A model generated the notes under the pieces. The model did not search any database. It saw nothing but the letters and a program-made list of their open reading frames with translations, and was not told the DNA's origin. DNA of 64,000 nucleotides from an uncultured Bacteroidales bacterium. Its GTDB lineage: Bacteria; Bacteroidota; Bacteroidia; Bacteroidales; CAYVNP01. The translations under genes were made by a program, and so were the position numbers. Shown here piece after piece: positions 1 to 64,000 of this stretch. The stretch spans positions 24,420 through 88,419 of the forward strand of contig CAYVNP010000010.1 of assembly GCA_964452905.1 (NCBI GenBank), in the 5' to 3' direction. Positions within the stretch are counted from its first letter, which is position 1, and each line of letters starts with the position of its first letter.

Positions 1-71
1 GCACCATAGTCTTTGTTTTTGAATTCAAAAATCATGTTGCACCAGCCGTTTGAAAAAATGTTCGTATTCAT
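1..71 (-). CDS. 5' end of a CDS running off the window start; possibly a TonB-family N-terminus
   Basis: The reverse complement of 1..71 starts with ATG (69..71) and reads MNTNIFSNGWCNMIFEFKNKDYGA with no stop before the window edge. The F-E-x-K-N-K-x-Y-G-A pattern resembles, from memory, N-termini of Bacteroidota TonB-like proteins. Only about 23 codons are visible. Confidence 0.3.
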   Translation of the reverse strand, partial: MNTNIFSNGWCNMIFEFKNKDYG

Positions 72-606
72 AATAATCAAGATTTAAGTTAATGAATCCG
101 GTTTTGAGAATAGTGTAATTTTTTCGAAAGCATTTATTGTTTTTTTTATTATATAACGATTTGTTCAATCTGTTTATTTTATCTATTTGAAAATAGTAGA
201 TAATTTTTCAAATACGATTTTTGCAACTATTGAAAACTATAAAATTCAATCGAACACGGATGACACTGATTTATAGGATAAACACGGATAATTTTAAATA
301 TTTTGTATCGCTGAAAAGATTTATTACGAGACAAATAAGATGGTATATTAATCTATGTTAAGTTAGAAACAATAGGTTAAACGCTACGTTTTCTAAACTT
401 GAAAAATCAAATTGAATCATAATGATCTGAGTTATCAGCGTTCTATTTTTAGCAGATGAATAGTTGCAGTTTCTTAATTAAGAAAAATCTCCTTCAATTT
501 TTTTTTAAATATTTTATTAAAGGTTTTAAGAAATATAGAAAATTTCTAAACTTCTATTCAGCTATTGCTTTAAGGTAGTTTCAAATAAGTTGACATAACT
601 TAACAA

Positions 607-637
607 TTTGTTCATTTTATTCTTTTTGTTAGCTTTG
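607..637 (+). promoter_or_regulatory. Candidate Bacteroidota sigma-A promoter (-33 TTTG, -7 TAnnTTTG) for the 658..2100 gene
   Basis: TTTG lies at 607..610. A 19-nt spacer follows, then TAGCTTTG at 630..637, which ends 20 nt before the ATG at 658. This matches the published Bacteroides consensus TTTG-N19-21-TAnnTTTG. Confidence 0.4.
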
Positions 638-657
638 TCGTAACAGATATCTAATGC

Positions 658-2100
658 ATGTTAAAGAAAATTAATTTTGAATATAAAAAAAATCAACCAT
701 TTTATTTCTTTATCATCGGTGTTTTCTTACTGATTGTTAGTCCCAATTTATTTTCTGATGGGATGTTTATGGATGGCTTGATCTATTCGACCGTTGCAAA
801 GAATTTATCAAATGGAATCGGAACATTCTGGAACCCGCATTTTACAGCAACCTGTAAACCGGAGTTTCATGATCATCCTCCACTTGCCATGGGAATTCAA
901 AGTGTATTTTTTACTATTTTCGGTGAAAGCAGATATATAGATAAGTTGTATTCTTTATGTACGTTTATCATCGTTGGATATTTAATTGTAAAGATCTGGC
1001 GTGTGCTGAAATTTAAATTTGGTTGGCTCCCTTTATTGTTCTGGCTTACGATTCCGCTGGTGATTTGGGCATGCAGCAATAATATGCTGGAAAACACTAT
1101 GTCGGTTTTCATTACACTGTCGGTTTTATTTTATTTGAAAAGTCAGAATACACACACGTATAGTTATCTTTTTCTTTCTGGTATTATGCTTTCATTGGGC
1201 TTTTTAACCAAAGGGTTCTTTACATTTTTCCCATGGACATTGCCATTTTTATGGTGGTTGTTTATTCGCCGGAAACCCTTTCGAAATATGGTTTTTGAAA
1301 CATTGATTGTTCTCTTTTCATCTATTCTTCCTTTGATACTTCTGGTTTTATTTTTTCCTGATATCAGATTAAGTCTTCAAAAATATTTGGATATGCAGGT
1401 GATTCATAGTTTGAAAAATATGACTACAGTTGATTCACGTTTTTTTATTGTGAATAGATTATTTTCAGAAATGATTCCTGCTGCATGTTTAGTCGGTATT
1501 TTTATTTTTTATGCGTTACATAAAAAAAATCATTTGAATGGTTTGAAATCCAATTCAAAATTATCAATAACATTTATATTTTTTGGTCTGACAGGTGTTT
1601 TACCAATCATGATCAGTATGAAACAAAGCGGGTTTTATATGCTATCTACCTTCCCATTCTTTGCTATTGGTATTGCGATTTTTATTTATCCTTTAGTAAC
1701 AACCATATTCAAGAATATTAATTCTCAAACAACCGAATTTTTAATTTTTAAATGGATTGGTATCGGATGTTTTCTTACGGGAATTTTAATGTTTTTATAT
1801 TTTTCACAACGAATTGGCCGAGACAAAAATAAAATTAAAGATACGTATTGTATACTTAATGAATTACCTTCAAACAGTATAATTAATATTACCAGAAATA
1901 TGAGGCAGGACTGGAGTTTACATGGTTATTTTGGTCGATATAAAAATGTTAGTTTAGATACAAATTTTAACCGTAAACGAAAATATTTATTGATACAGAC
2001 AAAGGATTATTCCGATACATTGCTGCAAAACTACACAACCATTCCTCTGCCCACCATTGACTATAAATTATTTAAATTAAGGGAATGTGGTCAAAAATAA
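658..2100 (+). CDS. Polytopic membrane glycosyltransferase, ArnT/PMT-like (GT39/GT83-type fold)
   Basis: This 480-aa ORF has about 11-12 hydrophobic segments. It has an acidic first-loop motif (FSDGMFMDGLIYSTVAKNL) and a C-terminal soluble tail, as in lipid-linked-sugar-dependent GT-C transferases. Confidence 0.55.
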   Translation: MLKKINFEYKKNQPFYFFIIGVFLLIVSPNLFSDGMFMDGLIYSTVAKNLSNGIGTFWNPHFTATCKPEFHDHPPLAMGIQSVFFTIFGESRYIDKLYSLCTFIIVGYLIVKIWRVLKFKFGWLPLLFWLTIPLVIWACSNNMLENTMSVFITLSVLFYLKSQNTHTYSYLFLSGIMLSLGFLTKGFFTFFPWTLPFLWWLFIRRKPFRNMVFETLIVLFSSILPLILLVLFFPDIRLSLQKYLDMQVIHSLKNMTTVDSRFFIVNRLFSEMIPAACLVGIFIFYALHKKNHLNGLKSNSKLSITFIFFGLTGVLPIMISMKQSGFYMLSTFPFFAIGIAIFIYPLVTTIFKNINSQTTEFLIFKWIGIGCFLTGILMFLYFSQRIGRDKNKIKDTYCILNELPSNSIINITRNMRQDWSLHGYFGRYKNVSLDTNFNRKRKYLLIQTKDYSDTLLQNYTTIPLPTIDYKLFKLRECGQK

Positions 2101-2119
2101 TTGGTTATTATATCATTTT

Positions 2120-5100
2120 TTAATGAATCTGAACCCTTCTGATAACATTTCCATTTTGACCTGAAACAGAGATAAAATATAATCCTGCAGGATATCCAAC
2201 TGTTGATATAGATAGAGGATTAAAAGTATAATCAACATTTTTGGAATAAATAGTTACACCTAATATGTTGTTCATTTCAATGTGATATCTCCCGGTTTTA
2301 TTCAATAAAATATTTAGATGGTCTGAAGCAGGGTTTGGATAAATAACTAACCCATTCTCATCAATGTTGTTATGATCAATGGAATTGATTATTCCGATTG
2401 AGACGTAGTCAAGTATTACTGTTCCTGAAGTTGCATCTTTGACAGGATCTAACCGAAGGCATGTGATAAATCCTTTCCATTCAGTGTTCTTGGAGAGATC
2501 AATCACATATTCTGAAATTTGGGTATCATTTGGAATGATATGGAATTGAACGGATTTGGTTTCGCTCCAGTTACTACTGTCGGAACGTGTCCAGTAGAGC
2601 TGTGCAATGGAATCAGACGTATTATTCTGCATCCTGATCACCACACTGGTTTTAGTTTTTGCAACTACACTTAATTTGTTTGATGAAATAAGTTGAGGAT
2701 TGGTACCTTTGATCGTCAGGTTATATTTGCTGTTGGAAACAGTACCGGTCAAATTATTTGAAGGAGTCCAGCATTCATTATTAACCAGGAAGTCCCATTC
2801 TGTTTTATTTGCACATTCAGGATTCATGTCACTGAAAATAATATAATTCAAACTGATTCCGTCATTTGACTTATCAATAAATAATCTTAAGATATGTGTT
2901 CCTTTTTTCAAGCGTGCAGATGTATCAATATTTTTATACACAGCAGCTCCACCGGTAGTATTGATTGGAATTAATCCTGTAAAATCAGTTCCATCCATTT
3001 CGAGATGAATTTTATTTCCGTCAGTAGCAGAAGCAACACGGATATTAAGATAATATAATGTGTCGTAACTAACAGAAACAATATATTCAAGCCATTCACC
3101 TGTTTTGAGTGATGTTATATCATATGCCCCTTTTATATCTGTTGTGGTTTTGATATCTACTCCTTCGTTGGTTCTGAAAGCAGCATTGCCAGTATTGGTT
3201 GGATCGGTATCATGATACGACACATTTTCGCCTCCTTCATCAAATTTTTCCATTTCAACGGTACCCGGAATTGTAGCCGGTTGGTTATCGTAAGGTGATT
3301 GAACAATGGGTTTGACGGTATTATCGGTTACAAATCGATAGTTAAATCTGGTATTGGGGGCTGCATCACCATCCACATACAAGTCAAGAATATCCGAACT
3401 GAACATGGAATTGTCCACCCATTTAAAATCAAGCAGGAAAGGATTCTTCGTGTTTATTTTTAAAAGATTTGCAGGAATCTTCAGATGCATTTCATTGTTT
3501 TTTAATACATATTGAATAGATTGCGGATTCTTCCATTTGAATGTACCGGTAGCATCGTATTTCATTAAAGTAGAGGAGGTGGCGGAAGTGACGGTTTTAT
3601 TTACAATATAATCATAACCATTCCATCCTGTTGTATAATCACCGTCTGAATTGATCAGCAACATCATCCAGTTGGGATCCGTGGAGGGAGTTATTGTATT
3701 TGTTGTTTTTACATAAAAATAAACGTTACCTGTGTCGTAGGAAACTTTCATGACATCAAAATCATTTCGTCCTTTATTATTTGTGTAAACAAAATCACTT
3801 CCATAGCTTACATTATTTCTGTGAAAAATATCATTACGGTCATCTTTGAAATCAGGTCCGACGGTATTCCATTGCGTGAAATCAGAATTAATGTTAATAG
3901 TCATTGGATTTATGGACTTCCTGAGTTTTCTGACGCCTTTATACTTCCTGTTGTTCCCAACCATTTGCAGATACATATTATCGCGATATGCAATACGTAA
4001 TGGTTCAATATCCCTGCTGTATTCAGGAGTGTAGAGGTCAATAAATATTGAAGAACCTGTACCAATAGGTTGGCGAGCCATATACGTTACCCCCGGTTGA
4101 TCCCAATTCTTATCTCCTGAAATGAAGCGCTGTGCAATCCATTCATTCCACTGGGTAATCATAATCAATGGTGGATTTATTTGTAATGCACGCTGCCATT
4201 GCAAATTAAAATATTTACCATCTGTTCCGTAAACAGGAGGTTGTGTTCGGTCAGCACCTGTGCTTTTACCAATGGCATATTGTCCTGTAGGATGTTGTGC
4301 TGTACAAACGATCATCTGTTCATTCTGTCCGTTGTTTTTTCCGGGAGTTTGCGGATAATTATCCAACCATGGCCAACAGTCTTCGCCAATAACTGATGTA
4401 TACCATGACCCTGAGGTCCAAGCCCAAGAATGTTTTAAGTTAAATACTTGTTTCACTTCAGAGCGTGTTCCTGTATATTCTCCCATCATGGTTGGCTTGC
4501 CTTCCCAAACAAACATCAGATCTTTTAAATATTTTCTTGAATAAATTTTATCATATATTTCTTCCATGCATGCATTCATATCTCCTGAATGCATGATAAA
4601 AGAAAGTTTGGGAACTTTATATCTATCTGCTTTCATATCAAGCATAATATATGCAATCTTCAGAATTGCATCCATATACATAATTCCATTGGTATTATCA
4701 AAAAAGATAAAATCAACTCCTGCATCTGAAAGCATTTGAATGTGTTTTCGGATAACATATTCGTCCTGGCTTGAATAATATCCGAACAAAGATTCTCCAT
4801 AGTGATGGAAGCCGGGCGCTCCGCCCCATGTATCAATACCTGCCAGTATTTTTGAAATATCTTTTATGCCAATATTTGAAGTTTCCATATGCCAAACATA
4901 ATAGAATAAGCCAATGGTTTTATTTGCTTTCGGTCCACCGGTTACGGTACTATCCGGAAGTGATCGCTGAAGTTCATCAACGGCTACCCAAGTGTCGTTA
5001 TACGTGTCATTGTATTTGTAAGTAGTAATTGAAGAAGGATCAAATACATGAAAAGACTGCAGGGACTCATCAGCAGGACAGTAAGTAGCATTACCCGGAT

Positions 5101-5791
5101 CATTGGCGGAGACCACAACAACACCTTTAGTCCCCGTTAAAGTAATAGTTGAACCGTTTAATGTTGCAGGACCTGATACAATTTTAAAAGCAATAGTATT
5201 GCCGGATAGGGATGTAGCAGAAATTGAAAACGGAGCATCGGTCGTTAATCTATCATCTATCATTTTAAATGTGATAGTTAATGGTTTACATTGTAAACCA
5301 ATTACTTTGATGTAATCAATATCGATCGTTCCGGATGAAGCTCCTCCCAAAGGATCTAGGCGAAGTTGTTTGATCGTATTTTTCCATTCAATCTGTTTGC
5401 TAAGGTCAATCGTGTATTCTCTGAAAATCGTATCATTGGGAACAACAGCATAACCAATTGCCATAGTTTCCCCCCATGTACCGTTATCGTTTCGGATAAA
5501 ATATAGTTGTCCGGTATTGTCCGATGTATTGTTTTTCATTTTAATAACAATTTTTTTAGAAGCGGAGGCGACAATACCAAGATTATTCGGAGAGTGCATA
5601 TACGGATCAGAACCGGTAATGGTAAGATGAAGTATACCTCCGGTTGCACTTCCTGTTAATTTGTTGGTTAATGTCCAGCAATCAAGATTATTGGTGCCAG
5701 TTGTAAATTCCCACTCCGGTATTGTGGGGCATTGAGCAAACGTACTGTAATAAGTGAATATGCAAAAAATGAATATTGATATTTTTTTCAT
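2120..5791 (-). CDS. T9SS-secreted multidomain putative glycoside hydrolase (paralog 1): SP, RLDP module, Ig-like, unclassified catalytic module, beta-sandwich, CBM6, RLDP module, T9SS CTD
   Basis: - The 1223-aa ORF starts with signal peptide MKKISIFIFCIFTYYSTFAQ.
- Catalytic-module motifs are FGYYSSQDEYVIRKHIQMLSDAGVDFIFFDNTNG and ITQWNEWIAQ.
- The CBM6-like stretch is IPGTVEMEKFDEGGENVSYHD...GEWLEYIVSV.
- The C-terminus is IYPNPASDHLNI...GLYFISV (Por sorting domain). Confidence 0.7.
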   Translation of the reverse strand: MKKISIFIFCIFTYYSTFAQCPTIPEWEFTTGTNNLDCWTLTNKLTGSATGGILHLTITGSDPYMHSPNNLGIVASASKKIVIKMKNNTSDNTGQLYFIRNDNGTWGETMAIGYAVVPNDTIFREYTIDLSKQIEWKNTIKQLRLDPLGGASSGTIDIDYIKVIGLQCKPLTITFKMIDDRLTTDAPFSISATSLSGNTIAFKIVSGPATLNGSTITLTGTKGVVVVSANDPGNATYCPADESLQSFHVFDPSSITTYKYNDTYNDTWVAVDELQRSLPDSTVTGGPKANKTIGLFYYVWHMETSNIGIKDISKILAGIDTWGGAPGFHHYGESLFGYYSSQDEYVIRKHIQMLSDAGVDFIFFDNTNGIMYMDAILKIAYIMLDMKADRYKVPKLSFIMHSGDMNACMEEIYDKIYSRKYLKDLMFVWEGKPTMMGEYTGTRSEVKQVFNLKHSWAWTSGSWYTSVIGEDCWPWLDNYPQTPGKNNGQNEQMIVCTAQHPTGQYAIGKSTGADRTQPPVYGTDGKYFNLQWQRALQINPPLIMITQWNEWIAQRFISGDKNWDQPGVTYMARQPIGTGSSIFIDLYTPEYSRDIEPLRIAYRDNMYLQMVGNNRKYKGVRKLRKSINPMTININSDFTQWNTVGPDFKDDRNDIFHRNNVSYGSDFVYTNNKGRNDFDVMKVSYDTGNVYFYVKTTNTITPSTDPNWMMLLINSDGDYTTGWNGYDYIVNKTVTSATSSTLMKYDATGTFKWKNPQSIQYVLKNNEMHLKIPANLLKINTKNPFLLDFKWVDNSMFSSDILDLYVDGDAAPNTRFNYRFVTDNTVKPIVQSPYDNQPATIPGTVEMEKFDEGGENVSYHDTDPTNTGNAAFRTNEGVDIKTTTDIKGAYDITSLKTGEWLEYIVSVSYDTLYYLNIRVASATDGNKIHLEMDGTDFTGLIPINTTGGAAVYKNIDTSARLKKGTHILRLFIDKSNDGISLNYIIFSDMNPECANKTEWDFLVNNECWTPSNNLTGTVSNSKYNLTIKGTNPQLISSNKLSVVAKTKTSVVIRMQNNTSDSIAQLYWTRSDSSNWSETKSVQFHIIPNDTQISEYVIDLSKNTEWKGFITCLRLDPVKDATSGTVILDYVSIGIINSIDHNNIDENGLVIYPNPASDHLNILLNKTGRYHIEMNNILGVTIYSKNVDYTFNPLSISTVGYPAGLYFISVSGQNGNVIRRVQIH

Positions 5792-5965
5792 ATTTTAATA
5801 AGTTTAAGGTTAAATGCTGTTTTATTGTACTAATATTTTTGTTTAAATATTTGAATCATTAGATTATCAACACGTATTTCCAAAAATATCGAAACTACAC
5901 GATTAAGCAATGTTTTTATTCATATTTTCAATTAGAGAAACAAATATTGTATAGTGTAGAATTAA

Positions 5966-8900
5966 TTATCTGTTGATGATAAATTTCTTGGTAATAAGAT
6001 GTTGTTCAGTGGAGAGTGTAATAAAATACATTCCATCTGTCAGTCCACTGATATCTAGGAAATCAAATGGCGAATGACTAACGCTAAAAGAACGAACAAT
6101 TCGTCCCTGTAAATCAGAAATACGTATCTCTTTCACTGATAATTTATGACTATTTACATATAATTGTTCTTTTGCCGGATTCGGATAAATGTCAATCAAT
6201 TTGGATAATTCATATTCTTCAATACCAGCAGGGGTAATCATTATGGCTTTTACTACATCCGGTGCAGGACAAAAGGTGTCATCGCCTGATTGTGAACAAA
6301 TCAATGTAAAACGTCCGGTAGAAGCTTTCAAATGGAGTACATTCCCTACAACATAAGCGGGACCGGAGGATACTTTATATGTAACAGGCAATCCTGATGT
6401 TGAGGCAGCATTTAAAGTAATAACACTATCGTTCGCAGGAATGGAAGTCAGACCGGGCATTGTAATGGATTGAGCAGAACAACCTGCATTGAGGTATTTT
6501 CCGGGAATCACTTCATCCAGTCCGAATGGTCCCTGCCAGCGAATTGCGAAGTAATCACCTCCAGGTCCTTCTTTCATTAATACTTCAAAATAATATTTTT
6601 CTCCTGCTTTTAATTGGACAGGTGAAGACTTCTGGCTTGCAGTATTATTCCATGAATACAACGGTGTATAAATATAATTATATGCGATTTTTTGTTTATT
6701 ATCTTTTGGATTTGTGAGCGAAGTGCTTAACCAAAATTCAACCTGGTCATCACCACAGGTGTAAAAAATATAATCACCGGTATAAGGTACGCAAAGATAC
6801 CCTTTCACTCGAACACCATAATAGTCGCGGTTAGGAGTTGACTGCAATACTTCCAGTTTATAGACTTTAGCCATGCTGTCTGCTTTAATTGTTAGCGGGA
6901 TTGTTGAAATTTCTGTACCCTGTATGTTTTTCCATATTTCATAGGTGGAATAACCATCGGAACCATTGCATGTGGTGGAGGAAGGAATAGTAACTATAAA
7001 AGACTGCATAAGTTCATTGGATGGGCAATACGCATTTGATCCCGGGTTATATGCTTTGACAGTAATTGTATCCTGTGTCCCGTCAATTGAAAGTGTATTC
7101 CCGCTGATAGTTGCATTGCCTGATACTATGCTATATATAACAGGTTGGCCGGAACTATTAACAGCGGATAAAGTAATCGGTGTAAGATCTTCTGCTGACC
7201 TGTTAGGTATTTTTGTAAAACCGGAAATTGTTTGCGGGGAACAAATATGCTTAATGGTAAATGTTTCATATGCTTCTCCCTGACATGTATTAATGTTGCC
7301 GGCATTGTATGCTTTAATCGTTACATTGCCGGTGAACCCTGTCAGGGTAACCAATGTACCATTAATCGTTGCAGTACCGGACACAATACTGAGAGTAAGT
7401 GGTAATCCTAAATCTGAAATAGCTGTAACTGGAAATGGAGCTGAATTGGAATGGACAGTGTCTATCGGTGTAATTGAAATAGGATTTGCCATACATATTC
7501 GTGCTTCATTTGAATAACCAGATGAATTGCCGGCATTGATAGCTTTTACACGCCAAACGGCTGCAGTTGAATTACTGACGGTAATATCCATGAATGAATT
7601 GATATTATAGTCAACAGTTCCAACCTGTACGAAGGAGCCAGTTCCGTCTTTTCGTTCAATGATAAATTTTGTTTCTTGAGATGAATTATCCGTCCATTCC
7701 AGTTTGACAGTACCGTCAGAATTAGCAAAGGCAACAAGATTTGCAGGTGTACCTAATGCCGGAAGAATAGTGCTGTAAAGTTGAGTTTGAGGCACCAAGG
7801 CCTTTGAGATGGTGGCTGTACTCCAGTCAAGACGCATCTGACTATATGCAAACCCTTCTCCGAATTCAATTTTTATATCATATCTTTTTCCGGCTTCCAA
7901 CGCAATAGTGCCTGATTTTTCTCTTGCCGCACCGCCACTCCAGTCATCAATCAGTAATGTATTGTTCACCCATAAGCGGCACTGGTCATCGTAAGTAGCA
8001 TAAAAAGTATATGTTTCGGTTGTCAATGCCTGAACCTGACCAGTCCAGCGGACAGTCCAGTCTTCATCACCCTGTCCGGGTACTGTGCCGTTCCATGAAT
8101 TGGCAAGCAAAACGACATTGTCAACCCGCGTTAGAATGAGGGATTGAAAATTTCCCTGATCAAAGTATTCAGCAAGCAATCCGTCACCATTCCCATACAT
8201 AAGACCTGTTGATTTAGTAAATGTCATCTTATTAAAATTAGCACCAGAAGATTGATCAATATATAATCTTAAAAGATGTGTTCCTTCGGCCAATTGAACT
8301 TTTGCCGAAACATTCTGCCAGTTCTGTGTACCGCCCGTATTGGGAATGTTTAAGTTCCCGGTGATATTTACACCGTCCAGTTCAAGGTGAAATATACCGT
8401 TCCCCGTTGGTGATGAAATATTTACATCAACGGTATACGTTCCGGCACTGGCAATATTGACGGTGTATTCCGTCCACTCGTCGTTGTTCGTCCAGCCAAT
8501 GTCATATCCTCCGGTAGAACATACTTCAATATCCACGCCTTCTGAAGTACGATATTGGTTTCCGTTGTTGGACGCATCTGCATCGTAATAGGCGACCATA
8601 TTTCCCCCCATGTCAAAATCTTCAGCTTCAATCACACCGGGTATTGTAAGCGTTTTATTAGGACGTTGAGTAATGGTGTTATTCTGTAAAGAATTGTAAT
8701 AGTAACTGAAACGTCTGTCAGGAGCAGCATCCCCGTTTGATAAAACATCAATGATATCGTTCAGTTTTTGCTGGTTGTCAATCCATTTGAAATAGAATTG
8801 AGGATTGGCATTGTTTAATCCCAACAAATTTTTTGCAACTGATATTTCAATTTCATTACCGTTTAGTGCATAACTTGCTGTACCAATCTGTTTCCATGTC

Positions 8901-10528
8901 CCATTTGAATATTGTTTGATAGTTGTGTTGTTTATATTTGTAACACCCATGTTGATCACATAATCATATCCATTCCATCCGGTAGATGAATTTCTGTCAG
9001 CATCAATATAAAGGAGCATCCAATTAGGATCGAAATAATTGGTTAATTTATCAGCTGTTTTTGCATAAAAATAAAGATTAGAGGCATCACGTGCTACACG
9101 GCTTTCAATAATATCATTCCGTCCGGTTTTGTTGACATATCTAAGCAACGTTTCATCACAAACATAATCCCTTTGTTTGATATCGCCTAATACATCTCTG
9201 AATAAAGGGGAGAGGGAATACCATTCATCAAAAGAACCGTCAATTTTAATAGTTGAAGCAGGTGAAACCGCTTGTGGTGGCTGCATCCCTTTGAAACGTC
9301 TGATATAATCACACACCTGATAATAATAGTTGTCAGTAAAATACCCTTTGATTGGACCCATATCCCTGTTAAATTCAATATTAAATCCGTCAATCATCCA
9401 ACGGTCTGTTGCAGGATTCAAATTTCGTCCATAAAAATAATATGTATTTGCATCGCCTGATGTACAACGCCAAGCACCGGCTCCGTATTCATTCCATTGT
9501 GAAAATGTCAGAAAGCGGGGGGATTGTCCTTGTGCTTCCAGTTCGGTGAGCCGTTTGAATTGTTCTTTTAAAAATTCCCCTTTGCCTGTTTCAGTAGGAC
9601 TATACCAAAGATCGTTTAACGTTGGCATATATTTATCAGCCCATCTTCCGCTGGAACCAATAGGAGGGGTGCGTCCTTCACCTTTGGGACGAAAGGCACC
9701 ACCATATGCTTTCATCAGGACAAGTTGTTCAAATCCACCACTAAAATCTTTACCCTGTTTCTGAGGGTAACCCGTCATGAAATTCCATTTTCCGTTTCCA
9801 TCCTGATCAGCCCACATGTAGCGCCAATTGAAATAATTCAGGATTTCGGAGTCGGTGATAACATCGGAAGGTCCAAGGAAAAGGGGCTTCCCTTGATAAA
9901 AAAACCATGCATCCTTGTATTTGCCTGCTTTATATATATTGGTATATAAGTCGGTAATTTGTTGTTTGTCGAGGTTAAGAGCATTATCATGTTTTTGAGT
10001 CCACATCACCAGCTTGGGTGAAGGGAATCCGATTTTTTGCAAATCGCAAATTTCACGCATGGTTATTTCAAGTGCTTCCCATGGAACAATGTCATTGGTC
10101 AGATCAATGAAAATAAAATCAACACCGGCATTTCCAAGCATGATGAGTTGTTTGCGCTCATACCATGAGTCAGATGAATTAATATAACCATCTTCGGGTT
10201 CGGTCATAAAATAATTAACTACTGTTTTGCTTGGATCCAGTGCATTCCACTCCAGATTAATATGATCTTTTTCCAGCACTTCCATAACGCTTCTGGATTT
10301 TGTTATACCTTTATTATGCTGAAAATATCCATGAGTCAACGTGTAATACATCCCAACATATTTGTCATTTTTCGATTTGCCGGTAATAGAAAAATCAGGT
10401 AGTATGCGTCCCGCACCGTCGGTACATACCCAGTTGTCGCCAAAAGCAAATGTTTGTGGTGTTGTCTGTGCCTGAGAAAAGATAAATGCAGATATGAACA
10501 GAGAAATTAATATTAACTTTTTTTTCAT
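5966..10528 (-). CDS. T9SS-secreted multidomain putative glycoside hydrolase (paralog 2): SP, catalytic module, beta-sandwich, CBM6, PA14, Fn3, Ig-Ig, PA14-like, Ig, T9SS CTD
   Basis: - The ORF is 1520 aa.
- Catalytic motifs are GNAGVDFIFIDLTND, FSQWNEYGAGAW and FNIEFNRDMGPIKGYFTDNYYYQ.
- The CBM6 stretch is IPGVIEAEDFDMGGNMVAYYD...DEWTEYTVNI...GTHLLRLYID.
- The PA14 stretch is GLLAEYFDQGNF...YTFYATYDDQCRLWVNN.
- The Fn3 stretch is VKLEWTDNSSQETKFIIERK.
- The CTD is IYPNPAKEQLYV...GMYFITL. Confidence 0.7.
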   Translation of the reverse strand: MKKKLILISLFISAFIFSQAQTTPQTFAFGDNWVCTDGAGRILPDFSITGKSKNDKYVGMYYTLTHGYFQHNKGITKSRSVMEVLEKDHINLEWNALDPSKTVVNYFMTEPEDGYINSSDSWYERKQLIMLGNAGVDFIFIDLTNDIVPWEALEITMREICDLQKIGFPSPKLVMWTQKHDNALNLDKQQITDLYTNIYKAGKYKDAWFFYQGKPLFLGPSDVITDSEILNYFNWRYMWADQDGNGKWNFMTGYPQKQGKDFSGGFEQLVLMKAYGGAFRPKGEGRTPPIGSSGRWADKYMPTLNDLWYSPTETGKGEFLKEQFKRLTELEAQGQSPRFLTFSQWNEYGAGAWRCTSGDANTYYFYGRNLNPATDRWMIDGFNIEFNRDMGPIKGYFTDNYYYQVCDYIRRFKGMQPPQAVSPASTIKIDGSFDEWYSLSPLFRDVLGDIKQRDYVCDETLLRYVNKTGRNDIIESRVARDASNLYFYAKTADKLTNYFDPNWMLLYIDADRNSSTGWNGYDYVINMGVTNINNTTIKQYSNGTWKQIGTASYALNGNEIEISVAKNLLGLNNANPQFYFKWIDNQQKLNDIIDVLSNGDAAPDRRFSYYYNSLQNNTITQRPNKTLTIPGVIEAEDFDMGGNMVAYYDADASNNGNQYRTSEGVDIEVCSTGGYDIGWTNNDEWTEYTVNIASAGTYTVDVNISSPTGNGIFHLELDGVNITGNLNIPNTGGTQNWQNVSAKVQLAEGTHLLRLYIDQSSGANFNKMTFTKSTGLMYGNGDGLLAEYFDQGNFQSLILTRVDNVVLLANSWNGTVPGQGDEDWTVRWTGQVQALTTETYTFYATYDDQCRLWVNNTLLIDDWSGGAAREKSGTIALEAGKRYDIKIEFGEGFAYSQMRLDWSTATISKALVPQTQLYSTILPALGTPANLVAFANSDGTVKLEWTDNSSQETKFIIERKDGTGSFVQVGTVDYNINSFMDITVSNSTAAVWRVKAINAGNSSGYSNEARICMANPISITPIDTVHSNSAPFPVTAISDLGLPLTLSIVSGTATINGTLVTLTGFTGNVTIKAYNAGNINTCQGEAYETFTIKHICSPQTISGFTKIPNRSAEDLTPITLSAVNSSGQPVIYSIVSGNATISGNTLSIDGTQDTITVKAYNPGSNAYCPSNELMQSFIVTIPSSTTCNGSDGYSTYEIWKNIQGTEISTIPLTIKADSMAKVYKLEVLQSTPNRDYYGVRVKGYLCVPYTGDYIFYTCGDDQVEFWLSTSLTNPKDNKQKIAYNYIYTPLYSWNNTASQKSSPVQLKAGEKYYFEVLMKEGPGGDYFAIRWQGPFGLDEVIPGKYLNAGCSAQSITMPGLTSIPANDSVITLNAASTSGLPVTYKVSSGPAYVVGNVLHLKASTGRFTLICSQSGDDTFCPAPDVVKAIMITPAGIEEYELSKLIDIYPNPAKEQLYVNSHKLSVKEIRISDLQGRIVRSFSVSHSPFDFLDISGLTDGMYFITLSTEQHLITKKFIINR

Positions 10529-10541
10529 ATTTATATTGATT

Positions 10542-13500
10542 TTATTGTTTTACAATTTTTTTTCTAACAGTTCCAATGGAGGTGGTCAGGTGAACAAAAT
10601 AGATGCCGTTGTCAATAGATGAAATATCAACTGTTTTCGTATGGTCGAACGGTGTTTCATCAATCAATACTGGTCTTCCGGAAATATCATACATTGTCAG
10701 GCATTTGATTTTAAATCCATTGTCTGAAATGGAGTTCTTAATAATAATATAGTCATTCGCCGGATTAGGAAATATATCAATATTTTCATTCAGGAATAAT
10801 TCATCTATCGAGTTTGTTTTTGAAAGAACGAACAATTGTGATTTATCAATAGCTTTACAAACAAGATCATTTCCTGGTTGAGAAGCTTTTACAACGACAC
10901 GACCGTTTGATAAAAGAATGATTGTATCACCGGATATTGTGGCAGGTCCGGATGTAACTTTAAAGTTCAGCGGAAGGCCTGACGTTGAAGATGCCTTCAT
11001 CAGGAATTTATTACTTCCTACAGGAGTGGTAGTTGAGGCAAAGTTGATGGTCTGCTGCTTGCATGGAAGATTTAAGAATGTACCGGGAATAATTTCATCT
11101 ATTCCGTAAACCGTCTGCCATTTGACTTCCAGATGATCACCGCCGGGACCTTCTTTCATCAGCGCTTCGATGTAATATTTTTTTCCTGCTTCCAGATGAA
11201 TAGGTGCAGATTTCTGTTCAGGATACTGATCCCAAACATATTGATTCACCCAGCCAGGCACCCGTGCAATTTGTTGTTTGTTCGCTTTATTGGTGTCAGT
11301 GCTCAGCCACAATGCGCTTTCGTCATCGCTTGAAATATAAAAAATATAATCAGCCGTGTAGGGTGCACAGATGATTCCTCTTACGCGTGCACCATAGTAA
11401 TCGGCTGCATTTGCAGGTATCTCAAATTTAGTCAGATATCTGATCGAAGTGGGTGTAGAGTCCAAAGGAATACTGCTGATACCCATACCCTGAATATTAT
11501 CCCATCGTTCCATCATGATTTGCCCATCGGTGGAGGTACATTGATGCTGAGGTAAATTGATAATTATCACAAGTGATGTGTCTTTTACCGGGCAGTTCAG
11601 TGAGTCACCTACCTGTTCGGCTAAAAATTTAATTGTACCAACCATATTTTGCAATGTAATCGTATTGCCGTTGATGGATGCTGGTCCTGAACGTATGTCA
11701 AGCACTACAGGCAGTCCGGCATTTGTATGGGAGTTGATTGGAAAGGGAGGATCCGTAGCTGTTTTTGTTGGTATCGGATCATAGGTGATTGTCTGTGTGT
11801 TGCAGTCGTGTATGATTGTAAATGAACGCTGAGTACTGTCCGGACACGTAGTTGCATTTCCGTTTTGGTAAGCTTTCACAGTTACATTACCAATATATTT
11901 TGTTATTCTTAATGTGTCTCCTTTAACAATGGCCGGTCCGTTCAATATCAAAAATGAAACAGGCAGCGTGGCATCACTAATTGCATTGAGTTTTGTCTTG
12001 GATACTGTTGATTTGATATTCGGGATTGAATCAAATGTGATATGCTGTGGGGTACAGGTATCAAGCAATGAAAAAGTAAGTTTATTGATAAACAGACCTT
12101 CATCTGCCTGATCAATAAACAAGCGGATCACCTGTTGTCCTGCAGGCAATATCATTTTTCGGGTGATGGTTGTCCATATATCTTTCCCTCCGGTATTGCC
12201 AATCAACAGATCGGATGTTTTGGGTATACCGTTAACTAATACATGCATTTTGTTTGCATCCTTTGAAGCTGATATCCGAAGATCCATTTTGTATATACCC
12301 GGATTGGGAACATTGACAGTATACTCCAACCATTCGCCTGTTGTAATATTGCTGATACAAAAACCACCTTCCGAGCAGGTGCTGATATCAACACCGGTCT
12401 GCCTGTAAGCCCCGCCTGTATTGGTATTAAAGGCATCATGATAAGCTAACCCTTCACATCCGGTATCAAAGTCTTCTGCTTCAACAGTACCGGGTAATGA
12501 TATATTTTTAAAAGCAGCACGAGGAGTTTCACAAAGACTGATTAATCCCCATGCATCCAGATTAAAGCTGCCTTCAAAAACGATTTTGATAAAATGTTTA
12601 CCGGCTGTCAGATGAATTTTTTTGGTGTTAAACGTAAAGGGCTGATAACTGCCGCCGGTAGAGGTGATCAGAAGTTTTCCTGTTTTATCTGTTCCGTCTG
12701 CCTCTATATGAAAGGCACCGTTGTTATCATTGGAAGATGCATACAAAACGGGTGTATAATCACCTTCAGAAGAAGCATAAACACTATAGGTAAGCCATTC
12801 ACCGGATGAAGTGTGTCCGATCGACATCCCTTTATTATCCGGTAAATAATCCATATCCACAGCGTTGTTGCGGTAATTATAAGCCCATCCGATATGTTCG
12901 GGTGTATTATCATGAAAAGCTTTTTCGGCACCTCCGTTATTATAGTTTTCTGCTTCGATGATTCCCGGAATATTCCACGGCACTCCTCCAAAGGCAGCAG
13001 AATCCTGTTGTTCGGAGAACCTGTAGTTTAATCGTGTTTGCGGCGCCACTTCACCGTTTATCCAAAAGTCCATAGCATTGGGATTTGCAGACAAGCAGTT
13101 GTCGCACCATTTAAAGTCAAAGGCAAGCATAGTCTGGTTTTCACCGAAGACGATTCTGGGTAATGCCATTTCAAGTTGATTGCCGGTTGCTCTGAGGAAA
13201 CCGTTGGCAATATGACTCCAGTTTCCGTTATCGTAAGTGTCAATAGTACAACTGTCACCTATTCTCGAATAATTTATGCGCAGATCATATCCTTCCCAAC
13301 CGGTATTTTTCCTTCGGTCAGCATCCACGAAAAGCACCATCCATTGAGTTCCGGATGAAGGGGAAAGTGTTACATTTGTCTTGACATAGAAGAAAACATT
13401 GGATGCATTGTATGTAACACGTGATTCAATGATGTCATTCCGTGCGGTAGTATTTTTGTAATGCAGAGTATCTTTAGTGCCTTCAATGAAAGTAGGATTA

Positions 13501-14924
13501 CCTTTGAAATCCCTGACGGCTATATCATTTGCAGGATCAATAAAAACAGGTTTAACGGCAGTCCAATCCGTATATGATCCATTGATGTTAATGTCTGCAG
13601 GTCCTGCAGGCAGATCAGGTCTGGTAACTCCTTTATGGATGCGCAAATGTCCTGCATTCTGCCAGTAATAATTATCTTTATACAAATCTTTCATGGGCTC
13701 AAGGTCACCGGAAAATTCAGGATTGAAAAGGTCAATGAATACACCTTCCCCTTTTGACGTATCATTTGTTTTGCCCAGCCATGTCATTCCATTTTCAGCC
13801 CAGCAGGCAGCATACCATTCATTGTAACGGGAAGATAGTACCATGGGTGCATCAAATGTATGTGCTTTATTCCATGTGCGTTCATTTCGCAGTCCTTTAT
13901 CAACATCAGGTGTACACCATTGACCGTTATAATTTGAAATATTAAGATTATAACCGGGTACACTGGAAGTACCCTTGGTCTGTAAGCCGTCAAATATTGG
14001 TGCTCCAACTGCTTTGGCAGTACCCATGCATTCAATCTTACCGTTTTCATCATAAGCAGGATAATTACCCCAACTGTTCCACACACGTGAATAGCTTGCT
14101 GAATCAGACGGCATATCCCAGATCAGACGAAAAGTAAAAAAATTCTTATAGGTTCTTAACAATGACGGTGAAGTAAATTTGGTTGAATCAAGATCTTTGG
14201 TATAACCGGGTTTAAATCCGGGTGTAGTATTGGGAAAACTCCTGTCAAGACCAGCCATCAGATTGAGTAATGGTCTTCCTTTGTAATTGAAAATCATATT
14301 GTCATATTTGTGATCTTTATATATAAGATTATAGCAAAACTCCATTGATTTTTCAATATCAGTACTTAACCAAACTGTTATGCGAGGCACCGGAACACCC
14401 TGTTGTTGAAGTTGGGTGCCTATTTCAAGGTATTGTTTCAGGATAGCCCAGTTTTCACTAACGGTCGGGTTCCAGTTGTTCCAGCCAGCTCCTCCATTGG
14501 TAAAATCCCAGAATACATATTCGTACCCTGCAGTAGCCATGTCTATAAGTTGTTTGCGGATAACCCATGGATCTGCGCCATGGTAGTAACCACACCAGGG
14601 TTCAGCCCATGACCAGTTAGGAAAAACAAGACTTCCGGGTGGGTCGAATTCAAACTTTCGGTTAAAGGGATGATTCAATAAATATTTATGCACATCATAA
14701 AAGGTGCCGATGCGGTTACTCCAACCGGGGAACGGACTGAACAGTAAACCGAACCATCTGTTCTGCCTTGGCTGACCTGCTTCCGCCCATGTAGGTAATT
14801 CTCGCCCTAACATATCAGTGCCTACTGTACCTGTCCATGGTATGGGCTGTGTAGGAGTTGTTTGACCATTGACCAATGGGGTGATCAAAAAAAACAAGAA
14901 TGAAATAATGATAATTTTTTTCAT
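10542..14924 (-). CDS. T9SS-secreted multidomain putative glycoside hydrolase (paralog 3): SP, catalytic module, beta-sandwich, CBM6 x2, Ig-Ig, PA14-like, Ig, T9SS CTD
   Basis: - The 1460-aa ORF lies 13 bp downstream of paralog 2's upstream neighbour boundary, so the two are tandem.
- Catalytic motifs are GYYHGADPWVIRKQLIDMATAGYEYVFWDFTNGG, RYNEWYAACW and FNPEFSGDLEPMKDLYKDNYYWQ.
- The two CBM6-like stretches are IPGIIEAENYNNGG... and LPGTVEAEDFDTGCEGLAYHD...
- The CTD is IFPNPANDYIII...GIYFVHL. Confidence 0.7.
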   Translation of the reverse strand: MKKIIIISFLFFLITPLVNGQTTPTQPIPWTGTVGTDMLGRELPTWAEAGQPRQNRWFGLLFSPFPGWSNRIGTFYDVHKYLLNHPFNRKFEFDPPGSLVFPNWSWAEPWCGYYHGADPWVIRKQLIDMATAGYEYVFWDFTNGGAGWNNWNPTVSENWAILKQYLEIGTQLQQQGVPVPRITVWLSTDIEKSMEFCYNLIYKDHKYDNMIFNYKGRPLLNLMAGLDRSFPNTTPGFKPGYTKDLDSTKFTSPSLLRTYKNFFTFRLIWDMPSDSASYSRVWNSWGNYPAYDENGKIECMGTAKAVGAPIFDGLQTKGTSSVPGYNLNISNYNGQWCTPDVDKGLRNERTWNKAHTFDAPMVLSSRYNEWYAACWAENGMTWLGKTNDTSKGEGVFIDLFNPEFSGDLEPMKDLYKDNYYWQNAGHLRIHKGVTRPDLPAGPADININGSYTDWTAVKPVFIDPANDIAVRDFKGNPTFIEGTKDTLHYKNTTARNDIIESRVTYNASNVFFYVKTNVTLSPSSGTQWMVLFVDADRRKNTGWEGYDLRINYSRIGDSCTIDTYDNGNWSHIANGFLRATGNQLEMALPRIVFGENQTMLAFDFKWCDNCLSANPNAMDFWINGEVAPQTRLNYRFSEQQDSAAFGGVPWNIPGIIEAENYNNGGAEKAFHDNTPEHIGWAYNYRNNAVDMDYLPDNKGMSIGHTSSGEWLTYSVYASSEGDYTPVLYASSNDNNGAFHIEADGTDKTGKLLITSTGGSYQPFTFNTKKIHLTAGKHFIKIVFEGSFNLDAWGLISLCETPRAAFKNISLPGTVEAEDFDTGCEGLAYHDAFNTNTGGAYRQTGVDISTCSEGGFCISNITTGEWLEYTVNVPNPGIYKMDLRISASKDANKMHVLVNGIPKTSDLLIGNTGGKDIWTTITRKMILPAGQQVIRLFIDQADEGLFINKLTFSLLDTCTPQHITFDSIPNIKSTVSKTKLNAISDATLPVSFLILNGPAIVKGDTLRITKYIGNVTVKAYQNGNATTCPDSTQRSFTIIHDCNTQTITYDPIPTKTATDPPFPINSHTNAGLPVVLDIRSGPASINGNTITLQNMVGTIKFLAEQVGDSLNCPVKDTSLVIIINLPQHQCTSTDGQIMMERWDNIQGMGISSIPLDSTPTSIRYLTKFEIPANAADYYGARVRGIICAPYTADYIFYISSDDESALWLSTDTNKANKQQIARVPGWVNQYVWDQYPEQKSAPIHLEAGKKYYIEALMKEGPGGDHLEVKWQTVYGIDEIIPGTFLNLPCKQQTINFASTTTPVGSNKFLMKASSTSGLPLNFKVTSGPATISGDTIILLSNGRVVVKASQPGNDLVCKAIDKSQLFVLSKTNSIDELFLNENIDIFPNPANDYIIIKNSISDNGFKIKCLTMYDISGRPVLIDETPFDHTKTVDISSIDNGIYFVHLTTSIGTVRKKIVKQ

Positions 14925-14937
14925 ATGATATTTTTAT

Positions 14938-19029
<4,092 letters not shown>

Positions 19030-19063
19030 TTAATCTTTACAAGATAATGTCAAAGAGAAATGA

Positions 19064-22000
19064 TTATTTATTGATAATGATGCGTTTAACAGCTGACCAT
19101 TTTGATGTTGTAATTTTGATACAATAAACCCCGTTATCAAGTGATGCAATATTTTCTTTTGTAATTCTGGAGTTGATCTGTTTTGTCCGAATCAATTCTC
19201 TGCCCTGCAAATCAACTATTTTATAATTCCATTTATCTTCATTCATGGAAATGATCAAAAAATCCTTTGCCGGATTAGGAAAAATTGTTATTTGATATTC
19301 GGGTTTGTCAATAACAGACTGATATTTCAGAATAGGGTAGAGTTGACTTTGAGGAATGATCTCTCTTGTATTTGATGGACTGCTCCATTCCAGTTTGACC
19401 AATGCATTTCCGGTTTTTTCAGCATAATCAAGTCGTATAGGTACTTTCTTTCCTGCAGTTAATGCAATAGTGCCGGTAAAAGTTAATCCATTTCCACTGC
19501 CGGTCCATTTGTCAATGACCAGTGTATCATTAATCCACAGACGAACATTGTCATCCACGGTAATATAAAATGTATATACTTCACTGTAAAGAGGGTCAAT
19601 TTGTCCTTCCCATCTGCCATTCCAGTAGTCTTTGCTGATGTCGCATCCGGGAGATATATCGCCCCAGTTTTCATTGACGATTGTATCAATCACTCCACAA
19701 ATTGAATCCTGAAACCATGCACGTCCACCGACAGTTGCTGTCCAGTAACTTCTCCAGAGTCCTTGTCCATTCCCCGGATAGACGACACTTTTTTCTGAAT
19801 ATACAATTTTATCAATATTTAAATCCCCTGCGGCTTTTTTAATAAATACTTTAATGAGATGCTTTCCCTGAGTCAACTGGATTGTAACATCTTTTGTAGC
19901 CCAAGTCTGAATGTCTCCTGTAGAAGGGAATATGATGCTACCGCTGCGGTCAATATCATCAACATACAGAACAACTTCATCAGACGATGAAGTGGATGCA
20001 TAATAGATGGTTGCCGTAAAATAACCAATAGCAGTAACATTGACCGTGTATTCAAGCCATTCGTTTGTATTCATCCAGCCAACATAATATCCTCCTCCTG
20101 TTTTATCGCTGATATCAACTGATTCGGAAGGGCGGTATTTGCCACCGTTATTAGCGATATCTGCATCTGCATAGGCGATTCCAACACCACCGTTATCAAA
20201 ATCTTCCATTTCAACAGTACCGGGTATTGTTAAAGATGTAAAAGGTGATTGCGTATTAATAATTATGTGTGAAGAACCATAATTATAATCAAATCGTCTG
20301 TCAGGTGCGGATTCTCCATCTGTAAAGAAAGAGGTAATATCATTCAGTTGTTGAGGATTATCAGCCCAATGAAAATAAAATTCAACATTTCCAACCTCTT
20401 TTTTGATTGATGTTCTGGGAATACTGATTTCCATTTGATTTCCATTAACAGCATAATTGATATTCTGTATGTTTGACCATGTTGTTCCTGTCCATTGTTT
20501 GAGCGTAGTTTGTGTTGCAGAAGTCACTCCATTATTGATAACATAATCATACCCTTCCCATCCTGTACCTTTATTTCTGTCAACATCCAGAAACAGCAGC
20601 ATCCAGTTATTACCTGTAAATGCAGATATATTACTAACCGTTTTTACATAAAAATAAGTATTGTTTGCATCATATGTTACTCTCGATTCAATAATATCAT
20701 TGCGTGCCGTATTGTTTGTTAAAGTAGCGGAGTTGTTCACATTCTGAAAGTTTCGGTTGATCACATCACCTGAAGCATCATAAAAAACGGGTGTTACCGT
20801 TGACCATTCGGTGAATGTACCTTCAACAGTGATGGTTTTAGGGGATGAAATAGTTTCAGGAGACTTCATCCCTTTGAATTTTCGGATATGTGACACTAAT
20901 TGATAATAATAATCATCCGTATACCCACCTTTCATTGGTTCAATATCGCGGTTGAACTCGGTATTGTATTCATCTACAAAAAACCAACCATGCGGGAATT
21001 TATGAGTGCCATCTGTATTTTTACTTAGACACGAATTGGGATTCACGCATCGCCATGACGGGTCATTCCATGATTTATTCATAAAAGTAATATTATCTTT
21101 GTCCTGATGTGAGGGCCATGCTCCTGCCATCAATTCATTCCATCCTGTAACACAGAGTATAGACGGATCAATGGAATGACCACGTGTCCATTGTTCTTCA
21201 AAAAAGTAACCATATTTTGACTGATCTGATTCCCAGTATTGATCGTAGGTCGGAGCTTTACCTGCATGATAACTTGAGCCCTGTCCTACACCTGTTCCCA
21301 TAGGAGCACCCATTGCTTTGCAGATGGGCATTTGTTCCGCTTTACCATTGAACGAATAATAATCCTGAGGATACTGATCAAGAAAATTCCATTGATTTGG
21401 ATCGAACGCCCATGTTCTGCGCCATGTAAAATAATCAAGCACCCCTCTGTCATTACAACGAGCACATTGCGTTTTGCATTTAATGGAATCAGCCATGATA
21501 AGCGGTTTTCCATTCCATTTGAAAATCAGCGGATCATAATTGGGTTTATTGTAAATATTGTCTAACATGCAATTCATTGCAGCATCGTAATTTTCATTCA
21601 GGAAAAAAGCGATACGCGGAACTGGTATTCCTTTGTTGTACATATCCAATGCAATACCCATGAATGTTGCTAATGAGTTACACCCCTGATTTCCATTGGT
21701 AAAATCAAAGAAAATAAAATCCACCCCTGCATCAGCAAGCAGTTGCAAGTTTCTGCGAATCACCCATGGATCGCTATCGTGATAATAGCCGTTTTCAGGT
21801 TCACCCCAGTAATAGTTTTTACATTCAAAAGCAGGACTGTTTGGGTTTTCTTTAAGCAATTGCGGAACAGGTTTGATGGTTCCACCCGGTGCAATGCTGG
21901 CGTGCCAGAGCCAGTAAAATAATCCGATATATTTATTAGCTCTGTATGCACCGCAATCTGTATATGAGGGAAGTATCCTTCCCAGTGCATCCGTTCCTAC

Positions 22001-22783
22001 CCACTGATCGCCAAAGGCCTGATTCTGCGGGCTATTTCCGTTTGTTGTCGGATCAGTCACAAAGAATGTCTGCCTTACTTCGTCAGCTGGGCAATATGAT
22101 GTGTTTCCAGATTGATTAGCTGAAACGACGACAGTACCGGTTGTTCCGGATAATGTTAAAGTTGTACCATTGAGTGTGGCAGGACCAGATATAATTGAGA
22201 ATGTAACTGCCATACCGGATGTTGCAGTTGCTGAAATAGTAAATGGGGGATCGGTTTTCTTTTTATTTCCAATGGAGTTAAAAGTTATTGTTTGAAAAGT
22301 GCAATTCATTTTAACAATTTCAACATAATCAATTAAAATAGTTCCTGATGAAGCACTGCCAACAGGGTCCAGACGGATTTGTTTAATAGTTCCTGTCCAG
22401 CCCGCATTGGTACTCATATCAATCGTATAGCTTGTATATCCCGGATCATTTGCTACCACTGTAAATCCGACAGACATAGCTTCATTCATACCGGTTGCCG
22501 TGGTTGTTGTAAAATAAATTCTTCCATCAGTAGCGGCGGTGTTGTTTTTCATCCGGATATTAATGGTTTTATTGATTGCAGCGGTCAGTCCTAAATTATC
22601 GGGAGAATGAAAATATGGATCCCCACCGGTAATGGTTAAAGTCAGTATGCTGCTATTCACTGTGCTGGTCAATGAATTAAATCCACTCCATCCATCCAGA
22701 CTGCTGGCAAAGTCCCATTTTTTTTGAGCATACATGCTGAAAATAGGTAAGAAAAAAATCAGAAATAGTAATTTTTTTTTCAT
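19064..22783 (-). CDS. T9SS-secreted multidomain putative glycoside hydrolase (paralog 4): SP, RLDP module, Ig-like, catalytic module, beta-sandwich, CBM6, PA14, T9SS CTD
   Basis: - The ORF is 1239 aa.
- Catalytic motifs are NGYYHDSDPWVIRRNLQLLADAGVDFIFFDFTNGN, VTGWNELMAGAW and YNTEFNRDIEPMKGGYTDDYYYQ.
- The CBM6 stretch is IPGTVEMEDFDNGGVGIAYAD...NEWLEYTVNV.
- The PA14 stretch is YTFYITVDDNVRLWINDTLVIDKW.
- The CTD is IFPNPAKDFLII...GVYCIKI. Confidence 0.7.
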   Translation of the reverse strand: MKKKLLFLIFFLPIFSMYAQKKWDFASSLDGWSGFNSLTSTVNSSILTLTITGGDPYFHSPDNLGLTAAINKTINIRMKNNTAATDGRIYFTTTTATGMNEAMSVGFTVVANDPGYTSYTIDMSTNAGWTGTIKQIRLDPVGSASSGTILIDYVEIVKMNCTFQTITFNSIGNKKKTDPPFTISATATSGMAVTFSIISGPATLNGTTLTLSGTTGTVVVSANQSGNTSYCPADEVRQTFFVTDPTTNGNSPQNQAFGDQWVGTDALGRILPSYTDCGAYRANKYIGLFYWLWHASIAPGGTIKPVPQLLKENPNSPAFECKNYYWGEPENGYYHDSDPWVIRRNLQLLADAGVDFIFFDFTNGNQGCNSLATFMGIALDMYNKGIPVPRIAFFLNENYDAAMNCMLDNIYNKPNYDPLIFKWNGKPLIMADSIKCKTQCARCNDRGVLDYFTWRRTWAFDPNQWNFLDQYPQDYYSFNGKAEQMPICKAMGAPMGTGVGQGSSYHAGKAPTYDQYWESDQSKYGYFFEEQWTRGHSIDPSILCVTGWNELMAGAWPSHQDKDNITFMNKSWNDPSWRCVNPNSCLSKNTDGTHKFPHGWFFVDEYNTEFNRDIEPMKGGYTDDYYYQLVSHIRKFKGMKSPETISSPKTITVEGTFTEWSTVTPVFYDASGDVINRNFQNVNNSATLTNNTARNDIIESRVTYDANNTYFYVKTVSNISAFTGNNWMLLFLDVDRNKGTGWEGYDYVINNGVTSATQTTLKQWTGTTWSNIQNINYAVNGNQMEISIPRTSIKKEVGNVEFYFHWADNPQQLNDITSFFTDGESAPDRRFDYNYGSSHIIINTQSPFTSLTIPGTVEMEDFDNGGVGIAYADADIANNGGKYRPSESVDISDKTGGGYYVGWMNTNEWLEYTVNVTAIGYFTATIYYASTSSSDEVVLYVDDIDRSGSIIFPSTGDIQTWATKDVTIQLTQGKHLIKVFIKKAAGDLNIDKIVYSEKSVVYPGNGQGLWRSYWTATVGGRAWFQDSICGVIDTIVNENWGDISPGCDISKDYWNGRWEGQIDPLYSEVYTFYITVDDNVRLWINDTLVIDKWTGSGNGLTFTGTIALTAGKKVPIRLDYAEKTGNALVKLEWSSPSNTREIIPQSQLYPILKYQSVIDKPEYQITIFPNPAKDFLIISMNEDKWNYKIVDLQGRELIRTKQINSRITKENIASLDNGVYCIKITTSKWSAVKRIIINK

Positions 22784-23046
22784 ATGATTTTGAAGATAAA
22801 ATTGTCAGAGGATAAAAATGAAATATAGTTTATTGAACAATAATACAATAAAGTAAATAAATCTAATTGTATTTTTTGATATACTTTGTGTATAAAATGA
22901 TACATCAAATGAAACTTATCGAACTGATTGAAATTGTAATAAATAATGCAATAAAAAATTGATTGAATTAGGAATACAGGAGTCAGAATTATGTTGTTAA
23001 GAAAATTAATATGGCAGTACTTATATTCTTCGTTGTTTCTCAATAT

Positions 23047-23227
23047 TTCTCTGTGAATTTATGCGGTAGAATATTTAACCGCAGAAGGCGCAGAGTTTAA
23101 TGTAGAGTTACATGGAGATTAGTAATGTATTATAACATATATTTTTCCTCTGCGTTTCTTTTTTTTTCTCTGTGATTCTCTGCGGTAGAGTATTTAACCG
23201 CAAAGGGCGTAGAGTTTCTCGCTAGAG
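23047..23227. repeat. Two direct copies (about 61 bp, roughly 80% identical) of a REP-like intergenic element with an internal hairpin
   Basis: Copy A (23047..23107) is ttctctgtgaatttatgcggtagaatatttaaccgcagaaggcgcagagtttaatgtagag. Copy B (23166..23227) is ttctctgtgattctctgcggtagagtatttaaccgcaaagggcgtagagtttctcgctagag. Each contains GCGGT-N10-ACCGC and reiterated CTCTG/CAGAG words. Confidence 0.65.
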
Positions 23228-23246
23228 AACACTATGCATTTTATAG

Positions 23247-26063
23247 TTAATTATTTTTCAGAACAAGTATTTTTTTATTGATTATTTTATCGCCGGAATT
23301 AATAAAAATAATATATGTTCCTTGATGAAATCCATGAATGGAAAGAGTTTCATTGTTTTTTATTTCTTTATCTTTCGAAAAAACAACTTGACCCAATTCA
23401 TCCGTGATCCTGATTTCACTGATATGATTTGAACCTGTTTGTATAGTGAGCACATCACTTGCAGGATTCGGATAAATAAACGTATCTTCTTTGCTGGATA
23501 AGTCAAACTGATTAATACCAACGAGTTCAGGGAATAATTGTGATTTAGGAATTATTGCTTTTGGAACACGTGTACTTTGCCAGAAGAGTTTAACTGATGC
23601 ATCCCCCGTTGCTTCCCAGTATTCAATAGTAATTTTATAAAATGTATTTGCTGTCAAATTAATCACTCCATTTTTTTCAGTATATGCTTGTATATTCCAG
23701 TTATTGATGATCAACTGATCATTGATAAATAGGCGTGACCCATCATCAGATCCGAGAAAGAAGGTATAGTCTTCAGTAAATTGCGGCAGAACATAACCTG
23801 TCCATCGGATGGTGTAATTGTCGGAGAGATTCGTGCAACTACCTGCGTTTATTGGGCTTGTCCCCCAATTAAAGTTAATAGCTGTATCTGTCTTTACACT
23901 ACAAGATGGGAATGTTAAATTTGTATTTGGATAATAAGTTCCGTTTAAGCCGGTGCCATTGTCAGGTGTGGGACCTGAAACATTAAAAATTTGCTGTACT
24001 GTTACCGGACAAAATTCTGAATTTCCCGTTTGCGTTGCATAAATAATGACAGTTCCCTTTGATCCATTCAAAGTTACGGTGTTATTATTTAGTGTGGCAG
24101 GACCTGATTTAACTGAGAATGATACGGGCAAACCGGAAGAAGCTGTAGCATTTATCGTAAATGGATTATCCGAATATTTTTTATCAGTGATTGGAGAAAA
24201 AGAAAGGGTTTGAGCTGTGCAACTACTGATCGTATAGTTGTTGGTATATTCAACCCAGAAACGTGAAATGTTTTTATTCGGGTTTCTCCAGGCAGAATCC
24301 ACATTGGCGATCAGTGCGTCATTGCCGTTATTGGGTGCAGTAACAAATTTATTATTTGACATAGAAAGAAAACAATACGAATCGTCGGGTGAATGATACA
24401 TGCCGAATTTTTCCCAAGAGCCGCCAATTGCATCCCGATTGGCATACAACGGTTGAATACCTTGCTGTTCTGCTGTTACATATTTTTTCAGTGAAGTTGA
24501 CCAAAGTGAATATGTGCCGTCTTCATTGTCATAAAGCAAAAAGATCTCTGCATTTAATCTGCTGGCAGTTGTGGCTTTCAGAGGATCCGTGACAGCCGTA
24601 AGTTTGGAAATGTAGTTATTATTCACTTTGCTTCTCAATGTAACTGATTTTACCACCTGAGGAGGTAAAGTGCCCGAAACGTTGCTGCCAGTGAATTTCC
24701 ACCAGTTGACATTTAATCCTCCTGCTGTAAATTTGAAATAAAGATCATGAATGCCACTTGCCTGATTAATACTGACAGTCACCGTTTGCCAGTTTTGCCA
24801 ACCACCTGTATTAACAGCATTGACTGTTCCGATTAATTTTCCTGTCAGACTGTCAAGTCGGATCTCAAACGAGCCTGCTCCGTTCGGAGAAGCAATTCTG
24901 GCTGAAAAGCCGGTTGCTCCTCCACCAAAGTCAACACCGATCATCCTGATCCAGTCGGATGGATGGATTGAGCAGACATCACGCCCACCACCAACATCAG
25001 TGCACGTTTCAGTTTCAATACCTGATTCACGAGCAATGGTTTCTGCTTCCACCTGTTGAAAAGGATTCAGATATTTAACCTGACGCAAACCTTCTTCGGT
25101 AATGGTTTGCATTTTAAATGAACCGTCAGGATTGACATATAACCTGTCAAGCCCCACATTTCGCTGATACCCTAAATTTTGATTTTTTAAAACAGATAAT
25201 TTATTCCCGTGATAAAATGAATAATAATTTCCCATGAACTCAAATATAGCCGGCTGTGTATTGTTTCCAAACACAGGCCACATCAGGTTTCTGTCATTGC
25301 GCGATGCCCCGGGTTCAACCACCGGACCTGTTGGTGTTGCCAGAAAATTATATCGGTGAAAATAATTTGCATCCCCGTCATTGCATCCGGAGTTATGTTG
25401 TGCACATGACCATAATTCCTGATCATTAAAGGTCATGTAGGAATATTGATACTTTCCATTAATATGTGTTACGTAAGGTGCTTCATGTGCATCATTGTTC
25501 CAAACGTTCCATTCACCTGGCATCAGATTAGCCATATCTGACGTTAATTTGTTAACGCGTCCGTTCGGGAAATAAAGATATGCCTGCCCGTCGTCATCAA
25601 TCATAACAGCAGGATCAACAATATGACCTGAAACAAGATAACTGCCACGAGGATCAGTAAACGGACCTAAAGGATTATCTGCTACTGTAACACCTGTACC
25701 ACCAATATCTCCTGTTTGGTATTGTGGTACGCAGAAATACAAATAAAATTTCCCGTTCCTATATACAGCTTCTGGCGCCCAGAAACGTTTGGGTGCAATA
25801 TAAGGAATACTGCTTGCCATCAATACTTCTCCATGATCAGTCCAATTGACTAAATCGTCCGATGATATGCAGGTGTATCCATCCATTGAATAATCTTTCT
25901 GATTATCCATGTCATGCGATAAATAAACATATACACGTCCATTATATACAATTACACAAGGGTCAGCTGTATAACGCTGTGTGAAAATAAACCAGTTTGA
26001 ATAAGTTGTTTTACTCACTAAAACGAATACGAACAAACAGATGATGAGGAAATTTTTTTTCAT
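23247..26063 (-). CDS. GH43 glycoside hydrolase (arabinofuranosidase/xylosidase-type), then CBM6, beta-trefoil (fascin/CBM42-like), Ig-like, PA14, T9SS CTD
   Basis: - The ORF is 938 aa.
- The GH43 N-terminus is YTADPCVIVYNGRVYVYLSHD, FWAPEAVYRNGKFYLYF.
- The CBM6 stretch is VEAETIARESGIETE...TGGWQNWQTVTVSI.
- The trefoil-like segment is KKYVTAEQQGIQPLYANRDAIGGSWEKF.
- The PA14 stretch is YTFFLGSDDGSRLFINDQLIINNW.
- The CTD is IYPNPASDVLTI. Confidence 0.8.
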   Translation of the reverse strand: MKKNFLIICLFVFVLVSKTTYSNWFIFTQRYTADPCVIVYNGRVYVYLSHDMDNQKDYSMDGYTCISSDDLVNWTDHGEVLMASSIPYIAPKRFWAPEAVYRNGKFYLYFCVPQYQTGDIGGTGVTVADNPLGPFTDPRGSYLVSGHIVDPAVMIDDDGQAYLYFPNGRVNKLTSDMANLMPGEWNVWNNDAHEAPYVTHINGKYQYSYMTFNDQELWSCAQHNSGCNDGDANYFHRYNFLATPTGPVVEPGASRNDRNLMWPVFGNNTQPAIFEFMGNYYSFYHGNKLSVLKNQNLGYQRNVGLDRLYVNPDGSFKMQTITEEGLRQVKYLNPFQQVEAETIARESGIETETCTDVGGGRDVCSIHPSDWIRMIGVDFGGGATGFSARIASPNGAGSFEIRLDSLTGKLIGTVNAVNTGGWQNWQTVTVSINQASGIHDLYFKFTAGGLNVNWWKFTGSNVSGTLPPQVVKSVTLRSKVNNNYISKLTAVTDPLKATTASRLNAEIFLLYDNEDGTYSLWSTSLKKYVTAEQQGIQPLYANRDAIGGSWEKFGMYHSPDDSYCFLSMSNNKFVTAPNNGNDALIANVDSAWRNPNKNISRFWVEYTNNYTISSCTAQTLSFSPITDKKYSDNPFTINATASSGLPVSFSVKSGPATLNNNTVTLNGSKGTVIIYATQTGNSEFCPVTVQQIFNVSGPTPDNGTGLNGTYYPNTNLTFPSCSVKTDTAINFNWGTSPINAGSCTNLSDNYTIRWTGYVLPQFTEDYTFFLGSDDGSRLFINDQLIINNWNIQAYTEKNGVINLTANTFYKITIEYWEATGDASVKLFWQSTRVPKAIIPKSQLFPELVGINQFDLSSKEDTFIYPNPASDVLTIQTGSNHISEIRITDELGQVVFSKDKEIKNNETLSIHGFHQGTYIIFINSGDKIINKKILVLKNN

Positions 26064-26087
26064 GATATTTATTTTAATATGTTGTTG

Positions 26088-28949
26088 TTAGTAATTTATT
26101 TCTGAAATGATCTGATAGTTGCCTGACCCTAAATTTACTGTAGCAAATCCATTCATGAAGTAAGCAGATTTAATTGTTTTAATATCTTGTCTGTTAATTA
26201 GAATTAACCCATTCGTTTTTACAGGAATAGAAACGGTAGCAAAGGTATTTACAGGAATTTCAATTCTCCATTTGAATTTATTATTTTCTTTTTTCCACGA
26301 ACTTTTAATGATGCCGTTAATTGAATTATAGCTGCCAGATGCATTGGTAATATGTTGGGGCGGAGTTGGTTTCAGGATAAAATGTTCCATTCCTGTTGCC
26401 TCTTCATCGATACGGATACCTAAGATGGTATTGTGAAACCAAGTGGCAAAGCCGCTCTGAAAAGCATGATTATAGGAACAGTCGAGAACAGTATCTTTTT
26501 CTGCCCAATATTTTTGTGCTTCCGGCCAGACGGTCAGTCCGCGTTTCAGCCACCAACCGTGTCCGGGAAATTCAGAATTGGTCAGTGTTTTATAGGCAAT
26601 GTCAGGAAATCCATTGTCAGATAGAATATGAAAAAGATGTTTTAATCCAAACACTCCGCATGCCTGGTGTCCATTGTGTAATGTTGTGATATTATAGACC
26701 AGTGCTTTGATGACTGCCTCTTTTTTATCCTGAGGTACAATATTATATTTTAATGAAAGCACATCAGCTGTCTGACTACCATAGCTATAGAGGTCAGTTT
26801 TTTCAATAGGTTTCAGTACATTCAGATTAAATTCATTTTTAAATTTTTCAAAAAGTGACAGGCACGTTTTTTCAAATGCAACATCATTCAGTGTGTGAGC
26901 TATAAGAGCCATTTTACGAAGTGTTTCTAAATACATCAGCATTCCGGAAATGGCTGGTTTACATTCGCCGGTGACAAGATCTTTTTCTTTTTCTGTCATG
27001 GGTGCACACCAGTCGCCAAGCCCGCTTGGTAATACACCGTTTTTTACAAATTCACTATTATAGTTCACCCATTCTTTCATATTCGTGTATAAATGATTCA
27101 TCACCACAGTGTCGCCGTAAAACTGATAGAGGTTCCATGGCATCAGCACCATAGCGGCACCCCAGTCGGGAGTGGCTTGCAGGCAGAGGCGTTTGCCAGG
27201 TGATATCATGGTGGGCAGTTTGCTGGAAACACGTTCACGGGTAACATATGTAATCGGTTCTTTTCCTAAATTACACTTTATATCATACATGTATTTTGTG
27301 ATGAATGCAGCGCTGTTGAAATTAAAAATATCTGTTTCGGCACATGTATGTGCATCGCCTGTCCATCCGCATTTCTCACGATGAGGACAATCTTCGGGTA
27401 CACTGTGTCTGTTATCCAGAATGGTACGCATGGAAACATCATACATCTTATTCAGCAACGTATCAGAACAAATGAATTCACCGTCTTTTTCAAAATCCGT
27501 ATGGGCAAGAATCCCTGTAAAATCTCTGATGTCGGGTTTTTTAGAAAGACCTTCCACTTCAACATAACGGAATCCATGATATGTGAACTGAGGTTCCCAT
27601 ACTTCAGATTCATTTCCTTTGCATATATAAATATTGGTTTGAACAAAGCCGGTAGCGGTATATCCGGTAGAACGTGTATCAATCTGTTTTTGGTTTGGAT
27701 AAAGATTTTCTGCAAAAGTTAATCGGATTTCTTTACCCTGAGATTCTTTCACTTTGATTTTCATCCATCCTGAAATATTCACTCCCAGATCAATGATCCA
27801 CGTATTGTGATCCGATGGAAAGATGCGAACGGGTGTTAATTCTTTTATTGGGCGGATAGGAGGAATGTATTGTGCCCGTAATGTTTTACAAGGAGGTGGC
27901 GTTATGACTGATTCCGGCCACGATGCATCATCAAACATAACGGTGTTCCAGTTTTCAATTTCTTTTCGAGCATCATATGTTTCTCCGGCATATACATTGT
28001 CAAACAAAATTGGACCTGTATTGCATTTCCAGTTATTGCCGGAAATTATATTATCATATGTTCCGTCTGTGTATTCAATCCGTATTAAAACCCTTGCAAG
28101 TGGATTTCCGTAGGAAAGTGTGTTTTTTACAAAAGCAATATTCTGCCCGTAGAATCCACTACCCAACATAAGACCAATTGAATTTTTTCCATTTTTCAGG
28201 AATGCTGTAATATCTTGTGTTACATAAAATACAATCGAATCATAGGATGTTTGTGCAGGGTCCAATACATGCGTGCCAACTCTTTGTCCGTTGACAGACA
28301 GGACATGATATCCCAAACCACAAACATAGGAAAAAGCAGATTTGATGTTTCTTGATATGACGATATCACGTCTGAATAATGGGCTGGCAAAGGTGGTATC
28401 GTTCTGTTTGAATTTCTCATTTCCTATATCATATATTCTTGAAATATATTTTGAATCTCGGTTATCTTTTCCAAGAGTGATCCATTTTGCATCCTGCCAA
28501 TCTTTTTCATGTAAAGCACTTGTTTTGAAAGATGCAGTTGCCGACCATTCTGAAATTTGTTCTTCCTGATCTTTAACACATACTTTCCAGTAATATCTAT
28601 GAAATGGTTGCAAGGATTTGCCTTTGTAGACGATCTGAATACTTTTTGAAGACTCAGTTAGACCACTATCCCATTGATCACCATCATTTGTATTCAGTTT
28701 TTCTGCAGATGAAGAAACAATTAATCTGTAAGTTTTTTGACGAAGCCCTTTTTTTGTCGAATCGATGGCTTTTAATTTCCAAAAAAAGCGTGGATGCTGA
28801 ATATCAATGCAGATTGGTTCCTTCTGATATTCACAGCGTAAATCATATGCCTTAATGAAGCAATTCGTTTGTGAATATCCATTCGTATTTGTAAATGAAA
28901 TAAAAATAAATAAAAAGGATATTAAATAATATAATTTTTTTTGATGCAT
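26088..28949 (-). CDS. GH78 alpha-L-rhamnosidase
   Basis: This 953-aa ORF has a signal peptide. The N-terminal rhamnosidase-type region is PRFFWKLKA...HRYYWKVCVKDQE...WSATASF. The central (alpha/alpha)6 region is DCPHREKCGWTGDAH. Length and motif order are typical of bacterial GH78. Confidence 0.8.
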   Translation of the reverse strand: MHQKKLYYLISFLFIFISFTNTNGYSQTNCFIKAYDLRCEYQKEPICIDIQHPRFFWKLKAIDSTKKGLRQKTYRLIVSSSAEKLNTNDGDQWDSGLTESSKSIQIVYKGKSLQPFHRYYWKVCVKDQEEQISEWSATASFKTSALHEKDWQDAKWITLGKDNRDSKYISRIYDIGNEKFKQNDTTFASPLFRRDIVISRNIKSAFSYVCGLGYHVLSVNGQRVGTHVLDPAQTSYDSIVFYVTQDITAFLKNGKNSIGLMLGSGFYGQNIAFVKNTLSYGNPLARVLIRIEYTDGTYDNIISGNNWKCNTGPILFDNVYAGETYDARKEIENWNTVMFDDASWPESVITPPPCKTLRAQYIPPIRPIKELTPVRIFPSDHNTWIIDLGVNISGWMKIKVKESQGKEIRLTFAENLYPNQKQIDTRSTGYTATGFVQTNIYICKGNESEVWEPQFTYHGFRYVEVEGLSKKPDIRDFTGILAHTDFEKDGEFICSDTLLNKMYDVSMRTILDNRHSVPEDCPHREKCGWTGDAHTCAETDIFNFNSAAFITKYMYDIKCNLGKEPITYVTRERVSSKLPTMISPGKRLCLQATPDWGAAMVLMPWNLYQFYGDTVVMNHLYTNMKEWVNYNSEFVKNGVLPSGLGDWCAPMTEKEKDLVTGECKPAISGMLMYLETLRKMALIAHTLNDVAFEKTCLSLFEKFKNEFNLNVLKPIEKTDLYSYGSQTADVLSLKYNIVPQDKKEAVIKALVYNITTLHNGHQACGVFGLKHLFHILSDNGFPDIAYKTLTNSEFPGHGWWLKRGLTVWPEAQKYWAEKDTVLDCSYNHAFQSGFATWFHNTILGIRIDEEATGMEHFILKPTPPQHITNASGSYNSINGIIKSSWKKENNKFKWRIEIPVNTFATVSIPVKTNGLILINRQDIKTIKSAYFMNGFATVNLGSGNYQIISEINY

Positions 28950-28984
28950 TTAATAGATTTAATCAGATGAAATATATAAATATT

Positions 28985-30325
28985 TTAATGTTGTTTTTTT
29001 TGAATTTGTGGAAATGTAAGTTCTAGTTTTTTTAGTGCAACGGGCAACATCATTTCATCAGTGATTCGTGAAGGGTCATAGTCCATTTCAAATTCAACAG
29101 GCATCAGGAACCCGAGAGCAGACCAGCCCCAGAAAGGATTCAAACCAAGCCCATTGCCTGTTTCTCCATTGTAAAACTCACGGGTTGAATCATTGGCTTT
29201 CATCACCAGGTCAAGTGTTTGTTGCACCAGTTGTTTAGCAATATCTTTATACCCATAATTCATCAATCCATGAAAGATCATGTAATTTGTAGGTATCCAT
29301 GTAGTGCCTCTCCAGTTACAACCCCAGTCGGTGGCCGTTTGTGAATAGTCGGGTTCAGTTTTAGCGTAAGAGGCAACAGGGTAAGTGATCCAGAATTCAT
29401 TCGGGTTGATGAGGTGTTCTTTGATCAACCGTTCGGCTCTGTCTTTAGGAGCAATACCGACATACAAAGGCATGAATCCCGCTACAGACTTGACTTTTCG
29501 GAGTTTTTCTGATCGTTCATCACGGTCATAATAAAAACCGTCCTGATCATCCCAGAAAACGGCATTTATTTTTGCAGCAAGTTTTTCAGCGTCAATATTA
29601 AATTTTGCAGCATCCTCAGTAAAATTTAATTTAGTAGCAATGATCACCATTGCCTTCAGTTCTCGATAAAGATAACAAGCCAGGTCAACACCTTCGTCAC
29701 AGAATTCATTCAGTTTCCCTGCTCTTGATATTTGATTGTCCATGCCGCTATGGTCAGAACTGTTCCAAACCGGTAATCCGTTTTTATCAAAATCATTATA
29801 CCAAAACCAAAAGTCAAGATATTTTTTTAAGCGGTCGTAATACGAAACATTTGAATGTGCAAGTGTCCAGTCATTGCTGTTTACTTTTTCAAGCAACCAG
29901 TTGTAATTACCGGTTTGTCTTCCTCCCAACAGGATAGTTTGCGCCATGAAGGGTTTAAAGTGCTGATGTGGTCTGATACCCAGCAAACATCTGGAAACAA
30001 AACCACTGTTGTGCTGTAGTTTTAAGAATTCTTTAAGATTGGAAAAACAAAATTCACTGATACCAAAATAAGACAGATACAAATTTTCGAAATATAAGTC
30101 CCAGTCGTAAAATTCACCGTAGGAATAGCCGGTAAAAAGAAGAATACTGTCTTTGCCATATTTTTTTATTCCATATTTTATTATGTTCATATTATTGATG
30201 TTTGTTCGGTCAACCCAATGGTGCTGATTGAAATTAAAATCTGTTGAGGTTTTTTTGATCAGTTCGTTTTGGGCTGTCAGATCGATGGTTAATATGAGAA
30301 TAATAATGAGGATGAGATATTTCAT
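28985..30325 (-). CDS. GH63-like / MGH1-like (alpha/alpha)6 glycoside hydrolase
   Basis: - The track ORF runs 28985..30391 but opens with a non-ATG start.
- I prefer the internal ATG (MKYLILIIILILTIDLTAQ, a plausible signal peptide).
- Motifs GLPVWNSSDHSGMDNQ, WDDQDGFYYDRD and NPFWGWSALGF resemble the GH63/GH37 six-hairpin clan.
- The start coordinate is uncertain by a few nt. Confidence 0.55.
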   Translation of the reverse strand: MKYLILIIILILTIDLTAQNELIKKTSTDFNFNQHHWVDRTNINNMNIIKYGIKKYGKDSILLFTGYSYGEFYDWDLYFENLYLSYFGISEFCFSNLKEFLKLQHNSGFVSRCLLGIRPHQHFKPFMAQTILLGGRQTGNYNWLLEKVNSNDWTLAHSNVSYYDRLKKYLDFWFWYNDFDKNGLPVWNSSDHSGMDNQISRAGKLNEFCDEGVDLACYLYRELKAMVIIATKLNFTEDAAKFNIDAEKLAAKINAVFWDDQDGFYYDRDERSEKLRKVKSVAGFMPLYVGIAPKDRAERLIKEHLINPNEFWITYPVASYAKTEPDYSQTATDWGCNWRGTTWIPTNYMIFHGLMNYGYKDIAKQLVQQTLDLVMKANDSTREFYNGETGNGLGLNPFWGWSALGFLMPVEFEMDYDPSRITDEMMLPVALKKLELTFPQIQKKQH

Positions 30326-30491
30326 GATATTTGTTTTGGTTAATCGATTTATTAAAGGGTAAATGTATAAAAAACTGAAAAAAGAATACAAATATTTTTA
30401 ATTTAAAATGTTTGTTTTAAATTCGTAAAATTGATTTTTAAGTTTAGCATGAAATATAAATGAATAAAATAAATATTTAAATATAAAGAAA

Positions 30492-33400
30492 ATGAATATA
30501 TTAACATGTGCTGTACGAAGAACAAATAAATTTATTTGTTTGACTTTTTTATTATTTTTTAATCCATTAATATACGCTCAATCTCCAATTGCTTATTGGA
30601 AACTGGATGAGAGTATTGGTACTGTTGCTTCAGACAGTTCGGGTAGAGGAAATAACGGAACATTATCCGGTTGTACGTGGCTGCCGGGAGGTGGTAAAAT
30701 CAACGGTACTCTTCAGTTCAATGGCAGTTCAAATTATGTTCAGTGTGGTACCTCCGTTGGTTCATCTTCAGCGCTTACTGTTTCATTTTGGTTGAAAGCC
30801 GATGCACTGAAATATCAGATTCCCATTGATAAACTTCCGGGCAGTGGGAAGGCAGGTTGGAGCATAAAACTCAGGAACAATGGTGATATATGGATTCGCA
30901 TCGGCAGTGAAGGGACACATGATGACCTTGTGTTAACAGGCGTTTATCAGGCAAACACATGGGTGCAAGTTGCTTTTACTTTTTTGTCAGGGAAAGTGAT
31001 AGCGTTTATTAATGGGAATATTGCAGGATCATTAATTACATCCTATCTTGTTAGTAATACAACTACTCAATTACGACTTGGAAATCCTTCCGCAGTAAAT
31101 ACAAATAACGAAGCTTATGGCGGATTGCTTGATGATGTTCAGATTTATGATCGCTCCCTTGGTTTTGAAGAAATCATGGCTATGAACGGAATTACGATTT
31201 CGTCCAAAGAGACTGGTGATCTGGTGATGTGGTACGACAAACCAGCGGGTGCAGAATTTACTTCCGCTCTTCCCATTGGTAATGGACGATTGGGAGGAAT
31301 GATCTATGGTAATGTTGAACAGGAAAAAATTGGTTTAAATGAAAGCACTGTGTGGAGTGGGAGTCCGGGGAATAACAATAAAACAGGTGCTTCAGGTTAT
31401 CTTGCCGATATCAGAAATAAAATATTTTTAGGTAATGCCAGTGGCGCCTGTAATGCAGCAAACAGTTTTATCGGTGGTGGTGAAGCAGCATTCATGCCTG
31501 TTGGTAATTTGAATCTGAATTTTACAGGTCACTCGGCTGCCAATTATTATCGTGAACTTAATTTGAAAACGGCTACTGCTAAAACAACGTATACATTCAA
31601 TGGTGTTAACTATACCCGTGAATATTTTGCCAGTTATCCTGATCAATCCATTGTCGTTCGTCTTACTGCTGATCAACCCGGGAAAATTTCTTTTGTTGCT
31701 TCTCTGGATTGCCCCCATGGTAATAAAAGCATAGGAGTGGAAGGGAATGATGTTTTAGTATTAAAGGGAACAGCAGGGAGTATTAAATTTCAAACACTTG
31801 TCAAACTTAGTATTAATGGAGGGACGATCAATGCTGATAATTCAACCATTTCGGTAAATGGAGCTAACAGTTAAACGGTCATTCTTGCAATCGGTACCAA
31901 CTTCAATATGTACAATGATGTGTCGGGTGATCAGGATGCACGTGCTGTACAGTATATTTCTAATACAGAGAATAAAACCTACAATCAGATTCTTCAGGAT
32001 CACATTGCATCGTATCAGGAACTATTCAATCGTGTTGACTTGAATCTAGGGAATAAAAACAATTATTCAAATTACACAACCGATATGCGTATTGCCACAT
32101 TTGCATTTTCAGATGATCCGCAATTAGTTCGGCTTTACTATCAGTTTGGCAGATACCTGATGATCTCCTGTTCACGTCTTGGTTCACAACCTGCGAATTT
32201 ACAGGGTGTCTGGAACGATCTGATGAGTCCGCCTTGGGGAAGTAAATACACCACCAATATCAATACCGAAATGAATTATTGGATGACTGAAACAGCTAAT
32301 CTGCCGGAGTGTGCCCTTCCATTGATTGACAAAGTAAAAAATTTGGTACCCCCCGGACAACTTACAGCCAAAGTACATTGGGGTGTTAACAGTGGATGGG
32401 TTGAACACCACAACACAGATTTGTGGAACCGCACGGCGCCTATTGATGGTACGTGGGGGCTCTGGCCTACTGGTGGGGCATGGCTGTCAAAACATCTTTG
32501 GGAACATTATTTGTTTAATCCGGATAAAAATTATTTAATGGATGTGTATCCTGTTCTAAAAGGTGCTGCAGAATTTTTTCTTGCAAGTTTAGTTACTGAA
32601 ACAATGTCGGGTAACAATTATCTGGGTACATGCCCGAGTGCATCACCTGAAAATCTTCCTGCACCATGGCAATGCTTTGTCAGTTTTGCACCCACAATGG
32701 ATATTCAGATCATCCGCGATTTGTTTAACAGTGTCATAGATGCATCAAAAATACTAAATATAGATGTTGATTTACGAACACAAATAAGTGAAGCGTTAAA
32801 AAGTTTACCACCGAATAAAATAGGCCAGTCAGGTCAGTTGCAGGAATGGTTTAATGATTGGGATAATCCGACAGATCAGCATAGACATGTATCACATTTG
32901 TATGGATTGTTTCCGAGTAATCAGATCAGTTTGCGCGGTACGCCTGCCTTGACAAATGCAGCAAAAACAACATTGATACAGCGTGGCGATCTCAGCACCG
33001 GTTGGTCTTTGGCCTGGAAGATCAATCTGTGGGCGCGACTTGAAGATGGGAACCATTCCTATAAATTAATCCAGATGCTGCTTTCGTCTGACCGTACATA
33101 TAAAAATTTATTTGATGCACATCCGCCATTTCAAATCGACGGGAACTTTGGCGCTGTTTCTGGCATTAATGAAATGTTGTTGCAAAGTCAAAACAATGAA
33201 ATTCAATTTCTGCCCGCTCTTCCTGATGTTTGGGTAAATGGTTCATTTAAAGGATTAAGAGCGCGTAAAGGATTTGTAATTGATTCGGTGAGTTGGAACA
33301 ATAAAACTTTAACCAAAGCTACGATTTCTTCCACTCTTGGAGATACATGTCGTGTACGTTCAGGTTCAAATACAAAACAATTTCTTACACTACCCGGTAT

Positions 33401-34175
33401 GACCTATGTATTGGATGCATCCCTGACTATCATTGATCAGTTTAACACTCCAGTCTTAAAACCGGCCAAAACAAATGGGCTCAAAGGAAAATATTACAAT
33501 GGGAAAAATTTTGATTCGCAAATGATGGAACGTATTGATTCGGTCATATCCTTTGATTGGCAGCAAGGTAGCGCAAGTCCTCTGGTTCATATTGATAATG
33601 CCAGCATTCAATGGACAGGATCTATTGAGCCATTATTTTCTGAAACATATACCTTTTATACTTCTTCTGATGATGGTGTCCGATTATGGATCAACAATCA
33701 ATTGATCATTGATAACTGGAAATCACCTTTAAAAGCTGAAGACAGCGGATCTATTATGCTTACTGCAGGAAAAAAATACAATATAAAACTGGAATATTTT
33801 GAAAATATAGGTGCTTCCCATATTACGTTAGCATGGTCTAGTCCAAGTCAACCAAAACAACTAATTCCCGAGTCACAGTTATTTCCTTTGATGCAACCAG
33901 ATACCACTGTTGATATTAAAAACTACACGTATGCAGATAATTTTGATATTGATATGTATCCGAATCCTGCAGGGGATCAGTTATCCATAAACAGTGATCA
34001 AATTTTAATTGATAAAATAATCATTTCGGATATGCAGGGCAGAATTGTTAAAACATATACCTTTCATCCTTCATCATCAGTTTCACTTGATATTAGTGAA
34101 TTAACAAAAGGAGTTTTTTTTGTTGAACTAAATACCCCAAAAAAATGTTTTACCAGAAAATTGGTGAAAATTTAA
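30492..34175 (+). pseudogene. LamG-GH95 alpha-L-fucosidase-PA14-T9SS CTD gene interrupted by one in-frame TAA (31872..31874)
   Basis: - Track ORFs 30492..31874 and 31908..34175 are in the same frame.
- The read-through gives ...ISVNGANS*TVILAIGTNFNMYNDVSGD...
- The first part holds a LamG-like lectin domain (YWKLDESIGTVASDSSGRGNNGTLSG) and the GH95 N-terminal motif WYDKPAGAEFTSALPIGNGRLGGMIYG...LNESTVWSG.
- The second part holds the GH95 catalytic region (LQGVWNDLMSPPWGSKYTTNINTEMNYW), PA14 and the CTD (MYPNPAGDQLSI). Confidence 0.75.
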
Positions 34176-34220
34176 TTTGTTTTGATTATACCTTGTACAA
34201 TTGATAAAATTTGTGAAAAT

Positions 34221-34253
34221 AAAAAAGGGTTCAAATCATTGAACCCTTTTTTT
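34221..34253. terminator. Bidirectional intrinsic terminator between convergent genes
   Basis: The sequence is AAAAAA-GGGTTCAA-atca-TTGAACCC-TTTTTTT. It forms a perfect 8-bp stem with a 4-nt loop, flanked by an A-run and a T-run. It sits between the GH95 stop (34175) and the stop of the 2110-aa minus-strand gene (34268). Confidence 0.75.
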
Positions 34254-34267
34254 AGTTTTTCAAATGT

Positions 34268-37200
34268 TTATCGGGTAATACAAACTTTCTTGGTTAAGCT
34301 CTTATTATCCGTCATAATTCTGACAAAATAAACTGATTGTGCTTTGTCATTCATTTCAATACTTGTTAATGAATTTGGTGTGAGTTCACGTGAAGAAACT
34401 TCTTTTCCTAACATATCATAAATTGTGATCAACCCTTTTTCATTTACATTGGATGTATTACGAATTACAATATTGTTCCTGTCCGTATAGATCGTTACCA
34501 GTTCATTCAGTTCTTTTTCTTTCACGGATGTCGGTACAACACCGCCAAAATGAATCAGGAACCTGCTCTCATTGGTAACAGTTTCGGATGTAAACGTATA
34601 GGATGCTGATTGAAGATCGGTCATCTTGCCGGTTTTCAAATCTTCAAGAGTTACCATCACCGATGGATCAAAAGAAGCATTGTTTGCTGAAATGGTATAA
34701 GTACCTGCCTGACCTACCGTAAACTGCAATGGAACTGTTGATTTTTGACTGTATTCCTGTGGAAGGAAGTTGACAGCTACTTTCACATTATTTCCATCCA
34801 GTGTGGTGGTATTGATCTGAGGAACGTTTTCTTCAGGACTTAATAGTTTGTATGCATCATAATCCTTGTCAAAACTGCTGGTAGCTTCGGTATTGAATCC
34901 AATTACACTTTCATCGGAATATCCATTACCGGATACTTTCAAACTAAAAGCGGAGTTCAGTTGATTAATATTTCCAGTACCTTTCCAGAACGGTTGATTG
35001 TAAGCAACGCGTACTCTGTTATCCATACTGAATGTGCCACCGGATGAATTACAATGTATATATAATCCCTGCACAGGTGGAATATACCGTGTACCGCCAT
35101 TTGTACTAACTTCAGTAATTTTGTTAAATGTTGCATATCTTGATTGAACTGCATCATAGAGATAAATAGTCGGATCCACATTTGTATTATTCCATCCATT
35201 GGCAGCTTGCCAGTCAATGGCAGAAGGATATGGATTACCTACCAGATTCCATCCGCCTACACCACCTCCTGCAGTATTGGTTGTATTAACTGAAATAGTA
35301 CCATTATGCAATTTGGAAATTTGTTCTTTGAATGTGATCAGACGGCTGGGAGCGTAAACGCTATATTTAATGGCATATCCAATTCCTGTACGTAAAGAAT
35401 CTGTACCTACAATTGCAATCCAGGTTTGAGTAGGTTCATTATATCTTTTTCCATAAAATCCCACTAAATTTATCATTGCTCCTTTATAACCATTATAAAT
35501 TGGAGATGATATATAATGCCAATTGTTCAATGTATCATATGCTTCAACATAGACCCGCTTATTATTAGAACCGCCACTCAGATAGGATGTATTATCTGTC
35601 ATAACCAGTTGTCCCATATTATGCGGATCCAAGGCGCGGATATAAAGCGTGCTGTCCATTGTTAATGTTCTTCCGCTTGCAACCGTAAGGAATTTACCAG
35701 CATTGATCTCAGCTTTGAACAAGGTTGTATTGTTGGAACCTGAAAGTAAGGTATTGCCTATAAAATAGACAGTACCTGCACGAGGATTTAAAGTTGAATT
35801 ATTGACAAAATTACCTGTTAAATTCAAATTATAATTAGATGAAGACACATCTAAAGTGCCTGCTGTGATTGTCAGATCGCCATTAATTGTAACAGCACCT
35901 CCAAAGGTGGCCGTTTTACCAGAGCCATTCATTATGAAATGGTGATATGTAGTTGATTTAACTGTAGCTGAATTTGTATATGTTACAGTATTAGGATTTG
36001 CACTTGCAGTCAATGCAGGGGCAATTGCGCCTGTACCACCGTATGTCAGAGATGAATTGGTTGCATTGGTCAATGTTCCTGATCCTGTAATAGATGTTGA
36101 TACAGTTAATGTGCCATTGTTTGTAAATGTACCGGATGTTATAGGCAAATCAGCCACTGTAATAGTATTACCTGAACTTAATGATGCGCCATTGGCATCA
36201 TTAAGTTCAAGTTTAGCAAAAGCACCATTAGTACCGGTTATTGTATGAGAAGCAGAACCTCCATTCAGGTAAATTTTACCGGCGCCGGAATGTGTTCCGC
36301 TATTAGCAACATTCCCTTTTACTGTGATTGTATTTGTATTATCTGCAAATGTAACCCCTGTATTAACAGTCAGTTGATTATTTACAATTGCACTGCCCTG
36401 AAGTGTAACAGTTTTAGTACTTCCCTGCAAAATTACATTTCCAAATGTATTAGCACCTAACTGGTTACACAAACTATCACATGTAAATGTACTATTTGTT
36501 GACCAGGACGGGGTTTTAAATGCAGAATTACCTTCTCGCTTAACAATAACCTGCGAACTGTTTAAAACAGTAATAGGAACATTTGATGCGTCAGGGACAT
36601 AAATTCCAAAATCAAATGTTCCATTGGTTACAGTAATTCCATTATTAATATAACCGGTACTAGTTGTATTACTTAATTTTGCAATTCCTCCTGTCTTATC
36701 AATTTCAAGGCTGGTCAGCTGACAATTGCCGATGTATTGGTTTTGCGATCCTGTCATTTTAATTTTTGTATTTGCACCACCACCCTGCAGATAAGGCCAT
36801 CCGGCCGAACTACTTAGTCCTGCAATGGTTATTAACGTTCCTGTACCTCCATTGTATGCATAAGTATTATCCATTGTGAATGCCTGCAATGAAGAAGTAT
36901 TAAAATTAGTTGAACAATATATTAGCCCTTTAAAAGTTGGATTGTAATTTGAAACTTTAATGGTTGGCATATAGATCGTATTATACCCTGTATAAGATTT
37001 GGTTCCCGCCAGGGTATATGCACTTGAACTTGCATCAGTCCATGTACCATTGTTGGTAACATTTCCTGAGAAAGTGATATTGTTGGTTGACGAGGAACTG
37101 GTGATACTCCAGATACCCCCACTATTAATAGTAACATCACCGGAAAAAGTTATCGGATTTGATGATGTAACCGTATTATTAAACCCAAAAGTAAAACCGC

Positions 37201-40200
37201 TGGGAATGGTAATCGCATTGGTAATCGTAAGCCGGTTATTTATTGATCCGTATTTGAAATCCCCTACATAAAAATTACCAGTCGTTAGTGTCAGGTTGGT
37301 GATGGTTGTTGTACGAGCAGCAGCAGTACCTAGACTTATTGCATTAGCGCCATACGTATCATCTACTTCAATTTTATAATATGTATTGTTTCCCGAACTG
37401 GATGTAGTATTGATGGTATGCTGTGCTGAACCACCATTGAGGTATAATTTTCCTGAACCTGAATAAGTACCATTATTGGTTACATTCCCTTTCAGTGTTA
37501 TTGTATATCCTGCATCTGCCAATGTGCCCACGCTGATGGTAAGATTCCCGTTAATTGTTACAGCACCTGCAAGTGTAGCTATTCTCCCCGTTTTATTAAT
37601 AGTCAGATGATGATATGTTGAAGGAGCGAAAGGAATCGTTTGATTTCCTGAAGTAGAAGTGTATACAACTGTATTTCCGGAAGTTGTTGCATCTAAAACA
37701 CCACGATTGGTCAATGCTGCACCGATATTAAGTGTACCTGTTGCACCGTTAATCAGTTTACCTGTGGTATTAATAGTTAAATTTCGTGTACCGGTTGCTG
37801 CACTGCCGAGAGTGAGTGTACCGTTGTTGGTTATATAACCACTGATTGTCATGGTCATGGTACCTGCAATAGAATTTTGTAAAGTAAATGAACCTGCATT
37901 AGCAACTGAATGATTACCGGTAAAATTAACAGTCCATGTTAAAGCTGTAGTTACTAATGAATAAGTTCCACTCAATGATTTGTTAATACCGGAAAAAGTA
38001 ATATACGGTGATCCACTTGTAGGATTTAACCCGCCTGTGGTTCCTGAAGCATTTCCAGCAACAGTCAAGCCAAAACCGGCTGAAGCCAGGGTGCCATTTA
38101 ATGTTAGATCCATACAGTTTCGGTTTGTACCATCAATGTTGACTGTAGTTCCGCTATTTATAATTACATTATCACATGATCCTGGCACAACACCACCCAC
38201 CCAGGTTCCAGTTGCGCTCCAGTTACCACCTGCTGCTTGTGCAGTGATAGTTGTGCCTGTACATTTTGTTATAGCCACTGAGCTGGTAGCTGTAAATGAA
38301 TTAGCATCAGTCACTGTAACGGTGTAAGTAGTATTCACTGTAGGAGCAATGGTTGGGTTTGCAACTGCAGAAGGTGTTGCCCCTGAACTTGCTGCCCATG
38401 CGTAAACATAGGGTGAAGTTCCGTTGCTTGCGGTTGGCATTCCGCCAATTGTAATGGTTCCACCGCTGGTACTTTGTGCGGGACCAGCATCTGCCTGAAC
38501 TTGAGGTGCATTATTAGTATAAAGTACAGCAAAATCGACAGGTGTCGTCCTTGCAATAGAACCAGCTCCTGTTGCACTGCAAGTTGAACTTTCCCAGTAT
38601 ATAATATGAGTTGCATCACCAACAAGGTCACCAAACGTAGCAGTAATAGGGTAATATTGTCCTGCCGTTAAATTAAACACCATTCCGTCAGTAGGATAAG
38701 CATCAAACGTGTTGTTGTTGTTACCGGGAAGATACCAGTCCCATGTACTACTGCTACCAGGCCAGTCATTTACAACAGTTGTTCCGTTTAATATCAATGA
38801 ATTCTGATCATCTGATTTGGTGCAGAAAGTGTAAGAGCCGGTGCAATTAGGTTTAAGATAACCTGACCACCTGTATGAAAAATTATCGGTTGTATTATTT
38901 CCTGCAAGAAAAGCTGCACTGATTGTACCACGGCTACTATTAAGGTTTGTTGCTTCAATCCAGTTTCTAGCAGAAGGAGTTCCGCTCAGATTGGCATTTG
39001 CATAATAATCAGCTTTTAAACCATTTGCTGTAGCAGGATATGAATAGGTAAATAACGAACCAACAGGGATATCATTCCATGTGCCACCACCGGTGCTGTA
39101 TTGTAACCCATGGAAACATGAACCACCACCGGCATTATAAAATTCAACGGTAATCGCATAGAATTTACCACCAGTAAGTGATTGAGGTGTTTGCGTTCCT
39201 GAATTACGGCATCCGCTTGCAGTCCAGTCATTATAAGCCCAGGGACTACCAGTCGCCTGATCATTGTCCATCATATAAATCCTTGCTCCGTCATCATGCG
39301 ACACCCTGAAACTATAAGTACCAGTTGAAGGTGCTTTGTAATAACCCGACAGCATAATACCCCAGTTATCAGTACCCATTCCTAATTTGGAACAGTCAGT
39401 ACCGCTGACATCGTCAGGTGAGCTATCTGCACCACCTCCGGTGTTCCACCAGTTGCAGTTAGTTGCCCAGTTGGCATAAGTTCGGGTGCCCATAAAAGTT
39501 TCTGTTGCATCGGTATTATAACTGTCATAAAAATCGGCTGTAAGTCCTGCACCTGTCCTATCGCTTTTAATATAACCTACTTTATCCCAGGTAACAAGTC
39601 CACCACTCTGCTGGTAGGATAATCCCCACCATGTTGTAGTGGCATCAATTATATCATCGGCTTTGAATTTCAGTTTGGTCCATGTACCACAAAGGGGCAG
39701 CATATGGCTGATTTTTCTTTTTGCATTTGAATTTTCGCCTGTACCATTTAAATAATTTGCTTCATCGTACCCCCAGAATGCTCTGTGGTCCCATCCGCCG
39801 CCATTATCACCGAATTGCAATTGGATGGCTTTGGGGCAATTGGATATCTCAATAAAAACGATGTTAACAGTCTGTCCGTTTGCAGCACCTGTATGGATGG
39901 GGTCAAAGCGAAGTTGGGTGATTGTACCCGACCAATTGGCATTATTTGTTAATACCCAAACATAATCCGTATAATCGCCATCACTGGAAATAACACTTAC
40001 ATTCTGAGCGTATGTTTCATTAATCCCGCTACCGTTGTTCCAGTATAATCTTGCTTCAGTACCGGACCCATTATTTTTCATTCTGACGCGAACGGATTTG
40101 TAAGTCGTGGCACTGACACTGATTGTGGGAGAATATAAATAAGGATCTCCTCCGCTGAATGTAAGGTTTAATACTCCGCTGGAAACTGTATGGCTGCTGA

Positions 40201-40600
40201 TATCATTCCATCCTGTCCAGTTCGTATTCAGTGAATTAGCATCCCAGTTAACTGCAGCAGCATCAAAATAAGCCCATGCAAATAAACTATCAGTCTGGGT
40301 GGTCGTTATTCGCTGCGAAGTATGAATAGTATGGAAATACCGCTCCTGTTGGGTTAATCCGGCTATAACATCCGATTTAAGTGCACGTGTCCCTGAATAA
40401 GGTGCCGGATTTGAGGTAATCCAGTTAAATGTTCCACCTTCAGTAGGACAAGGAGGCACAAAATCATCCACCCAGATGAATTCATCATACTGTGCTTTTA
40501 CCTGTAAAGCGTTAAATGATAAAAAGGAAATAATCATCAGTATTCCAATGATTGTAGTGTTCCATAAACTTTTTGTAAGAAGTATAATTGTTTTTTTCAT
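34268..40600 (-). CDS. Giant (2110 aa) T9SS-secreted surface protein: RLDP module, 2x PA14, Ig-like, about 900-aa G/T/N-rich beta-helix-like repeat region, CTD
   Basis: - The N-terminal hydrophobic signal is LWNTTIIGILMIISFLSF.
- The RLDP module is LNLTFSGGDPYLYSP...ITQLRFDP.
- The PA14 domains are GLTADFYDSYN...YSFRVSHDDGARIYMMD and GLKADYYANANLSG...YTFCTKSDDQNSLILNG.
- Long T/N/G-rich repeats carry an internal duplication.
- The C-terminal tail is VYFVRIMTDNKSLTKKVCITR. Confidence 0.7.
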   Translation of the reverse strand: MKKTIILLTKSLWNTTIIGILMIISFLSFNALQVKAQYDEFIWVDDFVPPCPTEGGTFNWITSNPAPYSGTRALKSDVIAGLTQQERYFHTIHTSQRITTTQTDSLFAWAYFDAAAVNWDANSLNTNWTGWNDISSHTVSSGVLNLTFSGGDPYLYSPTISVSATTYKSVRVRMKNNGSGTEARLYWNNGSGINETYAQNVSVISSDGDYTDYVWVLTNNANWSGTITQLRFDPIHTGAANGQTVNIVFIEISNCPKAIQLQFGDNGGGWDHRAFWGYDEANYLNGTGENSNAKRKISHMLPLCGTWTKLKFKADDIIDATTTWWGLSYQQSGGLVTWDKVGYIKSDRTGAGLTADFYDSYNTDATETFMGTRTYANWATNCNWWNTGGGADSSPDDVSGTDCSKLGMGTDNWGIMLSGYYKAPSTGTYSFRVSHDDGARIYMMDNDQATGSPWAYNDWTASGCRNSGTQTPQSLTGGKFYAITVEFYNAGGGSCFHGLQYSTGGGTWNDIPVGSLFTYSYPATANGLKADYYANANLSGTPSARNWIEATNLNSSRGTISAAFLAGNNTTDNFSYRWSGYLKPNCTGSYTFCTKSDDQNSLILNGTTVVNDWPGSSSTWDWYLPGNNNNTFDAYPTDGMVFNLTAGQYYPITATFGDLVGDATHIIYWESSTCSATGAGSIARTTPVDFAVLYTNNAPQVQADAGPAQSTSGGTITIGGMPTASNGTSPYVYAWAASSGATPSAVANPTIAPTVNTTYTVTVTDANSFTATSSVAITKCTGTTITAQAAGGNWSATGTWVGGVVPGSCDNVIINSGTTVNIDGTNRNCMDLTLNGTLASAGFGLTVAGNASGTTGGLNPTSGSPYITFSGINKSLSGTYSLVTTALTWTVNFTGNHSVANAGSFTLQNSIAGTMTMTISGYITNNGTLTLGSAATGTRNLTINTTGKLINGATGTLNIGAALTNRGVLDATTSGNTVVYTSTSGNQTIPFAPSTYHHLTINKTGRIATLAGAVTINGNLTISVGTLADAGYTITLKGNVTNNGTYSGSGKLYLNGGSAQHTINTTSSSGNNTYYKIEVDDTYGANAISLGTAAARTTTITNLTLTTGNFYVGDFKYGSINNRLTITNAITIPSGFTFGFNNTVTSSNPITFSGDVTINSGGIWSITSSSSTNNITFSGNVTNNGTWTDASSSAYTLAGTKSYTGYNTIYMPTIKVSNYNPTFKGLIYCSTNFNTSSLQAFTMDNTYAYNGGTGTLITIAGLSSSAGWPYLQGGGANTKIKMTGSQNQYIGNCQLTSLEIDKTGGIAKLSNTTSTGYINNGITVTNGTFDFGIYVPDASNVPITVLNSSQVIVKREGNSAFKTPSWSTNSTFTCDSLCNQLGANTFGNVILQGSTKTVTLQGSAIVNNQLTVNTGVTFADNTNTITVKGNVANSGTHSGAGKIYLNGGSASHTITGTNGAFAKLELNDANGASLSSGNTITVADLPITSGTFTNNGTLTVSTSITGSGTLTNATNSSLTYGGTGAIAPALTASANPNTVTYTNSATVKSTTYHHFIMNGSGKTATFGGAVTINGDLTITAGTLDVSSSNYNLNLTGNFVNNSTLNPRAGTVYFIGNTLLSGSNNTTLFKAEINAGKFLTVASGRTLTMDSTLYIRALDPHNMGQLVMTDNTSYLSGGSNNKRVYVEAYDTLNNWHYISSPIYNGYKGAMINLVGFYGKRYNEPTQTWIAIVGTDSLRTGIGYAIKYSVYAPSRLITFKEQISKLHNGTISVNTTNTAGGGVGGWNLVGNPYPSAIDWQAANGWNNTNVDPTIYLYDAVQSRYATFNKITEVSTNGGTRYIPPVQGLYIHCNSSGGTFSMDNRVRVAYNQPFWKGTGNINQLNSAFSLKVSGNGYSDESVIGFNTEATSSFDKDYDAYKLLSPEENVPQINTTTLDGNNVKVAVNFLPQEYSQKSTVPLQFTVGQAGTYTISANNASFDPSVMVTLEDLKTGKMTDLQSASYTFTSETVTNESRFLIHFGGVVPTSVKEKELNELVTIYTDRNNIVIRNTSNVNEKGLITIYDMLGKEVSSRELTPNSLTSIEMNDKAQSVYFVRIMTDNKSLTKKVCITR

Positions 40601-41036
40601 AAACTAAATTTTAATAAGAATTAAATAATAATTTTAATAAAAGAAAAATAATAGTTTTAATTAATACAAAAATATTCATGTTTTAAAAAATATTGTTGTA
40701 TTTTTTGATAATCTTTTTATATTAAATGATATAAAAACCGTAATCAGTATAATTGTTCCAATTAAGCAAACTCCAAGTATTTTAGATAGAACAATTATAT
40801 TATAATACTAAAAATGATTTGTTATTATTAAGTTGAATTTTGAAATATAAATATTCAGAAGAAGTTTTTTTTGTAAGTAAAGTAATTGTGAGAAATCAAT
40901 TAAATATATGTAAATCGGAGGATGTATTAATCAAAAAAATCGAAAAAGGAAATGATGAAATAAAAACAAATAATTTTAACACAAAAAAAGAAACCCAGTA
41001 AATATATACTTTTAGAGGGGCTTCTGTTAATTTAAG

Positions 41037-41100
41037 CGGTCCGGACGGGGCTCGAATCATCGACCCTCCCGACATGTCGGGATAATCAAACCAAACTGAC
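41037..41100 (-). pseudogene. Degenerate tRNA-like element (copy 1): tRNA-Asp-derived 3' half with a broken T-stem and a palindromic replacement of the anticodon arm
   Basis: The minus strand reads AGTTTGGTTTGATTATCCCGACATGTCGGGAGGGTCGATGATTCGAGCCCCGTCCGGACCGC. The 3' acceptor and T-loop are shared with the genuine tRNA at 41436..41510. There is no 5' acceptor strand, and the T-stem is GATGA versus CCCGT. Confidence 0.55.
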
Positions 41101-41235
41101 AATTTTATAAGTTCAACAAAACATTCCATAAACGACAAAAAGATATACTTAACTTAATTAGATTATTAAAGATGAATTTTGAACCATACAGACACAAAAA
41201 AAGCCCAAAAACCAATGATTTTTGAGCTTCTCAAG

Positions 41236-41297
41236 CGGTCCGGACGGGGCTCGAACCCGCGACCCTCCCGACAAGTCGGGATAATCTAACCAAGCTG
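41236..41297 (-). pseudogene. Degenerate tRNA-like element (copy 2): intact T-arm and 3' acceptor, no 5' acceptor strand, palindromic pseudo-anticodon arm
   Basis: - The minus strand reads CAGCTTGGTTAGATTATCCCGACTTGTCGGGAGGGTCGCGGGTTCGAGCCCCGTCCGGACCGC.
- It lies exactly 200 bp from the genuine tRNA.
- It is followed, on the minus strand, by a near-identical terminator hairpin (41201..41229). Confidence 0.55.
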
Positions 41298-41393
41298 TTT
41301 GCTTAATAGAATACACAATACATTCAAAAAACCATACATCAAAATACGGAAATGTAATTGGTTTTTTTAAGAAAATTGTATGAAGTAGGGGTG

Positions 41394-41429
41394 AAAAAAT
41401 AAGCCCAAAAACTTATGTTTTTTGAGCTT
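41394..41429 (-). terminator. Intrinsic terminator downstream of tRNA-Asp
   Basis: The minus strand reads AAGCTCAAAAAAC-ataa-GTTTTTGGGCTT followed by ATTTTTT. The stem is about 12 bp with one G-U pair. A near-identical hairpin at 41201..41229 follows tRNA-like copy 2. Confidence 0.6.
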
Positions 41430-41435
41430 ATTAAG

Positions 41436-41510
41436 CGGTCCGGACGGGGCTCGAACCCGCGACCCCATGCGTGACAGGCATGTATTCTAACCAAACTGAA
41501 CTACCGGACC
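41436..41510 (-). tRNA. tRNA-Asp (anticodon GUC)
   Basis: The minus strand folds by eye into a canonical 75-nt cloverleaf: GGTCCGG TA GTTC AGTTTGGTTA GAAT A CATGC CTGTCAC GCATG GGGTC GCGGG TTCGAGC CCCGT CCGGACC G. The anticodon loop is CT-GTC-AC. It is very similar to E. coli tRNA-Asp. CCA is not encoded. Confidence 0.9.
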
Positions 41511-41597
41511 GTAATTGTAATGAACTTTTAAAGAGGTGCAAAAATAAAGTTAATTTTACTATTCTGCAAGAACAGAATGATATTTTTATTTTTTTAG

Positions 41598-43310
41598 TTA
41601 TCGAACTAAAATTTTTTGATGAATAATTCCTCCTGAAGTAGTTAGTGAAATAAAATATAATCCTTTGGAAAGTGAAGATAAATCAATAGTTGTAGAAAAT
41701 TTGCCTGATAGATTTTGTGTGAAAATTAGCTCACCGGATAGATTAACTATTTTTAATTGACCATCTGGAATAATCGAACTTGTTTGAATTTTTAATTCAC
41801 CATTGCTTGGATTTGGAAAGATTTTTACTTTGTATTCCGATAGATTATTTAAAATAATTGAAAATTCTTTGTCTTTGGCGAGTGGAATAGTATCAAGATT
41901 ATATTCGGAATCATTGTCAATACTGATATTCTTAATGGTTTTAGGAATATAACCCGGTGCAGAAACAGTAATATTGTATGTTCCTTTATAAATTGGACGA
42001 TAAAAATTTCCGGAAGGTAAAATTGAATAAATATTTGAACTGTCTTTGTCATGGTTTTCAATAGTGATCAATGCTTTCATTGGTGTTCCGGATAATGAAT
42101 CAGTGACAACTCCTTTAAAACCATAAATGCATTGTTCCATATAGCGCAGGAAAGACATGTAATTATAATTCCACATATCAGGTAAAGAATATGTACGGTA
42201 ATCATATTTTAATTCAATGGTTACATCACGGCAATGCTGAAAAAAGTTCATATAATCCTGTTTCCCACCACTAATAGGATACCAGCTTGCGCCATTTGTG
42301 ATGCCATTATCCTGTTGAGTGAAATAGTCTGTTTTAATCTTTGAATGAACGGTATCGGCGTAAATGCGTGATACACGTTGCCACCAGGTATCATCTGCAT
42401 GCAAGTGCTGATAAGGATACCAAGTATCCCATGGATAATTTACGAGTTCGCCACCTGTATGAAAGGTAGCCCCCATCACAAAATGATGTAGAGAGGCATA
42501 ATTCATTAATGCTTGCGTTTCCGGCTGCCAATTATATCCATCAGGATGATTTCCGTTTTGGGGATCAGGGAAATTTCTGTTCAGGTTAACATACCCTGTT
42601 GCATTGTAATAAATAGCTCCATTAACAGTATTATTTCCTGTATAATAGGTGCCGTCAGGATTTGCAAGAGGATTTATATATATATCAATATTGTTAATAA
42701 GTTTTGTAACTAATGAGTCTTGTTTGTAATGGGTCAATAAATAGTCAATCAGATGAAGCATCAAAACATATCCTTCATATTCATTGCCATGAATAGTAGA
42801 ACAATAAAAAAATGATGGTTTTTGCTTTGAGTCTGAAAAATTTGAAATTCTGGCTGTAAGTAATTTTCTTTTGCTTTTTAATATACATATTGTATCAAGT
42901 TTACATATTGTCGGATAAACGTTAGCGAATTTATACATGATGGCTTCATAACTCTCATAAGTAGGATAAGCATCCCATGTATAACCTCCTTTGGTTTGAA
43001 TTATATCATACATCTTATTTTTTACAAGGTCAGAAGGATGGGGAAGTACGTGAATTTTATATTTAAGTTTTTTGAATATGTTAAGTTCATTTTTATTAGC
43101 ATATGCATAAACCAAATTTTTTTCTAAACGAGCAACTGATATGATTTTCGTAATTTGATATAATTCATTCTTTGAATTTATTTCAAATTTAAAATAAATT
43201 TCAGGTTTGTTTTTAAAAAGAGAATCCATGTTTTCCTGAGAAAAACATGGATTTACATAAACAATTGAAATAAAAGCGATGAACAATATATGTATTCGTA
43301 GTATTTTCAC
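41598..43310 (-). CDS. M14-family zinc carboxypeptidase with a CarboxypepD_reg-like domain and T9SS CTD
   Basis: - The 570-aa ORF opens with GTG, followed by the signal peptide KILRIHILFIAFISIVYVNPCFSQ.
- The zinc motif region is STIHGNEYEGYVLMLHLIDYL, followed by ATFHTGGELVNYPWD.
- The regulatory-type beta-sandwich is GFKGVVTDSLSGTPMKALI.
- The CTD is IFPNPSNGELKI...GLYFISL. Confidence 0.8.
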   Translation of the reverse strand: MKILRIHILFIAFISIVYVNPCFSQENMDSLFKNKPEIYFKFEINSKNELYQITKIISVARLEKNLVYAYANKNELNIFKKLKYKIHVLPHPSDLVKNKMYDIIQTKGGYTWDAYPTYESYEAIMYKFANVYPTICKLDTICILKSKRKLLTARISNFSDSKQKPSFFYCSTIHGNEYEGYVLMLHLIDYLLTHYKQDSLVTKLINNIDIYINPLANPDGTYYTGNNTVNGAIYYNATGYVNLNRNFPDPQNGNHPDGYNWQPETQALMNYASLHHFVMGATFHTGGELVNYPWDTWYPYQHLHADDTWWQRVSRIYADTVHSKIKTDYFTQQDNGITNGASWYPISGGKQDYMNFFQHCRDVTIELKYDYRTYSLPDMWNYNYMSFLRYMEQCIYGFKGVVTDSLSGTPMKALITIENHDKDSSNIYSILPSGNFYRPIYKGTYNITVSAPGYIPKTIKNISIDNDSEYNLDTIPLAKDKEFSIILNNLSEYKVKIFPNPSNGELKIQTSSIIPDGQLKIVNLSGELIFTQNLSGKFSTTIDLSSLSKGLYFISLTTSGGIIHQKILVR

Positions 43311-43330
43311 CGCAATTTCAGTTTTGGATT

Positions 43331-44212
43331 TTAAATATGTTTTATTTCCTTTTTCAATTGATCATAAACGGCTTTATTAACAGGTACGAGAGGAAGCCGG
43401 ACATTATTCTGGGCAAGTCCAAGAATTTCGAGTGCTGCCTTAACACCCGCGGGACTACCGTCAGCAAATAAAAGATCAATTATATCAAGCAATTTATAAT
43501 GCAAGGGAAGAGCTTTGGTAAAATTCCCTTTTAATGCAAAATTAACCATAGATGAAAATTCTTTTGGAAAGGCATTAGCAACAACTGAAATCACACCATC
43601 TGCTCCGGAAGCAATCAGTGGTAATGTCAAGGCGTCATCACCCGATATAACTAAAAAATCTTTTGGCTTATTTTTAATGACCTTCATGCATTGTCCTAAA
43701 CTGCCAGATGCTTCTTTAACTGCAATAACATTTTTTATTTCATGAGCAATTTTCAAAGTCGTTTCAGCGCATATGTTCATTCCCGTTCTTCCGGGGACAT
43801 TATAGATGATCATTGGGAGAGGACAAACGGAAGCAATGGTTTTATAATGCTCAAACAATCCTTTTTGATTGGGTTTATTATAGTAAGGCGAAACAGATAA
43901 GATAGCATCAATACCTTTTAAATCGGCATTTTCAATGGTGTTGGCAACTTCCATTGTGTTGTTTCCGCCAATTCCCAATACAATGGGAGTACGTTTTTTT
44001 GTTGTTTGAATCACAAATTTAGTAATTTCCTTTTTTTCATCTTTAGAAAGAGTTACGTTTTCACCTGTTGTTCCTAAAACAACAATATAATCAACACCTC
44101 CCTTGATAATATGGTGAATAATTTTTTCTAATGAATTGAAATCAATCTTGCCATTTTTAGTGAACGGAGTAATAATTGCAACTCCTGTGCCTTTAAATTG
44201 ATTGTTGTTCAT
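43331..44212 (-). CDS. dapA: 4-hydroxy-tetrahydrodipicolinate synthase
   Basis: This 293-aa ORF carries the typical DapA pattern: GTGVAIITPF, VVLGTTGE, YNKP and IIYNVPGRTG. Confidence 0.9.
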   Translation of the reverse strand: MNNNQFKGTGVAIITPFTKNGKIDFNSLEKIIHHIIKGGVDYIVVLGTTGENVTLSKDEKKEITKFVIQTTKKRTPIVLGIGGNNTMEVANTIENADLKGIDAILSVSPYYNKPNQKGLFEHYKTIASVCPLPMIIYNVPGRTGMNICAETTLKIAHEIKNVIAVKEASGSLGQCMKVIKNKPKDFLVISGDDALTLPLIASGADGVISVVANAFPKEFSSMVNFALKGNFTKALPLHYKLLDIIDLLFADGSPAGVKAALEILGLAQNNVRLPLVPVNKAVYDQLKKEIKHI

Positions 44213-44765
44213 TTTTTTTATTTAATATTAATAAATAGTTGCAAATCTGTTTTATATAATCTTTTAGTAGAATTTCATCATCAACTTTAAACATAAGATC
44301 ATAATATAGACTATGATTTTTACCGTCCTTTCCAACTTTGAATTTAGCTTTTGAAATGCCTGAAATATAATGAAAAGGAAAAAAATCTTTTAAAGAGAGA
44401 TCAATTAAAATATCAAAATCTTTTTTTACAAAATCATCAATAAAGGAATTAGTTGGTATGTAAAAAATATTAATGTCTTTCTGCGTAAAATAATCAAATG
44501 AAAGTTTAGGTATACAATAATGAGGAATAATGGGATAATTTAAATATCCCAATGCTTTGATATTTTTATTGTTATTCTGAAATGATTTAACAAGATCACA
44601 AACTGTGAGATATTCTTTTTCATCGGTTGCATCATAAAGAAATCCAATGGTTTTAGCAGTATCAAGATTATGAACAACTCGATTCCGTTGAATTCTGTCA
44701 ATACTTTTATTGAAAAAATATCGTCCGATCATCTCCCTGGGTGTTTTTAAAAAGGTAGTATTCAT
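44193..44765 (-). CDS. Hypothetical protein (conserved-looking; overlaps the dapA start by 20 nt)
   Basis: This 190-aa ORF has an ATG start and a 20-nt overlap with dapA, which suggests co-transcription. I recognise no family motif. Confidence 0.5.
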   Translation of the reverse strand: MNTTFLKTPREMIGRYFFNKSIDRIQRNRVVHNLDTAKTIGFLYDATDEKEYLTVCDLVKSFQNNNKNIKALGYLNYPIIPHYCIPKLSFDYFTQKDINIFYIPTNSFIDDFVKKDFDILIDLSLKDFFPFHYISGISKAKFKVGKDGKNHSLYYDLMFKVDDEILLKDYIKQICNYLLILNKKNEQQSI

Positions 44766-44971
44766 TATTCTTTCTTAGAAAATATTGATATGACAAAATT
44801 AAACAATTTTTACTTAAAGGAAAGACCCTATTGAAAACATTTTTTTTAATACACATTTTTAATACACATTTTTAAAGTCTGATTATAAACAAAGTACATT
44901 TAATAAAAACTGCTTTTAACTTTATTGCAATATATAAATTGGTTTAAATTTGTTAAATAAAATAAAATAAA

Positions 44972-45949
44972 ATGAAAAAAAATATTGCTGTAATTTGCGG
45001 CGGTGATTCAGGTGAATATGAGATTTCAATAAAAAGTGCTACAGTCGTAAAAAATAATCTTAACCCAAAATTATTTCATGTTTTTCCAATCCTGATTACA
45101 AAAAAAAAGTGGGTTTTTATAAATGAAAATCAACAAGAGGTTATTGTTGATAAAAATGATTTTAGTATCATCATAAATGAAAAGAAAATTAAGTTCAATT
45201 GTGTTTTTAACGTCATTCATGGTACACCAGGAGAAGATGGAAAATTACAAGGGTACTTTGACATGCTTGGCATACCTTATACATCCTGTGATTTAATAAC
45301 TTCCGCTGTTACATTTAATAAAATGTTCAGCAAAATAATTGCTTCTGATGCCGGTGTGAAATCAGCCAAATATGTTTTATTAAAAAAGAATGAAAAGATT
45401 GATGTGAAAGAAATATGTTCTAAAATTGCCTTTCCTTTTTTTGTTAAACCCAATAAAAACGGGTCTAGTGTTGGTGTCTCACGAGTTAATAAAATGTCAG
45501 AACTAAAACCGGCCATTGAAAAAGCATTTAATGATGATGATGAAATTTTGATAGAAGAGTTTATTGATGGAAAAGAAATTACTAATGGAGCTTTCAGATT
45601 TAAAGGAAAGCTAATTATATTTCCGATAACGGAAATTATTCCTAAAAATGTTTTTTTTGATTACGAAGCCAAATATCAAAAAGGAATGTCGCAAGAAATT
45701 ACACCGGCAAGAATTTCAAAATCATTAGAAACAAAAGTAAAATCTGTTACTGCTAAATTATATAACACATTTAATTGTAAAGGATTTATTCGTATTGATT
45801 ATATCATTAAACTGAATCAACCTTATTTTCTTGAAGTTAATACCGTACCGGGTTTATCTGAACAAAGTATTATACCCCAGCAGGCAAATGTGTTAGGTAT
45901 TCATATCTCGGAATTGTTTACGATGGCAATTCAAGAAGCAATAGAATAA
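44972..45949 (+). CDS. ddl: D-alanine--D-alanine ligase
   Basis: This 325-aa ORF carries the ATP-grasp Ddl pattern: IAVICGGDSGEYEISIKS, IHGTPGEDGKLQGYFDMLGIPYT, PFFVKPNKNGSSVGVS and LEVNTVPGLSEQS. Confidence 0.9.
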   Translation: MKKNIAVICGGDSGEYEISIKSATVVKNNLNPKLFHVFPILITKKKWVFINENQQEVIVDKNDFSIIINEKKIKFNCVFNVIHGTPGEDGKLQGYFDMLGIPYTSCDLITSAVTFNKMFSKIIASDAGVKSAKYVLLKKNEKIDVKEICSKIAFPFFVKPNKNGSSVGVSRVNKMSELKPAIEKAFNDDDEILIEEFIDGKEITNGAFRFKGKLIIFPITEIIPKNVFFDYEAKYQKGMSQEITPARISKSLETKVKSVTAKLYNTFNCKGFIRIDYIIKLNQPYFLEVNTVPGLSEQSIIPQQANVLGIHISELFTMAIQEAIE

Positions 45950-46009
45950 AAAGTTTTTAGACTTTTTTCTTTTTATTGTTAGATACTAAAATCCCATTTC
46001 AGGGCTGTT

Positions 46010-46462
46010 TCAGCATCCTTTAAATATCTTATAAATAAAGTAGGCACTCAATAATAAATTGTATGCTGAAAATATAAAATTAATATAACTATAACGTTTT
46101 ATTGGGAAGAACCGTAATAGAAATGTTATGTTTGAGAGCAATAATGCAAAGATCAGTTTGTATGCTTTTGAAAATTCAAATTTCATATCAGGACAAATAA
46201 ATTCTGTTAAATTCATAAAAAGAAATAATAGAAAGAAGATGAATTGAATGACGAATGTTTTTGTCAGGAATGAAACAGATTGCTGTCTTCTTTTTCTTTT
46301 AGCGCTTAAAGTGTGGACTTTTAAAAAAGAAAAAAAAACTATACATAAAGAAAAAATATATATAATATACAATACTACAATGATAATATTATCATCGTAG
46401 TTTATATTAAACATTTGCCCCATTATTGAATCTTGAAGTTGATTGGTATTAGATAATAACAT
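46010..46462 (-). CDS. Small polytopic membrane protein, function unknown
   Basis: This 150-aa ORF has four hydrophobic segments. It starts 7 nt downstream of the stop of the PKD-repeat gene on the same strand. Confidence 0.4.
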   Translation of the reverse strand: MLLSNTNQLQDSIMGQMFNINYDDNIIIVVLYIIYIFSLCIVFFSFLKVHTLSAKRKRRQQSVSFLTKTFVIQFIFFLLFLFMNLTEFICPDMKFEFSKAYKLIFALLLSNITFLLRFFPIKRYSYINFIFSAYNLLLSAYFIYKIFKGC

Positions 46463-46468
46463 TTCGAT

Positions 46469-49354
46469 TTATTTAATAATGATAATTTTTTTAATTAATG
46501 TTTGTTCAGTTGTTTTCATCTGAACATAATACAGTCCATCCGTTAAGAATGTGTTATTGAATTCCATTAAATATATTCCGGGATTCTGATTGGTGTTCGT
46601 AAGGTTTAAAAATTTATTTCCAGTAATATCATAAATGGATATCTCAACATTGGTTGGAGACGAAATGGAATATCTGATATGAGTAAAATCAGAAAAAGGA
46701 TTAGGGTAGCAGGACAATGAATTTCCATGAGAATTTATTTCATTAATGCCGGTAGATAATACTTTAACCGTGTCGCACGTTTTACAGGAGTCGTTAGTAA
46801 TAGGATCAAATATTTTATAACAAACATAGTAATTACCTATTGAGTCATAATAATGTGTTGGTGCTTCTGAATTTGAAGTGCCTGTTCCATCACCAAAGTC
46901 CCATTCACCAGTAGCACCGTCACCATAAGTAGCACCTTTGAAATCTACAGGGAATATTCCTTTATCAAATGATTTATCACCGATAAAATAGGAGAATGCG
47001 TTTCGTAATCCTTTATTTCCATTATTAAGATTAATAATTTGAATATGATCATCTACACAAGTTTGTCCTGAAGTAGATACCCGTAAATGAACTTTATAAT
47101 AACCATTTGCTGAATAAGTATTTGTTGGATTTTGTGAAACGGATGATTTCCCATCACCAAACGTCCATTGCCAATTAGCAATATTACCGTATGACCGATC
47201 AATGAAATTAATTTTTTTATTTATCGAGTCAATCGAATAAATAAAATTCGCTTTGCAATTAGAAGTTACACTGCTATCAATGATGATATTTTTACATATA
47301 TAGTTTTTACATTTATTCTGGGCGTCATAAATATTCAGACACACAGGGAAAATTCTTTTCTTGTTATTGATCATTTTGTGAATGGGGTTTTCATCGACAT
47401 AAGAGGTTGTGTCATCACCAAAGTTCCAAATATACTTGTTAATACTGATCCCTGTCGAGTGATTAAAACAACGTATGGTATTGATCTTCCAGTCAACCTG
47501 ATAATTGAAATCAGCATGACAATCTTTGTTCATGGAACTTACAAGGATTTCTTCAGTATGTTCATCTGTACATTTAGTCGTGTCATTATAAATAGTAAGT
47601 TTTACTTTATAAAATCCGCTTGCTTTGAATTTATACGTTGGATTGCTTTGTAAAGACTGACTGCCATCACCAAACTCCCATCGAGTCGTATTCATTTTGC
47701 CAATACTGGTATTTTTAAAAATAACATTATTTGAAACAGAATCAATATAATAAGTAAACTTAGCTTTGCAAACAGGGAGACTGTCAATTTGAATTTTTTC
47801 ACAATATGAATCTAAAGATTCACCAATAATATCTTTAACAGTCAGGCAAACATTGTATGTGCCGGCCTTTGGAAATGGAACCAAAGGATTGTAAGAGTTT
47901 GAATAATGACCATTACCGAAATCCCAAAATGTTTTTCCTACAGTACCGGTTGATTTATTATTGAATAAAATGAATTTCTTTTTTAAATTAATATAGTAAT
48001 CAAAGTCAGCTTTAAGTGGTTCAATGCCTACTTTAACAAAAGTTGTTTTACGATCAGTGCACCCATCCTGTTTGCGATAAGTGGATAAACTGACGTCATA
48101 TACTCCCGGATTTGAATACGTATGAGTGGGGTTTCTTAGCGTAGATACTGATCCGTCACCAAAAGTCCAGTACCAATTAACACCAATAGCAGAGGATGTA
48201 TTTGTTAATTCAATTGCATTTGCAGTATCATTGGTTTTTACTGAGAATTCAGCATTACAGTTTCTAATACCTACTTGAAAGGGTCTACAATATTGTGTTT
48301 TACAACCATTGGACGTATCATATGCAGTTAAACAGACTTTGTAATAATCATTTCCATCCGAAATATTGAATTTGTGAAGTAAAACATTCTTTTGATTGGA
48401 TTGAAATCCATCACCGAAAGTCCACAACCATAATAAATTATTATTGGATGAAATGGACGAATTATTAATTGTTACAACATTTCCATTTACATTTCCATCA
48501 AAATATAAAATTGTGTTTTGATTTCTACATATTGGCATATATCCTTTTTCAATAATTCCTTCAATATTGAAAAAAGATCCTTCTCGTCCATAACCAGATG
48601 TGATTTTACTGTTTGTTGTATAGTAGGTGACTTTAGGAATAATGAAACGAATGCCATAATTCCCAATTTCATTGGTTAAAACATTAGCAATATCCTTACT
48701 AAACGAGTTAATTGCATTTTGTGAATGATTCTCCGGTATTGTAAAATCAGTGATTGAAGCAATGGAATCATCAAACAGTTTGGATACATCAACATCATCA
48801 AACGGTTGATTATAATTAATCACTTGTTTGACTGTAGGGATTTTACAACGGATTAATGTGTCATTGTCAAGAATTAAATAAAAGTAATCTGTGCTATGAT
48901 AGATTCTTTTTTCAATGGGTCCTTTCACCCACCAGTCAATTCCTTGCTGATCATTCCTAAGTGTGAGGAGCCCAATACTTATTTTAATATCGCTGATTGT
49001 TTTATTGTATTTTTTAAGAGCAGCACTAAATTTTGGAAAACCAACAATATTATCGTATCCGCTTATTAAGACTTTTTGGGAAGTAGGTGGATCAATATTA
49101 CTATAGTCTCTGGAAGCAAGGTAATAATAAGCATATTCACCTGAACTATAACCTCCGTTTAGATAGTTCTGTAGAGTGTGTCCTGATTTTACCGGTTCAA
49201 CAGTATTTCCGGTTGGATTAACAATCCAGGCAACTACACCTGAGTTTAACGATTCATCTCCACCGAATTTAAAGTAGTTTTGAGCTTTGGCAGAGTGAAT
49301 AGAAATTGAATAAAATAATAGAGTGATAAAATAAAGTATATACTTTGTTTTCAT
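46469..49354 (-). CDS. PKD-repeat surface protein with T9SS CTD
   Basis: The 961-aa ORF has signal peptide MKTKYILYFITLLFYSISIHSAKAQ. At least seven PKD-type repeats are present (W-x-FGDG-x-x-S-x-x-x-NP-x-H-x-Y-x-x-x-G-x-Y-x-V-x-L). The CTD is CYPNPFSDFTHI...GLYYVQM. Confidence 0.8.
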   Translation of the reverse strand: MKTKYILYFITLLFYSISIHSAKAQNYFKFGGDESLNSGVVAWIVNPTGNTVEPVKSGHTLQNYLNGGYSSGEYAYYYLASRDYSNIDPPTSQKVLISGYDNIVGFPKFSAALKKYNKTISDIKISIGLLTLRNDQQGIDWWVKGPIEKRIYHSTDYFYLILDNDTLIRCKIPTVKQVINYNQPFDDVDVSKLFDDSIASITDFTIPENHSQNAINSFSKDIANVLTNEIGNYGIRFIIPKVTYYTTNSKITSGYGREGSFFNIEGIIEKGYMPICRNQNTILYFDGNVNGNVVTINNSSISSNNNLLWLWTFGDGFQSNQKNVLLHKFNISDGNDYYKVCLTAYDTSNGCKTQYCRPFQVGIRNCNAEFSVKTNDTANAIELTNTSSAIGVNWYWTFGDGSVSTLRNPTHTYSNPGVYDVSLSTYRKQDGCTDRKTTFVKVGIEPLKADFDYYINLKKKFILFNNKSTGTVGKTFWDFGNGHYSNSYNPLVPFPKAGTYNVCLTVKDIIGESLDSYCEKIQIDSLPVCKAKFTYYIDSVSNNVIFKNTSIGKMNTTRWEFGDGSQSLQSNPTYKFKASGFYKVKLTIYNDTTKCTDEHTEEILVSSMNKDCHADFNYQVDWKINTIRCFNHSTGISINKYIWNFGDDTTSYVDENPIHKMINNKKRIFPVCLNIYDAQNKCKNYICKNIIIDSSVTSNCKANFIYSIDSINKKINFIDRSYGNIANWQWTFGDGKSSVSQNPTNTYSANGYYKVHLRVSTSGQTCVDDHIQIINLNNGNKGLRNAFSYFIGDKSFDKGIFPVDFKGATYGDGATGEWDFGDGTGTSNSEAPTHYYDSIGNYYVCYKIFDPITNDSCKTCDTVKVLSTGINEINSHGNSLSCYPNPFSDFTHIRYSISSPTNVEISIYDITGNKFLNLTNTNQNPGIYLMEFNNTFLTDGLYYVQMKTTEQTLIKKIIIIK

Positions 49355-49542
49355 ATTTTTGAAAATTAAAATTTTATAAAGTTACAAAATAACATCTAAA
49401 ATAAGAAATATTTTTTTATAAAGTTAATTCATTAAGGACAAGTTGATCTCATATTCTGACATTGTCTATTTGAATAGGGTAAATCGAATTTGTTTTATAT
49501 TTACACAAAAAAGTAATAATTAATTTTTAAATTAAAGTAAAG

Positions 49543-49914
49543 ATGTGGAATACATTTAAGAAAAAAGAAATCAATCTGGATAATTTTAAAGATTTAGTAT
49601 CTATTGCTTCTGCAGATGGACAACTTGACGAAAAAGAAAAAAAATTTTTATTGTCCAAAGCTGAAAAATTAAATCTGCCAAAAGAAGAAGTGGAAAAAAT
49701 TCTATCCACTCAGACTACTTATCATGTCCAGAATTATGAAAATAAAAAGGATAAAGAACAACATCTTGCTGATATTGTTTTTATGGCAATGATTGATGGA
49801 GAACTTAAAAAAGATGAGTATGAGATGTGTGTTCAAATTGCACAGAAAATGGAGTTAACAAAGAATGATGTTGATCGAATTATTGGATTAGTGAAAAAAA
49901 TGTTTACGAAATAA
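49543..49914 (+). CDS. Small TerB-like domain protein
   Basis: This 123-aa ORF has two halves with the TerB-type pattern hydrophobic-A-x-A/I-D-G-x-hydrophobic-x-x-x-E: IASADGQLDEKEKKFL and MAMIDGELKKDEYEMC. It has no signal peptide or TM segment. Confidence 0.6.
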   Translation: MWNTFKKKEINLDNFKDLVSIASADGQLDEKEKKFLLSKAEKLNLPKEEVEKILSTQTTYHVQNYENKKDKEQHLADIVFMAMIDGELKKDEYEMCVQIAQKMELTKNDVDRIIGLVKKMFTK

Positions 49915-49929
49915 TTTTTTATTTAGTAA

Positions 49930-52536
49930 ATGAAACATATCAGCATATTTATATTTTTTTTATTTTATTGTCGGTTGGTTTCGGCACAAATTTATCCTAT
50001 TGAAAATTTCAGTATCAAAGATGGATTACCTCAATCCAATGTTTGGTCTATTTTTCAGGATGATCTTGGTTTTATGTGGTTTGGCACAGAAGCAGGTATA
50101 TGCAGATATGATGGGAAAAAGTTTGTATCTTTTGATACTGCTTCAGGTATCACAAATAATTATATCAAAAATATTATACAGGATAAAAAAGGGAATATAT
50201 GGTTTTCCACTTTTGGAGGTGGTGTTACCAAATATGATTGGAAACATTTTCAGTCTTTTGGAACAAAGGAAGGGTTAACCTTAAATCAGGTTAACTGTAT
50301 GATTGAAGATAATAAACAACCCGGAAGCTTTTGGATTGGTACCGGCGGCGGTGGTTTATGTTTATTTGATGGCAAAAAGGTCATTAAAAAATTCGATACA
50401 TTACATGGGTTACCGGATATTAAAATTACGTGTCTATTACAAACTACAGATGGAAATCTTTGGATTGGTACTGATATAGGAGGGGTATGTAAATTTGATC
50501 GTAAATCAAAATTTGTTGTGTTTAATACGACAAACGGCCTGACGGATAATCGAGTTAAAGCATTATTGGAAGATAAAAATAAAAATGTCTGGATTGGTAC
50601 CAAAGGCGGTTTAATTAAATATAACGGAAATACATTTCAGAATTATACTGTCGAAGATGGTTTACCTCATAATACTGTTCAGACCTTATCATTAGACAGA
50701 AGTAATAATTTATGTATTGGTACCAATTATGGAATAAGTATTTTCAACGGGCAAAGATTTTATAATTTAACTTCTAAAAACGGATTGTCTGCAGATTATA
50801 TTCTTTCCATCTACCATGATAAACAGGATGTGATGTGGTTAGGAACTTTTGGAAAGGGTGTAGATAAATATACGAGTAAACGATTTCAAATTTTCAGTAC
50901 AACGGATGGTTTGGCTTTTGATGTGGTACATTCAATTACTCAGGACACCAAAGGGAATATGTGGTTCGGCACTGAAAACGGGATTAGTTGTTATGATGGG
51001 AAAGAATTCAAAAATTATAATGTCAAAGATGGTCTTGGTTCTCCGGTTGTAATGACATCCTTTACGGACAAACAGGGGAATGTATGGTTTGGTACTTTTT
51101 TCGGAAAGGGAGGAGCTATAAAATGGGATGGAAAAAAATTTAAAAATTATACGACCGAAGATGGATTGTATAATTTTATTTGGTCCATTTATCAAGACAG
51201 GGACAATAACATGTGGTTTGGTACATATCCCCGTGGTGTTTGTAAATGGGATGAAAAAAAATATACATGGTTCACATCAAAAGAAAATTTATGTGGGGAT
51301 ATAATTACGGCCATATTTCAGGATAAAGCAGGGAACATGTGGTTTGGTAGTTATGGTTCAGGTATTAGTAAATATGATGGGAAAAAGTTTGTAAATTATA
51401 ATTCAAAGAATGGGTTATCGTCAGATAATATTTTTGGGATTTTACAGGATAATGATGATAACATCTGGATTGCAACGGATGGCGGTATTAATATTTTTAA
51501 CGGAAAAAAGTTTCAAACAATTTCAGAAAAAGATGGTTTGCATTCCAATACGATCTGGATCATGATGCATGATAATTCCGGAAATATATGGATTGGACAT
51601 CAAAAAGGAATAGAAAAAATTAATGTTAAAACACGAAAGAGTACTTTCTTCGGATATATGGAAGGATTTACCCCAATTGAAGTGAATGCAGGCGGAGGGT
51701 TTAAAGATAAAGATGGTAATTTATGGTTTGGAACATTTAAAGGGGCTGTCAAGTATTCTCCAAAAGAAGATAAACAGAATCCATTTATGCCCATCACGCA
51801 TATTACTGCTATCAATCTGTTTAACCGAGAAGTTTCGGATTGGAAAACATATGCAGATTCGTTTAATTTTAAAACTAATTTACCGATAAATCTTGTTTTA
51901 CCGTATGATCAGAATTTTATTACGTTTAATTATATTGGTATTCATTCTGAAGCACCTTTGAAGGTGAAATATCAATATAAGTTAAAAGGGTTTGATAAAG
52001 ACTGGCAACCCTTGACCGAAGAAACGGATGCTACGTATTCAAATTTACCTCCGGGTGAATATACTTTCTTACTGAAAGCTTTAAGTGGAACGGGAGTTTG
52101 GAATGTTAAACCAGAAGAATATACATTCAGGATTGATTCGCCCTTTTGGGAGAAATGGTGGTTTTATGTCAGTGAAATCTTGTTTTTTGTTTTTATGTTT
52201 ACCAGTTCAATATATTTAAGCCGCAGAGGTGGAAATGAAAAATTGGCTACTCCTCTTTTATTTACTTCTATGCTTGTGGTTACCGAGTTTCTATCTATGA
52301 ATCTTGAAAATTATTTACAGAACTACACCGGCGGTATACCCATTGTTAAATTATTTCTTAATGTTATCCTTGCAGTATCCTTAAGCCCAATGGAAAGACT
52401 TGCTGACAGGTTGATTAAAACCAGAAAATTCAAAGAACAACTCGATACAATTAAAACTGATTTTGAAGATATTAATTTGGGTGAAATTAAGTTGGATGAT
52501 TCAATTGAACTAGATTCTGACGATAATAAAAAATAA
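49930..52536 (+). CDS. Periplasmic two-component-regulator-propeller (Reg_prop repeats plus Y_Y_Y domain) protein with a C-terminal 3-TM anchor and no kinase or response-regulator output
   Basis: - The ORF is 868 aa and has a signal peptide.
- It has at least 12 repeats of the G-L-x-x-N-x-V-x-x-I-x-x-D-x-x-G-N-hydrophobic-W-hydrophobic-G-T type.
- The Y_Y_Y motif is YQYKLKGFDKDWQPL...YSNLPPGEYTFLLKA.
- Three hydrophobic helices follow, then a short acidic tail.
- It starts 15 nt after the preceding TerB-like gene. Confidence 0.75.
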   Translation: MKHISIFIFFLFYCRLVSAQIYPIENFSIKDGLPQSNVWSIFQDDLGFMWFGTEAGICRYDGKKFVSFDTASGITNNYIKNIIQDKKGNIWFSTFGGGVTKYDWKHFQSFGTKEGLTLNQVNCMIEDNKQPGSFWIGTGGGGLCLFDGKKVIKKFDTLHGLPDIKITCLLQTTDGNLWIGTDIGGVCKFDRKSKFVVFNTTNGLTDNRVKALLEDKNKNVWIGTKGGLIKYNGNTFQNYTVEDGLPHNTVQTLSLDRSNNLCIGTNYGISIFNGQRFYNLTSKNGLSADYILSIYHDKQDVMWLGTFGKGVDKYTSKRFQIFSTTDGLAFDVVHSITQDTKGNMWFGTENGISCYDGKEFKNYNVKDGLGSPVVMTSFTDKQGNVWFGTFFGKGGAIKWDGKKFKNYTTEDGLYNFIWSIYQDRDNNMWFGTYPRGVCKWDEKKYTWFTSKENLCGDIITAIFQDKAGNMWFGSYGSGISKYDGKKFVNYNSKNGLSSDNIFGILQDNDDNIWIATDGGINIFNGKKFQTISEKDGLHSNTIWIMMHDNSGNIWIGHQKGIEKINVKTRKSTFFGYMEGFTPIEVNAGGGFKDKDGNLWFGTFKGAVKYSPKEDKQNPFMPITHITAINLFNREVSDWKTYADSFNFKTNLPINLVLPYDQNFITFNYIGIHSEAPLKVKYQYKLKGFDKDWQPLTEETDATYSNLPPGEYTFLLKALSGTGVWNVKPEEYTFRIDSPFWEKWWFYVSEILFFVFMFTSSIYLSRRGGNEKLATPLLFTSMLVVTEFLSMNLENYLQNYTGGIPIVKLFLNVILAVSLSPMERLADRLIKTRKFKEQLDTIKTDFEDINLGEIKLDDSIELDSDDNKK

Positions 52537-52651
52537 AAATATTAAAAAGTTATGTTTTTTTAAATTAATTTTGTTGTAATTAAAAAAAACAATTAAATTT
52601 GTGTATTCATAACGAAAAAATAGTCAGTATAAACTAATAAAATTTAAAATC

Positions 52652-53044
52652 ATGGCAGTATTTAATTACAAACAGACAATCTATGCAGGCATGATCGCTA
52701 TTGCCGGAGCTAATGGTGAAATCAATAGAAGAGAAGAAAGTAAAGTGAATGAAATCTTTAATCATAATTTCGATATGTCAAGAAGTGATCGCAAAGAAGT
52801 GATGAGATTATGGGAACAGAATAAGGCCAATTTTACCAGTATGATTATTGCAGAATTAAAGATTCATTCTTGGAATGATCAACGTGAAGCCTTTAAAAGT
52901 ATTTACCATTTTATTCTGGAACGTCGCAAAGAGTATAATCTCAGCGGTAAATCAAGAGCCAAAGGTGTAGATGAAGATTTGAAAGAATTAAATCTGTATG
53001 AAGAAACTGCTGAAACGATTAAAAAAGAACTTGGACTTGCATAA
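52652..53044 (+). CDS. Small hypothetical protein with a weak TerB-like motif
   Basis: This 130-aa ORF is predicted to be soluble. IAIAGANGEINRREESKVNEIF resembles the TerB half-motif. A strong terminator follows it. Confidence 0.4.
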   Translation: MAVFNYKQTIYAGMIAIAGANGEINRREESKVNEIFNHNFDMSRSDRKEVMRLWEQNKANFTSMIIAELKIHSWNDQREAFKSIYHFILERRKEYNLSGKSRAKGVDEDLKELNLYEETAETIKKELGLA

Positions 53045-53070
53045 AATTTAAAATTATTTATTTTATTTTA

Positions 53071-53104
53071 AACCATTCTTATCTAATATAAGAATGGTTT
53101 TTTT
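53071..53104 (+). terminator. Intrinsic terminator
   Basis: The sequence is AACCATTCTTAT-ctaat-ATAAGAATGGTT followed by TTTTTTT. It is a perfect 12-bp stem, 27 nt after the stop at 53044. Confidence 0.75.
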
Positions 53105-53138
53105 ATTTATATTTGAATTTATTCTGAAATAAAAAAAT

Positions 53139-54953
53139 ATGTTGAGAAAAAATAATCTTTTCCTGTTCGTTTTTCTGACTATTCTTATTAATAATTCTTT
53201 TACTCAGATTAATTTCTTGACAGGAAACAAAAAAGAAATCTATCATCAGTTTGCTGAAGATATTAAAAACAATACCAATATTCCCATTCAGATTTTTATT
53301 TCTCAGGGTAGTGTTGATAATCTTAATCGTTTGCTATCCGATTCTTTTCATCTTGCATTTGTTCAATATGATGTATTGCTTTATAAAGAAATAGAAAACA
53401 GTGATATTAAAAAATATATTAAATTGTTTCTTCCTTTGTATAATGAAGAGATTCATCTTGTTGCGTTAAATAACAGTAAGATCAACTCATTAAAAGATTT
53501 ATCAGGTAAACGAGTAGGCGTAGGAGCGATTAATTCAGGAACAAATATTACAGCAGACCTGATTAAATTAAAAACAGAGATTAAATGGATCAATTATAAT
53601 CTTCCTCTTGATCAATCCTTTGCTGTTTTGCTAAAGGACAGTATCGATGCGTTTTTTGTGGTAGGAGCTGCTCCTGTAAATATTTTGAAATCGCTTTCAG
53701 AACGTGCTAAAAATATTATAAAACTTATTCCGATTCAGGATGATAAATTAAAGAAAATTTATAAACACAGAACTATTGAATCAGGTACCTATCCCTGGCT
53801 GAAACATGATATTTACACTTATTCCACTGCCACACTTTTAATATTGAACAGTAAAAACATAAATGATTCTTTAGCGAAAAAAATTGAACAACTTTATTAT
53901 GATTTAAAAGGTAATTTAAAAGGGATTCAAAATAATAAATTTTCTCACCCTAAATGGCATCAGGTTGATTTTGGAAATCATGAAGGAATTGACTGGCCAA
54001 TTTACAAACAAGAATATGTGACAGCGGAAATCATATTTGATTGGCTTGCATATATAGCATTGTTGTTAACTTGTTTTCAGATTTATTTTGTTTTAAATAA
54101 GCTTTGGAAAAGAAAACATGAACGGATCGTAGCTGAAAGTATTTCTGTTTCTGCAATGTTTATCAGCATCCTTATCAATTGTTTTTTTGCATTTAAAAAT
54201 TTAGTGAATAATGGGATGCCACAGTTTTCAGCAAATGTATTATGGATTGTTTGTAGTTTGCTAAGTGCAATTATTGGCATTGGTTTCTGGGTGATTGGCA
54301 GCAGAGAGAAAAATTTTTTCAGACTATTGAAACAATCTTTAAAACTTGAAAAACATGAAGCTGCTGATCTGGCTAAATCTTTTTTTCGACCCTCCGCTTC
54401 GGATAATATCATCGAAATACTTGGTCGAATAGCCATGATTGATAATGAATTTGCTAAAGAAGAACAAAAATTTATTCAGTCATTTGCCGATGAATGGAAC
54501 ATCAAATTGGATTGGGGGTTTATTCAGACAAATTTCTTAAATAAGAATAATGAAGGTTTTGTCAAGTTGCGCGACTGCATGAAAAAATATCTATTACTAT
54601 CGCCACCCAAAGAGCAGGTTTCTCATCTTGCCGATGTTATTATGGAATTAATCAATGCCGATAAAAATGTTGCAAAAGAAGAAGCACTTATTCAACAGGA
54701 ATTGATTGGCCAAATTAACAATTATCTTGGGAAGAAAGATGTCGATATGTTTATTGCTGTTGTTATACCTCCTGATGTGCATAAAGAAGTTTCTATGCAG
54801 GATTTATTAAATGATCTAAAAAAAGAAAATTTTGGAGGTGGAAACGTATATATTTCCGAGCCATATTATTCCTATCAATTAGCGAATGTAGTGTGTGAAA
54901 AGTTTCGTGATGAAGGAATGATTGCCCTTGTTACGTTTGCTGAAAACACATAA
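53139..54953 (+). CDS. TAXI-type periplasmic solute-binding domain fused to a 3-4 TM segment and a cytoplasmic TerB-like domain
   Basis: - The ORF is 604 aa and has a signal peptide.
- The N-terminal half matches, from memory, the TAXI/NMT1_3 pattern: SQGSVDNLNRLLSDSFHLAFVQYDV, LYNEEIHLVALNNSKINSLKDLSGKRVGVGAINSGT, and IDAFFVVGAAPV.
- Hydrophobic helices are IIFDWLAYIALLLTCFQIYFVL, AMFISILINCFFAF and VLWIVCSLLSAIIGIGFWVI.
- The C-terminal TerB-like halves are IAMIDNEFAKEEQKFI and LINADKNVAKEEALI. Confidence 0.6.
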   Translation: MLRKNNLFLFVFLTILINNSFTQINFLTGNKKEIYHQFAEDIKNNTNIPIQIFISQGSVDNLNRLLSDSFHLAFVQYDVLLYKEIENSDIKKYIKLFLPLYNEEIHLVALNNSKINSLKDLSGKRVGVGAINSGTNITADLIKLKTEIKWINYNLPLDQSFAVLLKDSIDAFFVVGAAPVNILKSLSERAKNIIKLIPIQDDKLKKIYKHRTIESGTYPWLKHDIYTYSTATLLILNSKNINDSLAKKIEQLYYDLKGNLKGIQNNKFSHPKWHQVDFGNHEGIDWPIYKQEYVTAEIIFDWLAYIALLLTCFQIYFVLNKLWKRKHERIVAESISVSAMFISILINCFFAFKNLVNNGMPQFSANVLWIVCSLLSAIIGIGFWVIGSREKNFFRLLKQSLKLEKHEAADLAKSFFRPSASDNIIEILGRIAMIDNEFAKEEQKFIQSFADEWNIKLDWGFIQTNFLNKNNEGFVKLRDCMKKYLLLSPPKEQVSHLADVIMELINADKNVAKEEALIQQELIGQINNYLGKKDVDMFIAVVIPPDVHKEVSMQDLLNDLKKENFGGGNVYISEPYYSYQLANVVCEKFRDEGMIALVTFAENT

Positions 54954-54956
54954 GAA

Positions 54957-56246
54957 TCAGTTCATATCTCTTTTCCTTTTATAAGGACGGATAATTAACC
55001 GTAATGCGCGGTCATACGTAAAATAATTATAGATCCAATCAGTAAAAACAATCAGTTTATTTCTAAAACCGACCAAAGAAAAAATGTGAACTGTCAGCCA
55101 AAGCATCCATGCTAACACACCTTTGAATCTCCATTTTTTAAAATCGGCAACAGCACGGTTACGACCAACTGTTGCCAATGTGCCCTGATCTTTATAAAAA
55201 AAGGATTTTAGTTTCATTCCATTTCTGATACGGACAAAATTTTCGGCAAGGAGTTTTCCTTGCTGAATAGCTACTGGAGCCACTTGTGGATGACCTTTCG
55301 GAGTTGACTCATTGATCATAACGGCAATATCGCCTATGGCGAAAATATTTTCATAGGATGAAAGTTTGTTGGATGGATCTACCAGTATTCTGGAACCGGG
55401 ACCTTTTAACTTTTCATCAATTCCTTTTATCCATGCACCTTTCACACCTGCTGTCCAGATCATAGTACTGGAATTGATCACTTGTTCATCACCATAAATC
55501 ACTTTACTTCCGTCATATTTTTTAACGGACGTATTTGTAAGAACATTAACACCGAGTTCATTCAGAAATTTATGTGCTCTTTTAGCTGATTCTTCTGACA
55601 TACCGCCTAACAAGCGTGCAGACATTTCTATTAAATAAATATGCATCCGGTTGGCATTCAGTTCCGGGTAATCTTTTGGGATCACATATTTTTTCATTTC
55701 ACCCAAAGCACCTGCCATTTCAACACCTGTTGGTCCACCTCCTACAATTACAATATTCATCAGTTGGTCTTGTTCTTCAACTGTTTTGGCAATTAATGCG
55801 CGCTCGAAATTTTGTAAAATATAACTTCGAAGATCAATTGCATTGGGTACTGTTTTCAATTGCATCAGGTCGCTTTCATCACTGTCAAAATTAAAAAAGT
55901 TGGTCAGACCACCCGTGGCGATTACAAGGAAATCATATGTTAATTCACCTATAGAGGTGAGGATACTGTTGGTTTCGGGCTTCACTTCAAGTACTTCAGC
56001 CATACGAAAGAAAAAATTCTTTTTGCGTTTAAAAATCCTTCTCACAGGAAAAGCAATTGAACCTGATTCGAGACCGGCTGTTGCAACCTGATAAAGTAAG
56101 GGTTGGAACGTATGGTAATTATTTTTATCTATTAAAACAACCTGAAAATTCAGCTTGAGTAATTTTTTTACAAGAGTGATCCCACCGAAACCGGCTCCTG
56201 CAACAACAATTCTTTTTTGTTCTGTCTTTGGAATTTGAATGTTCAT
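54957..56246 (-). CDS. ndh: Type II NADH dehydrogenase (NDH-2), FAD-dependent pyridine nucleotide-disulfide oxidoreductase
   Basis: This 429-aa ORF has the dinucleotide fold KRIVVAGAGFGG and a second Rossmann motif IVIVGGGPTGVEMAGAL. It also has IFAIGDIA and a C-terminal amphipathic or membrane segment. Confidence 0.8.
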   Translation of the reverse strand: MNIQIPKTEQKRIVVAGAGFGGITLVKKLLKLNFQVVLIDKNNYHTFQPLLYQVATAGLESGSIAFPVRRIFKRKKNFFFRMAEVLEVKPETNSILTSIGELTYDFLVIATGGLTNFFNFDSDESDLMQLKTVPNAIDLRSYILQNFERALIAKTVEEQDQLMNIVIVGGGPTGVEMAGALGEMKKYVIPKDYPELNANRMHIYLIEMSARLLGGMSEESAKRAHKFLNELGVNVLTNTSVKKYDGSKVIYGDEQVINSSTMIWTAGVKGAWIKGIDEKLKGPGSRILVDPSNKLSSYENIFAIGDIAVMINESTPKGHPQVAPVAIQQGKLLAENFVRIRNGMKLKSFFYKDQGTLATVGRNRAVADFKKWRFKGVLAWMLWLTVHIFSLVGFRNKLIVFTDWIYNYFTYDRALRLIIRPYKRKRDMN

Positions 56247-56393
56247 GAAGTTAATATTTCAACCGAGGTCAAAGATAAGTAAAACCTTTTTATGAAAATT
56301 TGAAGTTCAAAAATTAATGATTTATTTTTAATTTTGTTTTAATATTTTTTAGTATTATATTTTTTTATTATAAATATATTTAATTTAACTGAA

Positions 56394-58796
56394 ATGAAGC
56401 AAATAATTCAATTTTGTTTTTTTATATTTTATTTAGTTCAATCAAATAATTCTTTTGGTCAGATATTTAATCAAACCATTAAGGGGCGAGTTATTGATGA
56501 ACAGTCACAAAGTTCAATACCAGGTGCCGGAATCATTATCAAAGGAAGTAATCCAATAATCAGTGCTACGTCTGATCCTGAAGGATATTTTAAAATTGAA
56601 CATATTCCTATTGGGCGAGTAACTCTTTTGGTCACGAGTATGGGGTTTCAGCCACAGATAATTCCAAATTTAAATCTAACTTCAGGAAAAGAAATTGTTT
56701 TAACAATTGAATTGAAAGAAGAAGTAACCAAATTGAAGGAAGTAGTCATTAATAAAAATTCGGATAAAGCATTTTCATTAAATAATATGGCAACCGTTAG
56801 TGCACGTGCTTTTTCAATTGAAGAGAGCCAGCGTTATGCCGGTGCTCGTAATGATGTGGCACGGATGGCTGTTAATTTTGCAGGAGTTAGTACAGCTAAT
56901 GATGCCGTGAATGATATTGTTATCAGGGGGAATACCCCAAACGGATTGTTATGGCGTCTCGATGGTATTGATATTCCCAATCCAAATCACTTCGGTGGAA
57001 TGGGAGCTACTGGAGGGCCTGTCAGCATGCTGAATAATAATGTACTTGCCAATTCCAATTTCATGACCGGTGCATTCCCAGCTGAATATGGTGATGCTTT
57101 GTCAGGAGTGTTTGATTTGAAAATGCGAAACGGTAATTATGAGAAACATGAATTTCTAGGACAAGTTGGATTAAATGGGTTTGAATTTGGTGCCGAAGGA
57201 CCCATCAGTAAAAAAAATCATTCCTCTTATTTAATTAATTACAGATATTCTACATTGGGTGTCTTTGCAATGTTGGGTATCAGCGTAGGAACAGGTTCTG
57301 CCATTCCCAAATATCAAGATTTGTCTTTTAAAATTAATATGCCTACTAACAAATGCGGTACATTTTCATTGTTTTCTTTAGCTGGAATCAATTCAATCGA
57401 TTTTGTGAAGGATTTCAAAGACTCATCAAAAAATAAGGAAGAATTTTATACAGGCGATTATCAGAATATTTATTCGAAAAATAAAATGGGTGTTGTCGGC
57501 TTATCACATACGTATTTATTTAATGCACAAACTTATTCTAAATTAACTCTTGCAACTTCGGGTATTGTGAATTCAGGAATTGTTGATTCTGTTGATTTTG
57601 TTAATAAAACAATAACTTCATTTATTAGACAAAATTATCAAAGTACTCAACTTTTGATTTCATTTTTTATCAATCATAAATTCAATGCGAAAAATAATTT
57701 AAAAGTTGGTTTGAATGGAAAAGAGATTGTATTTGATCTTTTAGACAGCGTCTATAAAGGTGAACTTAAACGCTTTAAAACAACCTTGAATGCTAAAGGG
57801 AATACATTTCTTTTACAGCCATACATATGTTGGCAATTTAGACCTACAAATGACATAACTTTTAATGCCGGTGTTAATTTTCAATATCTGTTTTTAAACA
57901 AAAAATTCTCTCCTGAGCCCCGATTAAATGCCAAATGGCAATTAAACGGTAAACAAAGCATTAGTATTGGATATGGTTTGCACAGCAAAATGATTCCGTT
58001 GCAGTTTTATTTTAATCAGGTTTTACTCAACAATGGCAATTATGTCGAACCGAATAAAAATCTTGATTTTATTAAGAGTCATCATTTTGTTTTATCGTAT
58101 AATTATAATTTTTCAAATACATTGCATTTCAAAATTGAAACCTATTATCAATATATTTTTCAGTCAGTGGTTGCATCATGTTTTTCTACTTTTTCCATGT
58201 TGAACTCAAGCTCATTTAATACAACATCGTTTCCCGATTCATTAAAAAACGGAGGAAAAGGACGTAATTATGGGGTGGAATTTACTCTTGAAAAATTTAT
58301 GGAAAAAGGATTTTATGCTTTGTTGACGACTTCTTTATTTAGATCACAATATGAAGGAAGCAATGGAGAATTAAGATCTACTGCATTTGATGGGAGATAT
58401 GTTGTGAATTTACTGGGAGGAAAAGAATTTGCGTTGAATCCCCATAAAGAAAAAGTGAAAATGAAGAAATTTCTGATTGTGGACGGAAAGCTTACTGCTG
58501 CCGGCGGACAATGTTATACTCCGATTAATTTGATTGAATCACAAAAACAAATGGCTCCTGTTTACGATGAATCTATGGCTTATTCCAAACAATTTAAAGA
58601 TTATTTCAGGGCTGACTTTCGTATTGCTTTCAGATTGGATTCCAAAAAAGTTTCGCATGAAATGGCTTTTGATATTCAGAATATTACAAATCACAAAAAT
58701 CCATTGTATATGAATTACAATATGAAAAATGGAACTGAACAAATAGTTTATCAGTTAGGTCTTTTTCCGATGATGCAATATAGAATGACTTTTTAG
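56394..58796 (+). CDS. TonB-dependent-receptor-like outer-membrane beta-barrel with an N-terminal CarboxypepD_reg domain
   Basis: - The ORF is 800 aa and has a signal peptide.
- The CarboxypepD_reg stretch is IKGRVIDEQSQSSIPGAGIIIKGS...GYFKIEHIPIGRVTL.
- The plug-like stretch is NDIVIRGNTPNGLLWRLDGIDIPNPNHF.
- It has long alternating beta-strand character and a terminal aromatic residue (...QYRMTF).
- No SusD-like gene follows it. Confidence 0.7.
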   Translation: MKQIIQFCFFIFYLVQSNNSFGQIFNQTIKGRVIDEQSQSSIPGAGIIIKGSNPIISATSDPEGYFKIEHIPIGRVTLLVTSMGFQPQIIPNLNLTSGKEIVLTIELKEEVTKLKEVVINKNSDKAFSLNNMATVSARAFSIEESQRYAGARNDVARMAVNFAGVSTANDAVNDIVIRGNTPNGLLWRLDGIDIPNPNHFGGMGATGGPVSMLNNNVLANSNFMTGAFPAEYGDALSGVFDLKMRNGNYEKHEFLGQVGLNGFEFGAEGPISKKNHSSYLINYRYSTLGVFAMLGISVGTGSAIPKYQDLSFKINMPTNKCGTFSLFSLAGINSIDFVKDFKDSSKNKEEFYTGDYQNIYSKNKMGVVGLSHTYLFNAQTYSKLTLATSGIVNSGIVDSVDFVNKTITSFIRQNYQSTQLLISFFINHKFNAKNNLKVGLNGKEIVFDLLDSVYKGELKRFKTTLNAKGNTFLLQPYICWQFRPTNDITFNAGVNFQYLFLNKKFSPEPRLNAKWQLNGKQSISIGYGLHSKMIPLQFYFNQVLLNNGNYVEPNKNLDFIKSHHFVLSYNYNFSNTLHFKIETYYQYIFQSVVASCFSTFSMLNSSSFNTTSFPDSLKNGGKGRNYGVEFTLEKFMEKGFYALLTTSLFRSQYEGSNGELRSTAFDGRYVVNLLGGKEFALNPHKEKVKMKKFLIVDGKLTAAGGQCYTPINLIESQKQMAPVYDESMAYSKQFKDYFRADFRIAFRLDSKKVSHEMAFDIQNITNHKNPLYMNYNMKNGTEQIVYQLGLFPMMQYRMTF

Positions 58797-59590
58797 ATCG
58801 AATTCAAACTTCCCATTCGGTAACCTTCTAAATCAAGTGTGATATATTTAAATCCGAATGATTTGAGATTAGTTGATAATTCGAAAGCGAAAGGTTCTTC
58901 AATTAATTTAAAACGTTCTTCTTTTGCTACTTCTATTCGTGCAACATCTCCATGACAACGGACACGTACAATGCGAAAACCATGATCGATCAGGAATTTT
59001 TCAGATAGTTCAACTTTTTTTAAATCCTCACGTTTAATTTCCTGTCCGTATGGTATCCTTGAATATAAGCATGCGTAGGCAGGTTTATCCCATGTGGGAA
59101 GATTTAATTTTTTGGAAAATTCACGTATCTCGGCTTTTGTAAAGCCGGCTTCAAGCAGAGGACTGAGCACATGTATTTCTTTCACAGCCGTCATACCGGG
59201 GCGATAATCTTTCAGATCATCTGTGTTACTGCCATCAAGAACATGCGTGATACCGTGCATGGCTGCTTCCTGTTTGATGGATCCAAACTCAATTTTTTTG
59301 CAGTGATAACAGCGGTCTTCAGGATTCTTTTTTACTTCATCTTCAATTTCGTTTGAAGAAATAATAATATGTTTAACATGTATATGTCGGGCAATGTTTT
59401 TGGCATCATCCAGTTCATAACGGGGTAAAGCAGGTGAATCAACAGTTATGCCTATTGCCTGTTCACCGAGTGCTTCTTTTGCAACTGCAAGTAAAAATGA
59501 ACTATCTACACCACCCGAAAAAGCAACCGCAACTTTTTTTAGTTTTTTCAGGTTTTCAAAAAGGGTTTTGTATTTTGTGTTTTCAATCAT
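58793..59590 (-). CDS. larE: ATP-dependent sacrificial sulfur transferase LarE (PP-loop ATP pyrophosphatase family)
   Basis: The PP-loop is VAFSGGVDSSFLL, and the conserved Cys region PAYACLYSRIPYG matches the LarE-type xACLxSRxPYG. The track ORF extends to 59605 with a TTG start. I prefer the ATG at 59588..59590 (MIENTKYK...), but start choice is uncertain. Confidence 0.75.
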   Translation of the reverse strand: MIENTKYKTLFENLKKLKKVAVAFSGGVDSSFLLAVAKEALGEQAIGITVDSPALPRYELDDAKNIARHIHVKHIIISSNEIEDEVKKNPEDRCYHCKKIEFGSIKQEAAMHGITHVLDGSNTDDLKDYRPGMTAVKEIHVLSPLLEAGFTKAEIREFSKKLNLPTWDKPAYACLYSRIPYGQEIKREDLKKVELSEKFLIDHGFRIVRVRCHGDVARIEVAKEERFKLIEEPFAFELSTNLKSFGFKYITLDLEGYRMGSLNSI

Positions 59591-59853
59591 TTCAGAAATA
59601 TTCAATAAAAATTTTAGGGTGTAAAAATAGGAAAGTTTTTAGTTTGGGGTTTAATTTTGAAAAACAAAAACCAGAATATATTTAATTTTGGAGTGAGTAA
59701 GATTGAAACAAAAGTGAATTCTGAAACAACTATAGATTGTAAAGAAGAGGAAAATCTAATTTAATTTAAATAAGGAATTCCCCTCTTCAATATTTCTTTG
59801 ATTTTAAAGGTGATTGATAATAATAACTGCCTCATTAAAAAAGATAAAATTTA

Positions 59854-60543
59854 CTATCCAAACTCACTTATCTTTTCAAGTAATTTCAAATCAATAATTT
59901 CAATTTCTTTACCATTTATACAAATAATATTCTCATTTTTCATTTCTGTAAGAATTCTGACTGTGTTTTCTTCAGAAATGGATGAAAACTCACCTAACTC
60001 CTTTCTTGTTAAATTCATAACAAATTTTTTATTTTTGTATAATTGTGATAAATAAATCAAACTTTCAGCCACTCTGCCTCTTATTTGTTTTTGATTAATT
60101 GAAATAATTTTACTCATAATTAACTTGACAGATTGTCCAAAAGCATGATTAAGATTAAGAAGAAATTTATGATTTGTTAAATATAATTTTTTAACGTGTT
60201 CCAAATCAACCATACATATGGAAGTTTCCTCCAAAGCACGAACAGAATAAACATATTCAGTTGATTCAAAAAAAGATAATAACCCAATATAATTATGCGG
60301 TTTTAAAATATATAATATAATATTTCGATTATTATAACCTTCAACATACAACTTAGCCGTACCATAAACTAAATAGATTGCATGTGTGACTTTTGTACCT
60401 TGTTTACAAATCATTTCATGACGTTTGTATTTAATATGAATCGTTTCGAAAGATTCAGCATCATATCCCGACTCAATCAATGCAGTATAAAAATTACATT
60501 TAATTTTACAAGTTATACAATTTACCCTATGGATTAATTTCAT
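59854..60543 (-). CDS. Crp/Fnr-family transcriptional regulator
   Basis: This 229-aa ORF has a cNMP-binding-like beta-roll (ICKQGTKVTHAIYLVYGTAKLY) and a C-terminal HTH (LTRKELGEFSSISEENTVRILTEM). The N-terminus is Cys-rich (NCITCKIKC). Confidence 0.75.
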   Translation of the reverse strand: MKLIHRVNCITCKIKCNFYTALIESGYDAESFETIHIKYKRHEMICKQGTKVTHAIYLVYGTAKLYVEGYNNRNIILYILKPHNYIGLLSFFESTEYVYSVRALEETSICMVDLEHVKKLYLTNHKFLLNLNHAFGQSVKLIMSKIISINQKQIRGRVAESLIYLSQLYKNKKFVMNLTRKELGEFSSISEENTVRILTEMKNENIICINGKEIEIIDLKLLEKISEFG

Positions 60544-60664
60544 AAATTATTAATTTCAACAATCAAAACTATAAATAAATTGATATTAATTAACCAGTAA
60601 TTTAAATTATCTTTATTCAATAATAACAAATTTGTTAAATTCGTAAAATATATCTTTTCCCGCT

Positions 60665-63600
60665 ATGGAAAATAACAGTTTGTCAAACATTGATCTTCAA
60701 TTTGAGCAGTCCTCTAATTCAAAAGGTAAATATTTAATATTTGATGTTGAAACGACCGGACTTCTTCCAAAAAATCATAATGAATTAACTAACCTTCATG
60801 AATGGCCACGTATTTTACAGGTTGCATGGATTTTATTTGATGAAGAAGGTAAACAAATAAATGCTCAGAATCGATATATAAAACAAAGTCATCCTATTCC
60901 AAAAAAATCAATACGTATTCATGGTATTGATGATAAACGCATCATTGAAAAAGGAGAAAAATCTATTACCGTTTGGAATGATTTTGTTAAAGATATTGAC
61001 AACTGCGATTATATCGTAGCACACAATATAGAATTTGATATTACAGTTATTGAGTCGGAACTCAATCGAATGAATTTTTTTAATCGTTTTGCTGGTAAAA
61101 AAAAGATTTGCACTATGCAAAGCGGAAAAGATTATTGTTTAATTCCAGATGAAGACGGTAGTGGTTACAAATATCCTGCACTAGATGAAGTTTATTTAAA
61201 ATGTTTCCATCCCTTTGATTCAATTACAACTATCACAGGACTGCACGATGCATATGTTGATACAGCTATTGCAGCAAAAGTTTTTTTCTTTTTATTACAT
61301 CAAAATCATTTACAACTGTCTGAAGCTATTGCTGAACCTTTTAAACTTTCTAATTCATTGTTTCTTAATAATGAACATAAAAAAGGAAATAAGTTTTTCG
61401 TTAATATTATTCTTCCTACATTATTTACAATTTTCTTTTTTATTATCACCATCTTTTTCATTATCATCCCACGAATCAGGGAAAACATAATGATTGTGAA
61501 ACGTGAAATGACCAAAGAGTTAACAAATTCAGCATACAGTATATTGGTTGAATATGAAAATGAAGAAAAAAAAGGAAATCTTTCTTCTAAACAAGCACAA
61601 GAAGCAGCCATCTCCCGAATTAAATATTTGCGTTATGGTGATGAAAATAAAGATTATTTCTGGTTGACCGATCTGCATCCCACGATGATTATGCATCCTT
61701 ACCGTTCTGATTTAAATGGAAAGGACTTATCGAATTTTACGGATGCACATAATAAAAAATTATTTGTGGAATTTGTAAAAACTGTTGAGTCAAATGAAAG
61801 CGGGTATGTAGATTATATGTGGCAATGGAAAGATGATTCAACTCATATTGTGCCTAAACTTTCATATGTGAAAATATTTAAACCATGGAACTGGATTATT
61901 GGAACAGGAATTTATCTTGAAGATGTTAAAAAAGAAATCGAATCACTTACAAATAAATTGATCTTAATTTCTCTTGCTATCTCCTCTGTTATTGCTCTTC
62001 TGCTTTTTTATATTACCAGACAAAGTCTTATTATTGAACGTAAACGTAAAACGGCAGAAATAAAATTGCGTGCCTCACGGGAAAAATATAAAACATTAGT
62101 TGAAGCTACCACAGATGGGTTGATACTAATAATGGATAATAAAATAGTATTTACAAATAATAAATTCAATCAGTTAATCGGTTATTCCCTTGAAGAACTA
62201 ATGGGCAAATCATTCACTTTCTTAATAAGCAAAAATAATCCCGAAAAAGTTAAAAAGAAGTTTATGGATCAAAATATTACTGATGGTAAATTTGAACTTG
62301 AACTTAATAAGAAAACGGGTGAAGCCATTGACTTACTAATTCAAGTTTCTACTATTATCTTATCTGATAAGACAAGCAAGATTCTTACCTTAAAAGATAT
62401 TTCGTTAAACCCGGATGTAAAATTAAATTCTGAGAATCTGCAAACACTTTTGGATGAAGTTGATATTGGATTTATCAGAATAATCCCTGAAGAAAAATTT
62501 CAGGTTATATATGCTAATAATTCAATGGTGAATATGCTCGGATATTCAAGTAACAAAGATTTATCCAGACAGAATATCCTTGATTTGATTGCCGATCAGG
62601 AGGATAAGAAAAATTTGGAAAATCTACTCATTAAAAAAAATAAATTAAATTCGATTGAGCTTCGCCTTAAACATAAAAACAACTCCATTATTACTGTTAA
62701 TGCAAATTTAAAAGTTTATTTAAATGAACAACAACAGTTGATTTGTGACGGTATAGTTGAAAACATAACTCAACAAACAAAACTGGTGCAAGACTACAAA
62801 AGTATCATTGCTGAACTGCATACAAAATCTTCATTTATGTTTCAACAGGTATCTTCTTTTGTTAAACATGTTGGTTATACCGAACTCGAGTCAACTGCTT
62901 CATCAATATTAGATCAGATGAATCGTCAAAAATATGATGCAGTTGTTGTTCGTAAATCAGGTGAAGAATTTGTTGGGATAATTACTGCCAAAGATATTAT
63001 TAATCGGATTATTCTAAAAGGTTTAACATTGGATAAACTGGCCTATGAATTTATGAGCGCACCCATTATTTCAATTAATTCTTCTACTCCAATTCATGAG
63101 GCAATTCAATTATTTAACCAAAATCAATTTAATCATCTGATTGTTAAAAATGAAAACGGATCTATTGCCGGTATGTTATCACTTCAACAATTACAATCTG
63201 TATTTCTAACTAATTATTCATTTATTGAACAACAAATTCAAAATGCTGAAACGGATGAAGAACTAATTCATTATTATAATCATTTTGTACTTTATTGTCA
63301 ATCATTGATAGTACAAGCCAATCAAATAAAAAATATAGGAAAAATTGGAGCATCAATTTCAAAACTTATCACCTCACAAATAATTAAACTTTCTATTGCT
63401 CAACTTGGTCCACCACCTGTTGACTTTGCATTTGTTGCTTTAGGTAGCGAAGGTAGAAAAGAACAAACGCTAGCAACAGATCAGGATAATGCAATTATTT
63501 TTGAAGACAACATCAATACAGATTTTAAAATTAATCAGGAATATTTTATCCGTTTAGGGGAGAAAATCTGTTTCTCATTAAATAAGGTTGGATTTAAATA

Positions 63601-64000
63601 CTGCAAAGGAATGATAATGGCCAGAAATCCCAAATGGGTGCAACCTTTGTCTCAATGGAAAAACTATTTTACCGAATGGATAAACACCCCTGAACCCAAA
63701 CATCTCCTTGATACATCAATATTCTTTGATATGCGTGCAATTTATGGCAGTCATTCATTTGTTGATAATTTACATCAGCATATTCACTCAATTTCATATC
63801 AAAATGCTTCATTTTTTTATAATCTCGCTGACAATGTTTTGAGTTTTAAACCTTCAATCAGTATTACCGGTAATCTTGTTACAGAAAAAAAAGCGGATAA
63901 AGAATTTATTGATCTTAAATATGCTGTTGTTCCAATTATTATGTTTGTCCGTATTTACGCATTACAGCATAATATTAAATCAATAAATACTGAAGAACGG
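60665..64000 (+). CDS. Partial (3'-truncated by the window) multidomain protein: DEDDh 3'-5' exonuclease, TM, single Cache, TM, PAS x2, CBS pair, DUF294-type nucleotidyltransferase
   Basis: - This ORF is not in the supplied track. I translated the frame from ATG 60665 by hand to about 63,540 and skimmed the rest to the window end, and found no stop.
- Exonuclease motifs: Exo I LIFDVETTGL, Exo II VAHNIEFD, Exo III GLHDAYVDTAIAAKVF.
- TM1: FFVNIILPTLFTIFFFIITIFFIII.
- Cache: DYFWLTDLHPTMIMHPYRSDLNGKDLS...GYVDYMWQWKDD...PKLSYVKIFKPWNWIIGTGIYLEDV.
- TM2: LILISLAISSVIALLLFYI.
- PAS-like: YKTLVEATTDGLILI.
- CBS: YDAVVVRKSGEEFVGIITAKDII and FNHLIVKNENGSIAGMLS.
- NTase: FAFVALGSEGRKEQTLATDQDNAIIF. 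Confidence 0.8.
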   Translation, partial: MENNSLSNIDLQFEQSSNSKGKYLIFDVETTGLLPKNHNELTNLHEWPRILQVAWILFDEEGKQINAQNRYIKQSHPIPKKSIRIHGIDDKRIIEKGEKSITVWNDFVKDIDNCDYIVAHNIEFDITVIESELNRMNFFNRFAGKKKICTMQSGKDYCLIPDEDGSGYKYPALDEVYLKCFHPFDSITTITGLHDAYVDTAIAAKVFFFLLHQNHLQLSEAIAEPFKLSNSLFLNNEHKKGNKFFVNIILPTLFTIFFFIITIFFIIIPRIRENIMIVKREMTKELTNSAYSILVEYENEEKKGNLSSKQAQEAAISRIKYLRYGDENKDYFWLTDLHPTMIMHPYRSDLNGKDLSNFTDAHNKKLFVEFVKTVESNESGYVDYMWQWKDDSTHIVPKLSYVKIFKPWNWIIGTGIYLEDVKKEIESLTNKLILISLAISSVIALLLFYITRQSLIIERKRKTAEIKLRASREKYKTLVEATTDGLILIMDNKIVFTNNKFNQLIGYSLEELMGKSFTFLISKNNPEKVKKKFMDQNITDGKFELELNKKTGEAIDLLIQVSTIILSDKTSKILTLKDISLNPDVKLNSENLQTLLDEVDIGFIRIIPEEKFQVIYANNSMVNMLGYSSNKDLSRQNILDLIADQEDKKNLENLLIKKNKLNSIELRLKHKNNSIITVNANLKVYLNEQQQLICDGIVENITQQTKLVQDYKSIIAELHTKSSFMFQQVSSFVKHVGYTELESTASSILDQMNRQKYDAVVVRKSGEEFVGIITAKDIINRIILKGLTLDKLAYEFMSAPIISINSSTPIHEAIQLFNQNQFNHLIVKNENGSIAGMLSLQQLQSVFLTNYSFIEQQIQNAETDEELIHYYNHFVLYCQSLIVQANQIKNIGKIGASISKLITSQIIKLSIAQLGPPPVDFAFVALGSEGRKEQTLATDQDNAIIFEDNINTDFKINQEYFIRLGEKICFSLNKVGFKYCKGMIMARNPKWVQPLSQWKNYFTEWINTPEPKHLLDTSIFFDMRAIYGSHSFVDNLHQHIHSISYQNASFFYNLADNVLSFKPSISITGNLVTEKKADKEFIDLKYAVVPIIMFVRIYALQHNIKSINTEER

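Follow-up and report, generated by a model that had tools for sequence, protein, structure and literature searches.

By sequence comparison, the C-terminal 315 residues of a protein here called P4 (three TM helices, a TerB-like helical domain and a ferredoxin-like alpha/beta domain) are a conserved unit and belong to a widespread, uncharacterised family of membrane proteins that mainly stand alone at about 315 aa, and in one Bacteroidota clade a TAXI domain is fused to the N-terminus of this core. P4 is the last of four consecutive genes (P1 to P4) in the window, i.e. the whole stretch of 64,000 nucleotides that was analysed, and the same kind of comparison indicates that the four-gene block is not a conserved system; the four-gene "module" should not be propagated as one. 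TerB domains are widespread, occurring in DjlA and YebE as well as in ter clusters and the defence systems Bunzi and Shango, and their biochemical role is obscure, and TAXI proteins are only now emerging outside classical TRAP systems. A TerB-like domain hard-wired to a small TM block is a compact and testable model for TerB at the membrane, and in one clade of the core family this block is additionally wired to a ligand-binding TAXI domain.

The gene structures, the domain content, the family distribution and the loci where synteny is or is not conserved are observations in which we have high confidence. The four plus-strand ORFs of the preliminary description were recovered at exactly the same coordinates, the P1-P2 gap was measured as 15 nt as had been claimed, and a hairpin followed by a T run was located at 53070-53100, between P3 and P4, after which gene a terminator had been proposed. 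The features of the locus are as follows.

49543-49914, plus strand: P1, ORF of 123 aa
49930-52536, plus strand: P2, ORF of 868 aa
51955..52134, plus strand: Y_Y_Y domain of P2 (residues 676-735; Pfam PF07495, 57.5 bits)
52150..52395, plus strand: 3-TM module of P2 (residues ~741-822), from hydropathy, with the motif PFWEKWWFY...TEF...YTGGIP...NV..A...P.E
52594..52601, plus strand: TAAATTTG, putative Bacteroidota-type -7 promoter box from a pattern scan, 51 nt 5' of the P3 start codon
52652-53044, plus strand: P3, ORF of 130 aa
53070..53110, plus strand: intrinsic-terminator-like hairpin in the P3/P4 intergenic region (13-bp stem, 5-nt loop, T run)
53108..53115, plus strand: TATATTTG, putative Bacteroidota-type -7 promoter box from a pattern scan, 24 nt 5' of the P4 start codon
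53139-54953, plus strand: P4, ORF of 604 aa
53208..54008, plus strand: periplasmic TAXI solute-binding domain of P4 (residues ~24-290; NMT1_3, TIGR02122)
54009..54299, plus strand: 3-TM block of the core (residues ~291-387), from hydropathy and model helices H2-35, H40-67 and H71-98
54315..54725, plus strand: cytoplasmic TerB-like helical domain (residues ~393-529) with the motifs AMIDNEFAKEE and INADKNVAKEE
54750..54938, plus strand: C-terminal alpha/beta ferredoxin-like domain (residues ~538-600), from the AF2 model and the motif VPQ...GG..Y...S..YA....YR

P4 is a fusion that consists of a signal peptide, the TAXI domain, three TM helices, the TerB-like helical domain and the alpha/beta domain. 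The TAXI assignment, already made in the preliminary description, was borne out by a score of 92 bits with TIGR02122 (cut-off 84.35) and of 86 bits with NMT1_3, and the nearest solved relatives are TtGluBP (1US4) and VcGluP (8S4J; E ~3e-9). The motifs GS..N, Q.D, LY.E..H and SGT are invariant in the family and align with the ligand-contacting motifs of these two glutamate-binding TAXI proteins. With the ligand-contact motifs kept, the N-terminus of P4 is a bona fide TAXI domain like those of the TAXI-TRAP and TAXI-GltS systems (1US4/1US5, 8S4J and the Bordetella BP0403-GltS), and, as in TAXI-GltS fusions of Lachnospiraceae, a covalent link joins it to a membrane protein. The membrane part sets P4 apart from both systems, since here a 3-TM block leads into about 215 residues in the cytoplasm (TerB-like, then alpha/beta). 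Around 90 full-length homologs with 44-69% identity were found in Bacteroidota MAGs, so that P4 is an intact, conserved protein and not a truncated pseudogene of a TRAP receptor, and the earlier statement that it lacks a classical output also held, given that no kinase, cyclase, REC or HTH domain was found with Pfam and NCBIfam. These roughly 90 fusion proteins are publicly labelled "TAXI family TRAP transporter solute-binding subunit", which is misleading because half of each protein is something else and, in the loci inspected, a TRAP permease does not lie close by.

Two known arrangements were considered for P4 and rejected. It is not a TAXI-TRAP system, since it has no DctQM-type component and the TAXI domain is instead fused to three TM helices and cytoplasmic domains; no TRAP permease was present in the window or in the inspected gene tables of seven relatives (L013-L019). 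Nor is it a TAXI-GltS fusion, since a C-terminal GltS Na+/glutamate symporter domain is missing, and neither P4 nor its TM segment gave a match to GltS or any other transporter at E<=10.

With the core, an exhaustive HMMER search returned 349 clusters at E<=1e-3, of which 160 reached E<=1e-30. Their length is 307-335 aa in most cases, they come from cyanobacteria and Bacteroidota, and the only names given to members are "TerB family" (for some, by NCBI) or "hypothetical". The core had no NCBIfam model and no significant fold match in the PDB. In the 3-TM block the motif Y...NK.W.R.H...V..S.S is near-invariant at the cytoplasmic face and G.W marks the end of TM3. The residues that are invariant across the whole family cluster at this cytoplasmic face of the TM block, neither along the trans-membrane path nor in the TerB-like domain, and the helices vary in their periplasmic halves. 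No part of P4 is better conserved within the TAXI-fused subfamily than the TM block, which includes the polar residues E, S, S and N (alignment A1). A PQ-loop/SemiSWEET identity was rejected, as there was no Pfam PQ-loop match at E<=10 and the Gln varies in the wider family, its invariance being confined to the TAXI-fused clade.

The TerB assignment in P4 is supported family-wide and is sub-threshold for the copy in the window: P4 scored 16.7-20.9 bits against Pfam TerB, under the cut-off of 24.4, and its TerB-like region matched the PDB TerB structure 2JXU at E 0.4, whereas 28/38 members of the core family matched TerB at E<=0.01 (best 2.2e-7), the only family that recurred. As in TerB (PF05099), the domain is all-helical and carries acidic A.(A/I)D(G/N)....E motifs in pairs; it differs from other TerB proteins in its sub-cut-off score, in being preceded by a distinctive 3-TM block and in being followed by a family-specific alpha/beta domain. 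As in DjlA, DUF533/YebE and BnzA, it is tethered at the cytoplasmic membrane face by TM helices, but the ter-operon partners, J domain and defence partners that accompany TerB in the ter cluster, DjlA and BnzA are lacking. No ter-operon genes (TerC, TerD, TerZ, TerA) were found among the scanned neighbours, the large ORFs of the window or the gene tables of the relatives' loci.

The alpha/beta domain of about 65 residues at the P4 C-terminus had been missed in the preliminary description. It was predicted by AF2 with pLDDT above 90 and a beta-alpha-beta-beta-alpha-beta topology, in a model of the core as a monomer with pTM 0.57. It had no Pfam match, and in Foldseek the matches were weak and fell on RAM domains of the Lrp/AsnC kind (E 0.025-0.04, probability ~0.9). 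The modelled ferredoxin-like topology weakly resembles the RAM and ACT-type ligand-binding domains; sequence similarity is absent, and the VPQ, GG, S..YA and YR motifs are specific to the P4 family.

P0086 and P0087 have no TAXI domain, and most members of the core family are without any extracytoplasmic domain. Where one is present it varies, being TAXI, IPT/TIG (P0123) or a lipoprotein domain (P0122), and such a pattern, in which the core stays constant while its extracytoplasmic additions change, is receptor-like. Without the TM block, the soluble part (TerB plus alpha/beta) is also found attached to soluble proteins of about 600 aa (P0215, P0236), which suggests a portable regulatory module.

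Small TerB-like genes recur near the core. The first of them, P3, was earlier credited with a weaker TerB-like motif, and one degenerate motif (AGANGEINRRE) is indeed present in this all-helical protein. The Pfam TerB score is at the cut-off (24.6 versus 24.4 bits; 23.9 bits for the homolog in L105) and covers the N-terminal half only (profile positions 4-63). A single-sequence AF2 model had six helices and pLDDT 88.7, and a PDB search with it gave no match at E<0.9 (best TM-score ~0.53, 2H5N), and so the TerB assignment of P3 is marginal. No relationship to the P4 core was seen (hhalign probability 2%). Homologs of P3 with 78% identity (L013) and 43% identity (L105 and L107) all lie directly upstream of a core-family gene, as P3 does in the window; in L105/L107 the core stands alone and is <55% identical to that in the window. 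A second type of small TerB gene, to which P1 is distantly related (HMM E 0.002), lies near the fusion gene in L014-18 and L112. Taken together, a small TerB gene was found nearby in 5/14 core-family lineages and in 1/82 control loci, a comparison biased in favour of the core because the profiles of both types were built from core loci. The proposed pairing of TerB genes with sensors is supported in that small TerB-like genes recur near the core family and is not supported by the 9/14 lineages without one, from which it follows that P3 is not an obligate partner. A link between small TerB proteins and the core is plausible, and a P3-type protein recurs upstream of the core gene, though not in every lineage.

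From these sequence features we suggest, as the most likely reading though at a little under an even chance, that P4 is a ligand-responsive, non-enzymatic membrane transducer and that P3 and P4 are the evolutionarily meaningful part of the block. The periplasmic TAXI domain would bind a carboxylate or amino-acid-like ligand, and its closure would be relayed via the 3-TM bundle, probably in an oligomer, to the conserved cytoplasmic-face site and the TerB/alpha-beta module. This module may then work non-enzymatically, through the binding of an ion, of a small molecule or of another protein, and P3 would be the candidate soluble partner. The more tentative elements of this proposal, each less likely than not, are the ligand class, the oligomerisation, the direction in which information flows and what P3 does.

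To date, transport systems are the only known setting of TAXI domains, which speaks against a transducer and favours a transport reading: all characterised TAXI proteins serve transporters, either TRAP-QM or GltS, and natural TAXI-GltS fusions exist (PMC12344293, PMC11574862). P4 could accordingly be a new binding-protein-dependent channel or secondary transporter, a reading that we consider unlikely yet worth keeping in mind, in which TAXI would feed a pore or carrier made by an oligomeric 3-TM block, gating or regulation would come from the TerB and alpha/beta domains, much as from RCK, CBS or MscS-type cytoplasmic domains, and a stand-alone core would be this conduit lacking its binding protein. 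The strong conservation and the polar residues of the TM block in the TAXI-fused subfamily fit such a conduit, as does the lack of an enzymatic or DNA-binding output, and given that no partner gene is universal a self-sufficient function of the core is expected. However, each chain has just three TM helices, the invariant residues lie at the cytoplasmic interface while the periplasmic helix halves vary, no sequence or fold likeness to a known transporter or channel was found (the PQ-loop/SemiSWEET comparison included), and the TerB plus alpha/beta part is found on non-membrane proteins as well.

Less probable still, the core could be a membrane-homeostasis or stress protein that interacts with ions, metals or the lipid interface (cf. 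TerB/TerC, DjlA, YebE) and does no signalling. The TAXI, TIG and lipoprotein add-ons would then merely tether or localise it, and the neighbouring TerB genes would be co-regulated paralogous stress proteins. TerB has been reported to be membrane-associated and a partner of the membrane protein TerC (bioRxiv 10.1101/2022.05.11.491447; PMC11003894), and the basic/aromatic interfacial motif NK.W.R.H, the majority of core members being without an extracytoplasmic domain and a weak resemblance of P1 to DjlA in its TerB part (NCBIfam E 4e-8, well under cut-off) are compatible with this. On the other hand, invariance of the TAXI ligand-contact motifs in the fused clade points to a working site rather than a tether, TerC, TerD and TerZ were not among the annotated neighbours, and no locus had a stress-regulon context.

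Leaving the choice between transducer and gate aside, it is possible, though doubtful, that the 3TM-TerB-alpha/beta core is an unrecognised class of bacterial membrane device with a TerB-like domain as its cytoplasmic transducer or gate and, where coupled to TAXI in Bacteroidota, a third TAXI-dependent kind besides TRAP and GltS, with small TerB proteins as its soluble partners. If so, the core device would be a ligand-gated conduit or a kinase-free receptor and would provide the first defined mechanistic role for TerB.

The four genes had been proposed to act as one module, and this was not supported by the gene neighbourhoods, in which co-location of the four genes is not general among the relatives' loci. 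The order P2-P3-P4 was kept only in L013, the nearest relative (68%), at 68-78% protein identity; its contig ends inside P2, so that P1-P2 could not be compared there. Eleven further fusion-bearing lineages had no P1-, P2- or P3-type genes, and two of them carried a different small TerB gene. Conversely, P2-type proteins in L022, L076, L020 and L021 had no TerB, P3 or P4 neighbours and were found next to a coiled-coil lipoprotein and porV-porU, or next to divergent genes, and among Y_Y_Y-sensor loci 1/82 had any TerB-type ORF. A strong terminator lies between P3 and P4, and both genes have a putative -7 box of their own, TAAATTTG and TATATTTG, matching the Bacteroidota consensus and suggestive only. 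The block is thus probably three juxtaposed transcription units (P1-P2, P3 and P4), with P1-P2 probably a co-transcribed, lineage-specific pair.

The five TerB-type motifs that had been counted across three proteins were all found again, two in P1, one in P3 and two in P4 (3 in the strict form, 5 in the relaxed form), and the motif is absent from the window's remaining 188 ORFs (>=50 aa). With the same TerB profiles, 1.02 Mb of control loci contained one TerB-type small ORF, and given about one such ORF per Mb, three TerB-bearing genes within 5.4 kb are not due to chance. That the four genes form one transmembrane sensing or stress module, with propeller and TAXI sensors signalling via a common TerB effector or adaptor, is nevertheless highly improbable: the co-directional clustering of three TerB-bearing genes with two output-less periplasmic binding proteins, the short P1-P2 gap and the P2-P3-P4 order in L013 speak for it, and the loss of synteny beyond the closest relative, the fusion lineages without P1-, P2- or P3-type genes, the unrelated neighbours of P2-type genes elsewhere, the terminator and promoter-like boxes within the block and the unrelated TM modules of P2 and P4 (hhalign probability 0.3%) speak against it.

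P1 is a soluble TerB protein with two motifs (ASADGQLDEKE and AMIDGELKKDE), and its previous assignment was confirmed by a clear Pfam match (PF05099, 35.1 bits in two matched stretches, gathering cut-off 24.4). It is not a DjlA co-chaperone, as NF006948 scored 33 bits against a cut-off of 162 and matched in the TerB part only, and no J domain was found anywhere in the four-gene block. Matches of P1 to phage-defence models were at the domain level only (PDC-S48, E 1.7e-8; BnzA, E 0.002), and a Bunzi- or Shango-type defence system was rejected because P2 and P4 had no matches and helicase or ATPase partner genes were missing.

P2 is an inner-membrane protein with, in order, a signal peptide, a double beta-propeller, Y_Y_Y, the 3-TM module and an acidic tail of about 46 residues. 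Pfam and NCBIfam agreed with the Reg_prop/Y_Y_Y assignment made previously, with 12 Reg_prop stretches (205 bits) in Pfam. PorZ of the T9SS was rejected as an identity (NF052228, 63 bits versus a cut-off of 260; TM helices in place of Por_Secre_tail). The periplasmic Reg_prop double propeller and Y_Y_Y followed by a membrane anchor are of the HTCS type, but P2 ends about 46 residues past the 3-TM module, and in agreement with the claim that it has no kinase, cyclase or DNA-binding output, profile searches with Pfam and NCBIfam gave no kinase or cyclase match and no HisKA, HATPase_c, REC or AraC-type HTH. BguR, a one-component regulator that spans the membrane, with an HTCS-like sensor, TM and a cytoplasmic DNA-binding domain (bioRxiv 10.64898/2026.01.10.698779), likewise has no phosphorelay domains; it differs from P2, in whose C-terminal segment of 133 residues no DNA-binding domain was detected.

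P2 is not a truncated pseudogene, given that the C-termini end identically in L013, L020/L022, L021 and L076. The C-terminal module is kept in L013, L020/L022, L021, L035 and L076, and its 3-TM part is a small family of its own (6 loci), with invariant residues spanning W150-E232 of alignment A3; the middle TM helix is under the hydropathy threshold and was assigned from its conservation in relatives. This conserved 3-TM module is possibly the sole "output" of P2, and the P1-P2 pair probably links a soluble TerB protein with two motifs to a protein whose periplasmic double propeller and Y_Y_Y are HTCS-like.

The four open reading frames of the block, the 15-nt gap between the first two and the terminator after the third were all found exactly where the preliminary description had placed them, and the features are as follows.

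49543-49914, + strand: P1, small TerB protein, 123 aa
49930-52536, + strand: P2, Reg_prop/Y_Y_Y propeller protein, 868 aa
52594: Bacteroidota-type TAnnTTTG box, 5' of P3
52652-53044, + strand: P3, small TerB-like protein, 130 aa
53070-53100: terminator-like hairpin 3' of P3, 13-bp stem and T run
53108: Bacteroidota-type TAnnTTTG box, 5' of P4
53139-54953, + strand: P4, TAXI-3TM-TerB-alpha/beta fusion, 604 aa

We take TAnnTTTG to be the Bacteroidota-type promoter consensus and regard the two boxes as suggestive only. The terminator after P3 together with the boxes before P3 and P4 suggests three transcription units, P1-P2, P3 and P4. The sequencing runs holding the locus were freshwater DNA metagenomes only, and no RNA runs were found.

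Profile searches bore out most of the proposed domains. P1 matched TerB (35.1 bits, cut-off 24.4), P2 contained a Y_Y_Y domain and twelve Reg_prop repeats, and the TAXI domain of P4 was recognized by TIGR02122 (92 bits, cut-off 84.35) and NMT1_3 (86 bits). The TerB match of P3 was borderline (24.6 bits against 24.4) and covered its N-terminal half alone, and TerB in P4 stayed under the cut-off in the window's own protein (16.7-20.9 bits), holding at the level of the family described below. No kinase, receiver, cyclase or DNA-binding domain was detected in P2 or P4 by these searches, in agreement with the original observation that the two large proteins carry no kinase, cyclase or DNA-binding output. 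The TerB-like signature (A-x-A/I-D-G/N-x-hydrophobic-x-x-x-E) does recur five times in three proteins if relaxed matches are counted (three are strict), and among the 191 open reading frames of the window it was confined to P1, P3 and P4. With the same TerB profiles only one TerB-type open reading frame was obtained from 1.02 Mb of unrelated control loci, and the local clustering of TerB genes is therefore not due to chance.

The proposal that the four genes form one transmembrane sensing or stress module was not upheld. Only the nearest relative (locus L013; P4 68% and P3 78% identical) kept the order P2-P3-P4, with the NDH-2 gene of the window again coming next; its contig stops inside P2 and leaves P1 outside its range. 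At 12 genomic loci around P4 homologs (up to 10 kb on each side) no relatives of P1, P2 or P3 were present, and no universal neighbour gene of the P4 homologs was found across loci. Likewise, no TerB, P3 or P4 genes were found near relatives of P2 in three loci, where the neighbours were a coiled-coil lipoprotein upstream and porV-porU downstream (L022), divergent genes (L076) or a glyoxalase and an AraC regulator (L021). On these observations the block is mostly not conserved as a unit. The sole support for a tie between P1 and P2 is their 15-nt spacing. Among control loci with Y_Y_Y sensors, 1 of 82 had any TerB-type open reading frame within 10 kb; this single small frame (L024:12160-12615, minus strand, 151 aa) lies about 3 kb from the gene of a 2155-aa Y_Y_Y protein. 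A phage-defence system was rejected, the PADLOC matches being at domain level only, and plasmid records gave no match to P3 or to the core of P4, i.e. its C-terminal ~315 residues (3-TM block, TerB-like helical domain and C-terminal alpha/beta domain).

P2 ends in a 3-TM module followed by a short tail, an ending conserved in six loci, two of them with full-length proteins (861 and 897 aa). Relatives of this C-terminal module are rare: its conserved peptides drew out 80 metagenomic loci, 6 of which contained one, and a query with the C-terminal 228 residues returned two contig-end fragments only. The most fitting description of P2 is a periplasmic, HTCS-like and probably glycan-binding protein with an orphan 3-TM module. 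P2 shares with BguR (bioRxiv 10.64898/2026.01.10.698779) only the absence of a phosphorelay; the DNA-binding domain of the BguR regulators is missing from P2 as well. The idea that the P2 and P4 TM modules are homologous was rejected (hhalign probability 0.3%). That P2 and P4 might be truncated pseudogenes was rejected too, both genes being intact and their full-length architectures being kept in relatives (about 90 full-length P4 homologs, and the six loci for the P2 ending). The gene for the closest full-length P2 relative (L020:1236-5928, L022:6349-11041) is convergent with porV and a 1133-aa Peptidase_C25 (PorU-like) gene, and P1-P2 in the window adjoins a type IX secretion (T9SS) PKD-repeat cargo gene (46469-49354), a parallel that involves a single lineage and may be coincidence. 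The GC skew is unusually high at 50001-52000 (+0.29, against values of about 0-0.1 elsewhere), where the Gly/Trp-rich propeller repeats of P2 are encoded.

The P4 homologs, about 90 of which are full length (593-650 aa, 44-69% identity), come from Bacteroidota metagenome-assembled genomes (Saprospiraceae, Prolixibacteraceae, Bacteroidales and Draconibacterium). In the alignment of the fusions conservation peaks in the TM block (FQIYF..NKLWKRKHE..VAESISISAMFISI.IN) and not in the TerB region. Two proteins from high-GC organisms (P0086, 338 aa, and P0087, 366 aa) have the 3-TM block, TerB-like region and C-terminal domain without TAXI, and an exhaustive HMMER search with the core gave 349 clusters at E<=1e-3, of which 160 reached E<=1e-30; almost all are stand-alone proteins of 307-335 aa. 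Named members belong to filamentous cyanobacteria (Moorena, Okeania, Dapis, Symploca), Cytophagales and other Bacteroidota and are labelled only 'TerB family tellurite resistance protein' or 'hypothetical'; no NCBIfam model covers the family. The TerB-like assignment holds at family level, given that 28 of 38 core members individually matched Pfam TerB at E<=0.01 (best 2e-7) and that no other family recurred. Near-invariant throughout the family are Y..NK.W.R.H...V..S.S (end of TM1, loop and start of TM2), G.W (end of TM3), two acidic TerB motifs and, in the last domain, VPQ...GG...S..YA....YR. The invariant positions of the membrane part sit on the cytoplasmic face. Resemblance of the 3-TM block to PQ-loop/SemiSWEET proteins (FQIYF..NKLWKRKHE...SIS) was discounted, as there was no Pfam match and the Gln is variable across the wider family.

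In an AlphaFold2 model of the core (mean pLDDT 79, C-terminal domain above 90) the three TM helices are long and are followed by a helical domain and then by a domain of beta-alpha-beta-beta-alpha-beta topology. Foldseek found no match to this model in the PDB at E<=1e-3, the best weak matches being Lrp/AsnC RAM domains (E 0.025-0.04, probability ~0.9), and a profile search of PDB sequences returned TerB 2JXU alone (E 0.4). In some other members the extracytoplasmic part at the N-terminus is of another type (IPT/TIG in P0123, lipoprotein in P0122), and two soluble proteins without TM helices (P0215, 845 aa, and P0236, 812 aa) have only the TerB and alpha/beta part, at the C-terminus. Given these architectures, the TAXI fusion is one clade-specific elaboration of a portable module. 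The N-terminal ~600 residues of the two soluble proteins had no Pfam match and show HD-like motifs (H..H...HD). At L112:5076-6939 TAXI (279 aa) and the core (P0316, 312 aa) seemed to be encoded by two genes, which was rejected as Rosetta-stone evidence; the segments matched by tblastn adjoin each other in frames 2 and 3, so this is one fused gene with a single frameshift, and P0316 as a separate protein is an artefact.

Small TerB proteins are encoded near some of these cores. In a marine Bacteroidota lineage (L105/L107) a P3 relative (130 aa, 43% identical) lies ~400 nt upstream of the gene for a stand-alone core (P0096) with under 55% identity to that of the window, and L014-18 and L112 encode a second type of small TerB protein (Pfam TerB 21-26 bits), to which P1 is weakly related (E 0.002), at 1.3-2.6 kb from the fusion gene. 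Such a neighbour was present in 5 of 14 core lineages (defined at 70% identity) and lacking in nine, a frequency that exceeds the control rate in a comparison biased by the derivation of the small-TerB profiles from these same core loci. The TerB character of P3 is marginal by profile score, hhalign, structural model and fold search: its single-sequence model had no match at E<=1e-3 in a Foldseek-type search of the PDB, and close paralogy to the core TerB domain (hhalign 2%) or to the second small-TerB type (0.5%) was rejected, leaving motif-level similarity only. What survives of the suggested TerB-linked module is that small TerB proteins and the core plausibly have a functional link, though not an obligate one.

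The closest solved relatives of the P4 TAXI domain are the glutamate-binding proteins TtGluBP and VcGluP (E ~3e-9). VcGluP contacts its ligand through S75, Q93, E125 and G156 (PMC11574862), and the residues invariant in the fused clade (GS..N, Q.D, LY.E..H and SGT) align with the motifs bearing these contacts; judged from sequence, the domain looks functional. The data show the architecture and distribution of P4 as well as its topology logic, by which the signal peptide and TAXI are outside and the basic loop inside. On inference, P4 is most likely a kinase-free, ligand-responsive membrane transducer. In favour of this reading are the unchanging core beneath differing outside domains, conservation at the interface and not across the membrane, and the portability of the soluble module. 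TAXI would close on a carboxylate or amino-acid-like ligand, and a 3-TM bundle, probably oligomeric, would pass this closure on to the TerB/alpha-beta module and to the site conserved at the cytoplasmic face. The module would then act by binding, be it of an ion, of a metabolite or of a partner, for which P3 is a candidate. The main rival is a new binding-protein-dependent conduit, and TAXI proteins are indeed known so far from transport alone (PMC12344293, PMC11574862), TAXI-GltS being the only known non-TRAP system (PMC12344293). Neither the window nor the gene tables of the relatives' loci (L013-L019) include a TRAP permease. In a third reading the core would act in membrane stress in the manner of TerB/TerC or DjlA and would not signal (bioRxiv 10.1101/2022.05.11.491447, PMC11003894). 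In the Saprospiraceae-like loci L014 (9996-12324) and L015-L018 a gene for a stand-alone TAXI protein (341-344 aa) adjoins a K+ channel gene (Ion_trans_2 and TrkA_N) just downstream of the fusion, a pair that, though encoded in trans, is reminiscent of ligand-gated channels of the GluR0 type.

None of the individual domains is new, and public databases list the proteins under partial names. Our searches brought up no account of the 3TM-TerB-alpha/beta family or of its TAXI fusion and no paper joining TAXI and TerB, and for the core family there is neither a curated model nor a solved relative. P4 was rated as belonging among SBP-fused membrane proteins and membrane-tethered TerB proteins, and not as a categorically new system.

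Elsewhere in the window, the minus-strand frame 46010-46462, between the T9SS PKD-repeat gene and a D-Ala-D-Ala ligase-like gene, encodes a hydrophobic protein of 150 aa that matched nothing in Pfam. On the plus strand two adjacent frames are separated by 33 nt: 30492-31874 encodes Laminin_G_3 and a GH65N_2-type N-terminal domain, and 31908-34175 the catalytic and C-terminal domains of GH95 together with PA14 and a T9SS tail. A stop or frameshift may have divided a single glycosidase gene here, or the two genes may be truly separate. The region 2120-43310 holds a large arsenal of T9SS cargo genes (Por_Secre_tail) with CBM6/CBM35, PA14, GLEYA, GH43, GH95, GH63/MGH1-like hydrolase and M14 peptidase domains, and no SusC/SusD pair was seen among the open reading frames scanned. 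The HTCS-like P2, located about 6 kb downstream, could be a glycan sensor for this region.
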